A DNA stretch of 64,000 nt from a candidate division WOR-3 bacterium (GTDB taxonomy: Bacteria; Hydrothermota; Hydrothermia; LBFQ01). The stretch covers positions 17,195 through 81,194 of the forward strand of contig JALUCS010000097.1 in the NCBI GenBank assembly GCA_027050205.1. The letters are read 5' to 3'. Positions 1 through 64,000 of this stretch are shown in pieces. Within the stretch, counting starts at the first letter, position 1, and every line of letters begins with the position of its first letter. A model generated the notes under the pieces. It was not told where the DNA came from. It made no database searches and saw nothing but the letters and a program-made list of their open reading frames with translations. Position numbers and translations under genes: made by a program.

Positions 1-2
1 TG

Positions 3-536
<534 letters not shown>

Positions 537-537
537 G

Positions 538-1524
538 ATGAGTATGGAGTACGTCTACGGCAGGCTCAGGGGCAGAAGGTCGCGACTCCTCAAGCCGGAG
601 GTCTACGAAATGCTCGTAAGGGAGGATCTGGCCTCCTACGAGAACATCCTAAAGGACACCCGCTACGGCCAGTACATCTCCCAGCTCAAGAGCGTAAAGG
701 AGGGGGTGGATCTGTACATCTCGGCCGTAAACAGGGCGTTCGCAGACGAGGTCCGGAAGGTCAGGAACCTGATGGACGAAGGTAAAGACCGGAGATCCAT
801 GGACGTCTTCCTCGCCCGGTGGGACCTCCACAACTTCATAACCGTCATACGGGGCAAGTTCTACAACGTAGACGACAGGGCCATAGAGCGGAGTCTCTTC
901 CCCGCTGGGGTACTGGACGAGGTACGTCTCAAGGAACTCCTTCAGGAGGAGGACGCCGTCTCCGCCGCCGAGAGGGCGAAGATGGCCTTCAAGGGCCTGC
1001 CCTTCACCATAAGCAGGGAGGCCATCCTGGAGCTTCGGAACGGCAACCTATCCGGGTTTGAGTACCACGTCTATACGTCCTTCTATGCCGAGGTTTTCGC
1101 GGAGGACGTCCATCCCCTCGTCAAGGAGTTCTACTCCTACACCATTGACGCCAAGAACATAGCCATGGCGTACATCTCCCTATCCTCCGGGGAACGCCCC
1201 TCCTACTGGATAGATGGCGGATACGTAAGCCCCAAGATAAAGAGGCAGGTCCTCGTTATGGAGGACGTTGAGGAGCTGGAGGCCCTCGTTCGGAGGTACG
1301 TCTCCTTTGAGGGACCCTTCTCCCTTGAGAAGATAGACGAGGCCTTTGAGAGGAGGTTCTTTGAGGACATAAAGAGAGGGTTTGCCGTTGAACCCGTCAG
1401 CTTCTACGCCGTCATGGAGTACCTGTGGAGGTTTGAGAGGGAGGTGGTGAAGTTGAGGACGATTATCTACGCGAAGTCCTTCGGGCTTAGCCCGGAGAGG
1501 ATAAAGGAGGTAGCCCATGTCTGA
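538..1524 (+). CDS. ntpC: V/A-type ATP synthase subunit C (AC39/d family)
   Basis: N-terminal YVYGRLRGRRSRLLK, RWDLHNFITVIRGK, DAKNI and C-terminal YLWRFEREVVKLRTI resemble Thermus/archaeal subunit C; 328 aa. Confidence 0.85.
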   Translation: MSMEYVYGRLRGRRSRLLKPEVYEMLVREDLASYENILKDTRYGQYISQLKSVKEGVDLYISAVNRAFADEVRKVRNLMDEGKDRRSMDVFLARWDLHNFITVIRGKFYNVDDRAIERSLFPAGVLDEVRLKELLQEEDAVSAAERAKMAFKGLPFTISREAILELRNGNLSGFEYHVYTSFYAEVFAEDVHPLVKEFYSYTIDAKNIAMAYISLSSGERPSYWIDGGYVSPKIKRQVLVMEDVEELEALVRRYVSFEGPFSLEKIDEAFERRFFEDIKRGFAVEPVSFYAVMEYLWRFEREVVKLRTIIYAKSFGLSPERIKEVAHV

Positions 1525-2251
1525 ACTTTATATGATAGTGATGCAGGGAAAGGAGGAACTGGGAAACGACCCGGAGGCCATACGCCTCTGGGCGGAGCTG
1601 TCCGGTGTGGATATAGACTCCATAAATGAACACACGCCCTTTGACATAGAGGTAGCCGACAGACTCCTACGTACGCTTCCGGAGGTTATGGAAAGGATGA
1701 GGGAGAGGGCGAGGAAGGACGTAGAGAGCCTTGAAGAGAGCCTGAAGAAGGTACTGGAGAGTAAGCAGAGGAAGACTGAAGCCGAGGAACTACTTCAGAA
1801 GTTGGATAGGGAGCTTTCGGAGGCCCGCATAATCCCAGAAGCAGAGGAAGAAAAACCTGAAGAGGAAGTAGATCTACCCCCCGCCGAACTCCCCTTTGAG
1901 CCTGTGGGAGTTCCTAAGGAAGAGTTGCCCCCAAAGGGAACGCCGGCGATGGAGTACGAAACGGTTGAGGAGCCGGTGGATGTGAGGATTCCAGAACTCG
2001 TACGCCTCCTACGTATGGAAGGCAATAAGATTTACGTCCTCAAGGGAGACTGGCCCACGAAGTACGCCTCCCTCCTACCATCTTTGACCAACGAAGCCGT
2101 ACGACGCTTCCACCTCCTCCTAAAGAATGGGAACATCCTATACGGTGAGAGGGTAGATGACTCATACATCGTCGCCGAGTTTGAGGAGAGGAACCTCGGT
2201 ATAGTTAAGCTCCTATACACCAAGGTACTCAAGGCCCTCTCCCTAAGGTAG
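1517..2251 (+). CDS. Hypothetical protein: coiled coil, Pro/Glu-rich linker, possible Roadblock/LC7-like C-terminus
   Basis: 244-aa ORF overlapping the previous stop; acidic heptad region; C-terminal IVAEFEERNLGIVKLL resembles MglB/Roadblock ends. Confidence 0.6.
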   Translation: MSELYMIVMQGKEELGNDPEAIRLWAELSGVDIDSINEHTPFDIEVADRLLRTLPEVMERMRERARKDVESLEESLKKVLESKQRKTEAEELLQKLDRELSEARIIPEAEEEKPEEEVDLPPAELPFEPVGVPKEELPPKGTPAMEYETVEEPVDVRIPELVRLLRMEGNKIYVLKGDWPTKYASLLPSLTNEAVRRFHLLLKNGNILYGERVDDSYIVAEFEERNLGIVKLLYTKVLKALSLR

Positions 2252-2254
2252 GGT

Positions 2255-3112
2255 ATGCTCTGGCTCTTCGTCGCTCAGCAGTCGGCTTTGGACGTTAAGC
2301 CCATTCACCTCAAGGTCCTGAACCTCACGAAGAACGCCCCAGTACTGGACACCCTTCAGGCGGAGGTAGTTACCTTTACGGGGGACGGGGGGGTGAAGGT
2401 CGTAGATACGGTGGAGGTCTACGGAGGCGGTACCCTGTACGTACCCCCCGCCGTCCATATCCTGGCCTTCAACGTCCTCTACGAGGGAGAGGTGTTCCCC
2501 TCAAACGTTGTGGTCGTAGGTAGGGACACCCTGGCCGAACTTTTCGTGTACGATATAACCTACGACACGTCCGTAGTTAAGCTGCTGTCGGAGAACATCG
2601 GCATACTCCGGGACAGGGGCGGGTACAGGGTCGTGGAGGTCTTCTTCGTCTTCAACAACAGTAAGTACGCGTACAGGGGTCCTTCGGTAAGGGTCAAAGT
2701 TCCGAGGTACGCGACAGCCCTCTCCCTCACAACGGGGGACGAGGACATCCTAAGGCAGGGGGAGGAGGTCATTCTCAACCCTCTGGTCCTACCCGGTGAG
2801 GGGAACTTCGCTCTCTCCTACGTGATCCCGAAGGACTACTTCTCCGTCAGCAGGGAGGGGGCCGGAGACTACAAGCTCCTCGTGGATACCCTCACGCCGA
2901 TAGTGGTCAAGTACGCCCTGTACAGGGGGACGGAGGAGTTTGAGGGGGAGCGGATAAGGGTGTGGGAGGGCAAGCACCGCATAGCCTTCTACGTCGGGGT
3001 TCCTCCCCTAAAGAGGGAGATGGTGTATTACGGCCTCGCCCTCCTCTTCGTCCTCTTCGGGGCGGTCTTAGTTAGCCTCCTGTACCTCCCCCCTCGCCGT
3101 AGGAAGGGCTAA
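2255..3112 (+). CDS. Hypothetical exported protein with C-terminal membrane anchor
   Basis: 285 aa; short hydrophobic N-terminus, beta-rich body, C-terminal TM helix followed by PPRRRKG. Confidence 0.7.
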   Translation: MLWLFVAQQSALDVKPIHLKVLNLTKNAPVLDTLQAEVVTFTGDGGVKVVDTVEVYGGGTLYVPPAVHILAFNVLYEGEVFPSNVVVVGRDTLAELFVYDITYDTSVVKLLSENIGILRDRGGYRVVEVFFVFNNSKYAYRGPSVRVKVPRYATALSLTTGDEDILRQGEEVILNPLVLPGEGNFALSYVIPKDYFSVSREGAGDYKLLVDTLTPIVVKYALYRGTEEFEGERIRVWEGKHRIAFYVGVPPLKREMVYYGLALLFVLFGAVLVSLLYLPPRRRKG

Positions 3113-3147
3113 ACCAGGAACGCATTACGGGATTAAAATAACCGCTA

Positions 3148-4944
3148 ATGTTGCTCTTTTTCCTGCTTCAGGCTCCGGATACCTTAGGGCAGCAACCTCC
3201 ACAGGGTGGGCAGGCGGTTGAGGAGGAGGAGGTCATAACGGGTGAGGCCGAATTAGAGATAACGGACTTCAAACGTCCCCTCTACTTCTACATGCCGGAT
3301 ATGACCTCCCTCGTCCCCGACTGGAAGGACGTAATGGCCCTGCGGTTTGAGGACTCCCTGAGGTTCTTCAACACCTACCGCCTCCCCCCCAAGCCGAAGA
3401 AGAAGAGTTGGTTCTCCAAGGGGCCGGAGAGGGAGGAGATGGAGAGGTGGTACCTTCAGGCCGCCAAGTACGGCGTCGGTTTGGTTAGGGTCGGTCTGTT
3501 CAAGGAGGCCATAGAGGTGCTTAGCGAGGTCGTCCAGTCCGACTACCTGACGGGTGGTCCCTCCTACGTGGCCCGTACCTACTACATCCTCGCCTACGTC
3601 TATAGTAAGGACCCGGAGACGGGCAGGGCCTACGGTAGTATGTTCCTCTCCGACTACTACAACAGGCCGTGGAACGAGGGCATAGGCTGGGTAGTCTGGG
3701 CCTCCGGGGAGGCTAACTTCTACGCCAGGCACTGGCTTCAGGCCGAGTCCATATACGTGCGCAACGTCAACGAGGGTAAGAAGCCCCTCCTCATCGCCCT
3801 CTCCCGCATGGGAGCGGCGTGGTGCAACCTCCACGCTGGCAAGTACGAGGACGCGTACAACCACGCGGCACAGGCCGCCCCCAACCTGACGGGGGTACCG
3901 AGGGCGCACGCCCTCCTCGCCGAGGCCATAGCCGCCTTCAACACGGGTAGGACGGAGGAGGCCCTGAACATCCTCCTTAGCATAGGTAAGACGGGCCATC
4001 CCCCCACGGACGCCGACGTCCTCTACTACATCGGCTTCGTCTATGAGGCCATGCACCAGTACGATAAGGCCCTGCAGTACTACCAGAAGGTGATGGAGGA
4101 CTACGCCAACCTACCGAGGGCCGGGGACGCCGCCTACCGCACCTACACCATATACCTCGGCACCAACAGGCAGGACGAGGCCAAGAAGACCCTCGTCTGG
4201 TTCGTTGAGAGGTTCCCCAACCATCCGGACGCCCCGAGGGCGCTCTACACCCTCGCCGAGATCTTCTACAACGAGGGGGAGCACCGGGAGGCCCTGAAGT
4301 ACCTGAAGCAGCTCTATACGAACTACCCCAACTCCGACCTCTATCAGATAGCCCGCCAGAGGGCACAGCAGGTGTATGCCATCCTCGCCAAGCAGGATAC
4401 TACCGTCCTCTGGGAGTTCCTTCGGGAGTTCCCCAACAGCAACGATGTGGCGGACGCCTTCCTGTACTGGGGAGGGAAGTTCCTTGAGGAGGGGAAGGAC
4501 ACTCTCGCCGCCCGCTACCTCTACCGCATGGGCGTGGAGTTCCCCAAGCATCCGCAGGCCCCGGACGCCCTCCTCTCTGCCGGTAAGATATACTACAACC
4601 TGAAGATGTGGAGCGACGCCGCCCAGACCTTCCGGAAGATCGTCAAGCTCTACCCCAACTACAAGAAAGTGAGGGAGGCCAAGATACTTCTCGCCGTCTC
4701 CCTGATAAACCTGAAGAAGGACTACGAGGCGATAAAGCTCCTTGAGGAGGAGCTCCAGAAACCCGACCTGACGGACGCCGAGAGGGCGGACATCTACAAG
4801 TACCTCGGGATGGCCTACAAGGCCCTCGGAAAGTCCTACAAGGCCCGGAACTACCTTGAGGAGGCCAAGGTCCTCTACTTCGGTCTCGGCAAGTTAGACG
4901 AGGTGGATAAGGTGGATAAGCTGATGGAGGACATACCGTACTGA
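3148..4944 (+). CDS. Tetratricopeptide repeat protein (BamD/CpoB-like repeats)
   Basis: 598 aa with repeated TPR units of the type A..ALY..G..YY...Y..A...F..V...YP. Confidence 0.85.
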   Translation: MLLFFLLQAPDTLGQQPPQGGQAVEEEEVITGEAELEITDFKRPLYFYMPDMTSLVPDWKDVMALRFEDSLRFFNTYRLPPKPKKKSWFSKGPEREEMERWYLQAAKYGVGLVRVGLFKEAIEVLSEVVQSDYLTGGPSYVARTYYILAYVYSKDPETGRAYGSMFLSDYYNRPWNEGIGWVVWASGEANFYARHWLQAESIYVRNVNEGKKPLLIALSRMGAAWCNLHAGKYEDAYNHAAQAAPNLTGVPRAHALLAEAIAAFNTGRTEEALNILLSIGKTGHPPTDADVLYYIGFVYEAMHQYDKALQYYQKVMEDYANLPRAGDAAYRTYTIYLGTNRQDEAKKTLVWFVERFPNHPDAPRALYTLAEIFYNEGEHREALKYLKQLYTNYPNSDLYQIARQRAQQVYAILAKQDTTVLWEFLREFPNSNDVADAFLYWGGKFLEEGKDTLAARYLYRMGVEFPKHPQAPDALLSAGKIYYNLKMWSDAAQTFRKIVKLYPNYKKVREAKILLAVSLINLKKDYEAIKLLEEELQKPDLTDAERADIYKYLGMAYKALGKSYKARNYLEEAKVLYFGLGKLDEVDKVDKLMEDIPY

Positions 4945-4970
4945 CGGCTATATCCTCTCCCCCTCCCCCT

Positions 4971-4976
4971 TAGAAT
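4971..4976 (+). promoter_or_regulatory. -10 box TAGAAT 7 nt before nuoA ATG (leaderless-type promoter; example of about 20)
   Basis: TAGAAT-acctccc-ATG with no SD; same geometry recurs throughout the window. Confidence 0.7.
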
Positions 4977-4983
4977 ACCTCCC

Positions 4984-5340
4984 ATGGGCGAGCTGTGGAA
5001 ACTCGGTATAATGATCCTGGTCGGGCTGGCCGTAGCCTACGGGGGTATCCTCGTCTCCTTCGTCCTAGGTCCAAGGCGTCCCAGTAAGACCAAGAACTAT
5101 CCGTACGAGTCGGGTATCCAGGTCAAGGGGGAGGCCCATGGAAAGGTAGCCATCAAGTATTTCTTGGTGGCCTTACTGTTCCTGGTGTTTGACGTGGAGG
5201 CTGCGGTCCTCTTTCCATGGGCTGTGGAGGTTGGGAATCTGAAGCTACTCGCTGCGATAGAGGGAGGGTTCTTCCTACTCGTCCTCATAGCCGCCTACCT
5301 CTACGCCCTCGGCAAGGATGCCATACGGTGGTTGGATTGA
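4984..5340 (+). CDS. nuoA: NADH-quinone oxidoreductase subunit A
   Basis: PYESGI loop, KYFLVALLFLVFDVEAAVLFPWA, three TM helices, 118 aa. Confidence 0.95.
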   Translation: MGELWKLGIMILVGLAVAYGGILVSFVLGPRRPSKTKNYPYESGIQVKGEAHGKVAIKYFLVALLFLVFDVEAAVLFPWAVEVGNLKLLAAIEGGFFLLVLIAAYLYALGKDAIRWLD

Positions 5341-5404
5341 TGGAAGGGAAGTTTTTGAGTCAGGGTAAGACGCTAACGTAGATAGCGATGGTGTGTTCAG
5401 TCAT

Positions 5405-5443
5405 CCCCCCAGTGTGAGGTGGAAACACCCACCCGCTGGGGGG
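5405..5443 (+). terminator. Long GC-rich hairpin with GAAA tetraloop downstream of nuoA; possible terminator
   Basis: CCCCCCAG...GGTG-GAAA-CACC...CTGGGGGG; weak U-tract. Confidence 0.45.
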
Positions 5444-5566
5444 CGTTATTGTTCAGCATTTTCACGGTCTCTTCCCATAATTGATGTATCTAACAGTACT
5501 TTCGCGATTTCGTCTTACAGGTTCAAGAATTGGTTCATTTGTTTTGAAACACACATCTTAAGAATT

Positions 5567-5610
5567 GAAAAAGCCCCTACCCTAGGGACGTTTCGCCCTG
5601 GGAAGGGGCT
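5567..5610 (-). terminator. Intrinsic terminator for the minus-strand ORF 5766..6203
   Basis: AGCCCCT..CCTAGGG..CCCTGGG..AGGGGCT stem preceded on the + strand by an A-run, which is a U-tract on the minus strand. Confidence 0.6.
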
Positions 5611-5765
5611 ATGACTATGAAAAAGATTCTAACAGCCCTACTCGCAGTAGGGAAAGAGAGTATAAGGCTGATATCGGGGTTCTTGGGTAAGGGAGAGCGC
5701 GAATCCATAGCGGGAAGAGGGTGATAAATGGGGGGAGTAGGGAAGTGGAGGATACCCCTAACCTT

Positions 5766-6203
5766 TCAGTCCTCAAGCACGTACCACCACCAGTGCCTTT
5801 GACGGTCTGGCAGAAAGCCTATTTCCTCAACGAGTTCCCTATTGTAGGTGGGGGAATAGTTGGCCCTTGCACCCTCAAGCGTTATCCATCCGCACCTCCC
5901 AGCCTTAACCAACTCCGCCCACTTGTGCATCACGTATTCAAAGACGGGATAGATTTCCAAACGTGTTATGTCGTGGCCCTCATTAACGATACCGGTTAAG
6001 CCCATCATAAGAAGCCTAAACTCATCCACGAACTCTACCACTCTCTCCGGATGGTATCCATCACCCTGCGCCCTGTAAATTAACTCCCACATACCATTCC
6101 ACGCCCCATTTGCATGACGATTATCTCTCAAATCTTCTGGAACGTACGGTGGTTCAATCTCTCCCCAAGTCGCCTTTTCCCACCATCTATCTTTTAAGTA
6201 CAT
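5766..6203 (-). CDS. Trp-rich hypothetical protein (145 aa)
   Basis: ORF in lower-GC DNA; TAAAAT at 6213-6218 lies 9 nt before the ATG; terminator downstream; ends in HWWWYVLED. Confidence 0.65.
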   Translation of the reverse strand: MYLKDRWWEKATWGEIEPPYVPEDLRDNRHANGAWNGMWELIYRAQGDGYHPERVVEFVDEFRLLMMGLTGIVNEGHDITRLEIYPVFEYVMHKWAELVKAGRCGWITLEGARANYSPTYNRELVEEIGFLPDRQRHWWWYVLED

Positions 6204-6473
6204 ACACTGCTTATTTTAGGGCGGACTTGGACATCAGGCCATTGCAGATAAGGTGAAAGACGGGGAGATCGTTGAAAAGTTGGTGGAATGATATTCATCC
6301 CCGAGGTGTAAAGGTAAAAAAGTTTTTAACACTACTAAAAACTCGCGTTTTCCGAAGGCCAACTTCCAATTGGAAATCAAACTGATGTGATTTATTCTAC
6401 TCAGTTGTGATATAAAATTGCAACTACTTTCTCAACCTTCAAGTATCCCCACTTTAACATATTTATCAACAGT

Positions 6474-7109
6474 ATGACGATGATGCTCAACCTTATCCTC
6501 GCACAGACGCCGGTTTACAGGGGACAGCACACCCAGCCCCCTCAACTCCAACGACCCTCCTCCCAGGACACATCCCGTTCCACTCAACAGCTTCCGTATA
6601 TCACCGATCCTTACGTCGCCTGTAAGATGGGGGAGTCAGACGCCGGGAAGGAGACTAGCGTCTGGGAAGAGAAGTGGTTTGCCTTAGGGTGTATCGTGGG
6701 TCTCTGCGTGGGACCCTTTGGCTACATCATCTCCTTATTCGTCAGAGTCCCTTCTCCTAAAGGTCCTTACGTCAATATGTCCCCTGCTGCGAGGAAACGC
6801 TACGAAAAGTGCTACAGGAGAAAGGGGAAGGAGAAACTCCAGGGGGCTGCTATAATGGGTACAACTTCCGCCTGCTTAATCCTTGGATTTCTGCTTAATC
6901 AGGCCGATGAGTCGACTAGGGGGTCAGATATAAATATATCCTGCCCATCTCCTTCACCACCTCCTCCTGTAGTATCCTGCCCCTACTCATATACAGTTGG
7001 GAACCCCGGTAGTTTCGGTCTCCTAAGAGTTATCCCCGAACTTGAGCCGCCAGTTCGGCCACCAGTCAGGTATCGTAAGCAGCAGAGACCAACCCAACAC
7101 CGAAGATAA
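6474..7109 (+). CDS. Hypothetical membrane protein with Pro-rich tail
   Basis: 211 aa; short hydrophobic N-terminus, two hydrophobic segments, YEKCY motif, poly-Pro stretch. Confidence 0.6.
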   Translation: MTMMLNLILAQTPVYRGQHTQPPQLQRPSSQDTSRSTQQLPYITDPYVACKMGESDAGKETSVWEEKWFALGCIVGLCVGPFGYIISLFVRVPSPKGPYVNMSPAARKRYEKCYRRKGKEKLQGAAIMGTTSACLILGFLLNQADESTRGSDINISCPSPSPPPPVVSCPYSYTVGNPGSFGLLRVIPELEPPVRPPVRYRKQQRPTQHRR

Positions 7110-7613
7110 CACCCGAATGCCATATGCAGGTAGGGGCGAGGACCCCCTTGCGGCAGCGATAAGCCCGCATCAAGCGGTATCTTCAAAAACCGGGGATTAA
7201 ACCTCAAAAAGCTGGTAGTTAGACTTTAAAATCGTTATACGCCCTATTTTGAACGGTGTTGCTGCGGCCTATCTACGGAAAGTTGAAGCTGGATTTCGGG
7301 AAGTGAAATTGGCCGATACGAAACTTCGTACTGACGTTCATCGGGGATGCATTGCCCTAAATACCCAATGGGGGGTATCACACCGATAGAAGGATACTCA
7401 ATTCACCGTTTGAAATATATCCTCAAAAACTGAAATTTACTTTAAGTAATTAGAACACGATATTGCAAGGAACTTGCAGTCCGATGATGAAAATTGGTAA
7501 TCCGTTCAAATTTTGATACCGAGATAAATTTTCATGCCGATGACTCCTCGGAGGTTGCAGCGTTCCATATGCCGAACACCCCGATGGGGAAGAGACAATA
7601 TCAAACAAAAAAA

Positions 7614-7687
7614 TTGCGGGGGCGGGATTTGAACCCGCGACCTCCGGGTTATGAGCCCGGCGAGCTTCCTGGCTGCTCCACCCCGCG
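7614..7687 (-). tRNA. Initiator tRNA-fMet (CAT); CCA not encoded
   Basis: CGCGGGGTGGAGCAGCCAGGAAGCTCGCCGGGCTCATAACCCGGAGGTCGCGGGTTCAAATCCCGCCCCCGCAA: C1:A72 mismatch, three G-C pairs in the anticodon stem, A11-U24 pair. Confidence 0.97.
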
Positions 7688-7759
7688 ATTTGAGGAAACT
7701 ATTATAAGGGGGAAAGGGGGGCGTGTGGGGAGGTTGTACCCGTCCTTATAATCCCCATC

Positions 7760-8485
7760 TTGAGAGTAGTAGTGGTCGTACCCACCTACAACGAGGCCGA
7801 TAACATAGCCGACCTGATAGCCGAGTTGCGCTCCGTTCGTATATTCGAACGCATAGTCCCCGACGTACTCGTAGTGGACGACAACTCCCCCGATGGCACC
7901 TGGAGGATCGTTGAAGAGATAGGGAAGAGGGACCCGGCCGTCCATCTCCTCAAGCGTCCGGGGAAGATGGGCCTCGGTTCGGCCTACGTTGAGGGGTTCA
8001 AGTGGGCCTTGGAGCGGGGATACGACGTCATCGTGCAGATGGACGCCGACTTCTCCCACAACCCGAAGGACGTCCAGAAGTTGGTTGAGGCCCTCGCTAA
8101 CTGCGACGTTGTGATAGGCTCCCGGTACTGCAACGGCGTTAGCGTCATAAACTGGCCGATAAGCCGCCTCCTCCTCTCCTACTTCGCCAACCAGTACGCC
8201 CGTCTCCTGACCGGGGTAAAGATAAACGACCTCACCGGGGGTTTCAAGGCCTTCAAGAGGGAGGCCCTTGAGGCGTTGGACCTTGATAAGATAAAGTCGG
8301 ACGGCTACGCCTTCCAGATAGAGGTGAACTTCTACCTCTGGATGAAGAGGTTCAAGATGTGCGAGATCCCGATAGTCTTCGTTGAGAGGAGGGCCGGTAA
8401 GTCCAAACTTAGCCGCTCAATCATATGGGAGGCCTTCTGGCTGGTACTCCGGCTGTTCCTGAAGCGGATAACCGGTAGGGTATGA
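7760..8485 (+). CDS. Polyprenol-phosphate mannose synthase-like glycosyltransferase (GT2, Dpm1 family)
   Basis: VVVPTYNEADNI, VVDDNSPDGT, GLGSAY, QMDADFSH, GYAFQIE; TTG start 7 nt after TATAAT. Confidence 0.92.
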   Translation: MRVVVVVPTYNEADNIADLIAELRSVRIFERIVPDVLVVDDNSPDGTWRIVEEIGKRDPAVHLLKRPGKMGLGSAYVEGFKWALERGYDVIVQMDADFSHNPKDVQKLVEALANCDVVIGSRYCNGVSVINWPISRLLLSYFANQYARLLTGVKINDLTGGFKAFKREALEALDLDKIKSDGYAFQIEVNFYLWMKRFKMCEIPIVFVERRAGKSKLSRSIIWEAFWLVLRLFLKRITGRV

Positions 8486-9432
8486 GGTTCTACGAGCTGT
8501 TGAGGGTGGGGTACGGTGTCCTTGAGGAGGCCCTCACCTCCCTCCGCCGTAGGTTCCCACGAAGTAAGGTGGTCGTCTTCACGGGGGACGAGCTCTCCCT
8601 ACCCTACGGGGAGAAGGTGGCCGAAACCGTCCGCGGCACCCTCGTAGTTGGCGAGCGTTTCCCGGAGGGCGACGGGTACGACCTCGTCCTCGGCGTTGGG
8701 GGCGGGAGCGTGATAGACCGGGCGAAACTCTGGGCCTACGAGAGGGGGGTACCCTTCGTCTCCGTCCCCACGCTGGCCTCCAGCGATGGCATAGCCTCTC
8801 CGGTCAGCGTCCTGAACGGGAAGAGCCGCTTCCTCACCCTCCCCTACGGCGTCATCGTAGAGCTGGAGATAATAGCGAAGGCACCGAGGTGGAGCCTCCT
8901 CGCCGGCATAGGGGACCTCGTATCCAACCTCTCCGCCTCCCTGGACTGGGACCGCTTCCGGGAGAAATCAAGGGAGCCGTACTCACCGGAGGCCTCGGCC
9001 ATGGCGAGGTTGGGGGCGGTCTCCCTCCTCTCCTCCCGCTCCCCTAACCCCCTTGAGGCGCTGGTGTGGGGACTCATCCTAAGCGGCCTGGCCATGAACG
9101 TAGCCGGCTCCTCAAGACCGGCGAGCGGTCCGGAGCATAAGGTGAGCCACGCCCTTGACTCCTTGGGCTACGGGGAGAAGCACGGGATACAGGTGGGCAT
9201 CTTCACCCCCCTGTTCCTGAAGTTGAACGGCTATCCGGCGTGGGAGGAGGTAAGGGAGTACCTTAAGGGGGTAGGGCTTCCGGAGTACGTCACCCTCACC
9301 GAGGAGGGGGCAGTTGAGGTCTTCAGTAAGGCCTCGGAGACCAGGCCCCACAGGTACACCGTCCTTGAGGAGGTTGGCTGGGAGAAGGTCCTTGAGGAGG
9401 CCATCAGGCTGGGTTTCGTCAGGATAGTTTAA
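8482..9432 (+). CDS. egsA: sn-glycerol-1-phosphate dehydrogenase family (EgsA/AraM)
   Basis: GVGGGSVID, SVPTLASSDGIASP, AGIGD, AGSSRPASGPEHKVSHALD, HGIQVG, RPHRYTVLE; coupled to the GT2 gene by an ATGA overlap. Confidence 0.85.
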   Translation: MRFYELLRVGYGVLEEALTSLRRRFPRSKVVVFTGDELSLPYGEKVAETVRGTLVVGERFPEGDGYDLVLGVGGGSVIDRAKLWAYERGVPFVSVPTLASSDGIASPVSVLNGKSRFLTLPYGVIVELEIIAKAPRWSLLAGIGDLVSNLSASLDWDRFREKSREPYSPEASAMARLGAVSLLSSRSPNPLEALVWGLILSGLAMNVAGSSRPASGPEHKVSHALDSLGYGEKHGIQVGIFTPLFLKLNGYPAWEEVREYLKGVGLPEYVTLTEEGAVEVFSKASETRPHRYTVLEEVGWEKVLEEAIRLGFVRIV

Positions 9433-9456
9433 AATCGGCCTTAAAATACTACCGTT

Positions 9457-10203
9457 ATGAGGGACCTCTTAAAGAGGATAAGGTCTCTGGCCTTCGTGGC
9501 CACGGTAGTTTGGGGCATAGGCCCCGGATGCCCTCCCCCTCCACCGGAACTGGCCATATGGGTTGAGAGGTACGAGGTCAGCGGCAACGGTACGAAGATG
9601 GATCTCACCTTATACGTCTCTCCACCGGCCGGCACCCTGTACATAGAGTGTTCCGACGGCAACCCCTTTGATACGGTGGTCTTAGACGAGGGGACGGACT
9701 CCCTGGAGTACTCGCTTGACAGCACCTTCCTCGCCTCCTGCTCCGACCACACCTGGACTCGCTTCACCTACACGTACGAGGGCGACAAGACGATGATGGA
9801 CCTCCTCCACAGCGACGTACCCATACGCACTATCGGGTATCCGAACCGTCCCCGTAAGGTCGTCATAGACTACAGGGATACGGTCCTCATATACGACGAC
9901 TCCTCCGGCTACGTCCTGACTTCCAACGGCTACGTCAAGTTCGCCCCCTACACCGGTGGGGTGTATGCCCCCATCCCTCCGGCCCCCTATATGGATACCC
10001 TTTCCATCACGAAGGGTGGTACGGCGGTGGTATGGATAGACCACGACCGCGACGGTGCCGAGGGGTACGATGGGGACGACCTTTTTGGCGTCCTAACGGC
10101 CACGCCCGACGGTGTAAGGTTCAGCGTCTTAGGGTTGCTCTACACCCACCCCACCCTGACCGGCTACCGGGGACTTGACCTGTGCTTCAGGTGTAGTATG
10201 TAA
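9457..10203 (+). CDS. Hypothetical (lipo)protein
   Basis: Basic n-region, hydrophobic core and GPG-C followed by poly-Pro; beta-rich; DHDRDG motif. Confidence 0.65.
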   Translation: MRDLLKRIRSLAFVATVVWGIGPGCPPPPPELAIWVERYEVSGNGTKMDLTLYVSPPAGTLYIECSDGNPFDTVVLDEGTDSLEYSLDSTFLASCSDHTWTRFTYTYEGDKTMMDLLHSDVPIRTIGYPNRPRKVVIDYRDTVLIYDDSSGYVLTSNGYVKFAPYTGGVYAPIPPAPYMDTLSITKGGTAVVWIDHDRDGAEGYDGDDLFGVLTATPDGVRFSVLGLLYTHPTLTGYRGLDLCFRCSM

Positions 10204-10656
10204 GTGTAGGGGTAGAGGCGGATCGTGGCGCAGAGGGGTGTTGCCACGGAGGATAGGGCGTGTCTCTCACCTTCCCAAGAGCATCTTTAGGATGCTTACG
10301 AACCCGAACTCCTCCGTTAATCCATGGGAACTCCAAGAATTCCTACGGTCCTCTTCGTAAAGTATCAAAGCTGTGAAGGATGTAAGTCATTCATCGTGGT
10401 TTTATGGGGAGTAGAATCGGACGTAATATTAGGTCTAATGAGGGATTGTACCCGCTCCGTATGTAATCCATACCGAGGAAATCCTATAAAAATCTGCCTT
10501 CCGATTCCACTAACGGCGCGAGTCTTCGCCGTCCCAAAGGTTCCGTAAGGGAGAGGCGTTGAGGACATCCGACCTTACATCCCCAATCGGGGGCAAGGCT
10601 CGGCACGTCCCTGCGACTCCCCCCTTAAAATATCCAACATCAAAAGGAGGTAAAGG

Positions 10657-10911
10657 ATGGACAGGAACGAGATACTCAAGAAGATCAAGGACATCGCCGT
10701 GGAAGAGCTGGGAGTCTCCCCGGAGAAGGTTACGGAAGAGGCGCGCTTCATAGAGGACCTCGGAGCCGACTCCATAGGCGTGATGGAGCTGGTGATGAAG
10801 ATGGAGGAGGAGTTCGGCCTCCAGATACCCGACGAGGACATAGAGAAGCTGCGCACCGTGGACGACGTTATAGACTACATCTTAAAGAAGTTAAAGAAGA
10901 CGCAGTCGTGA
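10657..10911 (+). CDS. acpP: Acyl carrier protein
   Basis: FIEDLGADS(IG)VMELVM..EEEFG..IPDE; SD AAGGAGG and TAAAAT upstream. Confidence 0.95.
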
Positions 10912-12152
10912 GAAGGGTTGTTATAACGGGCCTTGGGGCCATAACCTCCCTCGGGGAGGACGTCCCCACCCTGTGGGAGAACCTCGTAAGGGGGAAGAGC
11001 GGAGTCTCACGGATAGAGAGGTTTGACCCCTCCGGCTTCCGGACCCAGATAGCCGCCGAGATAAAGGAGTTTGATCCGAAGAAGCGGTTCCCGAAGGGGA
11101 AGATAGGGGGGGTACCTCTACGGAAGCTGGACCGTTTCCTCCTCTACGCCCTCTGGGCGGCGGATGAGGCCATAAGGGACAGCGGTATCTTAGACTCCGC
11201 CGACCCCGACAGGGTGGGGGTCCTTATCGCCTCCGGCATAGGGGGGGTTGAGACGCTTGAGAGGGAGGTAATAACGGGATACACCCGCGGGTACAACCGG
11301 ATAAGCCCCTACCTCGTCCCTATGATGATACCGGACATGGCCTCCGGCTTAGTAGCCATAGAGTACGGCTTCAAGGGACCGAACTATACCGTCGTCTCCG
11401 CCTGCGCCTCCTCCGCCAACGCCTTGGGGGATGCCCTACGCCTCATCAGGTACGGAGACGCCGACGTTATGGTCGTTGGCGGTTCAGAGGCCCCCATCAT
11501 AAAGACAGCCCTCGCCGGATTCTCCTCTATGCGCGCCCTCTCCACCCGAAACGACGAGCCGGAGAAGGCCTCCCGCCCCTTTGACGCCGAGAGGGACGGC
11601 TTCGTGATGGCCGAGGGTGCGGCCGTCCTCATCCTTGAGGAGTACGAGCATGCGAAGAGGAGGGGGGCCAAGATATACGCCGAGCTTCTCGGCTACGGAG
11701 CCACGGCCGACGCCCACCACATAACCGCACCCTGTGAGGACGGTGAGGGTGCCGTAAAGGCTATACGCCGCGCCCTTGAGGATGCCAACGTAAGCCTAGA
11801 GGACGTTGATTACATAAACGCCCACGGCACCTCCACCAAGCTGAACGACCTCGCCGAAACGAGGGCCATAAAGAAGGCCTTCGGTCCCCATGCCTACAGG
11901 CTCGCCGTCTCCTCAACGAAGTCCATGACCGGACACCTCCTCGGAGGGGCCGGAGCTTTGGAGGCCCTGGCCACCGTCAAGGCCATAGAAACCGGCGTAG
12001 TCCCACCCACCATAAACTACGAGCATCCCGACCCCGAATGCGATTTGGACTACGTCCCCAACGAGGCGAGGGAGATGGAAGTCAGGTACGCCCTATCCAA
12101 CTCCTTCGGGTTCGGCGGCCACAACGCCGTCCTGGTCTTCGGTAAGGTCTAA
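10908..12152 (+). CDS. fabF: Beta-ketoacyl-ACP synthase II
   Basis: Catalytic VSACASS, NAHGTST and GHLLG motifs; C-terminal NSFGFGGHN. Confidence 0.97.
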
Positions 12153-13369
12153 ACGGGGAAGGGGCTACCAAGGAACCTCCTTAGGAAACTCCCGACGAGG
12201 TAGAGGGAACCGGTGATGACGGTAGGTTGGTGGAGGATATTTTGGATCTCGTTGATGCCGTTTAGGGTTGCGCACTTTGGATGGAGGACGAGACAGGCTC
12301 TATAGACCTCATCGGCCGGGAGACTCCTCCGCCAGGGGTACTGGGTCACGAAGATCCAATCGGCCACCTCCGACACCCTCCTTACGAAGGCCACGTAATC
12401 CTTCCCACGGCTGAAGGCGAGGACGAAGTTGAAGCGACGGCGGGGGAATATCCGCTTTAGGGAGGAGACGAGGTATCGGGCGGCAACCTCGTTGTGGGCG
12501 CCATCCACCAGGAGGAGGGGGGATCTCCTCAAGACCTGCATCCTCCCCGGAACGAAAAGCCCCTCCGTTTTGAAGCCAACGCCGAGGGCCTTGAGGACGT
12601 GGTAGGCCAAGGCCCCGTTCTCCGCCTGAAACTCGCCCAAGAGGGGCAACCTTATGACCTTCCCGTCCGTCTCAAACACCGTCCCCTCTTCCCCTACGTA
12701 CAGAACCCTATGCTTCACGACCACCACCTCCGCCCCCACCTCCTTAGCCCTCCCCTCTATCACCGGCAGGATCCGGCGGTTGGACTCCGGGGTTATTACT
12801 AGGGAGCCGGATTTGATTATACCGGCCTTCTCGCGGGCTATCTCCTGCAAGGTATGGCCGAGGATGGAGGTGTGGTCGTAGTCTATGCGGGTTATTATGC
12901 CGACCTTCTGCTCCACGACGTTGGTGGCGTCCAACCTCCCGCCCAGACCCACCTCAAAGACCTCGTACTCCGTCCCCTCCTTCAGGAAGTGGAGGAAGGC
13001 GGCAGCCGTTATGGCCTCAAAGAAGGTCGTAGGTTTCCCCGTAGAGAAGACCCTTGAGAGGGCCTCCGTCAGGTCCTCCTTCCCTATGGGGGAGCCGTCT
13101 ATCTGGATCCTCTCGTGGAGGCTCATCAGGTGGGGGGAGATGTTCATACCCGTCCGGTATCCGGCGTTCGTAAGCCCCTGCGCCACCATATGCACTACGG
13201 AGCCTTTGCCCTTGGTGCCGGCTACGAGGATGGGGTGGGACAGTTTTAGGTGGGGGTCCCCCAGAGCCTCCAACATCTCCCTAAACCGACCTATGTCCTT
13301 TACGAAACCCTTAACCCTCTCGTAGTTGGCGAGGCGGTAGAGCCGGGATAAGACCTCGTGGTACCCCAC
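12149..13369 (-). CDS. folC: Bifunctional folylpolyglutamate/dihydrofolate synthase
   Basis: [22 protein letters not shown] and VDGAHN motifs. Confidence 0.93.
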
Positions 13370-13375
13370 GGCGGG

Positions 13376-13381
13376 ATTCTA
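13376..13381 (-). promoter_or_regulatory. -10 box TAGAAT for folC whose first three bases are the mfd stop codon
   Basis: Minus strand reads TAG(stop)AAT-cccgcc-GTG. Confidence 0.6.
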
Positions 13382-15883
13382 AACGGGGAGGGTGGTGGAG
13401 ACCCTCTTCCGGTGGAGGTTAGCCAGGCGGAGGACAGGCTCCGGAGGTTCCCCGAATATGTCCCGCATCTCGTTTAGGATGCTGTCCACCTCCGACGGCG
13501 ATTGGGCGTCGGCGAACCGGACGTAGTACTCTACCCTCCTGTCGGGGTCCCGTACGTAGTCCTCCGGTATGTGCGCGTACCTGTCCTCGTACTCCCTCCC
13601 CTCCCCCTCAAGACCCAACGCCCGCCTTACGAACTTAAGGTAGAGCTTGAAGCCCACCTTCGCCACCTTGCCGTGCTGCTTTATGCCGAGGAGTTCGCCC
13701 ATCCCCCTTATCTCAAGGTCCCGGAGGGCCAACTTGTAGCCCTCACCGAGGGAGGAGTACATAGCGAGGTACTCTAAGCGTTTCTTTGCGTTTCCCTTCA
13801 GGGGCGGCCGGTAGAGGAAGAGGGCGTAGGCCTGAACCGTCCATCTGCCCACCCTACCCCTAAGCTGGTGCAACTGCGAGAGGCCGAGCATCTCCGGGCG
13901 TTCAACTATCAGGGTGTTGGCGTTGGGGAAGTCCAGACCGGCCTCAACTATGGCCGTAGATACGAGGACCTTCACCTCGTCCTCGTAGAAGGCGTCCATC
14001 ACCTCCCTTATCCGTCGCTTCGGCATCTTGCCGTGGAGCATCTCCATCGGGACACCGGGGAGGAGTCCCCTCAACCGCTCCAAGACCTTCTCTAAGCCCT
14101 CCACCCTGTTGAAGACGTAGAAGACCTGTCCCCCTCTGCTCAACTCCCGGTTTATGGCCTCCGCCACGAGGTGGTCGTCGTACTCCCCTATGTAGGTTAT
14201 GACGGGGAGCCTGCCGGGGGGAGGGGTGCGGATGTGGGAGACGTCCATAAGCCCCTCAAGGCCCATCGCGAGGGTGCGGGGTATGGGGGTGGCGGACAGG
14301 TAGAGATAGTCGGCCTTGGGGTGAAGGCGTTTGAAATGCTCCTTCTGGAGGACACCGAAGTGCTGCTCCTCGTCCACCACGACCAAACCGAGGTTTGGTA
14401 CGTCCATGCGGAGGAGGGCGTGGGTGCCGATATACAAGGCGGGTCCCTCCCCCATCCGTCCCCGTTTGGATATGCGGGACACCATATAGACCGGTATCCC
14501 GAAGGCCTCAAGGCGGGGGGCTACGTTCCGGTAGTGCTGATAGGCGAGGAGGGTACTGGGGACGAGCCAGACGACGGACTTACCGTAGGCGAGGACCCGG
14601 AAGGCCGCCCGCAGGGCCACCTCCGTCTTCCCGAAGGCCACCTCCCCCACCAAGAGCCTGTCCATTACGAAGTCGCCCTCAAGGTCGGAGAGTACCTCCC
14701 TTATCGCCCTCATCTGGTCCTCCGTCTCCGTGTAGGGGAAGGTCGCCCAGAACTCTTTCTCCTCCGGGACGGGGGGATAGTTGAAGCCCCTCGGCACCCT
14801 CCGGCTCACCATTATGTTCAGAAGCTCCCGCGCTATCTTGGAGCTCTCAAGGAGGGCCTTGGCCCTGTCCCTCTGCCACGTCCTGCGGTTTAGGGAGGAG
14901 AGGGGAGGCTCGTACCCCTCCGGCCCTACGTACCGGGTCAGCTTATGGGCCTTGTAGACGGGGACGGAGAGCCTGCCGTCGGAGTACTGCAGGAGTATCA
15001 CCTCCCCGACCTCCCTCCTCTCAAGGCCGAGGAATATGCCAACGCCGTAGTCTTCGTGGACGACGTAATCCCCCGGCTCAAGGTATCGGGGGGCCTTTAC
15101 CTTCACCTTGGAGATAACCTCGCCGGTCGTGGGTTTTGCCCCTATCACCTCCCACTCGCCTAAATACACCTCCCTACGTTCCTCGTCCGTAAAACCCTCG
15201 TAGAGATTCCCCCTTACGAGCCTCACCCCCAGGCCCTCAAAGAGGGCCAGCCTCACAGGATTGCCGGCGAAGAAGACCCTATAGCCCCTCTCCCTCATCG
15301 CCCTGACGTACCGGGCCGCCCGCTCAAAGTTCCCGAAGGGTGGATTGAAGCGTATCCCCTCCGCCTCCGGTGGGGTTATCACCTCGCCCGGTAGGGGAGA
15401 GCTGGAAGGCAGCAGGAATAGAAAGCCTTCAACCTTACCTGTACTCAACTGGGTGTAGGGGGAGAACTCCCTGACCTCCTCCACCTCGTCCCCGTAGAGG
15501 ATGATGCGGAAGGCGGCGTTCTTGAAGACTATATCCAGTATCCCTCCCCGGATGGCGAACTCCCCCGGCCTCTCGGCGAACTCCCCCCTCTCAAAACCCG
15601 CCTCAATCAACCTCACCGATAGAGCCGATAGGTTAATCCTTTTGCCGGGCTTTACCTCCACAGCCTCCGCCCCTATCCCCTCCGTTCCTACCACCACCAG
15701 CCCCTCACCGGGGAGGCGGGCGGCCCACAGCCCGTATTCATCCCCCGGAAAGGCCGGGACACCGAAGGCCTGAAGCTCACCCACGACCTCCGCCACCTTG
15801 TCCCTTACCGGGAGGTACAGGATACCACCCTTCAGCCGCTTTACGGTGTGTAAGGTCAGAAATCCGGAAGGGAGGGGCCTCAT
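13379..15883 (-). CDS. mfd: Transcription-repair coupling factor (compact, 834 aa)
   Basis: GEFAIRGGILD, PGDYVVHEDYGVG (RID domain), GEVAFGKTEVA, DEEQHFG, SATPIPRTL, QLHQLRGRVGR, DLEIRGMGELLG. Confidence 0.93.
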   Translation of the reverse strand: MRPLPSGFLTLHTVKRLKGGILYLPVRDKVAEVVGELQAFGVPAFPGDEYGLWAARLPGEGLVVVGTEGIGAEAVEVKPGKRINLSALSVRLIEAGFERGEFAERPGEFAIRGGILDIVFKNAAFRIILYGDEVEEVREFSPYTQLSTGKVEGFLFLLPSSSPLPGEVITPPEAEGIRFNPPFGNFERAARYVRAMRERGYRVFFAGNPVRLALFEGLGVRLVRGNLYEGFTDEERREVYLGEWEVIGAKPTTGEVISKVKVKAPRYLEPGDYVVHEDYGVGIFLGLERREVGEVILLQYSDGRLSVPVYKAHKLTRYVGPEGYEPPLSSLNRRTWQRDRAKALLESSKIARELLNIMVSRRVPRGFNYPPVPEEKEFWATFPYTETEDQMRAIREVLSDLEGDFVMDRLLVGEVAFGKTEVALRAAFRVLAYGKSVVWLVPSTLLAYQHYRNVAPRLEAFGIPVYMVSRISKRGRMGEGPALYIGTHALLRMDVPNLGLVVVDEEQHFGVLQKEHFKRLHPKADYLYLSATPIPRTLAMGLEGLMDVSHIRTPPPGRLPVITYIGEYDDHLVAEAINRELSRGGQVFYVFNRVEGLEKVLERLRGLLPGVPMEMLHGKMPKRRIREVMDAFYEDEVKVLVSTAIVEAGLDFPNANTLIVERPEMLGLSQLHQLRGRVGRWTVQAYALFLYRPPLKGNAKKRLEYLAMYSSLGEGYKLALRDLEIRGMGELLGIKQHGKVAKVGFKLYLKFVRRALGLEGEGREYEDRYAHIPEDYVRDPDRRVEYYVRFADAQSPSEVDSILNEMRDIFGEPPEPVLRLANLHRKRVSTTLPV

Positions 15884-16841
15884 AAACGCTCACAATTCTA
15901 ACGCAGTTCCGTAGGGGAGGTCCGTCCCCTGACGTCGTTGGGAGCCTTGGGTGGCGTTTATAGGGTTTAGAAATCTTGAACTTGAATTTACAGTTTCCGT
16001 TAATACGACTTCACACTTTTTGAATTCTGACTTATAGATTTTTTGAAGTGTAGTTTCCAGTTTTTGAAGGTGCGGGCGAACTCCATACTCACCCCAACCA
16101 TCTGTGTAATGCCATCCCGAACTTATCGTTGATCCGTCTATAAACTGCACAAATTGCAAGGATACGAATCAGATTTTTACATTTATAACGGGAAAATCAG
16201 GAGTAATTGAACTTGATGATGAATAACCTCCGATTCTACTGCGATTTGTGTTTGGGAAGTCGCAAAAAATCCTCACTGCCGGTTTCGGCAGGTGGAGTTG
16301 AGGGTTTTAAAGTTCCCCGAATTGCCGATTTTCGGTATTTGATGGGCGAGATGGTGAATTTTCTACAGATTACCGGTTTCCGTCAATCTTATTTTGCACT
16401 TTATTGAAAATAGACCGTATTGAAGTATAAGTTTCAATTCTTCAAAACTACGCTTTCATCATTTTTGAAAAGATAAACGAGCCTCGCACTTCTATTCAAC
16501 ACAACCGTGAAATTTATTCACATAGTGCTAGATTTCGGCATTATTGGAACATTTTACTTTAAATAATCTTAAACATATTTTTGGTTAATTTATGCAGAAT
16601 TTCAAATATCATTTCATAAAAATTCGCGTAATTGTGGAGAATACGGATACACATCTCCGGCCTTACGGGGAGCATAACTGTGGGTAAATTCCCGACATAT
16701 GCGACCCTTGAATGGGGGTTGAAGTTTTGCAATCCAAGCATCGTCCCGTTTGCGTAATATCCTCCAAGGACCCCACCACCCTACGACCGTACCCTTGAAA
16801 GCGGGCCTGTACCGTCCTAGTCCCCCTTAAATTTCCCGCCT

Positions 16842-18383
16842 ATGAGCATAGAGGAGAAGCTGCGGCAACTCAAGGAGCTGAAGAAGAAGGCCTACGAGGG
16901 AGGGGGACCGGAGAGGATAAAACGCCAGCACGAGAAGGGCAAGCTGACGGCGAGGGAGAGGATAGACTACCTCCTGGACGAAGGCTCCTTTATGGAGATA
17001 GGGGTGTTCGTCACCCACAGGAACCCTGACGTCAAGCAGAAGTACTACGGCGACGGCGTCGTCGCCGGCTTTGGCACCATAGACGGGAGGCCGGTCGGCA
17101 TCTTCGCCCACGACTTCACCGTAATCGGTGGCACCATATCCGAGAGCAACGCCAAGAAGATCGTACAGGTGATGGACACGGCTATGAGAGTGGGGATCCC
17201 CGTGATAGGCCTGAACGACTCCGGAGGGGCGCGGATCCAGGACGGTGTGGCCTCCCTCGGTGGGTACGCCGAGATATTCCTACGGAACGTCCTCGCCTCC
17301 GGCGTGATACCCCAGATCTCGGCCATACTCGGACCCTCGGCCGGTGGGGCGGTGTATAGCCCAGCCATAACGGACTTCATTTTTATGCGGAGGGGGGCCA
17401 GCTATATGTTCATAACGGGGCCGGAGGTGGTGAAGGCCGTAACCCACGAGGAGGTAACCCACGAGGAACTCGGAGGGGCCGACATCCACGCCGAAAGGTC
17501 GGGGGTGGCCCACTTCGTATATGACAGCGAGGCGGAAATCTTTGAGGGTATAAGGAAGCTCCTCTCCTACCTCCCCTCCAACAACGCCGAAGAGCCGCCA
17601 TACGTACCGACGGACGACCCCGAAGACAGGGAGGACCCCGACCTGAACTACATAGTCCCGGCTGACCCCTACCAGGGGTACGATATGAAGGACGTCATCA
17701 GGAAGATAGTTGATAACGGTGAGTTCTTTGAGGTACACGAGAACTTTGCACCGAACATCATAGTCGGTTTCGCCCGCCTTGGCGGTTTCCCCGTCGGGAT
17801 AGTCGCCCAGCAGCCCCTCCATCTGGCCGGGGCCTTGGACATAAACGCCTCGGTGAAGGCGGCCCGTTTCGTGCGGTTCTGCGACGCCTTCAACATCCCC
17901 ATAATAACCTTTGAGGACATACCCGGATTCCTCCCCGGAGTTGAGCAGGAGCATGGTGGGATAATCAGGCACGGGGCGAAGCTCCTCTTCGCCTACGCCG
18001 AGGCCACCGTCCCCAAGATAACCGTAGTGGTGCGCAAGTCCTACGGTGGGGCCTACTGCGTCCTTGGGTCCAAGCAGGTGAGGGCGGACCTCAACTACGC
18101 CTGGCCTACGGCGGAGTTCGCCGTGATGGGGCCGGAGGGGGCCGTGAAAATACTCTACCGGAAGGAGATAGCCAAGGCCGAGAACCCGCAGGAGCTGATA
18201 GACCGCCTGACGAGGGAGTACAGGGAGAAGTTTGCCAACCCCTACTACGCCGCCTCCCTCGGATACATAGACGACGTTATTGAGCCGGCCAAGACCCGCC
18301 AGGTCCTGATAAAGGGCCTCAGGCTGCTCCGGAACAAGCGTCAGACCCTCCCGCCCAAGAAGCATAGCAACATACCGCTATGA
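16842..18383 (+). CDS. pccB: Acyl-CoA carboxylase/carboxyltransferase beta subunit (PccB/MmdA type)
   Basis: GKLTARERI, DSGGARIQDG, GPSAGGAVYSPA, RKSYGGAY and KKHSNIPL motifs; substrate not determinable. Confidence 0.9.
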   Translation: MSIEEKLRQLKELKKKAYEGGGPERIKRQHEKGKLTARERIDYLLDEGSFMEIGVFVTHRNPDVKQKYYGDGVVAGFGTIDGRPVGIFAHDFTVIGGTISESNAKKIVQVMDTAMRVGIPVIGLNDSGGARIQDGVASLGGYAEIFLRNVLASGVIPQISAILGPSAGGAVYSPAITDFIFMRRGASYMFITGPEVVKAVTHEEVTHEELGGADIHAERSGVAHFVYDSEAEIFEGIRKLLSYLPSNNAEEPPYVPTDDPEDREDPDLNYIVPADPYQGYDMKDVIRKIVDNGEFFEVHENFAPNIIVGFARLGGFPVGIVAQQPLHLAGALDINASVKAARFVRFCDAFNIPIITFEDIPGFLPGVEQEHGGIIRHGAKLLFAYAEATVPKITVVVRKSYGGAYCVLGSKQVRADLNYAWPTAEFAVMGPEGAVKILYRKEIAKAENPQELIDRLTREYREKFANPYYAASLGYIDDVIEPAKTRQVLIKGLRLLRNKRQTLPPKKHSNIPL

Positions 18384-18988
18384 GGTACCGCGTAGGACCC
18401 TCCGTAATAGCCGCCGACTGGGCGAGGTGCTACGAGGAGTTGGAGAGGGCGAAGGAGGGGGATTTCATCCACGTGGACGTGATGGACGGCCACTTCGTCC
18501 CCAACCTCACCCTTGGCCCGGATCTGGCCAAAGCCGTGTACGAGAGGACGGGAAAGCCTCTGGACATACACCTTATGCTAACCCACCCCGACCGTTACAT
18601 CCACCGTTTTTTCCTCCCCGGAGTATTCCGTATAACCGTCCATTACGAGAGTTCGGCCTTTCTATCCTCAACCCTCCGCAGGATACGTGAGGCGGGGTTC
18701 AAAGCAGGGATCGCCATCTCGCCCGATACACCCGTCTCCCGCCTCCTGAAACTCCTGGATAGGCTGGATCAGGTCCTCGTTATGACCGTGTATCCGGGTT
18801 TCGCCGGCCAGAGGATGTTGGAGTGGGTCCTGCCGAAGGTGGACGAGCTGGACAGGATAAGGAGGGAGAGGGGCTTACGCTTCACCATAACGGTGGATGG
18901 TGGGGTTAAATGGGAAAATTTATCTAAGATAGGGCCGGCGGACGAGGTGGTCATGGGGTCCGCCTTCTTTAGAGGCAAAGTGGGGTGA
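18380..18988 (+). CDS. rpe: Ribulose-phosphate 3-epimerase
   Basis: HVDVMDGHFVPNLT, DIHLM, MTVYPGFAGQ and VDGGV motifs. Confidence 0.95.
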   Translation: MRYRVGPSVIAADWARCYEELERAKEGDFIHVDVMDGHFVPNLTLGPDLAKAVYERTGKPLDIHLMLTHPDRYIHRFFLPGVFRITVHYESSAFLSSTLRRIREAGFKAGIAISPDTPVSRLLKLLDRLDQVLVMTVYPGFAGQRMLEWVLPKVDELDRIRRERGLRFTITVDGGVKWENLSKIGPADEVVMGSAFFRGKVG

Positions 18989-19008
18989 AAAAATGCGGCT
19001 TTCAACCC

Positions 19009-19030
19009 TATAATACCCGTACAAGGAGGT
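19009..19030 (+). promoter_or_regulatory. TATAAT -10 box plus SD AAGGAGGT for an unannotated small ORF
   Basis: TATAAT at 19009-19014; AAGGAGGT at 19023-19030, 6 nt before the ATG at 19037. Confidence 0.7.
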
Positions 19031-19036
19031 AAGAGG

Positions 19037-19147
19037 ATGAAGAACGAAAGGCGCGTCCCGCGTATCTCCAAGAGGAAGCCCTATCAGAAACCCCGCATAC
19101 TGGGGAGGACGTCCTCCCGCGGGGGGAGCATCCTCGTGACGTACTGA
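19037..19147 (+). CDS. 36-aa basic small protein, RiPP-precursor-like: MKNERRVPRISKRKPYQKPRILGRTSSRGGSILVTY
   Basis: Translated by hand (below the ORF-track cutoff); ideal SD spacing, own -10 box and downstream hairpin; KPYxKPxI motif. Confidence 0.65.
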   Translation: MKNERRVPRISKRKPYQKPRILGRTSSRGGSILVTY

Positions 19148-19160
19148 GGATGTGAAAGGA

Positions 19161-19197
19161 CCCCACCCCTGCACCAACGGGGGTGGGGGTATTTTGT
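19161..19197 (+). terminator. Hairpin terminator after the small ORF
   Basis: CCCCACCCCT-loop-GGGGGTGGGG followed by GTATTTTGT. Confidence 0.55.
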
Positions 19198-19206
19198 GTA
19201 ATTGTT

Positions 19207-20328
19207 ATGGAAAACAAAAAGAAAAGATTGTTATTTTTTGATTACCTGAAGGGACTCTTCGTCATCTGGATGGTCCCGACCCACACCCTTGACGGCCTGA
19301 TATTCCCCGCCGTAAAGATGACATCTCTCTATAAGTCCGTGGCCTTCTTCAACGGCCTCGTGGCCCCCGCTTTCCTCGTCTCCTCCGGATTTTTGGCCGT
19401 ATATACCTACAACGACGGCAAGTTCTGGAGACGGCTTCGCAGGGGGATAGAGCTGATGGCCTTCGGGTACGCCACGCAGCTCCCGACCAAGTCCCTCCTC
19501 CTACTGCTCCTCTTCACCCTCCTCTTCGTAACCTCCTCTCTGGGGATACACCTCCACCTTCCCCTCCTACCTTCCGACTCCCCCCCGGAATGGTTCGTTA
19601 GAGGGTTGTACGTCTTCAGGAGGGTGGAGATACTGATCAGTATAGGCTCCGGCGTTCTCGTTATAACCACTATTTTGAGGTTGGTTAGCTCTCCGAGGGC
19701 GAGGTTCGCCGTCTTCCTACCCCTCGCCTTGGCCTTCTGGTTAATGACGCCCTGGGTCTGGAGGTGGGGGAAGGGCCTCCCCCTCTTCATCGCCCCCTAC
19801 TTCACCCGCGAGGGTTCCCTCTTCCCCGTGTTTCCCTACTGGGGGTATATGTTCTTCGGCTCCGCTCTCGGTAGCGCCTACGCCTTCAATAGGAGGATGA
19901 TGTTCCTCTTAATGCTCCTGCCCGTATTCGCCGTCGCCCTGACGGTCTTCGTACCCTATCCCCCGTCCGAAGGGGCCTTTTACAACATCCTCGTCAGGGT
20001 GGGGACCCTGATGCTCATCCTCTTCGTCCTCATCGCCGCCGAGGGCTTCGGGGTACATTCCGAGTTTCTGGCTATGCTCGGCCGCAACTCCCTTATGTCC
20101 TACGCCTTCCACAACGCCATCGTCTACGGCTCCCCCTTCACCAGGCCACTGACCCACTTCTACGGCCACAGGGGGTGGTTTGACTCCCTGACGGTGGGGG
20201 TCCTGATCCTCGCCGTTACGACCGTCTTCGTATATACCTGGGAGATGTTAAGAAACCGCTACGGTGCAAAACTCTCAAGAAACGTCTGGAAGTTCTTCGC
20301 GTACGTCTTCGCCCTCAACCCCTGGTGA
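19207..20328 (+). CDS. Multi-TM membrane protein, DUF1624/acyltransferase-3-like
   Basis: RLLFFDYLKGLFVIWMVPTH, FLVSSG, FPVFPYWGYMFFG and LGRNSLMSYAFH motifs; ATG 19207 preferred over GTG 19183. Confidence 0.75.
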   Translation: MENKKKRLLFFDYLKGLFVIWMVPTHTLDGLIFPAVKMTSLYKSVAFFNGLVAPAFLVSSGFLAVYTYNDGKFWRRLRRGIELMAFGYATQLPTKSLLLLLLFTLLFVTSSLGIHLHLPLLPSDSPPEWFVRGLYVFRRVEILISIGSGVLVITTILRLVSSPRARFAVFLPLALAFWLMTPWVWRWGKGLPLFIAPYFTREGSLFPVFPYWGYMFFGSALGSAYAFNRRMMFLLMLLPVFAVALTVFVPYPPSEGAFYNILVRVGTLMLILFVLIAAEGFGVHSEFLAMLGRNSLMSYAFHNAIVYGSPFTRPLTHFYGHRGWFDSLTVGVLILAVTTVFVYTWEMLRNRYGAKLSRNVWKFFAYVFALNPW

Positions 20329-20331
20329 GGA

Positions 20332-20349
20332 GGGGGGCCGAAGCCCCCC
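20332..20349. terminator. Hairpin between convergent genes (possible bidirectional terminator)
   Basis: GGGGGGC-CGAA-GCCCCCC. Confidence 0.5.
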
Positions 20350-20355
20350 GTATCC

Positions 20356-21672
20356 TCACAGCATACCGTAGTAGGTGTTTATCTCGTAGTCCGTTACGGC
20401 CGTCCGGAAGTTGTCCCACTCAACGAGTTTGTTCTCCACCAACTTTGAGAACATCGGCTCGCCGAGGGCCTCCTTGAGGATGGGTTTCCTCTGGGCGAGG
20501 TCTATGGCCTCCTTGAGGGAGGAGGGGAGGGAGCCGATCTTGAGGCGGCGGCGTTTGGACTCCGTCATACGGTAGATGTCCAGCTCAACGGGTGGAGGTA
20601 GGGGAGTACCCTCCTCAACGCCCTTGAAGCCAGCGGTGAGGATGGAGACGAAGGCGAGGTAGGGGTTGGTCCCCGGATCTGGGGAGCGCAGCTCTATGCG
20701 AGCGGAGGAGGGTTTCTTGAAGGCCGGGACCCTCACGAGGGCCGACCTGTTGGACCTGCCCCAGGAGATATAGACGGGGGCCTCGTACCCGACGACGAGC
20801 CTCTTGTAGGAGTTCACCCACTGGTTGAGGACGAGGGTTATGTACCGGACGTTGGAGAGGAGGCCTCCGAGGAAGTGTTGGGCGAACTCCGAAAGCTGGT
20901 ACTCGTGGGAGCCGTCGTAGAAGAGGTTCTCACCGTCCTTCCATACCGACATATGGAGGTGGAGTCCGCTACCGTTGACACCGAAGATGGGTTTGGGCAT
21001 AAAGGAGGCGTAGAGGCCGTGCTTACGGGCCACCTCCTTCACTATCATCTTGGATATCTGGAGGATGTCCGCAGCCCGGAGGGCGTCGGCGTAGCGGAAG
21101 TCTATCTCGTGCTGGCTCGGTGCCACCTCGTGGTGGGAGGCCTCAACCTCTATGTCCATCTCTCTAAGTATCTTCACGGTCTCCTCCCTCGCCAGGGTCG
21201 GCCTGTAGGAGGGCAAGAGGTCAAAGTATCCGGCGCTATCAAGGAGGGAAGGGGCCTCGGTGCTTCCGAAGTAGAAGAACTCCAACTCCGGGCCGACGTA
21301 GTACGCGTAGCCCTCTTTGGCTAGCTCTGTCAGTTTTCTCTTTAGGATACCGCGGGGGTCCCGCGGGAAGGGTTGGCCGTCGGGGGTCAAGATGTCGCAC
21401 ACTATGTAGGCCGTCTTCAGGCCACTCACCTCCGGAGGGGCTACGAAGATAGCATCGGGATCCGGTTTGGCTATAAGGTCGGACTCCTCTATCCGCACGA
21501 AGCCCTCAACGGAGGACCCGTCAAAGACTATCCCCTCGTTGAAGGCCCTTTCCACCTCGGCCACGCTTAGGTTGAACCCCTTCAGGCGGCCGAGGATATC
21601 CGTAAAGACAAGGGTCGCTATATCCACCTTCTCCCCCTTTACGAGGGCGATGGCTTCTTCTACCGTTCTCAT
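20356..21672 (-). CDS. glnA: Glutamine synthetase type I
   Basis: FDGSSVEG, GPELEFF, HHEVAPSQHEI, MPKP...NGSGLHLH, GYEAP and ELRSPD motifs. Confidence 0.96.
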   Translation of the reverse strand: MRTVEEAIALVKGEKVDIATLVFTDILGRLKGFNLSVAEVERAFNEGIVFDGSSVEGFVRIEESDLIAKPDPDAIFVAPPEVSGLKTAYIVCDILTPDGQPFPRDPRGILKRKLTELAKEGYAYYVGPELEFFYFGSTEAPSLLDSAGYFDLLPSYRPTLAREETVKILREMDIEVEASHHEVAPSQHEIDFRYADALRAADILQISKMIVKEVARKHGLYASFMPKPIFGVNGSGLHLHMSVWKDGENLFYDGSHEYQLSEFAQHFLGGLLSNVRYITLVLNQWVNSYKRLVVGYEAPVYISWGRSNRSALVRVPAFKKPSSARIELRSPDPGTNPYLAFVSILTAGFKGVEEGTPLPPPVELDIYRMTESKRRRLKIGSLPSSLKEAIDLAQRKPILKEALGEPMFSKLVENKLVEWDNFRTAVTDYEINTYYGML

Positions 21673-21683
21673 AGTTGCTCTCC

Positions 21684-22460
21684 TTACTTGAGACCGAAGA
21701 GCCTCTTGGGGTTCTCCACCATAACCTTCTCTATCATCGGGAGGTAGTGTCCACTGACCTCAAGGTCGTACAAAACTTCGGGCAGGACGGTGGGGTTGTG
21801 TGCGAAGGCGTCCAGGTTGGACGTCAGGAGTACCCTGTCTATGGGGTAATCGCCCCGCAGGATGCTTTCGGGCAAAGACTCCACGAACGGCCTATCCGGA
21901 AAGAGGGAGAAGCAGAACCAGTAGGGCCTGTCCGACAGCTCCAATACGATGGAGGGGGTTACGTTGTTGAGTACGACGAGCGAGGGAGATAGATCCACCT
22001 CCCTTATGAGTTTCTCTATCCGCTTTAGGGCATGCTTCCTGTTCTCCTCCGGGAGGTCTATGAATATCGGCTTGTTGAACTTCCGGGCCAACTCCATCTG
22101 GAGCTTCAGGGTCTCAAGCTGGAGTAGGTCGTTGTACTCGCTCAATCCCGTCTCACCTATGGCTACGACGAATCCGAACTGGAGGTACTCGGCGAGGTAA
22201 TCCATCAGAGGGAACGGGTCCCTTATGCCGGAAGCGTGGGATATCCCTATAGCGAGGTAGGCCTTAAGGCCGGTAGACTCCACCCTCCCCTTCTCCACCC
22301 TGATGAACCGCTCCAAACGGTCCACGTAGGAGGAGGTACTGGAAAAGCGGTAGTAGGGTTTGAAGAAGGAGACGACCTCCCTGACCCCCATCAAGGCCAT
22401 CTGTCGGAGGTCGTAGATGGATAGACCTTCAGTGTGAATGTGGGCATCTACGAAACGCAT
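21684..22460 (-). CDS. TatD-related TIM-barrel metal-dependent hydrolase (COG1099-like), partly degenerate
   Basis: DAHIH and AIGETGL present; TACAAT 5 nt before the ATG; 11 bp upstream of glnA. Confidence 0.75.
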   Translation of the reverse strand: MRFVDAHIHTEGLSIYDLRQMALMGVREVVSFFKPYYRFSSTSSYVDRLERFIRVEKGRVESTGLKAYLAIGISHASGIRDPFPLMDYLAEYLQFGFVVAIGETGLSEYNDLLQLETLKLQMELARKFNKPIFIDLPEENRKHALKRIEKLIREVDLSPSLVVLNNVTPSIVLELSDRPYWFCFSLFPDRPFVESLPESILRGDYPIDRVLLTSNLDAFAHNPTVLPEVLYDLEVSGHYLPMIEKVMVENPKRLFGLK

Positions 22461-22998
22461 AGGCTATTGTACGGGCGAAAGGGAGGGAGTTGAAAGGGGA
22501 GATAAAGGGTAAATAACGAACTTTATTGAAAATTTCGGAGTTTTCATAAAAACGCAAGGACTGTGGGCAGCAAAAACTACCAACGGGAGGTGTTCGGGCG
22601 GGGACGACCGTAAATTCGGGTTGCCGGCTCCCGTTAGCATCTCTTCGGTATTTGGCGTATGGGGTGATGCGTTCTCTGTGAATTTCCGTCAATTGCGTCC
22701 CGTACTCATTGAGTATGGGATGTGGCTCAAGATTTATCCCGGAACCCTTTGACTACACCCTATCGGGATCCAGAAGATGAATTTTTGTAGGATTTTTCCC
22801 CGATATATGCGACTTCCGGATTTTCAAAGGGTGTTGGGTTGGGTGATGGATACTGCGTAAATGCGATCAACATAGATAAATCGTGCAAAGGGCATCCTTG
22901 CACCTCCGTCCCTTCACAGGAGAACGTCGCCTTAGTTTGAACATCAACGTTCAAAACTTCTAAAGTTTTCCTTTAATTCCGATGTAAAATTTAAAAAT

Positions 22999-24504
22999 AT
23001 GCTCTATATGATAGGCAGGATAGCCATATCCCCTTTGGAGATCCCAACCCCCGCCGTTGAGAGGCGGGCGGAGTTGCCCCCCGACAGCACCATCCACCTG
23101 AACACCCTCACCTTCAACCGTACCTTCGTATGCAACCCCTTAGGTGGCACACTTACGATAGTGACTGACAGGTACGACGTCCTCCACGACATAGATGGCA
23201 ACGGCCTCGTAGATATTCCCTTCACGGCGTCGGAGGGGGACCCTTGGGGTGGATCCCCCTGGCCGGGGTACGCGTACGTGGCCTTCCAGACCTCACCGGA
23301 CAGTTTCTCCTGTCAGGCGGTCTCCAACCGCCACAACGACCCCTACGGCATCTCCGTTGGCGACTTCAACGGGGACGGCAGGCCGGACCTCGTATTCGCC
23401 GCAGCCTTGGACAACGCCACCTTCACCTTGAGGAACGACGGGGGATGGGCCTTCACCGAACGGAGGATCGGCTTCGGCGGTGGCTTCCCCAATCACCTCG
23501 CCGTCCGGAACGTAGACGCTGGCCCCGGTGCCGAGGTGCTATATACGGACGAGTATTACTACCTCTACCTCTACTCCTACGCTGACGACTCCCTAACCGT
23601 CCTGAATACCTCTTGTAAAGAGGGGTTGGCCGTTGAGGACCTGAACGGCGACAGCGAGCAGGACATAGTGTGCGGTACGGGGAACACCGTAGCAAACGGC
23701 CACATCATCTACCAGATAAGGACGGACACCTCGTGGTCCAGCCCACACTACGTCACCTCCACCCCCCACCACTACCACGGTGTAAAGGCCGCCGACATAA
23801 ACGACGACGGTAGGGTGGATGTGGTTTCGTGCGTAGGTTCTACGGTCTACGTATGGTACAACAACGGTGGTACCTACCCGACCTTCACCGAAAGGTACCA
23901 CACCATAGCGACCTCCGGGGTATCCATAGGGTGTGAGGTCACCGTCGCCGACCTCGATTGCGATGGCGATGGGGACATAGTTTGGACCCAAGGGATAGGC
24001 GGGGCCGCCCCCTCCGTGGTCGTCCTCATAAACGACGGCTCCACCCCTTACCCCGACTTCATCGTCCAACCCTTGGAACCTGCGACCCACGCCGTTTACG
24101 GCGTCGCCGTCGGCCTCGTAAACGGAGACCTCAAGGCCGATATAGTGGTCGGTCTGGACGCCGCCCTGTACATCTATTACAACACCTCCCCCATAGACGA
24201 CTCCCACTGCGACCCCCTTGGCTTGAGAGACGGGGAGCTGACCGTAGGTGAGAGGAAGGTTGAGCCTATACCCACCGTCGCCGACTTCAGGGTTGAGGGA
24301 CGTACGGCTATACTTGAGCTGACGGCTCCCTCCAAGGGGATGGAGTACGCCCTCTACGAGGTGAGCGGTAGGTTAGTGCGGAGGGGTAAGGCCGAGGGTA
24401 TGGATCTACGGCTTGAGGTACCGAGGAGCGGGACGTACTTCCTGAAGGTACGGTACGACCGGGGCCACTTGGACTACTTCTCCAAGGCCTTCGTCGTGAG
24501 GTAG
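22999..24504 (+). CDS. FG-GAP/VCBS-repeat protein with T9SS type A-like C-terminal sorting domain
   Basis: Repeated GDFNGDGRPD/ADINDDGRVD/ADLDCDGDGD; C-terminus LYEVSGRLV...GTYFLKV...KAFVVR. Confidence 0.85.
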   Translation: MLYMIGRIAISPLEIPTPAVERRAELPPDSTIHLNTLTFNRTFVCNPLGGTLTIVTDRYDVLHDIDGNGLVDIPFTASEGDPWGGSPWPGYAYVAFQTSPDSFSCQAVSNRHNDPYGISVGDFNGDGRPDLVFAAALDNATFTLRNDGGWAFTERRIGFGGGFPNHLAVRNVDAGPGAEVLYTDEYYYLYLYSYADDSLTVLNTSCKEGLAVEDLNGDSEQDIVCGTGNTVANGHIIYQIRTDTSWSSPHYVTSTPHHYHGVKAADINDDGRVDVVSCVGSTVYVWYNNGGTYPTFTERYHTIATSGVSIGCEVTVADLDCDGDGDIVWTQGIGGAAPSVVVLINDGSTPYPDFIVQPLEPATHAVYGVAVGLVNGDLKADIVVGLDAALYIYYNTSPIDDSHCDPLGLRDGELTVGERKVEPIPTVADFRVEGRTAILELTAPSKGMEYALYEVSGRLVRRGKAEGMDLRLEVPRSGTYFLKVRYDRGHLDYFSKAFVVR

Positions 24505-24611
24505 GGGACCGCCCTCCAACGGGTTTGACGGGAAGGTTCCATTCGCTGTATCACTTTTCAGAGTATTCGTGTAAATGTGAGACACTTTTATTCGGACGTT
24601 TTAAGGTAAAA

Positions 24612-25928
24612 TTATCCCAACCCGTACAGGAGGGCCGCGACGGAGAAGAGGAAGGCGGAGGCGAGGGTCAGGAGGGTTAAAAGGCTCTCCTTGGACAGGC
24701 CGAAGCTCCTGAAGGCCCAGAAGAGGACGGCGAAGGTGTTGGCTATGGAGACGGCGTAGGCTATGCCCGTCGCCCCAAGGAGGCGGGAGAGGGGGAAGAC
24801 GAGGAGGAGGTCGGTTAGGGTGGAGATGACGAGGCCGACGTTGGCCTCCCTTCTCTTAAAGATGGCGAACAGGTAGGACAGATAGACAGAAGATAGTGCG
24901 TAGGCCGGTATGGTGGGGACGTAGCCGAGGAGTACCCGGAAGGTGTTGTGGGCGTCCGCAGGTGTGAACCTCCCCCTGACGAAGGCCACCTCTATGAGGA
25001 GCTGCCCGAAGAGGACGTAGGTCAGGGCGACGCCAAGGGTGATGAGGGAGACGAAGACGATGCCCTTCCAAGTATGCTCCCGTGCGTGCCGGTCGTCCTC
25101 CGCGACACTCTTGGCCAACACCGTACCCGTCGCCACCCCGAAAAGGCCCTGCGGGAGGTGGATGAGGCGAAAGGCGTAGTTCAGGTAGGCGAGGGAACCG
25201 GTGGGGAGGAAGGAGGCGACTACGGCGTTTATCAGGGTGGAGGTCTGGAGGAAGCCCGTGTTTAGGCTCATAGAGAACCAGTTCTTCAGGAACTCCCTTA
25301 TGGCCGGGTGGCGGAAGTTCGGCCTATCGTATTTCTCCCAAGCGAAGGGGAGGAGGAAGAGGAACTGGAGGGCGGTACCGAGGGTGAAGGCGGCCGCTCC
25401 GAGGATGGGCCACCGGTGGGCGAAGAGGAGTAATAGGATGTTTCCGACGTTGAAGAAGACGGGCGACACCCCCGTAATGAAGAACCGCCCCTTCGTGTTC
25501 AGGATGCCCATAGAGATGGCGGCGGCGCTTATGAAGAGGAGGGAGGGGAAGGTGATGCGTACCCCAAGGACGGTAAAGGCAAACTTATCCGGGTCGGATG
25601 CGAAACCCGGCACTATGACCTTAACGACGAGGGGAGCCAAGAGGATGCCGAGGGGGACGACGACGAGGGTAGTCCCCAGGAGGATGAAGACGATAGCCCA
25701 AAGGAGGCTCCGGTCCTTCCAACGGGCTAAGACGGGGACGAAGGCGTTCTGGGATACACCCTCGGCCAGCATCCCCCGTAGCATAGTGGGGATACGTACG
25801 GCCACGACCACCGCATCGGCGTAGGGGGAGGCGCCGAGGGCGTAGGCGAAGACCAACTCCCGTACGAAACCCAAAGCCCTGCTTAGGAGGGTTCCAGCGG
25901 AGAAGGAGAGGACGGACCTTATCTTCAA
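24612..25928 (-). CDS. murJ: Lipid II flippase MurJ/MviN
   Basis: LSRALGFVRE, AVRIPTMLR..LAEG...AFVP and YAFRLIHLPQGLFG motifs; TTG 25928 (10 nt after TAGAAT) preferred over GTG 25970. Confidence 0.9.
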   Translation of the reverse strand: MKIRSVLSFSAGTLLSRALGFVRELVFAYALGASPYADAVVVAVRIPTMLRGMLAEGVSQNAFVPVLARWKDRSLLWAIVFILLGTTLVVVPLGILLAPLVVKVIVPGFASDPDKFAFTVLGVRITFPSLLFISAAAISMGILNTKGRFFITGVSPVFFNVGNILLLLFAHRWPILGAAAFTLGTALQFLFLLPFAWEKYDRPNFRHPAIREFLKNWFSMSLNTGFLQTSTLINAVVASFLPTGSLAYLNYAFRLIHLPQGLFGVATGTVLAKSVAEDDRHAREHTWKGIVFVSLITLGVALTYVLFGQLLIEVAFVRGRFTPADAHNTFRVLLGYVPTIPAYALSSVYLSYLFAIFKRREANVGLVISTLTDLLLVFPLSRLLGATGIAYAVSIANTFAVLFWAFRSFGLSKESLLTLLTLASAFLFSVAALLYGLG

Positions 25929-25993
25929 CGCCCGGCCTATTCTACGGTTGCCCTTCCGTACCCCGGACACCGCACGAGCCTATAATGGCCGGT

Positions 25994-27208
25994 ATGGAGA
26001 GGTACGACGCCGTAGTAGTCGGTGGCGGACCGGCCGGCTCAATGGCCGCCCGCAGGTTGGCCGAGGGAGGGGCGAAGACCCTCCTCCTTGAGAAGCGTCC
26101 GGAGTTCGGGCAGGTGGTACAGTGCGCCGAGGGGATCTCCCACCAGTCCCTTACCCTATACTTTGACGCAGATCCGAGGTTCATAGCCTCCGTAATAAAC
26201 GAGGCCCGCTTCTACTCCCCGGACGGGGACTTCTTCACCGTCAGGAAGGAGAGGGTAGGGTACGTCCTTGAGCGGAAGATCTTTGACAGGTACGTCGCCC
26301 AGACGGCCGCCGAGGCCGGGGCAGAGCTTCTGACCAAGGCCCACTTTACGAAGCTGGAAAGGAAGGGGGAGGGCTGGCTCGTACATTTCAAGTACGGGGG
26401 GAAGGAGGAGGTGGTGGAGGCCCGCCTCGTGATAGGGGCGGACGGACCCGGCTCCAACGTTGGGAGACAGGCCGGCTTAAAGTTGGACCTCGCCCCGGAG
26501 GACTACCACTACGCCGTTGAGTACTTCCTCGTCCATCCAGCCGTGGAGGACGGGAGGATAGACTTCTTCGTGGGGGACTGGTGCTGCTGGAAGGGGTACG
26601 GGTGGAGCTTCCCCAAGGGTGGCCACTACGGGAACGTCGGGGTCGGCGTTGCCGTTCTGCCGGAGGGGGAGTCGGCCGACCTCTACCTCAACCGCTTCGT
26701 ATCCCACTACTTCAAGGGGGCGAAGATAATGGGCAAGACCAGCAGCGTCGTCCCGGTGGGTGGCCATCGGATGCAGATATACGGGGACGGCATAATGGTG
26801 GTGGGGGACGCCGCCCGCCTCGCCGAACCCATATCGGGGGGTGGGATACCGGCCGCCCTCGTCTCCGGTAGTATCGCTGGCGAGGTGGGGGCGAAGGCCC
26901 TGAAGGAGGGGGACCTGTCCGCCAACCGCCTCAAGGAGTACCACGACCGGTTCTGGAAGGTGATAGACCGGCGGGAGTACGAGTTGGCCTACGAGATAAG
27001 GCGGATATTCCTCAAGATGAACGACGACGACCTCCGCTACATCTTCTCCAAGCTCAAGCCCCTCTTTGACGGGGTTGAGATAGATGAGATAGACGCCTTC
27101 AAGTGGGCGCGGTACATCTTCACCAAGGCCCCGGACCTCCTCCTCTTCGCCGCAAAGAAGGCTGGCCCCGCCTTCGTGGATTACCTTAGGAGGGCCGTCG
27201 GGTTATGA
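25994..27208 (+). CDS. Geranylgeranyl reductase family FAD oxidoreductase (DGGGPL reductase-like)
   Basis: VVGGGPAG, CAEGIS, LERKIFD, GADG, YGWSFPKG and GDAARLAEPISGGGI motifs; ATG 25994 is 7 nt after TATAAT. Confidence 0.85.
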   Translation: MERYDAVVVGGGPAGSMAARRLAEGGAKTLLLEKRPEFGQVVQCAEGISHQSLTLYFDADPRFIASVINEARFYSPDGDFFTVRKERVGYVLERKIFDRYVAQTAAEAGAELLTKAHFTKLERKGEGWLVHFKYGGKEEVVEARLVIGADGPGSNVGRQAGLKLDLAPEDYHYAVEYFLVHPAVEDGRIDFFVGDWCCWKGYGWSFPKGGHYGNVGVGVAVLPEGESADLYLNRFVSHYFKGAKIMGKTSSVVPVGGHRMQIYGDGIMVVGDAARLAEPISGGGIPAALVSGSIAGEVGAKALKEGDLSANRLKEYHDRFWKVIDRREYELAYEIRRIFLKMNDDDLRYIFSKLKPLFDGVEIDEIDAFKWARYIFTKAPDLLLFAAKKAGPAFVDYLRRAVGL

Positions 27209-28104
27209 TGCCGTACCTCCTCGCCGCCTCTTACGTCTCAATAGAGGTGAGACTGACGGAGATGCTCATAGGGAGGAACGTCAGCGGCTACACGGCCTCC
27301 CGCAGTGGAAGGCTCTTTGACGAGGTCAAAGGGGTCATATACGTGAGCCGCCCCAACGTATGGGTCCGACTCTCCCAGCCCTTCGCCGCCTGCTCCGACC
27401 TCAAGGCCCTCTACGATGGACAGCCGGCCGACGTGCGACTCCTGGCCTCCCCCCTCCTTGAGGGGGCAATAAACGTCCTCGCCTGGAGTCCCGACAAGCC
27501 CGACCGTATGGCCGTAGTGAGGCTGAAGACCTCCCTGAAGAGCGACACCGAGAGGTACGAGATGCCCGGCTTCAAACTGCGGCTGGAGAGGGGGAAGGTG
27601 GTCAAGAAGGACACCTCCTATACCCTCGTCGTCTCCGGAAGCCGAATAAAGTGCGAGGAGGAGGAGGTTAGGCTCTTCCCCCTTGGGAAGGCCCTGAAGG
27701 ACCCGACCTTCATATGGACGGGGCGGGAGGTATGGGTATTGGACGGCAGGGACCTCTACGCGTACCGCAAGGGCAAACTGGTAAGGCTCCGCACCTTCAA
27801 GGACGAGGTCTTTCCAACGGCCGACGGCGAGGGGACGGTGGCCTTCTACTCCTCCCGCAGGGACAGGCTCCTCATCCTCCGCTTCTCCCCCGGATACTCC
27901 TCCGTCTCCTCCACCGAACTCAAGGGCATATCCAAGGACGTCCGGGGGGAGTTCGTCTCCATCCACTCCGTAAGGGAGGTTAAGAGGGGGGAGGGGATCG
28001 GAAACTGGAGCATAATCCTGACCTTCCGGAAGGACGGAAAGCTGTACTACGTCAAGGTACGGAGGGAGGGGAAAGGCTACACCGTTGAGAGCGATGGGCC
28101 GTAG
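27205..28104 (+). CDS. Hypothetical protein, probably exported and beta-rich
   Basis: 299-aa ORF coupled to the reductase by an ATGA overlap; host-like codon usage. Confidence 0.65.
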   Translation: MMPYLLAASYVSIEVRLTEMLIGRNVSGYTASRSGRLFDEVKGVIYVSRPNVWVRLSQPFAACSDLKALYDGQPADVRLLASPLLEGAINVLAWSPDKPDRMAVVRLKTSLKSDTERYEMPGFKLRLERGKVVKKDTSYTLVVSGSRIKCEEEEVRLFPLGKALKDPTFIWTGREVWVLDGRDLYAYRKGKLVRLRTFKDEVFPTADGEGTVAFYSSRRDRLLILRFSPGYSSVSSTELKGISKDVRGEFVSIHSVREVKRGEGIGNWSIILTFRKDGKLYYVKVRREGKGYTVESDGP

Positions 28105-28683
28105 CGTAGAGTGGCTCTTGGAAACCGCCCGTTATCCTGTGGGGTATAACCGTCGGCAGGGATTGTTGTAAATTTTGACGTAAAATTATTTTTGATACAA
28201 TTTTTGATAGAAAATATGTACCAACGTATCGGAAGGTACCGGGTTTGGACTAAGGAAATGTAGGAACGTTGAGGTATGCTTCCCAAAGGCGTATTTAACA
28301 TCTTTTATGCAGGAAAATTACGATTTTATGCCTTATAACGCCAATCATTTACAACTTTTCCCGTATTTGTGTCATTTCATTAGAGAATATCCCACACAGG
28401 AATTGGTGGAATTTTTGTGATATATTTGTTTTATGTGCAGTAATTGATGGAAAATTTGTGTTATATACGAATACAGAATGACACCAAGAATGGGAAATTT
28501 TATTGTAATTTTGATGATTGCCCGCAACATTTCCAAAAATTTCGGTTCAAATTGGAACATCATTTATATTTTCCATATACAGATTAAGCGTAATTTTCTG
28601 CTACACTATAGAAGAATCTTCACATTTTCATCAAATTCTGCCCTATCAAAAGTTTCATCAGGTGGCGACACGGTGAAGGTTGG

Positions 28684-29400
28684 CTAATCGCCCCTGACCC
28701 TACGCTTCAGGAAGCGGGTAAGGACCTCGTACAGCTCCCTGACGTCCCCCCTGTCCTTCAGGGCCTCAAGGTGCTTCCTTAGGGTACCCTCGTCCCCCCT
28801 AACTATGGGGCCGGTCAGCCCCTCTAAGCCCCTTGACAGGAAGTTCCTGAAGGAAACCTCAACGAGGCGGGCGTAGTCCTCACGGGAGAGTCCGAGGGAG
28901 GCGAAGAGCTCCTCACCGGCGGTTAAGGGGGCGTATATGAGGTTGGAGACGAGGACGGCAGCGGCGTGATACAGGGGCTTTCTCTCCGGAGGTATCTCCA
29001 CCACCCTTACGGGGAGGCGGGAGACGAGGGCCTCAACCAAACGCCTCGCCCCCTCCGTTCCCTCAAACGTTACGGTTATCCCCTCCCAGAGGTGGGGGTC
29101 GGGGCGGTTGAAGGCCTGTAGGGGGTGAAACGAGAACCTCTCCGGGAAGGGTTTCAGGACGTCGGAGGTTAGCGCCCCGGAGAAGTGTCCCACCGCTCCG
29201 TACCTCCTGCCGCTCTCGTATATTCGTCTGGCCGTTGAGGATACGAAATCGTCCTTAGTGCCTATAAACAGAAGATCCGCGTCCTCCAGCTCCCCCCTAC
29301 CGCTCCTCACCTCGTAGGTCAGAACCTCAAAACCTCTACCCTTCAGGAGGAGGGCGAAGGCCCTCCCCACCTTCCCCATCCCCGCGACCTGTACCCTCAC
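28684..29400 (-). CDS. Rossmann-like/DUF2520 oxidoreductase
   Basis: GMGKVG, HFSGAL, FHPLQAF, YHAAAVLVSN and LTGPIVRGD motifs. Confidence 0.85.
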   Translation of the reverse strand: MRVQVAGMGKVGRAFALLLKGRGFEVLTYEVRSGRGELEDADLLFIGTKDDFVSSTARRIYESGRRYGAVGHFSGALTSDVLKPFPERFSFHPLQAFNRPDPHLWEGITVTFEGTEGARRLVEALVSRLPVRVVEIPPERKPLYHAAAVLVSNLIYAPLTAGEELFASLGLSREDYARLVEVSFRNFLSRGLEGLTGPIVRGDEGTLRKHLEALKDRGDVRELYEVLTRFLKRRVRGD

Positions 29401-29864
29401 TTCAGGAGAACTTCGTCCGGATCCTTCCCCTCAATTAGACGCATGTACTCCTTCCACATACACCTGTCCTGAACCACTATCAGGCCCCTCTCAACCAAGG
29501 GGGCGACCGCCTCGTCGTTCCTTATACCCTCCTGAAGCCAGAAGACCTTCACGTCCCCCCTCTCGTCCAACCTCTTGAGGACGTCCTCCACCACCTCCGG
29601 TATGGCATGCGGAGGCCTGAAGACGTCCACCCAGTCCACCTGCCCCGGTATGGCGGAGACCTTCGGGTAGGACTTCCGTCCGAGGATCTTGTCTATGGTG
29701 GGATTTACGGGTATTATGTTGTACCTCTTACCGATGAAGAAACGGGGGACCTTGTGGGCGGGTTTCTCCCTGTTCTTGGAGAAGCCGACGACGGCGATGT
29801 TCCTGTACTTGTGGAAGAGTTCCCTTATAACGTCGTCCGGGGGGTTTTCAAACCTGACGGCCAT
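29397..29864 (-). CDS. CoA-binding protein (YccU-like)
   Basis: IAVVGFS, IPVNP, VDWVDVFRP and WLQEGI motifs. Confidence 0.88.
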   Translation of the reverse strand: MAVRFENPPDDVIRELFHKYRNIAVVGFSKNREKPAHKVPRFFIGKRYNIIPVNPTIDKILGRKSYPKVSAIPGQVDWVDVFRPPHAIPEVVEDVLKRLDERGDVKVFWLQEGIRNDEAVAPLVERGLIVVQDRCMWKEYMRLIEGKDPDEVLLK

Positions 29865-29874
29865 AGTGGGGATT

Positions 29875-31335
29875 CTACGGCCGACCCCTCTTCCTCCGGA
29901 AGCCTCTCCGCTTGAACCTCCTGCGGTACCCTCCCCATCTACCTAAGAGCAGGGATGCCAAACGGCGGATACGGTAGTAGGCCTTGGCTATCGGGGATAC
30001 TCCAGTCGGACGTATCACCGGCCTGACCTCCTCCACCTCCGCCCCAATCTCCACCTCCACCGACGGGGACTTCCTTATCCCTATCCTCTGGGAGGGATAT
30101 ACGCTCCTGTGTCCCGTGATGAGAAAGCTGATTACGCTAACTATGGCGGCGTACGGCCCTATCTTAGGCCCGAATATCTCTATGGCCATTATGCTGGCCG
30201 AAATGGGGGTGTTGGCGGCGCCGGCCAGTACCCCTACGAAGCCGAGGGCGGCGAAGATCCTCCTGTTGAGGTTGAGGAGCTGGGCGAAGAGGACCCCAGA
30301 GGTACTCCCTACGAAGAAGAGGGGCGTCACTATCCCACCGCTACCACCGGAGGCGAGGGTTATGCTGGTGAAGATGGACTTGAGGAGGAAATCGTAGGGC
30401 TTGGCCTCTCCAACCACGAGGGCGTCGTGGATCCTGTCAAGGCCGAGGCCGAGGTAATCGTCGGAAAAGATGAGGGTTAGGGCTATCAGCACCGCCCCAC
30501 CGAAGATGGCCTTATATACGTCCTTCCAGCGGAGTTTGTGGAAAAATGCCTCCGTAAGACGGAGTATCTCTATAAAGATGACGGCGATTATGCCAAAGAA
30601 TATGCCGGCGAGGACGCTGTAGGTCAGGAAGTGGGTGATGGATGGGACGTAGAAGCTTAGGGGGAAGTACTCGTAGGATATGCCGAAGGTCCGGGCGGTC
30701 TGGTATGCCACTATACCGGAGACGAAGGAGGGTAGTATCACCTCGTACATTACACTCCCAAGGAAGAGGACCTCCATACCGAATAGGGCGCCCGATATGG
30801 GGGTGCCGAAGATGGAGGCGAAGCCAGCGCTTATGCCGCAGACGACTATCTTCTTCCTGTCCGTATCGCTGAAGCGGAGGAAGTCGGCGAAAAGGGAGGC
30901 TATACCCGCACCGATCTGGGCGGCCGGCCCCTCCTTACCTACGGATCCTCCCGCTCCGAGGGTTACGACGGTGGCGGCGAGCTTCACCGGTACGACCTTG
31001 ACGTCTATCTTCCCGTTCCTCTTGTGTATGGCCTCTATGACCTTCTCCGTACCGTGTCCCTCGGCCTCCGGGGCGAGGTACTTTATCGTCAGTTTGCTGA
31101 TGAGGATGGCGATGGGGAGGAGGAGGTAGTAGTACTGGACGTCGGCGTGAAGGGAGATGGTTATGTCCAAGGTCTTTAGGAAGAGGGTAGTTGATATGCC
31201 AACGAGTACACCGACGATGGTGGCGAGGAAGATCCACTTGATGACGCTGAAGAAGAGGACGACCTCTTCAAAGAAGACGATCTCAAGTTCCTCCTTGATT
31301 ATATCCTTCAGATGTTCGTTCTCTTTATTCCTCAT
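29875..31335 (-). CDS. ClC-family chloride channel/H+ antiporter
   Basis: EGHGTE, GKEGP, AGFASIFGTP and SGGIVTP motifs; ATG 31335 with GGAAGGGGG SD preferred over TTG 31356. Confidence 0.9.
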   Translation of the reverse strand: MRNKENEHLKDIIKEELEIVFFEEVVLFFSVIKWIFLATIVGVLVGISTTLFLKTLDITISLHADVQYYYLLLPIAILISKLTIKYLAPEAEGHGTEKVIEAIHKRNGKIDVKVVPVKLAATVVTLGAGGSVGKEGPAAQIGAGIASLFADFLRFSDTDRKKIVVCGISAGFASIFGTPISGALFGMEVLFLGSVMYEVILPSFVSGIVAYQTARTFGISYEYFPLSFYVPSITHFLTYSVLAGIFFGIIAVIFIEILRLTEAFFHKLRWKDVYKAIFGGAVLIALTLIFSDDYLGLGLDRIHDALVVGEAKPYDFLLKSIFTSITLASGGSGGIVTPLFFVGSTSGVLFAQLLNLNRRIFAALGFVGVLAGAANTPISASIMAIEIFGPKIGPYAAIVSVISFLITGHRSVYPSQRIGIRKSPSVEVEIGAEVEEVRPVIRPTGVSPIAKAYYRIRRLASLLLGRWGGYRRRFKRRGFRRKRGRP

Positions 31336-31582
31336 TACCCCCTTCCAAGGGGGCAATTCTACCCCCGACGGGAGAACCGTCCCCTACTGCATACCGTACC
31401 TTCGCTCATCCAACGTTCTTTAGAACCGGCAAGCAACCCACAGTCCAGCAACTCCCTATTGAGCTTCAGATTCTATCTAAATTACTAATTCGTTCAAAAA
31501 TTATCCTATTTACGATACTTGAAAATTGTTATCAACTTTCACTTGTTGCGGAAACCATATCACCGTTATAATATCCCCGCAT

Positions 31583-33058
31583 ATGATCAGAAAGATCGTT
31601 TCCTACGTTATCATAGGTTCTGGAGTGTTCTTGGCGGTGATTCCACCCTTAAACGCCCAGCTGTGTCCGTCCAGTTGCCCTACTTCCATAGTGAGCGATA
31701 CCTTGAGATTCTGCAGATGTACCATCTATATCGGAGACTCGGCGGACAGGGTCCAACTCGTGACGGATAGATCGGTGACCATCGTGGACGTGGACGGGGA
31801 TGGCCTTAGGGATATACCCTTCGGGGTGTGGGCCTACGGCAACCAAGGAGCCTACGTCCTGAAGCAGACCTCTCCCGGAATTCCGGGTAGTTTTGTAGCC
31901 TATAGGATAAGCTCGCACCCCACCTACGGTATAACGACCATAGGGGACATAAACGGCGATAGCATAAAGGATTTCGCCATAGCAGGGCATTGGGCGAACT
32001 ACTCCGTGTATATGCTCCTATCCGACGGCACGTTCCCATCGTACTACGACACCCTCATACGCCGTCATACGGGTTCGCACAACGACCCCAACAGCATCGT
32101 TGGACACGGAGGATTGATATACTGGAGCGCCTACGACGGTAGTATAAGCTTCTACAACGCCTATACCAACACCCTTGTAGTAAGGAACGACAGCCTCTGC
32201 GGTGACGGGGTGGCCTTCGGCGACTTCAACGGGGACGGGTACGAGGACGCAGCTTGCAGCAATCGGGGATGGCCGAGATCCAACCATGGGATTTACCTGT
32301 ACTACTTTGACGGCTCGTCCTTTTACACTGCTGATACGGTGGATACGACGAGGAAGTGGCAGGGTATATTGGCCTACGATATAAACGGGGACGGGCTTTC
32401 GGATATCGTAGCAGTGGGAGAGGATGCCTCTATATGGTTCAATCGCGGCGGGTACTTTGAGGAGCTGAAGATAGATGATGATCTGTCTATAGGTAGTATT
32501 CCCTTCGCCCGTGTTAATATAGCCGACCTTGATTGCGATGGGGATATGGACATCGTTGCGGCTACGGCCTGCCCTCCCTCCGGTGGGGCCATACTCAAGT
32601 GGTACGAGCAGGTGGATACCACCACGTGGTTGATCCATCCCATAGACTTCGGAGGGAACGCCTGCTCCGGCACTGCCCCCTATCCCTACGGCGTCCGAGT
32701 CGGTCTCCTCAACGAGACCACGGATACGGGGAGGGCCGACATCGTCATAGTGAGGGGAAACCGGAATATCATTGAGGCGTACTACAACGTCTCACCCATA
32801 AACGCCTGTAAGCCTCTGGGCTGGGAGGGAGATCTCGGTATATCGGAAACCCGTCCCAATCCACGTTGGAACGTCGTCCCATCGCCGGACGGCATCACCG
32901 TTATGGCCGCACGTCCTATACGGGTTAAAATATACGACTCCGCCGGCCGGTTGCTGAAAGACGTTAGGGTGCCGAACGTTGCCCGCATACCTCTCCCTTC
33001 GGGGGTCTTCTTTGCCGTAGGCGAGGGGAGGGACGTCAGGAGGGTCGTCGTAAGGTAG
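31583..33058 (+). CDS. FG-GAP/VCBS-repeat protein with signal peptide and T9SS type A-like C-terminal domain; paralog of 22999..24504
   Basis: GDINGDS/GDFNGDG/ADLDCDGD repeats; IYDSAGRLL...GVFF...RRVVVR; ATG 31583 gives a classical signal peptide. Confidence 0.85.
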   Translation: MIRKIVSYVIIGSGVFLAVIPPLNAQLCPSSCPTSIVSDTLRFCRCTIYIGDSADRVQLVTDRSVTIVDVDGDGLRDIPFGVWAYGNQGAYVLKQTSPGIPGSFVAYRISSHPTYGITTIGDINGDSIKDFAIAGHWANYSVYMLLSDGTFPSYYDTLIRRHTGSHNDPNSIVGHGGLIYWSAYDGSISFYNAYTNTLVVRNDSLCGDGVAFGDFNGDGYEDAACSNRGWPRSNHGIYLYYFDGSSFYTADTVDTTRKWQGILAYDINGDGLSDIVAVGEDASIWFNRGGYFEELKIDDDLSIGSIPFARVNIADLDCDGDMDIVAATACPPSGGAILKWYEQVDTTTWLIHPIDFGGNACSGTAPYPYGVRVGLLNETTDTGRADIVIVRGNRNIIEAYYNVSPINACKPLGWEGDLGISETRPNPRWNVVPSPDGITVMAARPIRVKIYDSAGRLLKDVRVPNVARIPLPSGVFFAVGEGRDVRRVVVR

Positions 33059-33099
33059 CGTACCGGTATCCCCCGCCTCACCGCCGGTAGAATACCCCC

Positions 33100-33795
33100 G
33101 TGGAGTTGAAACCCAACCCCGGAAAGAGCCTAACCATAGACGTAAATGGGGAGGTGTGGGCGAGGTACCCCGTAAGGACTCATGTTATAAAACCCGGTGA
33201 GGACATAGTGGAGGTTGTGGCCCGGTACGTAAAGCCCCACCTCAAGGAGGGGGACATAGTCTTCGTGAGCGAGAAGATAGTCGCCATATCCCAGGGTAGG
33301 GCGTACCCCATAGACGAGATAAGGCCCTCCTTCTGGGCGCGCCTCCTCTCCCGCTTCGTGACGAAGAGTCCGTACGGCATAGGTCTGGGCAGCCCCTGGA
33401 CGATGGAGCTGGCCATAAGGGAGGCCGGCCTTCCCCGTATCCTCCTGGCCGCCTTTATCGCCGCCCTCACCAAACCCTTCGGCATCCGTGGCCTGTTCTA
33501 CAGGGTGGCTGGCAGGAACGTCTCGGCCATAGACGGCCCCACCCCCTACACCCTCCCCCCCTACAACCGCTACGCCAAGCTGCCACCGAAGGATCCGGAG
33601 GGTGTGGCCCGCAGAATATCCGAGAGGATAGATGCCCCCGTGGTTATAGTGGACGCCAACGACCTCGGCGTAGAGGCGCTGGGCATATCCCACCCTCAAA
33701 TATCTCCCGACTTCGTCAAGGCAGTCTTCAGGGACAACCCCCTCGGCCAGGCCTCCCAGCAGACCCCCCTCTGCATAGTTAGGCGGCTAAAGTGA
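33100..33795 (+). CDS. Coenzyme F420-0:L-glutamate ligase (CofE)-like protein
   Basis: THVIKPGEDI, GDIVFVSEKIVAISQGR, AIDG and IVDANDLG motifs; GTG 6 nt after TAGAAT. Confidence 0.75.
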   Translation: MELKPNPGKSLTIDVNGEVWARYPVRTHVIKPGEDIVEVVARYVKPHLKEGDIVFVSEKIVAISQGRAYPIDEIRPSFWARLLSRFVTKSPYGIGLGSPWTMELAIREAGLPRILLAAFIAALTKPFGIRGLFYRVAGRNVSAIDGPTPYTLPPYNRYAKLPPKDPEGVARRISERIDAPVVIVDANDLGVEALGISHPQISPDFVKAVFRDNPLGQASQQTPLCIVRRLK

Positions 33796-33834
33796 CCTCC
33801 CCGCACCTCCCTACAGGCTTATAATATCCACATC

Positions 33835-34470
33835 ATGGTAGAGACCTTGAGAGACCTGTTCGTACGCGGCGGCTTGATGATGTGGTTCATCCTCGCTGTC
33901 GCCCTTATCGCCACTGCCATCTCCATAGAGAGGTTCTACTCCCTATTCTGGAAAATTCGCGTCAATCCTATAAAACTCGTAGAGCAGGTGATAAAGATAA
34001 TAGAGGAGAAGGGCGTCAACGAGGCCATAGAGTTCCTCGCCAACCAGAAGAACCCCGTCGCCAAGGTCCTCGCCGCTGGCCTTGAGAAGGTAGGCAAGTC
34101 CAAGGTGGTGGTAGAGGAGGCTATGACCCGCAGGGCGATCCGCGAGCTGGCCTTCCTGGACCGTGGAATGATATACATCGCCGCATCCGTTACCCTCGCC
34201 CCCATCCTCGGGTTCTTGGGTACGGTCTCCGGAATGATCAACGCCTTTGACGCCATAGCCAAGGCCGGAGAGGTGGAGCCGACCGTCGTGGCCGCCGGTA
34301 TCTCCGAGGCTCTGATAACCACAGCCTTCGGTCTGATCGTGGCCGCTCCCTTCTCGCTCCTTTACGCGATCTTTATGGACAGGATCAACTCGTATCAGAG
34401 GCAGATAGAAGAGGCGGCCAACTTCCTCCTTGAGTACCTCGCCGAGGCGGGTATAGTCAGGGAGGCTTAG
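33835..34470 (+). CDS. exbB: MotA/TolQ/ExbB proton channel
   Basis: APILGFLGTVSGMINAF and AGISEALITTAFGL motifs. Confidence 0.93.
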   Translation: MVETLRDLFVRGGLMMWFILAVALIATAISIERFYSLFWKIRVNPIKLVEQVIKIIEEKGVNEAIEFLANQKNPVAKVLAAGLEKVGKSKVVVEEAMTRRAIRELAFLDRGMIYIAASVTLAPILGFLGTVSGMINAFDAIAKAGEVEPTVVAAGISEALITTAFGLIVAAPFSLLYAIFMDRINSYQRQIEEAANFLLEYLAEAGIVREA

Positions 34471-34471
34471 A

Positions 34472-34897
34472 ATGGCCATCATTCAACGGAAGAAGATGGA
34501 GGAGGAGGCTGAAATCCCGACGGCCTCCATGGCCGACATAGCCTTCCTCCTCATCATATTCTTCATGACCACGACCAACTTCGCACGGGAGAAGGGCCTC
34601 AAGTTCCTGCTACCGGAGAAGAAGGAGCAGCCGCAGGAGATAAAGATAGCCAAGAAGAACCTACTCAAGATATCCATCAACGACAGGGGGGAAGTATTCC
34701 TCAACGACGAGCAGGTAGACCCCAACCGCCTTGAGGAGGAGGTAAAGAGGCGCCTTCAGGAGAACAAGAAGCTGATAATCCTCATACGTACGCACGAGAA
34801 CGCCCCCTACGGGATGATGATCAAGGTATTTGACGCCGTAAAGGCCGCCGGAGGCAAGAAGGTCGGTCTCGGCGTAATAAAGGAGGAAGGGTCATGA
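34472..34897 (+). CDS. exbD: ExbD/TolR biopolymer transporter
   Basis: SMADIAFLLIIFFM with the conserved Asp. Confidence 0.92.
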   Translation: MAIIQRKKMEEEAEIPTASMADIAFLLIIFFMTTTNFAREKGLKFLLPEKKEQPQEIKIAKKNLLKISINDRGEVFLNDEQVDPNRLEEEVKRRLQENKKLIILIRTHENAPYGMMIKVFDAVKAAGGKKVGLGVIKEEGS

Positions 34898-35301
34898 AGC
34901 TGAAGCGGAAAAAGGAGATGAAGGCCCAGATACCGACGGCTTCCATGTCCGACATCGCGTTCCTCCTTATAATATTCTTCATGACCGTCACTGTGTTCCG
35001 GAAGTCGCAGGGCCTACCCGTCCAGCTACCCTTCGCCAAGACCACCGAGCGTATCCTCAAGCAGCGCGACCTCGCTTTCGTATGGATCGGGCGGAACGGT
35101 AAGGTGAGTGTGGACGACAACATAGTGCCGCCGGAGAAGGTGGCTATAATATTCCGTACCAAAGTTAGCGAGAACCCTACTTTGATAGTAGATATCAAGG
35201 CGGATCAGAACGTTAAGTACCGCTACGTGTATAAGGTTATGGAGGCCCTGCGGGAGGCCAACGCCCTAAGGGTGGTATTTGCTACGAGGAAGGGACAATG
35301 A
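34894..35301 (+). CDS. exbD: Second ExbD/TolR paralog
   Basis: SMSDIAFLLIIFFM and IKADQNVKY motifs. Confidence 0.92.
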   Translation: MKLKRKKEMKAQIPTASMSDIAFLLIIFFMTVTVFRKSQGLPVQLPFAKTTERILKQRDLAFVWIGRNGKVSVDDNIVPPEKVAIIFRTKVSENPTLIVDIKADQNVKYRYVYKVMEALREANALRVVFATRKGQ

Positions 35302-35957
35302 AGGAGAAGGACAAGAAGAGCCTTGTGAAGAAGATCTTCCTCGAGAGCGAGCTTGAGGAAGAGTATACGAGGGACCTTAACGTGGCCTTCACTCTATCTC
35401 TGCTTCTGGCCATAGGGGCTTTCCTCTTCGTAAAGGGTTGTAAGATGGAAAGCTACAAGCCTAAGAAGGCTCAAGAGACCGTCCTTGAGCAGATAGACAT
35501 CCAGACCCAATTTGAGGAGCCACCGCCTCCACCTCCGAAGCCCAAGGTGGCCCTGCCGGAGGAGGTGGAAGAGGTGGAGAGCGAGGCCGAACAGGACACC
35601 ATAAACATAGCCGAGACGGTGGAGTTTGACGAGGATAAGGAACCTCCTCCGCCCCCTCCTCCGAAGGTGTTTGAGGTTTTTGACGTGGACGAACCTCCGG
35701 AGCCGGTTGTGAACGTCCAGCCGGAGTACCCGGAGATAGCCCGTCAGGCCGGTCTTGAGGGCAAGGTGTTGGTGGAGGCCGTGATAGACGAGAACGGGAA
35801 CGTGATAGACGCCCGCATAAAGTACTCCGACAACGAGATCTTCAACGACGCCGCCCTAGCCGCCATGCGCAAGATGAAGTTCAAGCCGGCGAAACAGAAG
35901 GGCATACCCGTAAAGGTGAGGATAATACAGCCCTTCATCTTCAAGCTAAGGAGGTAA
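35298..35957 (+). CDS. tonB: Energy transducer TonB
   Basis: N-terminal TM, poly-Pro spacer, C-terminal PEYPEIARQAGLEGKV...FKPAKQKG domain. Confidence 0.93.
   Translation: MKEKDKKSLVKKIFLESELEEEYTRDLNVAFTLSLLLAIGAFLFVKGCKMESYKPKKAQETVLEQIDIQTQFEEPPPPPPKPKVALPEEVEEVESEAEQDTINIAETVEFDEDKEPPPPPPPKVFEVFDVDEPPEPVVNVQPEYPEIARQAGLEGKVLVEAVIDENGNVIDARIKYSDNEIFNDAALAAMRKMKFKPAKQKGIPVKVRIIQPFIFKLRR
35751..35866 (+). repeat. 116-bp direct repeat, copy 1 (TonB CTD core); copy 2 at 36147..36262
   Basis: Copies identical except GTG vs ATC at one codon (2 mismatches by eye). Confidence 0.9.
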
Positions 35958-35960
35958 AAC

Positions 35961-36368
35961 ATGAGGCGCTTCTTAATAGGGCTTCTGGCCCTGACGATAA
36001 GCATACCATCCTTCGCGGTGTATGCCGCGAAGCAGCAGAGTGCAGGTAGGTCCGGTGCCACGGTTTTGGGAGCCGACGAGGTGGATAAGGCGCCGGAGGT
36101 CATACACTACGTTGCCCCAAAGTATCCGAAAGCGGCACTTGAAAAAGGTCTTGAGGGCAAGGTGTTGGTGGAGGCCATCATAGACGAGAACGGGAACGTG
36201 ATAGACGCCCGCATAAAGTACTCCGACAACGAGATCTTCAACGACGCCGCCCTAGCCGCCATCAAGCAGACGAAGTTCAAGCCCGCCCTGGTGAACGGCC
36301 ACCCCGTCAAGGTCAAGATAACCGTACCCTTCGTATTTAGGCTGAAGGAGAACGGGGAGAGTAAATGA
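35961..36368 (+). CDS. Stand-alone TonB C-terminal domain protein with signal peptide
   Basis: MRRFLIGLLALTISIPSFA signal; no Pro-rich spacer; CTD nearly identical to the upstream TonB. Confidence 0.85.
   Translation: MRRFLIGLLALTISIPSFAVYAAKQQSAGRSGATVLGADEVDKAPEVIHYVAPKYPKAALEKGLEGKVLVEAIIDENGNVIDARIKYSDNEIFNDAALAAIKQTKFKPALVNGHPVKVKITVPFVFRLKENGESK
36147..36262 (+). repeat. 116-bp direct repeat, copy 2
   Basis: Matches 35751..35866. Confidence 0.9.
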
Positions 36369-36393
36369 GAGGCTTTTAAAGAAGGAGGCGAAT

Positions 36394-39300
36394 ATGAAAC
36401 GTTTCTTAGCGGGACTCTTTGGCCTGCTTGTGGCCCTACCGCTCTTCGGACAGTACGGAAAGATAGCGGGTAGGGTAGTCAGCGCCGAAAGTGGCGAGCC
36501 GATACCGGCCGCCGTCGTCAGGATCGTGAGCGGTCCTGCCAAGGGCGGGACCTACGCGGACGAGAACGGGTACTACGTCCTCTTGAGGCTCCCCCCCGGA
36601 ACCTACACCCTTGAGGCCAGAGCCATAGGGTACAAGCCACAGATAGTGAAGAACGTTGTGGTAGATGCCGACCACACCACCGAAGTCAACTTCAGCCTCC
36701 CCTCCAAGGCCATCAAGGTCAAGGCGGTGGTCGTAGAGGCGAAGGAGAAGATCATAAAGAAAGACGAAACGGAGAGCAAGGCCGTAGTAAAAGGTGAAAA
36801 CATTCAGAACATACCCGTCGCCTCACTGGAGCAGGCCATATCGCTCTCCTCCGGTGTCAGGGTCAGCGGCGGTGTGATACAGGTGCGCGGTGGTCGTCCC
36901 GGTGAGGTGTCCTACGTCGTAGACGGTGTGGAGGTAACGGATCCCTACACCGGGTACCAGAGCGTAGACCTCCCCCTGAACGCCATTCAGGAGGCCTCCG
37001 TCAGTAAGGGTGGCTTCGGTGCCGAGTACGGTTCCGCCTCCTCCGGTGTGATACAGGTCGCCACCCGTGAGGGTACCGACAAGTACGAGTTCTCCCTCCA
37101 GCTCTTCTCCAGCGTCGGAATGGGCGGCTTCTTCAATACGAACGTGGGCGACCCCTACATGAAGTACTTCCAGCCCCCCTACTTCTACGGTGGAGACAAG
37201 TACAAGAAGAGCGCCACCCAGACCGGTACCGAGTACTGGAAGGAGCTGGTGAGTTTTGATGAAAATAGGGCGAAAGTTTATCAGGATAATGTGGATGAAT
37301 TTTCCAAAAAGGACCCCTACTTTGCCGACTTCGCCACCTACTTCGTTGGCAGGGATTACTTCAAATATCCCTGGCGGGAGAACTACTTCCGGCCCATAAT
37401 CGGTATAGGTGGTCCCATCCTTCCCTTCTACGACGCCCTTCGTTTCTACCTCTCCTACGATTACACCACCACCCAAGGGACATTCCAAAACAGCATGAGA
37501 AAGGAAGGCTCCTACCAGTTCAAGATCTCGTGGTTCGTCACTCCTAAGGTCAAGCTCTTCTTCGGAAGCGTAGGTACGGACGGTGAGTACGCCTTCGGTT
37601 TCCGACCCGACTGGAGGCTCCTACTCCGCCGCCTGCCTGTCATAGAGTCCAAGAACAGGCAGTTCGCTGCTGGGGTCAACTACGCCCCCAGCCCCAAGTC
37701 CTACCTTGAACTCAGGTTTGGATACTTCAACACCTACCGCCTCTATCTGCCCTTCATAGACATAGACATGGACGGGGTCGCGGACTTCACGGATCGCGAC
37801 GGTGACCTCCTCGTTGAGGTGGACCCCGACATGCTCAAGCTCATCGGTCGCGCCCTTGATCCCAACCTCATCCACGAGGACAAAGGCGATTGGGTAGAGC
37901 TTCGTACCTTCTGGTGGGAGACCCCTCCGCAGGGTTATTACCCCACCTTCGTTAAAGGAACAAAGAAACAGAACTACTACCTCGGCGTGGTTAAGGGTAC
38001 GAACGACACCGTCCTCATAGCCTACGGCGATACCCTCTACGATAGCAACGGCAACCCCGTGGAGGTTGATACTGTTTTCCGGGTTAAGAACTGCTACGTC
38101 CCTGCTGAAGGTAAAGTTAAGGCCTGCACTACTAAGATTGCCTTCTCCAATCTCTACACCCCCGAACCCTACACGTGGCCGAGATGGGTCTTCTACACTC
38201 GCAACACGAAGACCTGGAGTACCCGTCTGGACTTCCTCTCGCAGGATCCCTTCGGCCTTAAAGGACACGAGTTCAAGACGGGGTTTGAGTTTTACAAGTA
38301 CGACATAAAGCAGACGGACGTTGACTACGCCTCCGGTGGAAACATCTACATGGACTTAGTAGATGCCCAACCCTACAAGGGGGCGTACTACATCCGCGAT
38401 AAGATGGAGTTTGAGGGCTTCATAGCCAACGTGGGCTTCCGGTTTGACTACTACAACCCCAACGCCTGGGTGCCGGGTGACTTCCTGAACCCCGTAAAGG
38501 ACCTGAACCTTGCCCAGATGGGACCGATATTCAACAGAGACTCCTCCTGGTGGTATCACGACAAGACTACAAGGGACACCTTCTTCCTCCGGGATCCCAA
38601 GAGGGTAAGCCCCACCTTCTACGTTAGCCCCCGTATCGGTATATCCCACCCTATATCCGAAAACGACGTTCTCCACTTCACCTACGGCCACTACTTCCAG
38701 GTGCCGAGACTCCGGTGGCTCTTCTCCAACCAGTACTGGTTCTTCACGGGTGCCTTCAACATAATAGGTAATCCATCCCTCAAGCCTGAGAAGACCATAT
38801 CCTACGAGGTCGGTATAAAGCACGCCTTCACACCCTACACCGTCATAGACGTAACGGCCTTCTACAAGGACATAGCCGACCTCGTGCAGAGTAAGTGGAT
38901 ATACATCGGAAACACCGGGTGGCAGTACACTACCTTCGTGAACCAGGACTTCGGCTCCGTCAGGGGCGTTGAGGTGAACTTCACCAAGACCCCCGGCGGA
39001 AACAACCCCTACCTCCGCTTCCTCACCCTCAACATAGCATACACCCTGCAGTTCGCTAAGGCCAGCTTCGCCAACCAGTACGCCCTCTACGCCCTCACCT
39101 GGCTGGGTATAGCCCCGGAGTACGCCGAGGAACATTACGTAAGCTGGGATCAGAGGCACGTCATAAACGCCGTGGTGTCCTACGATATTCCTCTCATCAG
39201 GAAGAACCTCCGTATGCAGTTCTTAACGGGTTACGGTACTTCGCTGATATACTCCTTCGGTACGGGTACCCCTTGGTCCCCTCCGCTGCGTAGCCCTCGC

Positions 39301-39573
39301 GACGTCCTTGAGAAGATGAACAGCCTCCGTCTCCCCGCTACGCACAACGTAGACTTCCGTATCTACAAGAGCTTCGGGCTGCCCTTCGGTGCCAACCTCC
39401 GCCTCTTCGCGGACATCTATAACCTCCTAAACGACCGCACCATAGTTGACTACGCCGATCAGAACTACTACTACTACTTCGGCGACCCCGAAGGTCCGAG
39501 CAGAAACCCAACGGTGTATAAGAGGGGTAGGCTCACGAGGTACGGCCTGCAGATAACTTGGAAGCAGAGGTAA
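36394..39573 (+). CDS. TonB-dependent receptor (FCB type, carboxypeptidase-regulatory-like N-domain)
   Basis: Signal peptide; GKIAGRV..GEP; plug VRGGRPGEVSYVVDG and GGFGAEYGSASSGVIQ; GNPSLKPEKTISYEVG; aromatic C-terminal strand. Confidence 0.93.
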   Translation: MKRFLAGLFGLLVALPLFGQYGKIAGRVVSAESGEPIPAAVVRIVSGPAKGGTYADENGYYVLLRLPPGTYTLEARAIGYKPQIVKNVVVDADHTTEVNFSLPSKAIKVKAVVVEAKEKIIKKDETESKAVVKGENIQNIPVASLEQAISLSSGVRVSGGVIQVRGGRPGEVSYVVDGVEVTDPYTGYQSVDLPLNAIQEASVSKGGFGAEYGSASSGVIQVATREGTDKYEFSLQLFSSVGMGGFFNTNVGDPYMKYFQPPYFYGGDKYKKSATQTGTEYWKELVSFDENRAKVYQDNVDEFSKKDPYFADFATYFVGRDYFKYPWRENYFRPIIGIGGPILPFYDALRFYLSYDYTTTQGTFQNSMRKEGSYQFKISWFVTPKVKLFFGSVGTDGEYAFGFRPDWRLLLRRLPVIESKNRQFAAGVNYAPSPKSYLELRFGYFNTYRLYLPFIDIDMDGVADFTDRDGDLLVEVDPDMLKLIGRALDPNLIHEDKGDWVELRTFWWETPPQGYYPTFVKGTKKQNYYLGVVKGTNDTVLIAYGDTLYDSNGNPVEVDTVFRVKNCYVPAEGKVKACTTKIAFSNLYTPEPYTWPRWVFYTRNTKTWSTRLDFLSQDPFGLKGHEFKTGFEFYKYDIKQTDVDYASGGNIYMDLVDAQPYKGAYYIRDKMEFEGFIANVGFRFDYYNPNAWVPGDFLNPVKDLNLAQMGPIFNRDSSWWYHDKTTRDTFFLRDPKRVSPTFYVSPRIGISHPISENDVLHFTYGHYFQVPRLRWLFSNQYWFFTGAFNIIGNPSLKPEKTISYEVGIKHAFTPYTVIDVTAFYKDIADLVQSKWIYIGNTGWQYTTFVNQDFGSVRGVEVNFTKTPGGNNPYLRFLTLNIAYTLQFAKASFANQYALYALTWLGIAPEYAEEHYVSWDQRHVINAVVSYDIPLIRKNLRMQFLTGYGTSLIYSFGTGTPWSPPLRSPRDVLEKMNSLRLPATHNVDFRIYKSFGLPFGANLRLFADIYNLLNDRTIVDYADQNYYYYFGDPEGPSRNPTVYKRGRLTRYGLQITWKQR

Positions 39574-39584
39574 GGAGGTAGAAA

Positions 39585-41918
39585 ATGAAGAGGTACGCTT
39601 TGCTCTTATCGTTGACAGCTCTAGCCCTCCCGCTCTGGGGTAGGGATAAGGTCCCCAGAGGCAACGCGGGAGACTTCCGCGTCCTGGCCACTTCGGACAA
39701 ACAGTACGTGGTCTCCGTAGGGGACGTATGGACGACCTTCACCAACTACGGTGAGCATGGGGACGCTAACCTGATACTTCCCGGGTACAGTAGGCCCGGA
39801 AACACTCCGGGGCAGAACGTGTACTACCTCTGGGACGGGCGAGTCTGGATAGCAGCCTTCTTCCAGGGGAACAAGTACGTGACCGTTTACGACTACGGGG
39901 TCAAGGAGTGGTCCCCGAGCCCGGACAACGGTCCCACCGGGTTCGCCTTCATCGGGGCGGACAAGTCCTTCCTTGACGTTGAGGCCCGCTATCAGGACTT
40001 CAAGAACGACACCAGAAACAGCGGGCGACACACCGGTCTCAAGGTGATAGAGAGGCTCCTCTCCTGGCCCCACGACCCCTACAACCAGTTCTTCGCTTAC
40101 GAGATGGGTATAACCTTCGTCAAAGACTCCTTTGACATATCCGACAACAAGCCCGACTCCCTGCAGATATACGTAGCCTGGACTTACGACGCCGACGTCT
40201 GCGGTGCGGACAGGGAGTACCCTCACATAGATGACCTGGTCTATTACGACGGCGCGCCCGAGGACTGTAACATCTCCCTAATGGCCCACCCTATGGGATG
40301 GGAGGACAGCGTTTCCGTCCTCATAGATACGACCATACACACCCCAGACGACGTACCTGACGGCTACACCATATGGGGTGATGATCCTAAGGAGAAAGAG
40401 ATAACGATAGCATACTACGAGTCTCACTTCGGTCCCGGTGCCCGTCCCGACTCTTTCATGCTGGTGCGTCCCAACCGTGAAAACCCCGACCAGATGGACA
40501 CGGTGTATTACTACTACCTCATCCCCCGCAACACGTCTATGATATACGACTGGGACAACCCCTCCGAGGCCGGAGATGACATCGGAGACAACGGTATGTG
40601 TAAGGGATACATCGGTATGAGGCTCATATACGCCCCGCCGAGCGACAACGACCTCTCCGCCAGCGACGGTCAGGGCGTCGGCTCCCTCTGCCGTCCCATA
40701 ACCCTCGCCAAGAGTACGGGTACTGGGGACAACGTGCGCATAATCTACCCCCACGCCCACCAGTGGTGGAACATAGAGACGGATCCCGGAGACGACAACG
40801 CCCGCTACGACTACATCGTGGGGGATCACCCCGCCACCAGGCCCTACAAGTTCGCCCCCCATCCGTTTGACTTCGGTGCCACGCAGTTTGACTACAGGTT
40901 CCTCCTCTCCACCGGCCCGTACTGGATCCACAACGGAGATACCCTCTGGTTCGTAGTGGCCGCCGGTGTGGGTGAGGGACTGAACGGAGATACGAACAAC
41001 TACTGGTATGGTGGCGATTACAAGCTCGGTCTCCGTCAGCTCATGGATCAGGCCCTTCTGGCCTACTACACCGGTGTCAACGGTCTGTGCGATCCCGCCC
41101 ACCCCTGTGGTCCCAACGAGGCCCCTCACTGGAAGATCCCCATTCCGCCTGTCACCCCTTCCCTAAGCTACGGTCCCTCCGGCGACTCCGTCATCCTCAT
41201 ATGGGACAAGAAGGCCGAGTACACCATAGACCCCATCAAGAAGGAGATAGACTTCATGGGGTACGCCATATACCGTGCCAAGTTCGGTCCCAAGTTCAAC
41301 AACCCTCCGGTTAAGATCCTCATAGACGCCGACAAGGACCCCGCCCTCATAGACTCCGTGAGGAACTACTGGATAAGCTACTGGCAGAAGGTCGCGAACG
41401 TAGATGTGAGCGATCGGATAGAGGTCAAGTCCTTCAGGGGGCAGAACACTTACATAGACAAGAACCCTCCGAAGGGCTATCCTCTCTACTACGCCGTTAC
41501 GGCCTTTGACTGGGAGCCGGCCATACACGCCAGCCTTGAGTCCTCTGCCAACAACTACCTGAAGAGTGCGGACGGATCTCCCAAGCCCATTTACGTCGGT
41601 GGTCCCGCCGGCGGGAGCGATTGGACCAAACAGGTCGTCATAGCGCCCAACCCGGTCTACGGCTCTACGAAGTGGTCCGCCACTGGTATTACCCCCGAGA
41701 TCAAGTTCTTCAACGTCCCGGCCTCTGCTCGTATAGACATATACTCCTTCACGGGGGACCACATCAAGACCTTATACAACAACCTTCCCACCACCGGTGC
41801 CGTCTCCTGGAACCTCCTGACGCCCCAGGGCCGTATGGTATCGCCCGGAATCTACTTTGTGCGCATCGTGGATAAGGACGGCAACACGTACTACGGCAAG
41901 TTCGTGGTACTTAGATAG
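39585..41918 (+). CDS. Receptor-associated exported protein with FN3-like and FlgD-Ig/T9SS-like C-terminal domain
   Basis: Signal peptide; TNYG..G...YLWDGRVW; WDKKAEYTIDP..DFMGYAIYR; PNPVY...IYSFTG...WNL...GIYFV..GKFVVLR. Confidence 0.8.
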   Translation: MKRYALLLSLTALALPLWGRDKVPRGNAGDFRVLATSDKQYVVSVGDVWTTFTNYGEHGDANLILPGYSRPGNTPGQNVYYLWDGRVWIAAFFQGNKYVTVYDYGVKEWSPSPDNGPTGFAFIGADKSFLDVEARYQDFKNDTRNSGRHTGLKVIERLLSWPHDPYNQFFAYEMGITFVKDSFDISDNKPDSLQIYVAWTYDADVCGADREYPHIDDLVYYDGAPEDCNISLMAHPMGWEDSVSVLIDTTIHTPDDVPDGYTIWGDDPKEKEITIAYYESHFGPGARPDSFMLVRPNRENPDQMDTVYYYYLIPRNTSMIYDWDNPSEAGDDIGDNGMCKGYIGMRLIYAPPSDNDLSASDGQGVGSLCRPITLAKSTGTGDNVRIIYPHAHQWWNIETDPGDDNARYDYIVGDHPATRPYKFAPHPFDFGATQFDYRFLLSTGPYWIHNGDTLWFVVAAGVGEGLNGDTNNYWYGGDYKLGLRQLMDQALLAYYTGVNGLCDPAHPCGPNEAPHWKIPIPPVTPSLSYGPSGDSVILIWDKKAEYTIDPIKKEIDFMGYAIYRAKFGPKFNNPPVKILIDADKDPALIDSVRNYWISYWQKVANVDVSDRIEVKSFRGQNTYIDKNPPKGYPLYYAVTAFDWEPAIHASLESSANNYLKSADGSPKPIYVGGPAGGSDWTKQVVIAPNPVYGSTKWSATGITPEIKFFNVPASARIDIYSFTGDHIKTLYNNLPTTGAVSWNLLTPQGRMVSPGIYFVRIVDKDGNTYYGKFVVLR

Positions 41919-41928
41919 GAGGTAGAAA

Positions 41929-42915
41929 ATGATCCTGTGGATGCTTGTCCTTCAGTACGGCGAGAGGAATTACAACCCTTTCGCCAAGGTAGGAGTTGCG
42001 GGAAGTAAGTTCCTCCAGCTCTATACCTCCCCCAAGGTGGGTGCTATGGGGGAGGCCTCCGTCAGCTACTTCACGGACGACCCCCTACTAATGGTGAACA
42101 ACCCCGCCTCCGCCATGTTTATGAACAGCAAGGCTGTAGGTGTGGGGTTCATGCCCTACTGGGTCCAGACCTACGTCACGGATATAGCATACATCCACCC
42201 CCGCGGTAGGTTCAAGTTCGGTGGGTACCTCCACGCGGCCACATCCCTCGGATTCAAACACACCGTAGTTACGGACGACGGCTACGAAGAGCAGGGGACG
42301 TTTAACTACACCGGTATGGCCATGGCCTTCGTTATGGGTGCCCGCCTGACCGACAAGTTCTCCGTGGCCCTCGCCCCTAAGCTCATATACGAGGGTTTTG
42401 GCTCCTTTACGAATACCTACGCCTTCGCTGTAGATGTCGGGACGGTGTTTGAAACCGGATGGCACGGTGTAAACATCGGAATGACCGTCCAGAACTTCGG
42501 GACGGACCCGAGGCTCTCTGGAAATTACGTAATCTACAGCTTTACAGGAAACGAGGTGGTTGAGGATACTGTTCCCTACAAGGCCTATAACCTTCCGCTG
42601 ACCTTCAGGGCCGGCCTCTCCTTTGACGTATTCCGCAGGTCCTACCACGCCCTCATAGGGGTACTTGAGGTCAATCACCCCAACGACAACGCCGAGTCCT
42701 ACAACCTGGGTTTCCAGTACTCCTACGCCGATATGTTCTTCCTCCGTCTGGGCAAGAAGTTCCGCGGAGGGTTCAACTGGGTATCCGACTCCCACGACGA
42801 GGTCTTCAACTTCGGCTTCGGCCTGAAGTTCGCCAGTATGTCCTTTGACTACGCGTACACCGTAAACTACCGCATGCCGGACGTCAGCAGGTTCGGTCTC
42901 GTATATACCTTTTAA
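41929..42915 (+). CDS. porV: PorV/PorQ-family outer-membrane beta-barrel
   Basis: KVGVAGSKFL...KVGAMGEA...NNPA N-terminal signature; AVDVGT and LPLTFRAG motifs; C-terminal FDYAY...RFGLVYTF. Confidence 0.85.
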   Translation: MILWMLVLQYGERNYNPFAKVGVAGSKFLQLYTSPKVGAMGEASVSYFTDDPLLMVNNPASAMFMNSKAVGVGFMPYWVQTYVTDIAYIHPRGRFKFGGYLHAATSLGFKHTVVTDDGYEEQGTFNYTGMAMAFVMGARLTDKFSVALAPKLIYEGFGSFTNTYAFAVDVGTVFETGWHGVNIGMTVQNFGTDPRLSGNYVIYSFTGNEVVEDTVPYKAYNLPLTFRAGLSFDVFRRSYHALIGVLEVNHPNDNAESYNLGFQYSYADMFFLRLGKKFRGGFNWVSDSHDEVFNFGFGLKFASMSFDYAYTVNYRMPDVSRFGLVYTF

Positions 42916-42927
42916 GGAGGTAGTGAA

Positions 42928-45723
42928 ATGAAACGGTTTGCGATAGCCCTTGGTCTCTTAGGCGCTACACCCCTTATGGGGGTAGATAGCGTTGAGGTAT
43001 ACCTGCCCACCTTTAAGCTCATATTCTCCATAGATGAGGTTCCTACGAAGGTTCCCGTCCTGGACTCAACGGAGTACGCGTACATCGCCCTCCTGAAGAA
43101 GAACATCTACGGTATGAACCTCGTTGAGGTGGCCTCCTTCAGGGACTTCCCTCCTGTCGGATGGTCCGCCGACCCCGAGTGGGGTATGACCTACGAGCTG
43201 ATAGAGGGGTCCTACTACTATCCAGCCGTGGTTTATACGGCCACGCCGGCCACCGGTTCCTACTCCCTGACCTCCGCCGTGCTTGACCTGTCCGTTACGG
43301 ACGTACCCATTCCGGACACCCTGACCTTCACCTACAAGCTAACCGGTATGGAAAACGGGGATACCATGTACATAGAGGTCATAGGAAGCGGGGACGACAC
43401 GACCACGTGCTGGACCCCCATAGGCACCCTAACCTCCGCGGACATTACGGATACGATGAGTGTCAGGCGCTTCCAGGTTCTCCCCGACTCCTACACCTGC
43501 GGCACTTTGGACGATAACTCCGTTGTGCAGCTAAGGTTCCGCTTCAAGGACAACAGCAGCCCCACAATGGATAGCTCTAAGTTCTTCGCCCTCTACAACG
43601 TGTATGTCGGTGGATACTGGTACAGGCCCACCGCCAACGACACCATTCCGGACTCTCTGGTGAGCTACTACGTCGGCACGGTCAAGGCTGCCTTTGAGAA
43701 CGTACCCGACAGGATGCTCAGCTTTCTCGGCCTGACCAAGGACGCCCTGAAGACCAAGAGCGCCGACAAGAAGGTCGTCATCCTCATAGCCCCCTTTAAT
43801 ATGTCTGACGTCTATCTGAATCAGAGGTACCTCGGTTATTGGGACGCCTACGACACCCTCAACAGCTACGACCTCATATACATAAACTACGCCAAGCAGA
43901 CGGCCCAGGGTGTCTTCGGCGGGGTACACTGGGATACCACGAAGGTGCGCAGGTATCTGGCCTTCCAGTACGCCCGTCTGGTGGCCTACAGCCTTGACAC
44001 TACCGAAGCTTACAACTACTACCCTGTATGGTTCAACCAGTTCCAGATGGCCATCAAGGCCGCTTGGATAGCCCACAAGGTACTCCGGAGAGACTTCGGT
44101 GATCCTCTCGGACTGGCAGGAGGTATAAAGGGAGGAACGCCGGAGAAGAGCAGTCAGCCCCTCATCATAGCGTCCTTTACGTACGATGGAAAGGTATATA
44201 CTGACGAGTACATCAGCAAACTCCTACCTTGGGTTATCCACGTAGAGGACATCGCCGGTGAATCCGCCGTTAAGGAGGCTTTGAGTGAGAAGGACGTTCC
44301 CTTCTTATGGTATCCTTACCTCGCAAACTCCTTAAACAACCTCATCCTAGGAGCCGGTTCCAACTTCTACAAGGAGGTGGAGACCTTTTACCTCAAGGAG
44401 TTGGGTGCTGGTCAGACTTGGGACGATGCCCTCGCAGACTATCCGCACTTTACCAGCGATGACGTCTTCAACACCCTTGACTACACGGCCTCCAGTGCCG
44501 CCAACGTGGTGAATAAGGTCGCCTTCCCGTTTGTGGCTTACAGGTATAGCGTAAACCAGCCCGGCCGTAAGTACCTGAGGTTTGACGGTGCAGACTACAA
44601 CTCCGTGACTACGTACATAGGCGGTAGCCTTGACACCATACCGGGCTTTGTGCTTTATAAGGTGGACCTTAACAACAACACGTGGGAAAGGGTACAGCTG
44701 GACGAGAGGTTAAGGTGGTCCTTTAGGGATGACGCCGGCCTAAGGGGTAATTACTACTTCCTGCTGATAAACGTCGGTGCCACCGCTCTCTACTCCATAA
44801 GCGCCGACTTTAGGGATACTTTGCCGCCTACGGTGGCCGACTTCGGTATCCTCCCCGATGCTGCTGCCCCCGAGTTCATAGACGTCTATCTGTACTCCGA
44901 TAGTAAAGTGTACTTTGACGCCGGTCAGGAGGGGGCGCTCGTGCAGTTCTGGCCGAAGAACGACTCGGCCAAGTACCAGGTCTACAACCTGTACCTTGAC
45001 TACGCCGGCATGGCCGACACCACCTACCTGGTCTATAGGAAGCAGATCAGGCTCTCCTTCACGGATATCTTCGGAAACGAGTACTTCGGTCCTATCAAGT
45101 ACCGCCTCACCCGCGCCCAGAACGCCGCCGGCGTGGACTACATAACAACCCTGACCGACACTTCCGGTGAGTTCTACAAGGTGAAGCTCGGTACGGACAT
45201 GGCTGACATCATACCCGACGTCCTTTCTATGGCCTCCACGGCCGGGGAGCAGAGGTTCTACCTCTTCCCTAACGGTAGGGAGTACGTCTTCAACGTCCCC
45301 GTCCACGCTCAGGTCAAAGTGGCCGCCCAGGAGGGAGACCGGGTCTTCTACTTCAACGGATACGAGTGGGTGGAGGCCCGTTCCTACTACTATCCCGAAG
45401 AGGGTAAGGTTGAGGCCTTCGTGAGCGGCGCCTACCGCATATACGTCGGCAAGGAGAAGCCCTCCACCGCTCCCGTTACCGCCTTTAACGTCAAGAGCGA
45501 GGTCAACAAGGTGATCGTATCCACCCCCGAAGAGGGACAAATCACCCTTAAGATATACAACCCGATGGGTCGTCTCGTTCGCACCCTTATCCACAACGCT
45601 AAGGGAGCCGGGAACTACGCCTTCAGGATAGACGACCTGCCGCGCGGTGTCTATCTCGTGCGCGTGAAGGCCGGTAAGTACGCCCGTACGGTTAAGCTCC
45701 TTGTACTTGGAGGTGTAAGATGA
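42928..45723 (+). CDS. Large exported multi-domain protein with degenerate zinc-metallopeptidase-like domain and T9SS type A-like C-terminal domain
   Basis: Signal peptide; LAFQYARLV...WFNQ where HExxH...WxNE is expected; C-terminus IYNPMGRLVRTL...GVYLVRV...KLLV. Confidence 0.75.
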   Translation: MKRFAIALGLLGATPLMGVDSVEVYLPTFKLIFSIDEVPTKVPVLDSTEYAYIALLKKNIYGMNLVEVASFRDFPPVGWSADPEWGMTYELIEGSYYYPAVVYTATPATGSYSLTSAVLDLSVTDVPIPDTLTFTYKLTGMENGDTMYIEVIGSGDDTTTCWTPIGTLTSADITDTMSVRRFQVLPDSYTCGTLDDNSVVQLRFRFKDNSSPTMDSSKFFALYNVYVGGYWYRPTANDTIPDSLVSYYVGTVKAAFENVPDRMLSFLGLTKDALKTKSADKKVVILIAPFNMSDVYLNQRYLGYWDAYDTLNSYDLIYINYAKQTAQGVFGGVHWDTTKVRRYLAFQYARLVAYSLDTTEAYNYYPVWFNQFQMAIKAAWIAHKVLRRDFGDPLGLAGGIKGGTPEKSSQPLIIASFTYDGKVYTDEYISKLLPWVIHVEDIAGESAVKEALSEKDVPFLWYPYLANSLNNLILGAGSNFYKEVETFYLKELGAGQTWDDALADYPHFTSDDVFNTLDYTASSAANVVNKVAFPFVAYRYSVNQPGRKYLRFDGADYNSVTTYIGGSLDTIPGFVLYKVDLNNNTWERVQLDERLRWSFRDDAGLRGNYYFLLINVGATALYSISADFRDTLPPTVADFGILPDAAAPEFIDVYLYSDSKVYFDAGQEGALVQFWPKNDSAKYQVYNLYLDYAGMADTTYLVYRKQIRLSFTDIFGNEYFGPIKYRLTRAQNAAGVDYITTLTDTSGEFYKVKLGTDMADIIPDVLSMASTAGEQRFYLFPNGREYVFNVPVHAQVKVAAQEGDRVFYFNGYEWVEARSYYYPEEGKVEAFVSGAYRIYVGKEKPSTAPVTAFNVKSEVNKVIVSTPEEGQITLKIYNPMGRLVRTLIHNAKGAGNYAFRIDDLPRGVYLVRVKAGKYARTVKLLVLGGVR

Positions 45724-46997
45724 AAAGGTTTATAACCGTCCTGTTGGTGTCCGGAACTCTGGTGTGGGGTGTGAGCGGGTGTAAGCTGTTCCACGCACAG
45801 GACACCACCCCTGAGGCTGCCGAGATGGGTAAACTCCTGAAGGAGGGGTGGCAGTACTATAAGGAGGGGAAGTTTGACTCGGCCCTGGCCAAGTTTGACA
45901 CGGCCGCTATCATAGTGGACCCCTCCAACATGGAGGCCCACCTCGGTAGGGGACTCACACTCATGAGGAAGGGCCTTTACATTGATGCCCACCAGGAGTT
46001 CGCCCTGATATACACCCCTTACGTCCAGGAGAACGTCTGGATCGTACCTCTCTACGTCCCCGGCGATAGGGAGGGGGTGTTTGATACGATAATAAGCGGC
46101 ACCGACACGTTGGCCTTTGGTATAGACAGCAACGACTTGCTTAGAGCCGATCAGAACAGTAGGCTCATCAGTTCCCCCAACTATACGATCCTCGCCGCGT
46201 GGGAGCTCGGCCCCCTCTTCGCTTCCAACGGTATCTCCTTTGAGGATGCGGACTACGTCTATCTTCCCGTTGACCTCAAGAAGATCATGGTTAAGCCCGA
46301 CACGGCTCTCCTACCTAAGGGCATAGACCCCGTAACCTTTACGACGGCTTTTACCCCCACGACGGCACCTCTAAACGTTACCTCGTCCTCTATCTCCTAT
46401 GTTGATACGGCTGGACCCGTCGTCTTCCTAAGCAGCACCAAGAGCGGTCCCGATAGGGAAACGGAGTTCCCCCTTCTGTTCGACTGGTTGTACGATGTCG
46501 ACACCGCCACCTCAACGCCCATAGGGGACACCATCACCCTGACTATGGTCGTCCTGAAGATGGCCAAGAGCGGTCTCGGGGAGAGGCCCGATATAGTTTG
46601 GATGGCCCTCGCCGCCGACGCCCACACCTACTACATGGAGGCCATAGACAACAGGAAGGCAGCCTACCTCGCCTTCGCCGCCTACCTCCTCTTCCCTATG
46701 AGGGGTGATATACCCTCCGACGCGAACTACGCCGGTATCCCCGGTCTGACCACGGACGACGCCTCCGTCCTAAAGGGCCTCGCCGGAGTGGCCGCCCTCG
46801 GGTACCACAAGGCCGGATGGGTCGGGAACGCTGTCTCCGTCATCCGTTTCTTCGGCGACAGCACCTATCCCAACTCCCTGTGGAACTACATACCCGACAC
46901 CTACGAGGAGATGGTAAACACGGTGGGCTTCACCAAGGACGCGAACGTTAACTATTCGGTCTATAACAGGGCCAACGAGCTTTTCTTCGGTATGTAA
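45720..46997 (+). CDS. Lipoprotein with N-terminal TPR
   Basis: Lipobox VSG-C; TPR GWQYYKEGKFDSALAKF...AHLGRG. Confidence 0.75.
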   Translation: MKRFITVLLVSGTLVWGVSGCKLFHAQDTTPEAAEMGKLLKEGWQYYKEGKFDSALAKFDTAAIIVDPSNMEAHLGRGLTLMRKGLYIDAHQEFALIYTPYVQENVWIVPLYVPGDREGVFDTIISGTDTLAFGIDSNDLLRADQNSRLISSPNYTILAAWELGPLFASNGISFEDADYVYLPVDLKKIMVKPDTALLPKGIDPVTFTTAFTPTTAPLNVTSSSISYVDTAGPVVFLSSTKSGPDRETEFPLLFDWLYDVDTATSTPIGDTITLTMVVLKMAKSGLGERPDIVWMALAADAHTYYMEAIDNRKAAYLAFAAYLLFPMRGDIPSDANYAGIPGLTTDDASVLKGLAGVAALGYHKAGWVGNAVSVIRFFGDSTYPNSLWNYIPDTYEEMVNTVGFTKDANVNYSVYNRANELFFGM

Positions 46998-47013
46998 AAA
47001 AGGAGGTATGAGT

Positions 47014-48663
47014 ATGATTTGGGTAATCGCGGCTTTGCCCAACATGCAGGTTATAAACCTGCACAGCGCTCCCCGTATGAGGGTGGCGAAGGGCCTTATG
47101 GAGCATCTAGAGGCCCGCAAGAGGATAGACACGAGGGTGCCCAAGACGGTTGGCTCCTCGTCCTACACCCCCTTCACCCTGAGCGAGGTCTTCGGCGATA
47201 CCGCCCCCAACCAGTACACCCTTTGGGGGAGCAGCCACCGTTCCCTCTACAGGCACGGCGATACGCTCTGTGTGGCTTACAGGCGTACAGATACCCGTGG
47301 AAGCGGGTACATAGCCGTAGCCTTCTCCTTTGACAACGGCGCTACCTGGACCGTGCGCGAGGATATAAACGAGGCGGCCGGTCTCCTTGATGCTGGTGGC
47401 CGTTATCCTAACTGCGTGGGCTTCTACAACGGTGACCCCGTCGTAACCTGGCCCGAGCTCACGGCCGGTCCAGCCTGGGGTGCTGCATGCGTAGCCGTTG
47501 CCTCTACTTCCCCTTACGGTTTCTGTACTGATCCTTCTTACCAGACCTATCACACCTTCGCCTGGCCTATAGATGCCAACACCTACGCCGTTATCGGTTT
47601 CACATCTAACGACGATATAATCTACTATACCTATGACCTCTCCACAGCCACGGCGAGCTCCGTTCAGATAATCCGCAACTCCGGGACGGGTGAAGGTGTG
47701 TATATGTATGACATAGGTCGCTATCAGGCCGACGCTTACGTCTACGGCTACAGCTACGCCGATTCTGGGGACGTTATCTTCAGGATACAGGGCGACGGTA
47801 CGGTCACCCCTGCAGCCTATCCCGTCTATTACGGTTTCGTTACGCCTTCTGACACGATAATGTACATCTTTGATGCCAACCTCTCTATAGATCTGGACGG
47901 TAATCCGTGGGTGGTTTACATGGCGAAGGATACCCTTAATAACGCCGGAAGTGGTATAGGCCACGTTATGCTGTTCAATCAGGCCGAGGATACGTCCGGT
48001 GCCACGGCAAGGGCGCTCTACATCCCCGATCCCTCCGATCCTTACAGGGCATTCCGTAAGAATCCTATGTACAGGCCGACTTTGGCTTTTGGGCCTGACA
48101 ACAATACCATCCTCGCAACGGTCCTCGTATTCTCTGACTCCGCCAACTACGGATGTCCGACCGTGACCGGTAGCTCTGCTCCTCCCACCGAGCTCGTGGC
48201 CTTCGCTTCCACGGACGGGGGTGCCAACTGGTTCCCTGCGGACGGTGACCTCATAGGTGACGATGCTACCGCCGACGTGATGGAGGACCTGTACCTCCTC
48301 AACTTCTATCCCACCAACGGGTACTACGTCTATCCCGGCGGCGACGTGTGTGTCGTTTATCTCACTCCTCTTGACGGCACCACCCAGCTATACTGTAATG
48401 CTGCGGAGGAGAACGGTGTGGCTCAGGCCCTCATCCACGTCTCCTGCGGCCAGGCCGTTGGCGTAGCCGAGAAGCCCGCTAAGAGCGGTGCCATCACCAC
48501 CGTCTCCGTCCTCAAGGGCGGCGTTGAGGTCAGCGGTCCCGCCTCCATCTACGACGCCAAGGGCGCCCTCGTCGCCACGACCAAGGGTGGCTTCGTCTCC
48601 CTTGATAGGGGCGTCTACTTCGTCAAGACCGGAAACCGCGTGAGCAAGGTGGTGGTCAGGTAA
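47014..48663 (+). CDS. Exported beta-propeller (BNR/Asp-box) protein with T9SS type A-like C-terminal domain
   Basis: Asp-boxes SFDNGATW and STDGGANW; C-terminus IYDAKGALV...GVYFV...KVVVR; ATG 47014 is better spaced from AGGAGGT than 47008. Confidence 0.75.
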   Translation: MIWVIAALPNMQVINLHSAPRMRVAKGLMEHLEARKRIDTRVPKTVGSSSYTPFTLSEVFGDTAPNQYTLWGSSHRSLYRHGDTLCVAYRRTDTRGSGYIAVAFSFDNGATWTVREDINEAAGLLDAGGRYPNCVGFYNGDPVVTWPELTAGPAWGAACVAVASTSPYGFCTDPSYQTYHTFAWPIDANTYAVIGFTSNDDIIYYTYDLSTATASSVQIIRNSGTGEGVYMYDIGRYQADAYVYGYSYADSGDVIFRIQGDGTVTPAAYPVYYGFVTPSDTIMYIFDANLSIDLDGNPWVVYMAKDTLNNAGSGIGHVMLFNQAEDTSGATARALYIPDPSDPYRAFRKNPMYRPTLAFGPDNNTILATVLVFSDSANYGCPTVTGSSAPPTELVAFASTDGGANWFPADGDLIGDDATADVMEDLYLLNFYPTNGYYVYPGGDVCVVYLTPLDGTTQLYCNAAEENGVAQALIHVSCGQAVGVAEKPAKSGAITTVSVLKGGVEVSGPASIYDAKGALVATTKGGFVSLDRGVYFVKTGNRVSKVVVR

Positions 48664-48681
48664 GAACCTGACCCCTCATTT

Positions 48682-48711
48682 ACGCCCCGCCGTACGGCGG
48701 GGCGTTTTTTT
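48682..48711 (+). terminator. Intrinsic terminator ending the TonB/PorV operon
   Basis: Perfect inverted repeat ACGCCCCGCCG-TA-CGGCGGGGCGT followed by a T run. Confidence 0.85.
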
Positions 48712-50680
48712 ATCTGACGTCAAGCGACCCCGGAACCCTTACAACGAAGGCGTTCCCCTCCTTAACGTCCCCGAAGACCCTCTTTTCGCCCTTGAGGGTG
48801 CCGGTGTCCCCCGCGATGCCGGCGACGAACACGTACCCCCTGGGTCCTACGGCTAAAGCGCGGGTCTCTGCTCCTCCCCTCGGTGAGAGCAGGACGGTGG
48901 CCAAGTGCCGGGAGAGGTCGCTGCTCAACTTACTGACGAACGGGTAGGGGGGACCTATGTCGGGAGGTTCCACCATAAACCACTGCGTTATCCCGGCGAC
49001 GAAGACGTTCCCGCTGTCATCTACGGCGATTGCGTAAGCGAAGTTGTGTTTCTTGTGGGAGAGCGCCGCCGTAGCCAAGAGTTTAAGGTCCTCGGTGAAT
49101 TTGGCCACGAAAACGTAGAAAACGTACATCTTGAAGGGATTTCCCACGACGACCCTCAACTTCGGTAATCTGATGGAAGGGTTGCCTATAGTCCCGGCGA
49201 TGAATACGTCCCCGTTGGAATCTACGGCGATGGACGGAATTGACCAAAGGAAGGGAACTAAGGGCAGAAACACTGTGGATGTGAGGCTGTCTAAGCCGTT
49301 GGACAACCTACCGACGAAGTAAGACGAAATTTTGTGGTGCGGGAATAGGTTGAGAACCTTGATAATTTTGCCGTCCGGGTCAAACTCCTCGGAAGACAAT
49401 GTAAAGCCGGTGATATAGACGTCTCCCTTCGGGCCTACGGCTACGGACCTGGACAAGTCCAACCCCTCCGACCCCAGTACGGCCGTGGCGATGACTTCGG
49501 TTAGGTCGTTGGTTAGCTTACTGACGAAGATGTCGTCTCTTCCGGGCGAACCGAAGACCACCATGTTCGTCGCGAAGTCCTCGTAGTGCTTAGTTATGCC
49601 TAACGCAAAAACGTTCCCATCGCCGTCCATAGATAGGGACTCCACCCTGTCCCCCCTGCTTGAGGCGAGTATTACCGTGGAGATGTGCCGGTTCAGGTCC
49701 CCGCTCAACTTACTGACGAAGGCATCCGTTCCACCCCCCGGTTTACCGAAGACCTTCCTGCTCGGTGCGAACCCGTAGTAATCCTGCGTCCATCCCGCAA
49801 CGAACACCTCCCCGCTGCGGCTCACGAGGACGGCCCTCGCTCCATCGCTCGCCTCCGATCCCAGTACGGCCGTGGCGATGTGTTCCGTAAGGTCGTTGCT
49901 CAACTTACTGACGAAGGCGTCAAAGTAGTAGGGGAAGGTGGAGCCGAAGACCTTCGCATTCGGTGCGAAGTCATCGTAAAGGGCGGTCTCGCCAGCGACG
50001 AAGACGTAGCCGTCGGGTGATACGGCTACAGATGTGGCCGCGTCTACGCTACTGGAGGCCAGTATCGCCGCAACTATCGGGTCAATAACGAGGGTGTGCC
50101 TCCTGTCGTACTCCCCGACTGCAAACTTGAGGGTGTTTCCTGAAAGTACGGGTCTGACCTCAACCTCCTCCGCCCCCTGATAGGCCTTGAGACCGCTTAT
50201 CTTCACAACCTTCTTACCATCCTTGACGATATAGAGGCCATCCCCCTCCACTTTCATATCTCCATCCGTCTCAACCCTTATCTGTTCCGGATCCCCACCG
50301 GGGCGGACGATGAACTGGAGTTCAACGACCCCCCTGCCGTCGGCCGTCAGGACGGCGTCTATCTTCGGATAGACTTCCTTCAGGACGACCCGCCTGTACG
50401 TCGGTACGTTGCTTATGGCCTTCCCTTGGCCGAAGTAGGAGACCTTCGTCTTCAGGGGCATATCGCCCGTTATGAACCTCGGTTTCGTCCCGAAGGATAC
50501 CCTTACGCCGTTGATGTGGATGGTGCCGTCCTTGAGGACGTAGGCCGTCGTCGGGTGCATAGAGTAGAAGACCACCTCGTTGGGCAGCTGGCCGACGTTC
50601 TGGACGAAGAGCATACGGAGGCCCTCACCGTAAAGCCCAACAAGCTCCGGCGATACGGACATCTGGATCAGGAGGAACAT
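48710..50680 (-). CDS. SBBP-repeat beta-propeller exported protein
   Basis: N-domain FVQNVGQL...YRRVVLKEVYPKID..F.V.PGGDP..IDP; repeated DAFVSKLS.DL and AVD..GNVFVAG; ATG 50680 (6 nt after TATAAT) preferred over 50764. Confidence 0.85.
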   Translation of the reverse strand: MFLLIQMSVSPELVGLYGEGLRMLFVQNVGQLPNEVVFYSMHPTTAYVLKDGTIHINGVRVSFGTKPRFITGDMPLKTKVSYFGQGKAISNVPTYRRVVLKEVYPKIDAVLTADGRGVVELQFIVRPGGDPEQIRVETDGDMKVEGDGLYIVKDGKKVVKISGLKAYQGAEEVEVRPVLSGNTLKFAVGEYDRRHTLVIDPIVAAILASSSVDAATSVAVSPDGYVFVAGETALYDDFAPNAKVFGSTFPYYFDAFVSKLSNDLTEHIATAVLGSEASDGARAVLVSRSGEVFVAGWTQDYYGFAPSRKVFGKPGGGTDAFVSKLSGDLNRHISTVILASSRGDRVESLSMDGDGNVFALGITKHYEDFATNMVVFGSPGRDDIFVSKLTNDLTEVIATAVLGSEGLDLSRSVAVGPKGDVYITGFTLSSEEFDPDGKIIKVLNLFPHHKISSYFVGRLSNGLDSLTSTVFLPLVPFLWSIPSIAVDSNGDVFIAGTIGNPSIRLPKLRVVVGNPFKMYVFYVFVAKFTEDLKLLATAALSHKKHNFAYAIAVDDSGNVFVAGITQWFMVEPPDIGPPYPFVSKLSSDLSRHLATVLLSPRGGAETRALAVGPRGYVFVAGIAGDTGTLKGEKRVFGDVKEGNAFVVRVPGSLDVR

Positions 50681-50718
50681 TGGACGATTATAGAGCCGGA
50701 AGTTGGGCCGTGGTGCGA

Positions 50719-51807
50719 TTAACGGTGCTTTTCCTCCAAAGCCGAGGCGAAAGTGGTCGCCCACCTGTCGGGTGTGGCCAACTCCTCTACCCTCTTACGG
50801 GCGTAGGAGACGAGGTCCTCCCTCCTGCGTGGGTCTTTGAGATGCTCAACCTTACGGGCTATCTCCCCCACATCACCAACGGGGAAGATGGCGTACGGTG
50901 GTAGGAAGTCCTTGGCACCCACACCGGAGGAGACAAGAACCGCAACGGAGGACAGGACGGCCTCAACTACGACGAAGCCGAAAACCTCCCAACGGGAGGG
51001 GAGGACGAGGAGGTCGTACCTCCGGTAAAGGTTCGGCATCTCCTCGTAAGGGCGGCTTCTTAGGAAACGGACCCTGCCTCCGAGTCCCAACCTCTCGGAA
51101 AGATCCTTCAGTTCATCCATAAGCGGGCCTTCCCCTACGATGTCAAGGGCCACCCCCCCGACCCCGGTAAGGGCGAAGAGGAGATCCGGAATCCTTTTGA
51201 CCTTTATCAGGCGGCCGACGAACAGGAGGGATAGGCACCTACCCCTGTGCCTCTTATCGTACCGGAACCTGTCCGCCTTGAAGGCCGTATGCGCCACCAT
51301 CACCCTCTTAGCACCGAGCCGACGGGCGTGTTCCGCCGCCAAGGTCGTAGCCGCCACCACTACATCGGCGTTGGAGAAGAGGAGGAACCGGATGGGGATG
51401 CGGTAGGGTACCCCCCACCATCCCCCGAAGGTTAAGGATGGGGCGCCACTCCACAGGACGTAAGGCACCCCCTCACCGACCGACCTCAAGGCCAGGAGCA
51501 ACTCCGAAGGTGTCAGACCACCGCTGATGACCACCTTCCTGAAGTGCCGCAACGGGGGTAGGCGGGTCGGGAGGAAGGCGTAGCCCTCGTCGGCGGCGAA
51601 GCCGATGGAGGTCTTCACCCTGCGGGTCTCCATTATCTCGTACCGGAAGTTGGCCCTCCTTAGGGTCCTCTCCCAACCCTTTCGCTTGGGGACGGACTTG
51701 GCGTAGAAGAAGAAGACTATCCGACCCGACAGGATTTCACTCAAACGGTTAAACAGGTCCACCTTTTGAGGGGTGGGGAAGTTCGTAAAGAAGGCGTACT
51801 CCCTCAC
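50719..51807 (-). CDS. Glycosyltransferase family 4
   Basis: LLFVGRLIKVK and DLLVLPSRWEVFGFVVVEA motifs. Confidence 0.88.
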   Translation of the reverse strand: MREYAFFTNFPTPQKVDLFNRLSEILSGRIVFFFYAKSVPKRKGWERTLRRANFRYEIMETRRVKTSIGFAADEGYAFLPTRLPPLRHFRKVVISGGLTPSELLLALRSVGEGVPYVLWSGAPSLTFGGWWGVPYRIPIRFLLFSNADVVVAATTLAAEHARRLGAKRVMVAHTAFKADRFRYDKRHRGRCLSLLFVGRLIKVKRIPDLLFALTGVGGVALDIVGEGPLMDELKDLSERLGLGGRVRFLRSRPYEEMPNLYRRYDLLVLPSRWEVFGFVVVEAVLSSVAVLVSSGVGAKDFLPPYAIFPVGDVGEIARKVEHLKDPRRREDLVSYARKRVEELATPDRWATTFASALEEKHR

Positions 51808-52184
51808 TTACCCTGTTGGGGCGTAGGTTGGGTGGGCTTGGCCGGGGCCACCGCACCACCCTGGGCGGGTGGAGCCTGACGCTGAAGCTCCTGTAGGACC
51901 TTATAGACCGTCCCCTTGCCCGCCTCACGGGCAACGACGGAGGTTGAGGCCGTACCCGCCCCCGACATCATAGACAGGATGAAGGCCATGACCCCGAAGG
52001 CTACGCCGAGTCCGATGGTCAGGTTGGTAAAGAAGGTGGGAGCCGTCTTCACCCCTATGACGTTCTCAACCCCCCCACCGAAGGCTATACCGAGACCGCC
52101 CCCCGTCCGAGGCTCCTGAATGAGTACAACGACAATCATCACGAGGACGAGGAGGATGTATAAAACGATAAGGGCCACGTACAT
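51804..52184 (-). CDS. secG: Preprotein translocase subunit SecG
   Basis: Two TM helices around VLIQEPRTGGGLGIAFGGG; LTNLT-type second segment; polar tail. Confidence 0.9.
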   Translation of the reverse strand: MYVALIVLYILLVLVMIVVVLIQEPRTGGGLGIAFGGGVENVIGVKTAPTFFTNLTIGLGVAFGVMAFILSMMSGAGTASTSVVAREAGKGTVYKVLQELQRQAPPAQGGAVAPAKPTQPTPQQGK

Positions 52185-52190
52185 AGAGGA

Positions 52191-52838
52191 CTATTCTAAG
52201 GGTGGAGAGGGAGGCTTTCCCGTCTGGCCGGCGATGGCGTGGAGGAGGAACGCCAGGAGCAGTAAGGGCAAAAGCCGCCAATCCCCTTTGGCCTTCGGTA
52301 GAGGGACCACTACGTCCAACTTTCTATCGGGGTCGTAGGGACCGTCCCCCACCAGTCTAAGGGCCGAGAACCCCGGAATCCTAGCCACCCTTAGGGACCC
52401 CGCCATCACCGTTGAAGGAAGGGAGGAGTCGGGCGAGAGTAGGAGGACCTCTACGTAGTCTATGGGTACCGGAAAGTCCCCGTTCAGGACGTTCAGGCGG
52501 AGGGTTCCCCTTCTGGGATAGAGGCGGTAGAAGAGGGTTATCCTGTGCCTTCCTGGAGGGAGGCAGCCCTCCCCCAAGGTTATGAGGGTGGCGGTGTCGG
52601 TGGTGGTGTGGGAGATGGGCATAGGCCGGGTGTTGTCGTAGGCTCGGAGGGGTTCAACCTCCCCAGAGGAAGCGGGTACGGCTCTCCGGAGCGGGCCTCC
52701 CAACCTCTTACCGGCGACGATCAGGGAGTAGTCTTCCCGGACCTCTACGGGGTATCCGAGTCTCACTATACTCCTGCGGTAGGTCATCCTCTCGGAGTAG
52801 GGGGCGGTGTCGCAGGCGAAGGAGAGGAGTAGAAGCAC
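52191..52838 (-). CDS. Hypothetical membrane protein, DUF2207-like
   Basis: LRLNVLNGDFPVPIDYVEV segment; C-terminal TM. Confidence 0.55.
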   Translation of the reverse strand: MLLLLSFACDTAPYSERMTYRRSIVRLGYPVEVREDYSLIVAGKRLGGPLRRAVPASSGEVEPLRAYDNTRPMPISHTTTDTATLITLGEGCLPPGRHRITLFYRLYPRRGTLRLNVLNGDFPVPIDYVEVLLLSPDSSLPSTVMAGSLRVARIPGFSALRLVGDGPYDPDRKLDVVVPLPKAKGDWRLLPLLLLAFLLHAIAGQTGKPPSPPLE

Positions 52839-52839
52839 G

Positions 52840-53604
52840 TCAGTAAAGCTCCGGTCTCCTGTCCTTTAGGACGTTTATGCTCTCTCTTGCCGACTTCACC
52901 TCTTCGGTTTCTATCTCCACCACCCCTACGGCCTCCCGTTTGCCCAGCGTAAGGAGTACCTCGCCGGAGGGGGAAATCACGGCGGAGTTCCCACCGTAGG
53001 TTATGCCGTTCTCCTCCCCGACCCGGTTGGTTCCGACTACGAATATACCGTTCTCGGCGGCACGGGATACGAGGAGGGACCTCCACACCTCCACCCTGAC
53101 CAACGGCCACTGGGCGGGGACGAATACCACCTCGGCACCGGAGAGGGCGAGCTTACGGAAGGCCTCCGGAAACCTTAGGTCGTAGCATATCTGCAGCCCC
53201 GCCTTTACGCCCCCGAAGGCCACGAAAGCCCCTATCTTATCCCCGGCCGCAAACATCTCCCCTTCCCTTAAGGGTAAAAAGAGGTGGACCTTGTCGTAGT
53301 AGGAGGCTATCCTCCCGTCCCTATCTATCACCACGGCCGTATTCCTGACCCTCCCGTCCTCGTCCCTCCGGGCGAAGGAGAAGACGAAGGCCACCCCTTT
53401 ATCTTCGGCCAGTTCCCTCAACCTCGTTATGGTCTCCCCTCTAAAGCTCTCCGCCTTACCTACGGGGTCCTTGTAGCCCGTAGTGAGAAGCTCCGGTAGT
53501 ACGTAGATGTGCGCCCGGAAGTCCCGGACGCTACTTTCTACCTTTCTTAGGACTTCCTCCCTCGTCGTCGTGTCTAACTGCACGAGAGCTATCCTTAACC
53601 TCAC
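52840..53604 (-). CDS. Carbon-nitrogen hydrolase (nitrilase/omega-amidase family)
   Basis: Catalytic triad LPEL, YDKVHLF and ICYDLRFPE. Confidence 0.92.
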   Translation of the reverse strand: MRLRIALVQLDTTTREEVLRKVESSVRDFRAHIYVLPELLTTGYKDPVGKAESFRGETITRLRELAEDKGVAFVFSFARRDEDGRVRNTAVVIDRDGRIASYYDKVHLFLPLREGEMFAAGDKIGAFVAFGGVKAGLQICYDLRFPEAFRKLALSGAEVVFVPAQWPLVRVEVWRSLLVSRAAENGIFVVGTNRVGEENGITYGGNSAVISPSGEVLLTLGKREAVGVVEIETEEVKSARESINVLKDRRPELY

Positions 53605-53782
53605 GGCTTACCCCCTTTTTCAAAAGCACCATATCGGTTTTATACACCGTTATGGCCGCCCTTATCCGTCCCATCTCGGCCTCCAACCTCCTCAACTCCG
53701 CGTAGTTGTACAGGAAGGTGATAAGGCTGAAGAGGAACCACAGGATGGCGATGGCGTACCCGAAGGCTACTATCCACCTCAT
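53531..53782 (-). CDS. Small TM plus coiled-coil protein (FtsB/DivIC-like architecture)
   Basis: ATG 53782 overlaps the pyrR TGA; MRWIVAFGYAIAILWFLFSL followed by a heptad segment; 3' end overlaps the nitrilase start. Confidence 0.45.
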   Translation of the reverse strand: MRWIVAFGYAIAILWFLFSLITFLYNYAELRRLEAEMGRIRAAITVYKTDMVLLKKGVSREVKDSSRAVRHDDEGGSPKKGRK

Positions 53783-54312
53783 CGCTCTACTATCAGAACC
53801 CTCGGTGCGGGTACGTCGTCCGTTTCGGGACATTGGACTTTCACTATCTGTCTCTCCGTCGTGGTTATGGCCTTACCGACGATATCGGCGTGTATGGGCA
53901 GCTCCCTCCACCCCCTGTCTATCAAGACGGCCAACTTCACCACCTTGGGCCTCCCGAACTCAAATATCTGGTCCAGGGCCGCTCTGACCGTTCTACCCGT
54001 GTAGAGGACGTCGTCCACTAAGAGTACCCTTCGGTCGTCTAAGGAGAACGGGAGGTTCGTACCCTTCACCTTCGGAGCCTCGGAGACGAGGGAGAGGTCG
54101 TCCCGGTAGAAGGTTATGTCCACCTCACCGAGCTGGACGTCGTAGCCGGAGAAGGCTTTGAGGTTCTCCTTTAACCTCCGGGCCAAGGGGACCCCGCGGG
54201 TCTTTATACCTACGATGATGAGGTTCTCCAGATCCTCAAACTCCTCCCAGACCTGAAGGGCCATCCGTTTTAGGGTGCGGTTTATCTGCTCCTCGTTCAT
54301 CAGGACGTACAT
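53779..54312 (-). CDS. pyrR: Bifunctional pyr regulator/uracil phosphoribosyltransferase
   Basis: GIKTRG, DITFYRDD, LVDDVLYTGRTVRAA and DRGWRELPIHAD motifs. Confidence 0.96.
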   Translation of the reverse strand: MYVLMNEEQINRTLKRMALQVWEEFEDLENLIIVGIKTRGVPLARRLKENLKAFSGYDVQLGEVDITFYRDDLSLVSEAPKVKGTNLPFSLDDRRVLLVDDVLYTGRTVRAALDQIFEFGRPKVVKLAVLIDRGWRELPIHADIVGKAITTTERQIVKVQCPETDDVPAPRVLIVER

Positions 54313-54332
54313 AGGCGGTATTTTACGGAGGA

Positions 54333-54431
54333 CTGGCGTAGTTTCCCGTATCCGGCATTAAGCCAGTAGAGGGATCCCTATCCGCTGTCGGGGGTCCCGT
54401 TCGCCATCGGACGGAAGGCGAACGTATTTTT
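54333..54431 (+). ncRNA. Candidate small structured RNA (three hairpins ending in a U-tract)
   Basis: CTGGC/GCCAG, GGGATCCC/GGGGTCCC and CGTTCGCC/GGCGAACG stems followed by TATTTTT; family not recognised. Confidence 0.25.
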
Positions 54432-54944
54432 AAAATCTGAAACTTACCCTTTAGAAAATCGCTAATACCTATTTAGGAAATATAAAGGCTTACTTTCGTA
54501 AACTGAAAGCCCATTTTAAAATTCCACTTCCCCGTTTGATAGGGCTACGGAGCAATCCCCACCCCATCAGCGTAATGCGATACGGGGAATGATCTTAGAG
54601 GATGTATCACACTATCCGCCAATACTCATCCGACAACTCCTCAAATCGTACCGTCGCACATTCCAACGTATTTGGGTGTAAGTTAGGCACCTGCTCGTGC
54701 GATCGGTCCTATGACGACTGAAAGGAGAGGGATAAGCGTTCGGTGATGCACTTTCAAAATCCGCAATTATGACTTCAAGGAACTGAAAGTCGTACTTCAA
54801 GAAATCGTAAGTTACACTTAAGAATTCTTGATCTCCCCATTAACAGACTTTGAACACATCGCATACCCACCGTCTGCCGAATACCCGCCTACGTCCCCTC
54901 GGAGGTTGGCCACCACCCTATCCCTCCCTTAAAATCTCCGTACG

Positions 54945-55628
54945 ATGTGGAACTTCCTCGCGGCTATTCTCCTACCCTCTTCAAAGTACGCCGTAGGGTT
55001 CAGCGGACTCTGGTTTGACTTCGGGGGAGAGGTTGCCAACTTCCAACACGGGTATGGCCGTTTTATCTTGGAGGATGATGGGGAAGGGGTGCTATTCTCC
55101 AAGGGGAAGGCCGCACTATTCGGATGGGGGGTAAAGGGAGGGGTGTTGCTCCGTTTCGGTCCCCGTCCTGTCTTCGTTGGCTTGGGGGTATCTCACTACG
55201 TCGGTTCGGGTGGTACGACCTACAGAGGAGCGAAGTGGACCGACTTTAGGGGGAGGCATATAGTTAGGGCTAGCTGGGGGTTGCTTCCTTGGAAGGCGTC
55301 CGTCTCTACCCTGCGGCTCTCCGTCGGTTATATAGTCAGGCTATCTTCCAACGTTCTATGGGTCGGGGTTTCCCCCGGACGTATGTCCCTCTCTATGAAT
55401 CTGGACTGGGATCTCCTAGAGGAATACGACGGCCTGTTCATCGGTGCCTTTGCGACACTTTACCGCCGATACCGTCCTTTCTTCTTGGGAATTTCGCTCT
55501 CTTACGATTTCCTACCGGATTTGAGGCGACGGACCAAGAATATATACGGTTTTTTCCCCGACCGTCTGATGGGGAACTCCAATCTGGGGATAGGCTTCAA
55601 GGTGAAGTACCTGTGGGTGATGATGTGA
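54945..55628 (+). CDS. Hypothetical outer-membrane beta-barrel-like protein
   Basis: Alternating hydrophobic strands, aromatic-rich, ends LGIGFKVKYLWVMM; TAAAAT 9 nt upstream. Confidence 0.6.
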   Translation: MWNFLAAILLPSSKYAVGFSGLWFDFGGEVANFQHGYGRFILEDDGEGVLFSKGKAALFGWGVKGGVLLRFGPRPVFVGLGVSHYVGSGGTTYRGAKWTDFRGRHIVRASWGLLPWKASVSTLRLSVGYIVRLSSNVLWVGVSPGRMSLSMNLDWDLLEEYDGLFIGAFATLYRRYRPFFLGISLSYDFLPDLRRRTKNIYGFFPDRLMGNSNLGIGFKVKYLWVMM

Positions 55629-55697
55629 GGAGAACCAACGCAGATATGCCGGAAAACCCGTCCTCTACGGGGCCTTCGGCGGTAAAATCACCACCCT

Positions 55698-56438
55698 ATG
55701 AAGGTACTGGTATTCATAAAACGTACCCCTGACACCGCAGCCGTCGTCAAACCCACGGCCGACGGCAAGGACATAGTCAGGGACGGCCTCGCCTTTATCA
55801 TCAACCCCTACGACGAGTTCGCCGTGCAGGAGGCCGTGAACGTAAAGGCGGCCAAGGGTGGTGAGACCGTAGTTATGACGGTGGGGGACGACGCCTCCAC
55901 CGAGCAGCTCCGCCGCGCCCTCGCCATGGGCATAGACAGGGCTATACTGGTCAAGCACGATAGGTTCTGGGAGCTGAACCCCTCGCAGGTCGGGTACGCC
56001 ATAGCAGAGATAGCGAAGAAGGAGAAACCCGACCTCATCCTTATGGGGAAGGTCACCATAGACGACTACACCTACGCCCTCGCCGGGTACGTCGCCCAGG
56101 CCCTCGGCTACAACCTCGTCACCTACGCCACCAAGATAGAGTACGGCGACACCTCCATGAAGGTGGAGAGGGAGAGCGACCTCGGTAAAGAGACGTGGGA
56201 GGTACCCTATCCCGCCGTCATCAGCGCCGAGAAGGGCCTGAACGAGCCGAAGATCCCCAGCGTTATGGGGATAATGAAGGCCAAAAAGAAGCCCCTTGAC
56301 GTCGTGGAGATGGAGCTGCCGTCCTACACCTACGAGATCGTGCAATTCACCCCGCCGCCTCCGAGGAAGGGAGTCAAGCTCCTTGAGAGCGTAGACGACC
56401 TCATAAGGGTTCTCAAAGAGGAGGTGAAGATACTATGA
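55698..56438 (+). CDS. etfB: Electron transfer flavoprotein beta subunit
   Basis: INPYDEFAVQEA, RALAMGIDRA and LNEPKIPS motifs. Confidence 0.96.
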   Translation: MKVLVFIKRTPDTAAVVKPTADGKDIVRDGLAFIINPYDEFAVQEAVNVKAAKGGETVVMTVGDDASTEQLRRALAMGIDRAILVKHDRFWELNPSQVGYAIAEIAKKEKPDLILMGKVTIDDYTYALAGYVAQALGYNLVTYATKIEYGDTSMKVERESDLGKETWEVPYPAVISAEKGLNEPKIPSVMGIMKAKKKPLDVVEMELPSYTYEIVQFTPPPPRKGVKLLESVDDLIRVLKEEVKIL

Positions 56439-57382
56439 AAGCCCTCGTCTTCGTTGAGACCGTAAAGGGAAAGGTAAAGGAGGCTTCGCTTGAGGCCATA
56501 GGCTTCGCCCATATGGTGGCCGACGAGGTCGTGGCGGTGGTCGTGGGTAAGGGGGTTGAGAGGAACCTGAAGGGCGTAAAGAAGGCCTACGTTTACGAGG
56601 ACGACCGCCTTGAGTACCCTCTGTCAGCCCCCATCGCCAAGGTGATGGAGGAGGTGCAGGCCAAGGAGGGTGCCAAGTACGTTATCCTCTCCGCCACCCC
56701 CTTCGGGAAAGAGCTGGGTGGAAGGCTGGCCGCCCTCTTCAACGCCCCCATCCTTGACGACTTCACCGGGTACGAGGACGGCCTCTTCGTGAAGGGCTTC
56801 TACTCCAACAAGGTCTTCGCCCGCATAAAGATAGACGGGGATACGGTCGTACTCTCCCCCCGTCCCAAGGCCTTCAAGCCCACGGAGGACGCCACCGAGC
56901 CGGAGTACGTGGACCTCTCCCTCTCCCTTGACGACAGCCTCTTCGCCGCTCACCCAGTTGAGATAAAGGAGAAGTCCCCCGAGGAGATAGACGTCACCGA
57001 GGCCGACATAGTCGTCTCCGGTGGCAGGGGGATGGGCAGCGCCGAGAACTACCAGAAGTGGATCCCCGCCCTCAAGGACGCCCTCGCCAAGGCTACGGGC
57101 CTGAAGGTGGCCTACGGCGCCTCCCGTGCGGCGGTCGACGCCGGGTGGGTAGACCACTCCCATCAGGTGGGCCAGACCGGTAAGACGGTCTCCCCTCTGG
57201 TGTACTTCGCCATCGGCATATCCGGGGCGATACAGCACCAGGCCGGTATGCGCACATCCAAGGTCATAATCGCCATAAACAAGGACCCGGAGGCCCCCAT
57301 ATTTGGCCTCGCGGACTACGGTATCGTTGCGAAGTGGGAGGACACCCTCCCGGAGCTCATAGAGAAGCTGAAGGGCGAGTAA
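56435..57382 (+). CDS. etfA: Electron transfer flavoprotein alpha subunit
   Basis: VVSGGRG, GASRAAVDAGW, QVGQTGK, GISGAIQH and AINKDPEAPIF motifs. Confidence 0.96.
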   Translation: MKALVFVETVKGKVKEASLEAIGFAHMVADEVVAVVVGKGVERNLKGVKKAYVYEDDRLEYPLSAPIAKVMEEVQAKEGAKYVILSATPFGKELGGRLAALFNAPILDDFTGYEDGLFVKGFYSNKVFARIKIDGDTVVLSPRPKAFKPTEDATEPEYVDLSLSLDDSLFAAHPVEIKEKSPEEIDVTEADIVVSGGRGMGSAENYQKWIPALKDALAKATGLKVAYGASRAAVDAGWVDHSHQVGQTGKTVSPLVYFAIGISGAIQHQAGMRTSKVIIAINKDPEAPIFGLADYGIVAKWEDTLPELIEKLKGE

Positions 57383-57403
57383 GAGTGGCTCCAACGTACG
57401 GAA

Positions 57404-57434
57404 GGGGAGGGGGAGACCCCTCCCTTTTTGTTTT
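57404..57434 (+). terminator. Intrinsic terminator after etfA
   Basis: GGGAGGGG-GAGA-CCCCTCCC followed by TTTTTGTTTT. Confidence 0.8.
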
Positions 57435-57461
57435 CGGCCCCACCCCGTATAATACGGACCG

Positions 57462-59432
57462 TTGGCCAAGCGACACTACCTCCTTGAGGGGGAGAGGAGA
57501 CTCCGGCCGGAGGCGGGAAGAATAGCCGGTGTAGTGTGGTCCCCGTCCGGTGAGACCTTCGCCCCCCTCTCCGTAGACCTCGCCGTTTACGACCTCAATG
57601 GGAGAAGATTGCTCTATAAAAAACGTCCGTCCAGCGAGTACCTCCACATCGGCGTCGCCCTCGTAGGGGACTACGTCTTAGTGGGTAAGACTACGCCGGA
57701 GGTCTGGAGCCTTAAGACGGGTGAGGTCTTGAAGAAGCTGAAGGTCAATATATACTGGAGTTCGGGCATATCCGCCCCGTCCTTCTTCCTGTCCCAAGAT
57801 GCCTCCCTCGTCGCCGCCGTCTCAAGGTTGGAGACCAGCGCCCACCGCTTCACCGTATGGGATACCGGGACGTGGGAGACTGTGAAGAAGGGGTACATGG
57901 AGGGGAAGGGGAGGATAGTCTCCGTCGCCTTCTCGCCGGACAACTCCGTCCTGGCTCTGGGAGATGTCTTCGGGAACGTACGGTTCGTGGAGACTAGAGG
58001 GAAGGCCCGCAGGTACGGCAGGACCCCCCTGCCCGGTGTATCCGCCGTCGTCTCCTGGGATAACTGGGAGAACGAACCTTACGGGGATACCTACGTCGCG
58101 TGGAAAGGGGAGGAGCTCCTGGCTCTCTCGTGGGCGAAGTGGGGGACCCTGGCCGTCCCCGTCCTCTACGTCCTTGATGGCCAACGGCAGAGGGTTAGGG
58201 ACGTCTTAAACCTCTACGACCTCTTCAAGGCCTACGCTGTCCAAGAGGTTTTGACGGGGACGTACGGCCTTCCGGAGCTTTCCCTTCAGGCCTTCAGAGG
58301 AGGATGGGCCGTCAGCGTTGGAAGCGCTACCCTCCTCCTTGACGACTCCCTGAACCCGCGGGGCGTAATGTGGGAGGGGCCCGTATCCGTCTCCCCCGAC
58401 GGGAGGCACTACGTGGTCTACGGTGAGCGCACAAGGGGGGTTCAGGTCTATGACCTTAAGACGGGGAAGGCCGTCCTGCCCTACGTACCCATCGGTGAGG
58501 TGAAGGGGGCCGCGTACCTCCCGGAGCGGATAACCTTCTCAACCTTCAGGGGAGAGGTGGCATCCGTAGGGTACGAGGGCGAAGATGTAAGAGAACACAG
58601 GGTGCCGGGGAGGGCTATAGGGGTGGCCCCATGGAGGGAGGGGACGGCCCTTGTCCTGGCGTCCGTAGCCCCGGATCCGGACGAGATCCTGCTCTCCGAG
58701 AACACAGGTCGGGTTATGGCCTTCGTCCTTGACGGGGAGGGGGCGACAGACGGGTACGCCCTTCAGGATCTCCCCCTCGTCTATCCGAAGGGGGCCTACG
58801 GGCCATCCATCTTAAAAGACGGGAGGTTTGAGAAGGTTGAGGTCAGCCTGCTATCCGTACCGGAGGGTGAAATATTCGCCGTCCTGTCTGGAGACAGCGC
58901 CCACATCTACATCTACGGCAAAGGGGAGGCTATGCTGAAGTACGACTCCGTTTCGGCCCTTGGCTTCTATCGGGACGGCTTTGTGATCAAGCAGAACGGG
59001 GAGGTGATAGAGGTAAGGTTCAACGGTGAGGAGGAGAGGTTCCCGGTGGGTAAGGACTTCTTCCCCGTCCACGCCCCCGATTCCCCCGTCCCGGTACTCG
59101 TGTCCAGGGACTCCGTCTTCATAAACGGGGAGGAGGTCCCGTACGAAATGGATACGGGTATCGTCTTCATCCTCAAGCGGCTCGTCTTCGGAGGTCCCCC
59201 CTTCCTCCCCGCTCACTACGACGGGAAACGGAACACCCTCCTTATACCCTACGCCAACTACGTCCTCATCGTCCCCCTTGGCGGCTCACAACCGGAGGCG
59301 ATAAAGCTGGAGGAGAGGGAAACGTCCTCGGAGTACGCCGTAGGGAGCGTATTCTGTCGCAAAAACACCCTCTACGGTCTTGAGCTGGGCGAGATAAGAC
59401 GCTGGAGAAAGAGGGGGTTGAAATGTACTTAG
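57462..59432 (+). CDS. WD40/beta-propeller repeat protein
   Basis: VWSPSGETF, TVWDTGTWE, SVAFSPDNSVLALG and VSPDGRH repeats; TTG 8 nt after TATAAT. Confidence 0.75.
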   Translation: MAKRHYLLEGERRLRPEAGRIAGVVWSPSGETFAPLSVDLAVYDLNGRRLLYKKRPSSEYLHIGVALVGDYVLVGKTTPEVWSLKTGEVLKKLKVNIYWSSGISAPSFFLSQDASLVAAVSRLETSAHRFTVWDTGTWETVKKGYMEGKGRIVSVAFSPDNSVLALGDVFGNVRFVETRGKARRYGRTPLPGVSAVVSWDNWENEPYGDTYVAWKGEELLALSWAKWGTLAVPVLYVLDGQRQRVRDVLNLYDLFKAYAVQEVLTGTYGLPELSLQAFRGGWAVSVGSATLLLDDSLNPRGVMWEGPVSVSPDGRHYVVYGERTRGVQVYDLKTGKAVLPYVPIGEVKGAAYLPERITFSTFRGEVASVGYEGEDVREHRVPGRAIGVAPWREGTALVLASVAPDPDEILLSENTGRVMAFVLDGEGATDGYALQDLPLVYPKGAYGPSILKDGRFEKVEVSLLSVPEGEIFAVLSGDSAHIYIYGKGEAMLKYDSVSALGFYRDGFVIKQNGEVIEVRFNGEEERFPVGKDFFPVHAPDSPVPVLVSRDSVFINGEEVPYEMDTGIVFILKRLVFGGPPFLPAHYDGKRNTLLIPYANYVLIVPLGGSQPEAIKLEERETSSEYAVGSVFCRKNTLYGLELGEIRRWRKRGLKCT

Positions 59433-60142
59433 ACCTAAGACTCCGCCTTATGGGGGAGGAGGGCCTTAGGGAGATCCTCGGCGACCGGTTCGTAGAAAAA
59501 GGCCGGGAGATTGCGGAGAAGGGTGAGGTCCTCTTCTACGACTCCACGGATACGGAGGCGACGGCCGTTGTGTCTGGCTGCGAAGTACGAGCCTCCTACG
59601 ACTGGATGAGGGACGAGATGAAATTCAAATGCGGATGCCACGGGAAGGCCAAGGCGTGCGAGCATGTGGCCGCCCTCCTTCTGACCGTTCTGAAGGAAAA
59701 GGAGAGGTACGAGGCCCTAAGCGAAAAACTTTCATCAACGGCCCTCAAAGGGGATCTGGCCGTACCGGTGAGCCTTCCGGAGGTTAAGGGTACGTCCCTC
59801 GCCCTCTTCGTCTTCGGCTCTAACAGGGAAGAGATAGAGTCCATGGGGCTATCCCATTTCCTTGAGGTGATAAATCTGGCCGAGAGGATGGGGGTAAGGG
59901 ACCCCGTGGCCGTAGGTGCGGCGGCCGAGAAGGTCATAGACTTCTTCGGAGGGGAGCCGGAGGAGGCCGCAGACCGTATCCTGAAGACCTACGGGGACGA
60001 TGAGGAGGTTCTGACAGCCATCCTTAGGCTCCTTGTGCGTGCCTCGTATTTGGCACCTACGGAGAAGATAACGGCCACCCTCCGGTTGTTGGCCGGACGT
60101 ATGGAAGTGTGGGAGGATATAAAGGGGTACTTGAAGGTGTGA
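59423..60142 (+). CDS. SWIM zinc-finger protein
   Basis: CGC-HGKAKA-CEH (CxC..CxH) followed by VAALLL; overlaps the end of the WD40 gene. Confidence 0.8.
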   Translation: MYLDLRLRLMGEEGLREILGDRFVEKGREIAEKGEVLFYDSTDTEATAVVSGCEVRASYDWMRDEMKFKCGCHGKAKACEHVAALLLTVLKEKERYEALSEKLSSTALKGDLAVPVSLPEVKGTSLALFVFGSNREEIESMGLSHFLEVINLAERMGVRDPVAVGAAAEKVIDFFGGEPEEAADRILKTYGDDEEVLTAILRLLVRASYLAPTEKITATLRLLAGRMEVWEDIKGYLKV

Positions 60143-60152
60143 GGTAGAGACA

Positions 60153-60716
60153 TTATTTCAACACATCATCAACCTTAAGCCTAAAGCCTTTTAGGATGCA
60201 CGACTCAACCTCCCCGCTGCCAGCGGCGATACTGTGCAGGACGTACTTATCGTCCTTCAAACACCAAACTTCAATCGTCTTCAGTCCCGGATACACTATC
60301 CAGTACTCTTTGACGCCGTACCTCTCGTACAGGGCGAACTTTTCGTATCGGTCCCTTACGTAGCTACTCGGTGAAACGATCTCAACCGCCAAGTCCGGAG
60401 GGCCAAAGAGACGCCCGTCTTTGACGTTTTTCAGATTTTCGTTAGGGATGAATACTATATCGGGCTGGACGACTACAGTCTCGGATAGGATGACGTCAAA
60501 GGGAGCATAAACAACCACCCCACTGTTCCTATCGCTGACGAAGCGGTCAAGTGCTATCACTATAGCCTTAGAAATCAGTTGATGTTCAAAGGACGGTGCC
60601 GGCATTTCCTCCAACCTCCCGTTTATAAGTTCGTACCTTTTGTCATCGTCAAGTTGGAGATAGTCCTCGTAAGTTAAAACCTTCTCCTCCGGCTTATCAA
60701 CTACCGCTTCCCCCAT
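60153..60716 (-). CDS. Uma2/DUF820 family putative endonuclease, copy 6
   Basis: TYEDY..RYELING..EMPAP..EHQ..QPD..PDLAVEIVS..K..LY..YGVKEYW; ATG 60716 follows AAGGAGGT. Confidence 0.9.
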   Translation of the reverse strand: MGEAVVDKPEEKVLTYEDYLQLDDDKRYELINGRLEEMPAPSFEHQLISKAIVIALDRFVSDRNSGVVVYAPFDVILSETVVVQPDIVFIPNENLKNVKDGRLFGPPDLAVEIVSPSSYVRDRYEKFALYERYGVKEYWIVYPGLKTIEVWCLKDDKYVLHSIAAGSGEVESCILKGFRLKVDDVLK

Positions 60717-61263
60717 CTTCAACCTCCTTCAGCAGGTCCTTGAGCCTGAACTTCACCCCCTCTAAAAGCTCCACCTCCTCATCTTCACCGAAAGATTTAA
60801 CTCCTCCCTTGTCAATCACTACTACCTCTCTATCCTCCGGGAAAACCCAAACCTGCCTCTTCACCCCCCACCTCCTGTAGCCCTCCATCTTCTCAAGGAT
60901 GTAGGGTAGGCTGTCGGATGGCGATACTATTTCAACCACCAAATCTGGCGGCACCTCTATGGCTCCTCCCTTTAATTTCCACTTATTTCTAGAAATAGCC
61001 ACTACATCGGCTCCGCGGAGAGTTAGAGGAGAACGGGAGAGAAGCAGAGCCACATCTCCGACCAATACGAGCATCTGTTTCGTACCCTCCCTTATCAGGG
61101 AGGCTATTTCCATCTCCAAGAAACCGTGGGTGTCTCCCGTAGGCATCTTTCTAACCTCCTTACCTCTTACAACTTCCGAGACTTCTTCCGGTATCCTACC
61201 GCTTAGGTAGTCCTCGTAGGTCCAAATCCTCTCCTTTGGTTTCTCAAGTACGGCCGCCTTCAT
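60697..61263 (-). CDS. Uma2/DUF820 family, copy 5 (divergent subtype)
   Basis: TYEDY, H, GAD and PPDLVVEIVSP, YRRWGVKRQVW; little similarity to siblings beyond these. Confidence 0.85.
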   Translation of the reverse strand: MKAAVLEKPKERIWTYEDYLSGRIPEEVSEVVRGKEVRKMPTGDTHGFLEMEIASLIREGTKQMLVLVGDVALLLSRSPLTLRGADVVAISRNKWKLKGGAIEVPPDLVVEIVSPSDSLPYILEKMEGYRRWGVKRQVWVFPEDREVVVIDKGGVKSFGEDEEVELLEGVKFRLKDLLKEVEDGGSGS

Positions 61264-61823
61264 TTCATCACCTCCTCAACTTTTACTTTAAAGCCCTTGA
61301 GGACGCAGGATTCAACCTCCCCGTTGCCAGCGGCGATGCTATGCAGGACGTATTTGCCGTCCTTCAAACACCATACTTCAATCGCCTTCAGTTCCGGATA
61401 CACTATCCAGTACTCTTTGACGCCATACCTCTCGTACAGGGAGAACTTTTCATATCGGTCCCTTACGTAGCTCGTGGGGGATACCACCTCAACTACCAGA
61501 TCAGGAGAACCGAAGAGACGACCGTTCTTGACGTTCTTCAGGTTTTCGTCGGATATAAAGACTATATCGGGTTGGACAACCACCATCTCGGATAGGACCA
61601 CGTCAAAGGGAGCATCTACGACCTGTCCGATTCTCCTCTTCCTTACGTATTCCCAGAGGAGGAACTCTAAATCCCGTGAGATAACTTGATGCTCAAAGGA
61701 CGGTGCGGGCATTTCTTCCAACCTCCCGTTTATAAGCTCGTACCTCCTTTCATCCTCAAGCCTCAAATAGTCTTCGTAGGTCAAGACCTTTTTCTTAGGC
61801 CTGTCAAGTACGGCTTCCTTCAT
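61260..61823 (-). CDS. Uma2/DUF820 family, copy 4
   Basis: Same motifs; ATGA overlap with neighbours. Confidence 0.92.
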   Translation of the reverse strand: MKEAVLDRPKKKVLTYEDYLRLEDERRYELINGRLEEMPAPSFEHQVISRDLEFLLWEYVRKRRIGQVVDAPFDVVLSEMVVVQPDIVFISDENLKNVKNGRLFGSPDLVVEVVSPTSYVRDRYEKFSLYERYGVKEYWIVYPELKAIEVWCLKDGKYVLHSIAAGNGEVESCVLKGFKVKVEEVMK

Positions 61824-61942
61824 TTCAATACCTCCTCAACCTTTACTTTAAAACCCTTGAGGACGCAGGATTCAACCTCCCCGCTGCCGACGGCGACAGA
61901 ATGCAGTACGTACTTGCCGTCTTTCAAGCACCAGACCTCTAT
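61701..61942. repeat. ~242-bp near-identical direct repeat spanning the copy3/copy4 junction; second copy at 62255..62496 (554-bp period)
   Basis: Aligned by eye from CGGTGCGGGCATTTC to CCAGACCTCTAT; few mismatches, clustered in the short N-terminal KKK/GE patch. Confidence 0.88.
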
Positions 61943-62377
61943 TGCCCTGTATTCCGGATACACCAACCAGTATTCCTTAACCCCGTATCTCTCGTAGAGG
62001 GAGAACTTCTCGTACCTGTCCCTCGCGTAGCTACTCGGTGAGACCACCTCAACCACAAGGTCGGGAGGGCCGAAGATACGACCCCTCACTTCGTTTTTAC
62101 CCTGCTGGAAAACGATAACTATATCGGGCTGTAAGACGACGTTCTCCGAAAGTATAACATCCACAGGGGACGGTAAAACCTCCCATTTGGATTCGTCCTC
62201 CATCGGTAAGATCGCCTTCATAAGCCTCTTAAGTATCCTCTGATGCTCCGTCGTCGGTGCGGGCATTTCTTCCAACCTCCCGTTTATAAGCTCGTACCTC
62301 CTTTCATCCTCAAGCCTCAAATAGTCCTCGTAGGTCAAAACCTCCCCCTTCGGCCTATCAAGTACGGCTTCCTTCAT
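61820..62377 (-). CDS. Uma2/DUF820 family, copy 3
   Basis: Same motifs. Confidence 0.92.
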   Translation of the reverse strand: MKEAVLDRPKGEVLTYEDYLRLEDERRYELINGRLEEMPAPTTEHQRILKRLMKAILPMEDESKWEVLPSPVDVILSENVVLQPDIVIVFQQGKNEVRGRIFGPPDLVVEVVSPSSYARDRYEKFSLYERYGVKEYWLVYPEYRAIEVWCLKDGKYVLHSVAVGSGEVESCVLKGFKVKVEEVLK

Positions 62378-62496
62378 TTCAGTACCTCCTCAACCTTTAC
62401 TTTAAAGCCCTTGAGGACGCAGGATTCAACCTCCCCACTGCCGACGGCGACAGAATGCAGTACGTACTTGCCGTCTTTCAAGCACCAGACCTCTAT
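62255..62496. repeat. Junction repeat spanning copy2/copy3
   Basis: Matches 61701..61942. Confidence 0.88.
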
Positions 62497-62937
62497 CACC
62501 TTCTCACGGGGCAGAACGATCCAGTACTCCCTTACGCCATACTTCTCGTAAAGCCTGAACTTCTCGTATCTGTCTCTCGTGTAGCTGCTCGGTGAGACTA
62601 CCTCAACCACTAAGTCAGGAGGGCCGAATAATCTTCCCTGTTTGACATCCTTTAAAGTCTCGTTGGATATAAAAATCACATCCGGCTGGACGACAACGGT
62701 CTCGGAGAGTATGACGTCAAAGGGAGCGGGGAGAACTTCCCCCAAATTGCCTTTATCGGAAAAGCCACGCATTATAAGGATTATTTTGGATATGATCCTC
62801 TGATGTTCAAGGCCTGGCGCAGGCATCTCGTACAACCTCCCGTTTATAAGCTCATAACGCTTTTCATCCTCAAGTCGGAGGTAATCTTCATAGGTTAGGA
62901 CCTTCTCCCTCGGCCTATCAAGAACCGCTTCCTTCAT
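62374..62937 (-). CDS. Uma2/DUF820 family, copy 2
   Basis: Same motifs. Confidence 0.92.
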   Translation of the reverse strand: MKEAVLDRPREKVLTYEDYLRLEDEKRYELINGRLYEMPAPGLEHQRIISKIILIMRGFSDKGNLGEVLPAPFDVILSETVVVQPDVIFISNETLKDVKQGRLFGPPDLVVEVVSPSSYTRDRYEKFRLYEKYGVREYWIVLPREKVIEVWCLKDGKYVLHSVAVGSGEVESCVLKGFKVKVEEVLK

Positions 62938-63494
62938 TTCAGTACCTCCTCAACCTTCACCTTGAGGCCCTTGAGGACGCACGACTCAACCTCTCCGCTG
63001 CCAGCGGCGACGGAGTGCAGGGCGTACTTGCCGTCTTTCAGGCACCAGACTTCTATTGCCCTGTATTCCGGATATACCAACCAATATTCCTTAACGCTGT
63101 GCTTCTCGTACAGAGAGAACTTCTCGTACCTGTCGCGGTGATAACTACCCGGTGAAACTATCTCAACGACAAGGTCAGGGGGGCCGAATATACGCTCTTT
63201 CACAATATGGGTCCGTTCTGCAGCCACGAAGAGAATGTCAGGCTGGACAACGGTTGTTTCGGAGAGTATCACATCCACAGGCGCATACAGGACAAGACCC
63301 AGATTCCCTTTACCGACGAACCTCTCCAGAAGGATAAAGAGACGCTTTGAGATTATCTGATGTTCCGTCGTAGGTGCGGGCATTTCTATTAACCTCCCGT
63401 TTATGAGTTCGTACCTCTTATCGTCCTCAAGCCTCAAATAGTCCTCGTAGGTTAAAACCTTTTTCTTAGGCCCATCAACTACCTCTTCCTTCAT
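62934..63494 (-). CDS. Uma2/DUF820 family, copy 1 (first in transcript)
   Basis: Same motifs; SD GGGAGG at 63501-63506 and TAGAAT at 63523-63528 upstream. Confidence 0.92.
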   Translation of the reverse strand: MKEEVVDGPKKKVLTYEDYLRLEDDKRYELINGRLIEMPAPTTEHQIISKRLFILLERFVGKGNLGLVLYAPVDVILSETTVVQPDILFVAAERTHIVKERIFGPPDLVVEIVSPGSYHRDRYEKFSLYEKHSVKEYWLVYPEYRAIEVWCLKDGKYALHSVAAGSGEVESCVLKGLKVKVEEVLK

Positions 63495-63548
63495 CTTAAA
63501 CCTCCCGTTTCCTGCCGTCCATATTCTAAGGCCGATGGCAGACGGTAA

Positions 63549-64000
63549 TCAGTGCCTGAAGAGCCGCTTCCCCGTAAAGACCAGCTTTATGCCCAACTCC
63601 TTCGCCTTTTCAATAACCTCCGCATCCCTCTTGGACCCTCCCGGCTCGGCCACCACCTTGACGCCGAAGGTGTGCGCCCACTCTACGGAGTCGGGGAAGG
63701 GGAAGAAGGCGTCCGAAACGAGGGTGGCACCGTAGGCGTTCTCGTCCGCCTTGATCAGGGCGACCCTTACGGCCGTGACGCGGTCCACGAGGCCGCTACC
63801 CGTACCGAAGAGAGTCTTATCCTTAACCACGACGGCGGCGTTGGATCTGGCCCACTTTACCATCTTGAGGCCGAAGATGATGTCTTCCACCTCCCGGTCG
63901 GTCAGCGGTTCCGTCTTGCTCTCTATGTACTCGTAAGGAGGGTCAAAGTCGGTGGTCTGGACGAGGATGTCCCCTCCCTGCATGAGCATCTGAAGGTGCG
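63549..64000 (-). CDS. purH: AICAR transformylase/IMP cyclohydrolase, C-terminal part (truncated by window edge)
   Basis: KWARSNAAV, GSGLVDRVTAV, SDAFFPFPD, EPGGSKRD and TGKRLFRH motifs. Confidence 0.93.
   Translation of the reverse strand, partial: HLQMLMQGGDILVQTTDFDPPYEYIESKTEPLTDREVEDIIFGLKMVKWARSNAAVVVKDKTLFGTGSGLVDRVTAVRVALIKADENAYGATLVSDAFFPFPDSVEWAHTFGVKVVAEPGGSKRDAEVIEKAKELGIKLVFTGKRLFRH

Follow-up and report, generated by a model that had tools for sequence, protein, structure and literature searches.

A translationally coupled array of six mosaic Uma2 genes with homogenised ends and reshuffled core types in a WOR-3 bacterium

Why a bacterium should keep six genes of one putative nuclease family in a row, nearly identical in some segments and highly divergent in others, is the question raised by this locus. 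The window, a stretch of 64,000 nucleotides, carries them on the minus strand from 63494 to 60153 as six intact, head-to-tail Uma2 (PF05685) open reading frames, and both the frames and their Pfam matches confirm the arrangement described in the first-pass annotation. The six proteins score 50.8–129.9 bits against PF05685, whose curated membership cut-off is 27 bits. Genes 1 (62934..63494; 186 amino acids), 2 (62374..62937; 187), 3 (61820..62377; 185), 4 (61260..61823; 187) and 6 (60153..60716; 187 from the ATG at 60716) are all type A, with E-values of about 1e-36 to 1e-38 (9e-38 for gene 1). Gene 5 (60697..61263; 188 amino acids with an acidic tail) is only ~31% identical to the other five and has a Pfam E-value of 2e-13, so we assign it to a separate subfamily, type B. 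Every remaining open reading frame in the array is fully contained in a Uma2 gene, leaving no other plausible gene there; purH and a beta-propeller/SWIM-like pair border it.

The active site of Uma2 proteins is a variant of the form His ... PD ... EXX ... K (PMC551604). H45, D86, E111/112 and K125/126 are invariant among the six window proteins and 26 aligned copies from the same genome, and gene 5 also retains the His, Asp, Glu and Lys. A single-chain AlphaFold2 model of the gene 2 product (pLDDT 91.7) aligns in Foldseek with 6okh (TM 0.91–0.95) and 1wdj (TM 0.79), and a sequence match to 6okh has E = 2e-33. The predicted structure is a PD-(D/E)XK fold with an N-terminal subdomain, as in TT1808. 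The solved Uma2 entries (6okh, 9y1l, 3ot2 and 1wdj) have two or more chains each; they are structural-genomics depositions with no assigned function, none of them from a studied array. Literature searches returned no functional work on these entries and no biochemical activity reported for any Uma2 protein.

The genes are translationally coupled at their junctions. Four of the five are ATGA overlaps, each preceded by GAGGAGGT(A/G)(C/T/A)TGAA, which bears out the earlier observation that the Shine-Dalgarno (SD) sequence of the next gene lies within the end of the preceding one. The junction of genes 5 and 6 is a 20-nt overlap if gene 6 starts at ATG 60716; the TTG at 60722 was rejected as its start because the spacing to the SD is unusable. 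Junction block 1 (61701..61942, minus strand) runs from the 3' end of gene 3 through the ATGA overlap into the initial 41 codons of gene 4, and junction block 2 (62255..62496, minus strand) comprises the corresponding parts of genes 2 and 3. As first reported, these ~242-bp blocks recur at a 554-nt offset and are nearly identical (231/242 nt, 95.5%), and at both edges identity drops to a random level. The longest exact repeat within the array is 72 nt. Tandem Repeats Finder reported no array repeat, the period being longer than its 500-nt limit.

The array lies 3' of purH on the same strand, separated by a 54-nt leader (63495..63548, minus strand) that runs from the purH stop to gene 1 and contains a -10-like TAGAAT (63528..63523) and the SD GGGAGG. 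The leader sequence CCATCGGCCTTAGAATA...CGGGAGGTT also heads the purH-linked arrays of species G002 and G004, and an alignment of array leaders has the TAGAAT box kept in three species. Scans for sigma-70 and terminator consensus sequences gave chance-level counts, with no full promoter at the array head. The claim that one promoter serves all six genes is not established: purH lies on the same strand only 54 nt away, but the gap does contain this conserved -10-like box. An Rfam scan of 59500–64000 found no RNA family.

Divergence along the genes is strongly non-uniform. Nucleotide identity between paralogues is 0.2–0.5 at codons 46–70 and about 0.5 at codons 86–105, and it reaches 0.8–1.0 at the ends. 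The ~310-bp divergent cores originally described therefore stand as regards uneven divergence, but the truly divergent part is only ~60 nt (HV1) plus ~45 nt (HV2). HV1 is a ~20-residue helix directly after the catalytic His45, spanning codons 46–66 in gene 2 (62740..62802, minus strand), where the model is helical over residues 43–63. Its minus-strand equivalents lie at about 63297–63359, 62180–62242, 61626–61688, 61066–61122 and 60519–60581 in genes 1, 3, 4, 5 and 6, respectively. HV2 is a ~15-residue loop after the PD strand. Amino-acid identity between paralogues is 30% in HV1, 51% in HV2 and 63–75% in the N-terminal, middle and C-terminal segments. A hydrophobic stripe (residues 48, 52, 56, 59 and 60) runs along the HV1 helix, and the remaining positions have entropies of 2.6–3.5 bits. 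The position and variability of HV1 suggest that it could determine specificity.

Typing of the helix in 62 copies from four species yielded 29 types, of which 15 occur in at least two species. Genes 2 and 6 carry types a7 and a6, both also present in G002 and G004. Gene 3 carries a11, and its core (codons 46–103) is 89–96% identical in nucleotides to a G002 copy. Type a1 of gene 4 recurs on contigs C122, C49 and C73 and in species G004 and G005, and type a16 of gene 1 has no second occurrence in the 62-copy sample. Same-type copies from different species mostly have pN values of 0.02–0.10 (maximum 0.19) at pS values of 0.1–0.6. Individual same-type core pairs have dN/dS values of 0.03–0.4, with one pair at 0.62; when 15 independent same-type pairs are pooled, HV1 has a dN/dS of 0.23, and the other segments have values of 0.06–0.14. 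The HV1 pS (0.39) matches the species baseline (0.17–0.38), while the flanks of same-type pairs have pS values of 0.55–0.70 and thus are not orthologous. HV1 and HV2 exist as discrete old types, passed down across species boundaries and maintained by purifying selection.

The gene ends have been homogenised between neighbouring and distant copies by gene conversion or unequal crossing-over. Long identical tracts specific to one gene pair are significant in a GENECONV-type permutation test (p <= 0.001) for the pairs of genes 1-3, 2-3, 2-4 and 3-4, and the PHI test also detects recombination (p = 0.013), in line with the suggestion that the junction repeats mediate exchange. The N-terminal and last C-terminal segments of genes 2, 3 and 4 have their nearest relatives within the array, and the cores of genes 2, 3 and 6 have theirs in another species. 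The HV1 segments of these latter three genes are 83–96% identical in nucleotides to G002 or G004 copies and at most 55% identical to same-genome paralogues. By comparison, the C-terminal 41 codons of genes 2 and 3 are 96% identical to each other and at most 85% identical to any copy from another species. Recombination moves HV1 and HV2 independently of each other.

The orthologous site 3' of purH holds 6, 5, 1, 0, 0 and 0 copies across related species. Its six- and five-gene arrays have no helix type in common, and the lone G004 gene at this site has a third, different helix. On contig C86 of G002 the type of gene 3 precedes that of gene 2, the reverse of the order in the window. Copy number and order differ between species; within the population the array is stable, with an identical copy in a second MAG. 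Recombination, expansion, contraction and core turnover, as envisaged at the outset, are all supported by these comparisons.

The same architecture is repeated elsewhere in this thermophilic WOR-3 genome, a 2.05-Mb MAG with at least eight Uma2 arrays and 36 or more copies; 36 matches have no internal stops. The seven further arrays are likewise adjacent, co-oriented Uma2 paralogues without any other partner gene. Neighbours of the eight arrays, named by sequence reading, include purH, pyrB, glyQ, hutU, pstB and a tRNA synthetase; with such housekeeping neighbours, we found none of the eight in a defence island. One or two type B genes are present in five of the six type A arrays of the genome and recur in the arrays of relatives, and an A-B-A unit is recurrent. 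Fixed partner pairs of type B and type A genes were rejected, as the same type B helix type has different type A neighbours in different species.

We assign a probability of about 0.6 to the reading that this is a translationally coupled array of six mosaic Uma2 genes whose ends are homogenised and whose old core types are reshuffled, and that it constitutes a specificity repertoire. The first ~41 and last ~40–80 codons are end modules in which the stop/start overlap and the ribosome-binding site of the following gene lie, and these conserved ends would supply the homology for module gain, loss and recombination. Array membership, order and number of the types are reshuffled between species. 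Each paralogue would be a metal-dependent nuclease, putatively active, in which a private helix and loop set the recognition of a nucleic-acid substrate or protein partner. If each paralogue has its own helix and loop, then the array may express a repertoire of specificities from one transcript, which would serve the host (as defence) or only the genes themselves. Two observations fit this reading less well: the independent recombination of HV1 and HV2 is hard to square with a single recognition surface made of both, and the context is one of housekeeping rather than defence genes.

A parallel in working, as an analogy only, is the shuffling of HsdS target-recognition domains, which are discrete, highly divergent old modules with conserved flanks that are exchanged by homologous recombination and whose types are shared across species. 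Unlike HsdS domains, each Uma2 copy has its own start and stop as a complete, presumably expressed gene, and the array has neither inverted repeats nor a recombinase. A type I restriction specificity system was itself rejected, since Uma2 is the sole Pfam match of the six proteins and there is no homology to HsdS, HsdM or HsdR.

Cassettes of Uma2 (COG4636/DUF820) paralogues have been described before (PMC551604; PMC2701414), from a cyanobacterium or Thermus rather than WOR-3, and those descriptions stop at adjacency and copy number, the longest row having four genes. New relative to those cassettes are the homogenised ends, the conserved helix types (at least 29), the turnover seen at an orthologous site, the recurrent A-B-A unit and the conserved leader. 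Makarova, Wolf and Koonin (2009) classed Uma2 as a "likely solo toxin" (PMC2701414), and the window array fits their cassette as a run of neighbouring Uma2 paralogues in one orientation, with no known antitoxin partner. A type II toxin-antitoxin pair was rejected because the array contains only Uma2, with no small partner gene of another family. PADLOC-DB models for candidate PDC-S03 match the five type A proteins (E 1e-43 to 1e-44, with individual model matches at 4.9e-43 and 1.9e-44) and the type B protein (5e-10); PDC-S03 is an unvalidated candidate, the arrays here lie outside defence islands, and a literature search found no paper on it.

Among the alternatives, one that retains a real but minor share of the probability is that the cassettes are selfish, multiplying because their products, or just the repeated sequence, provoke recombination with no benefit to the host, as stated by Feder and Bujnicki (PMC551604). 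The helix types would then be marks of old lineages. Copy number varies from 3 to 36 within a single genus, and most of the class has no copies at all. The arrays are found between housekeeping genes and where synteny breaks, and Aquificaceae from similar habitats have the closest outside relatives. The array is also more AT-rich than its flanks, as originally noted (GC 0.48–0.52 versus 0.58–0.64, with 0.57 for the genome), and its GC3 is 0.60–0.65 against a genome median of 0.77. Foreign origin does not follow conclusively from this low GC, which is partly due to amino-acid composition (GC2 0.31–0.33 versus 0.42) and partly to GC3. The intact frames of all 36 copies, the invariant catalytic residues, strong purifying selection in every segment (dN/dS 0.06–0.23) and the maintenance of translational coupling and a conserved leader argue against purely selfish spread, as do array flanks in which no transposase, integrase or terminal repeats were found. 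This evidence is not decisive, since selfish active nucleases would also be under purifying selection.

Equally plausible, and likewise well short of the repertoire reading, is that HV1 is a protein-protein interface, with paralogues having diverged to pair with themselves or with their own short isoform and so avoid mixed, potentially harmful oligomers. Variable positions 53, 54 and 57 are hydrophobic or aromatic in 48–66% of cases, which suits an interface better than a face exposed to solvent or in contact with DNA. The multiple chains in every solved Uma2 entry, the independent assortment of HV1 and HV2 and an apparently conserved internal start for a short isoform point the same way, and with six paralogues translated from coupled frames, cross-pairing would be a real risk. 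Against this, the position of HV1 directly after the catalytic His is also suited to substrate contact.

The internal start in question is an SD-like island, ATAAACGGGAGGTTG (codons 31–35), followed by the Met38 ATG in gene 2 (62824..62847, minus strand), with equivalent ATGs at 63383, 62266, 61712, 61146 (Met40 of type B) and 60605. In this lineage GGGAGGT lies 9 nt upstream of the residue-38 ATG, and the island is synonymously invariant. Of 79 distant homologues, 76 have ATG, GTG or TTG at the codon for residue 38; wherever the residue is Val the codon is GTG, and wherever it is Leu the codon is TTG. A Gly-Glu codon-context effect was rejected as the source of the purine preference at the Gly codon, because in a control the same context elsewhere had 38% purine. 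The SD-like motif and start-capable codon suggest that each gene may also yield a shorter protein of ~150 residues that would lack the N-terminal subdomain. It is a long shot that this short form pairs through the type-specific helix and restrains the nuclease from the same gene, as a one-gene toxin-and-brake arrangement. Tn5 transposase and its inhibitor are made from one gene by means of an internal start. The N-terminally shortened Uma2 product, which is only predicted, could likewise hold the full-length enzyme in check by pairing with it, with no homology between the two systems.

No better placed is an arms race, in which the cores would be under ongoing positive selection as a "diversifying" array. 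HV1 is indeed the least conserved segment, and its dN/dS is two to four times that of the others. Divergence between types is saturated, which leaves room for old episodes of positive selection. Same-type copies nevertheless differ little across species at a pooled ratio of 0.23, more than half of the types are common to at least two species and a second MAG has the identical array, so ongoing diversifying selection is not supported. A diversity-generating retroelement is rejected as well, as an RVT_1 search of the 93.5%-complete genome found no reverse transcriptase and different species retain the same helix types.

A third assembly is colinear with the window over four and a half genes, and within junction block 2 it has the block-1 allele at all 11 sites that distinguish the blocks; we do not take this as proof of live gene conversion, because bubble-popping by an assembler gives the same pattern. 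That the array's order or copy number reflects a collapsed or mis-threaded repeat is very improbable, despite a source MAG in 135 contigs, Uma2 arrays that often stop at contig ends in relatives and this possibly popped bubble, since the separately assembled second MAG has all six genes with 0 mismatches, neither of the two further assemblies departs from the window's colinear order across the array, the frames are intact and each gene has a unique core between exact repeats of 72 nt at most.

Uma2/COG4636 is among the larger bacterial families without a known function, makes up 1–2% of genes in some cyanobacteria, Thermus and this WOR-3 lineage, and has successively been labelled a selfish element, a solo toxin and a defence candidate. 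The array, its 35 sister copies and the orthologous site in relatives amount to a natural experiment in which recombination erases differences except in one helix and one loop beside the active site. About 30 versions of that helix have been kept apart by selection over speciation, and residues of HV1 and HV2 are for this reason the most likely carriers of specificity, as judged from sequence. If each gene makes a short form that restrains its own nuclease, this would explain both the private helices of co-expressed paralogues and how a potentially dangerous nuclease family multiplies without partner genes, and the internal start, if real, would be a regulatory principle for the whole family. 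The locus is a known kind of gene cassette, yet it is a clear test ground for Uma2 function.

ORF calling gives six contiguous reading frames of 185-188 aa on the minus strand at 60153-63494, and all six predicted proteins (g1-g6) match the Pfam family Uma2 (PF05685). Five of the matches score ~123-130 bits and define type A, with 70-74% mutual identity, and the sixth (g5, 60697-61263, minus strand; 50.8 bits) represents type B, which is ~31% identical to type A. ATGA stop/start overlaps join g1-g5, and the final codons of each upstream gene (E-E-V) contain the SD of the next one (GAGGAGGT). The start of g6 is most likely the ATG at 60716, which lies 6 nt past AAGGAGG and gives a 20-nt overlap with g5. 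Two junction blocks (61701-61942 and 62255-62496), each spanning a gene 3' end and the next gene's 5' end, are identical at 231 of 242 positions with a longest exact repeat of 72 nt, and this identity drops to a random level within ~20 nt past either edge. The GC content of the array is 0.48-0.52 versus 0.58-0.64 on both sides. The first-pass annotation, which had described a six-gene Uma2 array with junction repeats, was thus correct in all essentials, including its overlaps and low GC. Throughout the genome, Uma2 arrays all have a GC3 of 0.60-0.65 (genome median 0.77), and GC2 is 0.31-0.33 in Uma2 genes versus 0.42.

Aligned by codon, the five type-A genes in the window show three identity regimes. 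Nucleotide identity is 0.8-1.0 at the ends (codons 1-41 and ~146-186), where perfect patches are specific to particular pairs, versus 0.2-0.5 in HV1, the variable helix after the catalytic histidine (codons 46-70), and ~0.5 in HV2, the variable loop after the PD strand (codons 86-105). This is the uneven divergence along the genes that had been claimed from inspection. Codons 21-40 are 100% identical between g3 and g4, codons 151-185 are 96-100% identical between g2 and g3, and codons 121-155 are 93-96% identical between g4 and g6. Exchange between genes is supported by a GENECONV-type permutation test on the longest stretch of polymorphic sites that a pair shares (p <= 0.001 for g1-g3, g2-g3, g2-g4 and g3-g4) and by a PHI-type test (p = 0.013), as the earlier model of junction repeats and module exchange had proposed. 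A diversity-generating retroelement is excluded as the source of the variable segments, since the genome has no reverse transcriptase.

The variable cores have a different history from the ends. When 62 type-A copies, drawn from this genome and three congeneric species, are aligned, HV1 falls into 29 discrete types, 15 of which occur in at least two species. The nearest HV1 sequences to those of g2, g3 and g6 are found in another species (83-96% nucleotide identity), and paralogues in the same genome are at most 55% identical; the nearest sequence to the N-terminal and last C-terminal segments is another gene in the same array. Pairs of the same HV1 type mostly have a pN of 0.02-0.10 (maximum 0.19) and a pS of 0.1-0.6 in this segment. 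Pooling 15 independent inter-species pairs gives a dN/dS of 0.23 in HV1, 0.14 in HV2 and 0.06-0.12 elsewhere, which, together with the sharing of HV1 types between species, does not bear out the label "diversifying" that had been attached to the array. The HV1 pS of 0.39 is close to the species baseline of 0.15-0.38, as measured on neighboring beta-propeller and SWIM-like genes, and the flanks of the same pairs exceed this baseline (pS 0.55-0.70). Because pS is at baseline in HV1 and above it in the flanks, the cores are vertically inherited and conserved, and the ends have been repeatedly overwritten from other paralogues in a process of concerted evolution. Recombination can also part HV1 from HV2, as the best HV2 match of g2 differs from its HV1 partner. 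Type B likewise has a hypervariable helix whose types are shared across species. Overall, this evolutionary mechanism for the array is well supported.

The catalytic set of Uma2 (His, PD, EXX and K), defined by Feder and Bujnicki (PMC551604), is invariant in all six window proteins and in 26 aligned copies from the genome. The structure predicted for g2 by AlphaFold2 (pLDDT 91.7) superposes on Uma2 structures that are themselves uncharacterised: 6okh (TM 0.91-0.95), 9y1l, 3ot2 and 1wdj. In this model HV1 is a long helix (residues 43-63) with His45 placed at its beginning, and HV2 comprises a strand end, a short helix and a loop between the PD and EXX strands. Positions 48, 52, 56, 59 and 60 of HV1 form a buried stripe that is 85-100% hydrophobic. 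The remaining helix positions have entropies of 2.6-3.5 bits, and 53, 54 and 57 are often aromatic. As modeled, the variable positions would suit contact with a substrate or an interface between oligomer subunits equally well. Codons at the catalytic residues are synonymously constrained in type A (His45 CAT 0.95, Val110 GTT 0.96, Glu111 GAG 0.90 and Lys125 AAG 0.97; in g2, minus-strand positions 62803-62805, 62605-62610 and 62563-62565).

Profile searching of this 2.05-Mb genome (135 contigs, 57% GC) yields 36 Uma2 matches, none with internal stops. Types A and B occupy tandem arrays on contigs C97 (the window array, six genes; the window spans C97:17195-81194), C122 (six), C104 (five), C49 (five), C73 (three) and C132 (three). 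One or two type-B genes are present in five of the six type-A arrays, usually as an A-B-A unit, which three congeners also carry. A third subfamily, type C (~206 aa, ending LLKRP or LLKQP), forms arrays of four genes at C47:12749-15232 and five genes at C93:7603-10717. Successive type C genes lie one nucleotide apart (TAG stop, one base, ATG), and two members scored under the Pfam search threshold. A protein tree does not group Uma2 copies by array, and it requires six changes for the six genes of C97. The MAGs of this lineage derive from hydrothermal vents and hot springs. Copy number is 3, 27, 5, 31, 24 and 3 in the remaining six species of the genus, 0-34 in the sister genus, up to 11 in the sister family within the order, and zero or one in other families of the class; all of these are lower bounds because many arrays stop at contig ends. 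Outside WOR-3, the closest relatives (48-50% identity) occur in MAGs of Aquificaceae from comparable habitats.

The array seems stable within the population. All six genes recur without mismatches in a MAG that was assembled separately (GCA_015494805.1), and a metagenome scaffold (ERZ23495249 scaffold_19623) is colinear with the window over four and a half genes. Inside the array this scaffold and the window have just 11 differences, located at precisely the 11 sites by which the two junction blocks differ (62327-62437), and at all of them the scaffold carries the block-1 allele. The other 2.2 kb of the array is identical, and the flanking genes differ at 15 sites. Such a pattern reflects either a real conversion tract (111-242 nt) or an assembly bubble that was popped.

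Between species, copy number and order vary, as had been anticipated: the site after purH holds six Uma2 genes in the window (HV1 types a16, a7, a11 and a1, then a type-B gene and a6), five in G002 (a13, B, a20, a2 and a5, beginning 38 nt after purH), one in G004, followed by an ORF that by eye we take to be glmS, and none in G003, G005, G006 and G007. The leader CCATCGGCCTTAGAATA...CGGGAGGTT is common to all three purH-linked arrays, as are the first ~40 codons, and the first gene of the array has a different HV1 in each species. On G002 contig C86, the g3 type precedes the g2 type, opposite to the window. Downstream of the array, a beta-propeller-like gene (656 aa) and a second gene (239 aa) occupy 57462-60142 on the plus strand, with reading frames that overlap by 10 nt. 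The 239-aa protein matched no Pfam family; its Cys/His cluster (CGCHGKAKACEH) is presumably SWIM-like, as judged by eye. The pair occurs in four species, and in the three congeners that keep it no Uma2 genes adjoin it. It abuts purM in G005 and an unrelated gene in G004, so synteny breaks exactly at the start of the Uma2 array. The window purH (63549-64000) is closest to those of G006, G002 and G004 (87-93% amino-acid identity). The beta-propeller gene, at a distance of 4 kb, has its best match in G005 (93%), a species whose purH reaches just 77-82% identity. This discordance suggests interspecies recombination around the array.

Among the 62 type-A copies, the choice of synonymous codons points to a candidate internal start at residue 38. 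At conserved residues with four- or six-fold degeneracy, the major codon usually has a share of 0.3-0.6. Codons 31-35 are instead fixed (ATA 60/60, AAC 59/61, GGG 61/62, AGG 61/61, and TTG 51 plus TTA 11), forming a 15-nt island, ATAAACGGGAGGTTG, that lies 9 nt before the Met38 ATG (59/62). The island occurs on the minus strand at 63390-63404, 62833-62847, 62273-62287, 61719-61733 and 60612-60626, and the ATGs are at 63383, 62826, 62266, 61712, 61146 (g5, type B) and 60605. As a positive control, the junction SD codon E183 is equally constrained (GAG 0.96); as a negative control, G167, which forms a GGAGGT site, is unconstrained (GGG 27, GGT 19, GGA 15). Type B encodes other amino acids here (G-K-E-V), yet has AAGGAGGT 8 nt before Met40.

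Among 79 Uma2 ORFs from many phyla beyond the WOR-3 clade, the codon equivalent to Met38 is ATG in 57, GTG in 16 and TTG in three, never CTG, and Ile twice. Valine at this site is always GTG (16/16; background share 0.32) and leucine always TTG (3/3; background 0.18), and valine one codon earlier is GTC (6/6). The invariant upstream glycine has a third-position purine in 70 of 77 cases, versus 38% for glycine codons ahead of Glu at the same loci. A second sample of 28 genes has a start-capable codon within a three-codon window in 26, and Met is mostly absent from a divergent subfamily that uses GGC. The codons at this site follow the hierarchy of bacterial start codons. The pattern is unlikely to be a mutational footprint because nearby synonymous sites are saturated. 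Two caveats are that GGAGGT is common in Uma2 genes (6.5 per kb versus 1.4 per kb genome-wide) and that the signal is also seen in Bacteroidota, where SD pairing is little used. The pattern suggests a conserved internal start, from which a putative ~150-aa protein without the N-terminal subdomain would be made.

All eight arrays sit amid housekeeping genes, with neighbors that by eye we take to be purH, cmk, coaE, pyrB, glyQ, a tRNA synthetase gene, dcd, hutU and pstB; the same inspection found no defense islands, transposases or integrases around them. Five arrays begin 24-61 nt after a co-directional gene, and three lie opposite a divergent gene. A -10-like box (TAGAAT, TAAAAT, TATAAT or TACAAT) precedes the first ATG by 22-28 nt in five arrays. 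These are on C97 (window 63523-63528), C104, C132, C73 and C122, and three of them share CCTTA(G/A)AAT.

Uma2 proteins have been proposed to be selfish recombinogenic nucleases (PMC551604), solo toxins in paralogue cassettes (PMC2701414) or a restriction-like defense. The proteins of the window array match the unvalidated PADLOC candidate PDC-S03, of which a literature search found no mention. We propose that the array would encode a co-expressed repertoire of putatively active nucleases, in which the private helix and loop of each would set its specificity and the conserved ends would provide the route by which the repertoire is reshuffled. Uma2 paralogue cassettes are already known; the window array is an unusually informative case of them, and the internal-start signal is its most novel lead.
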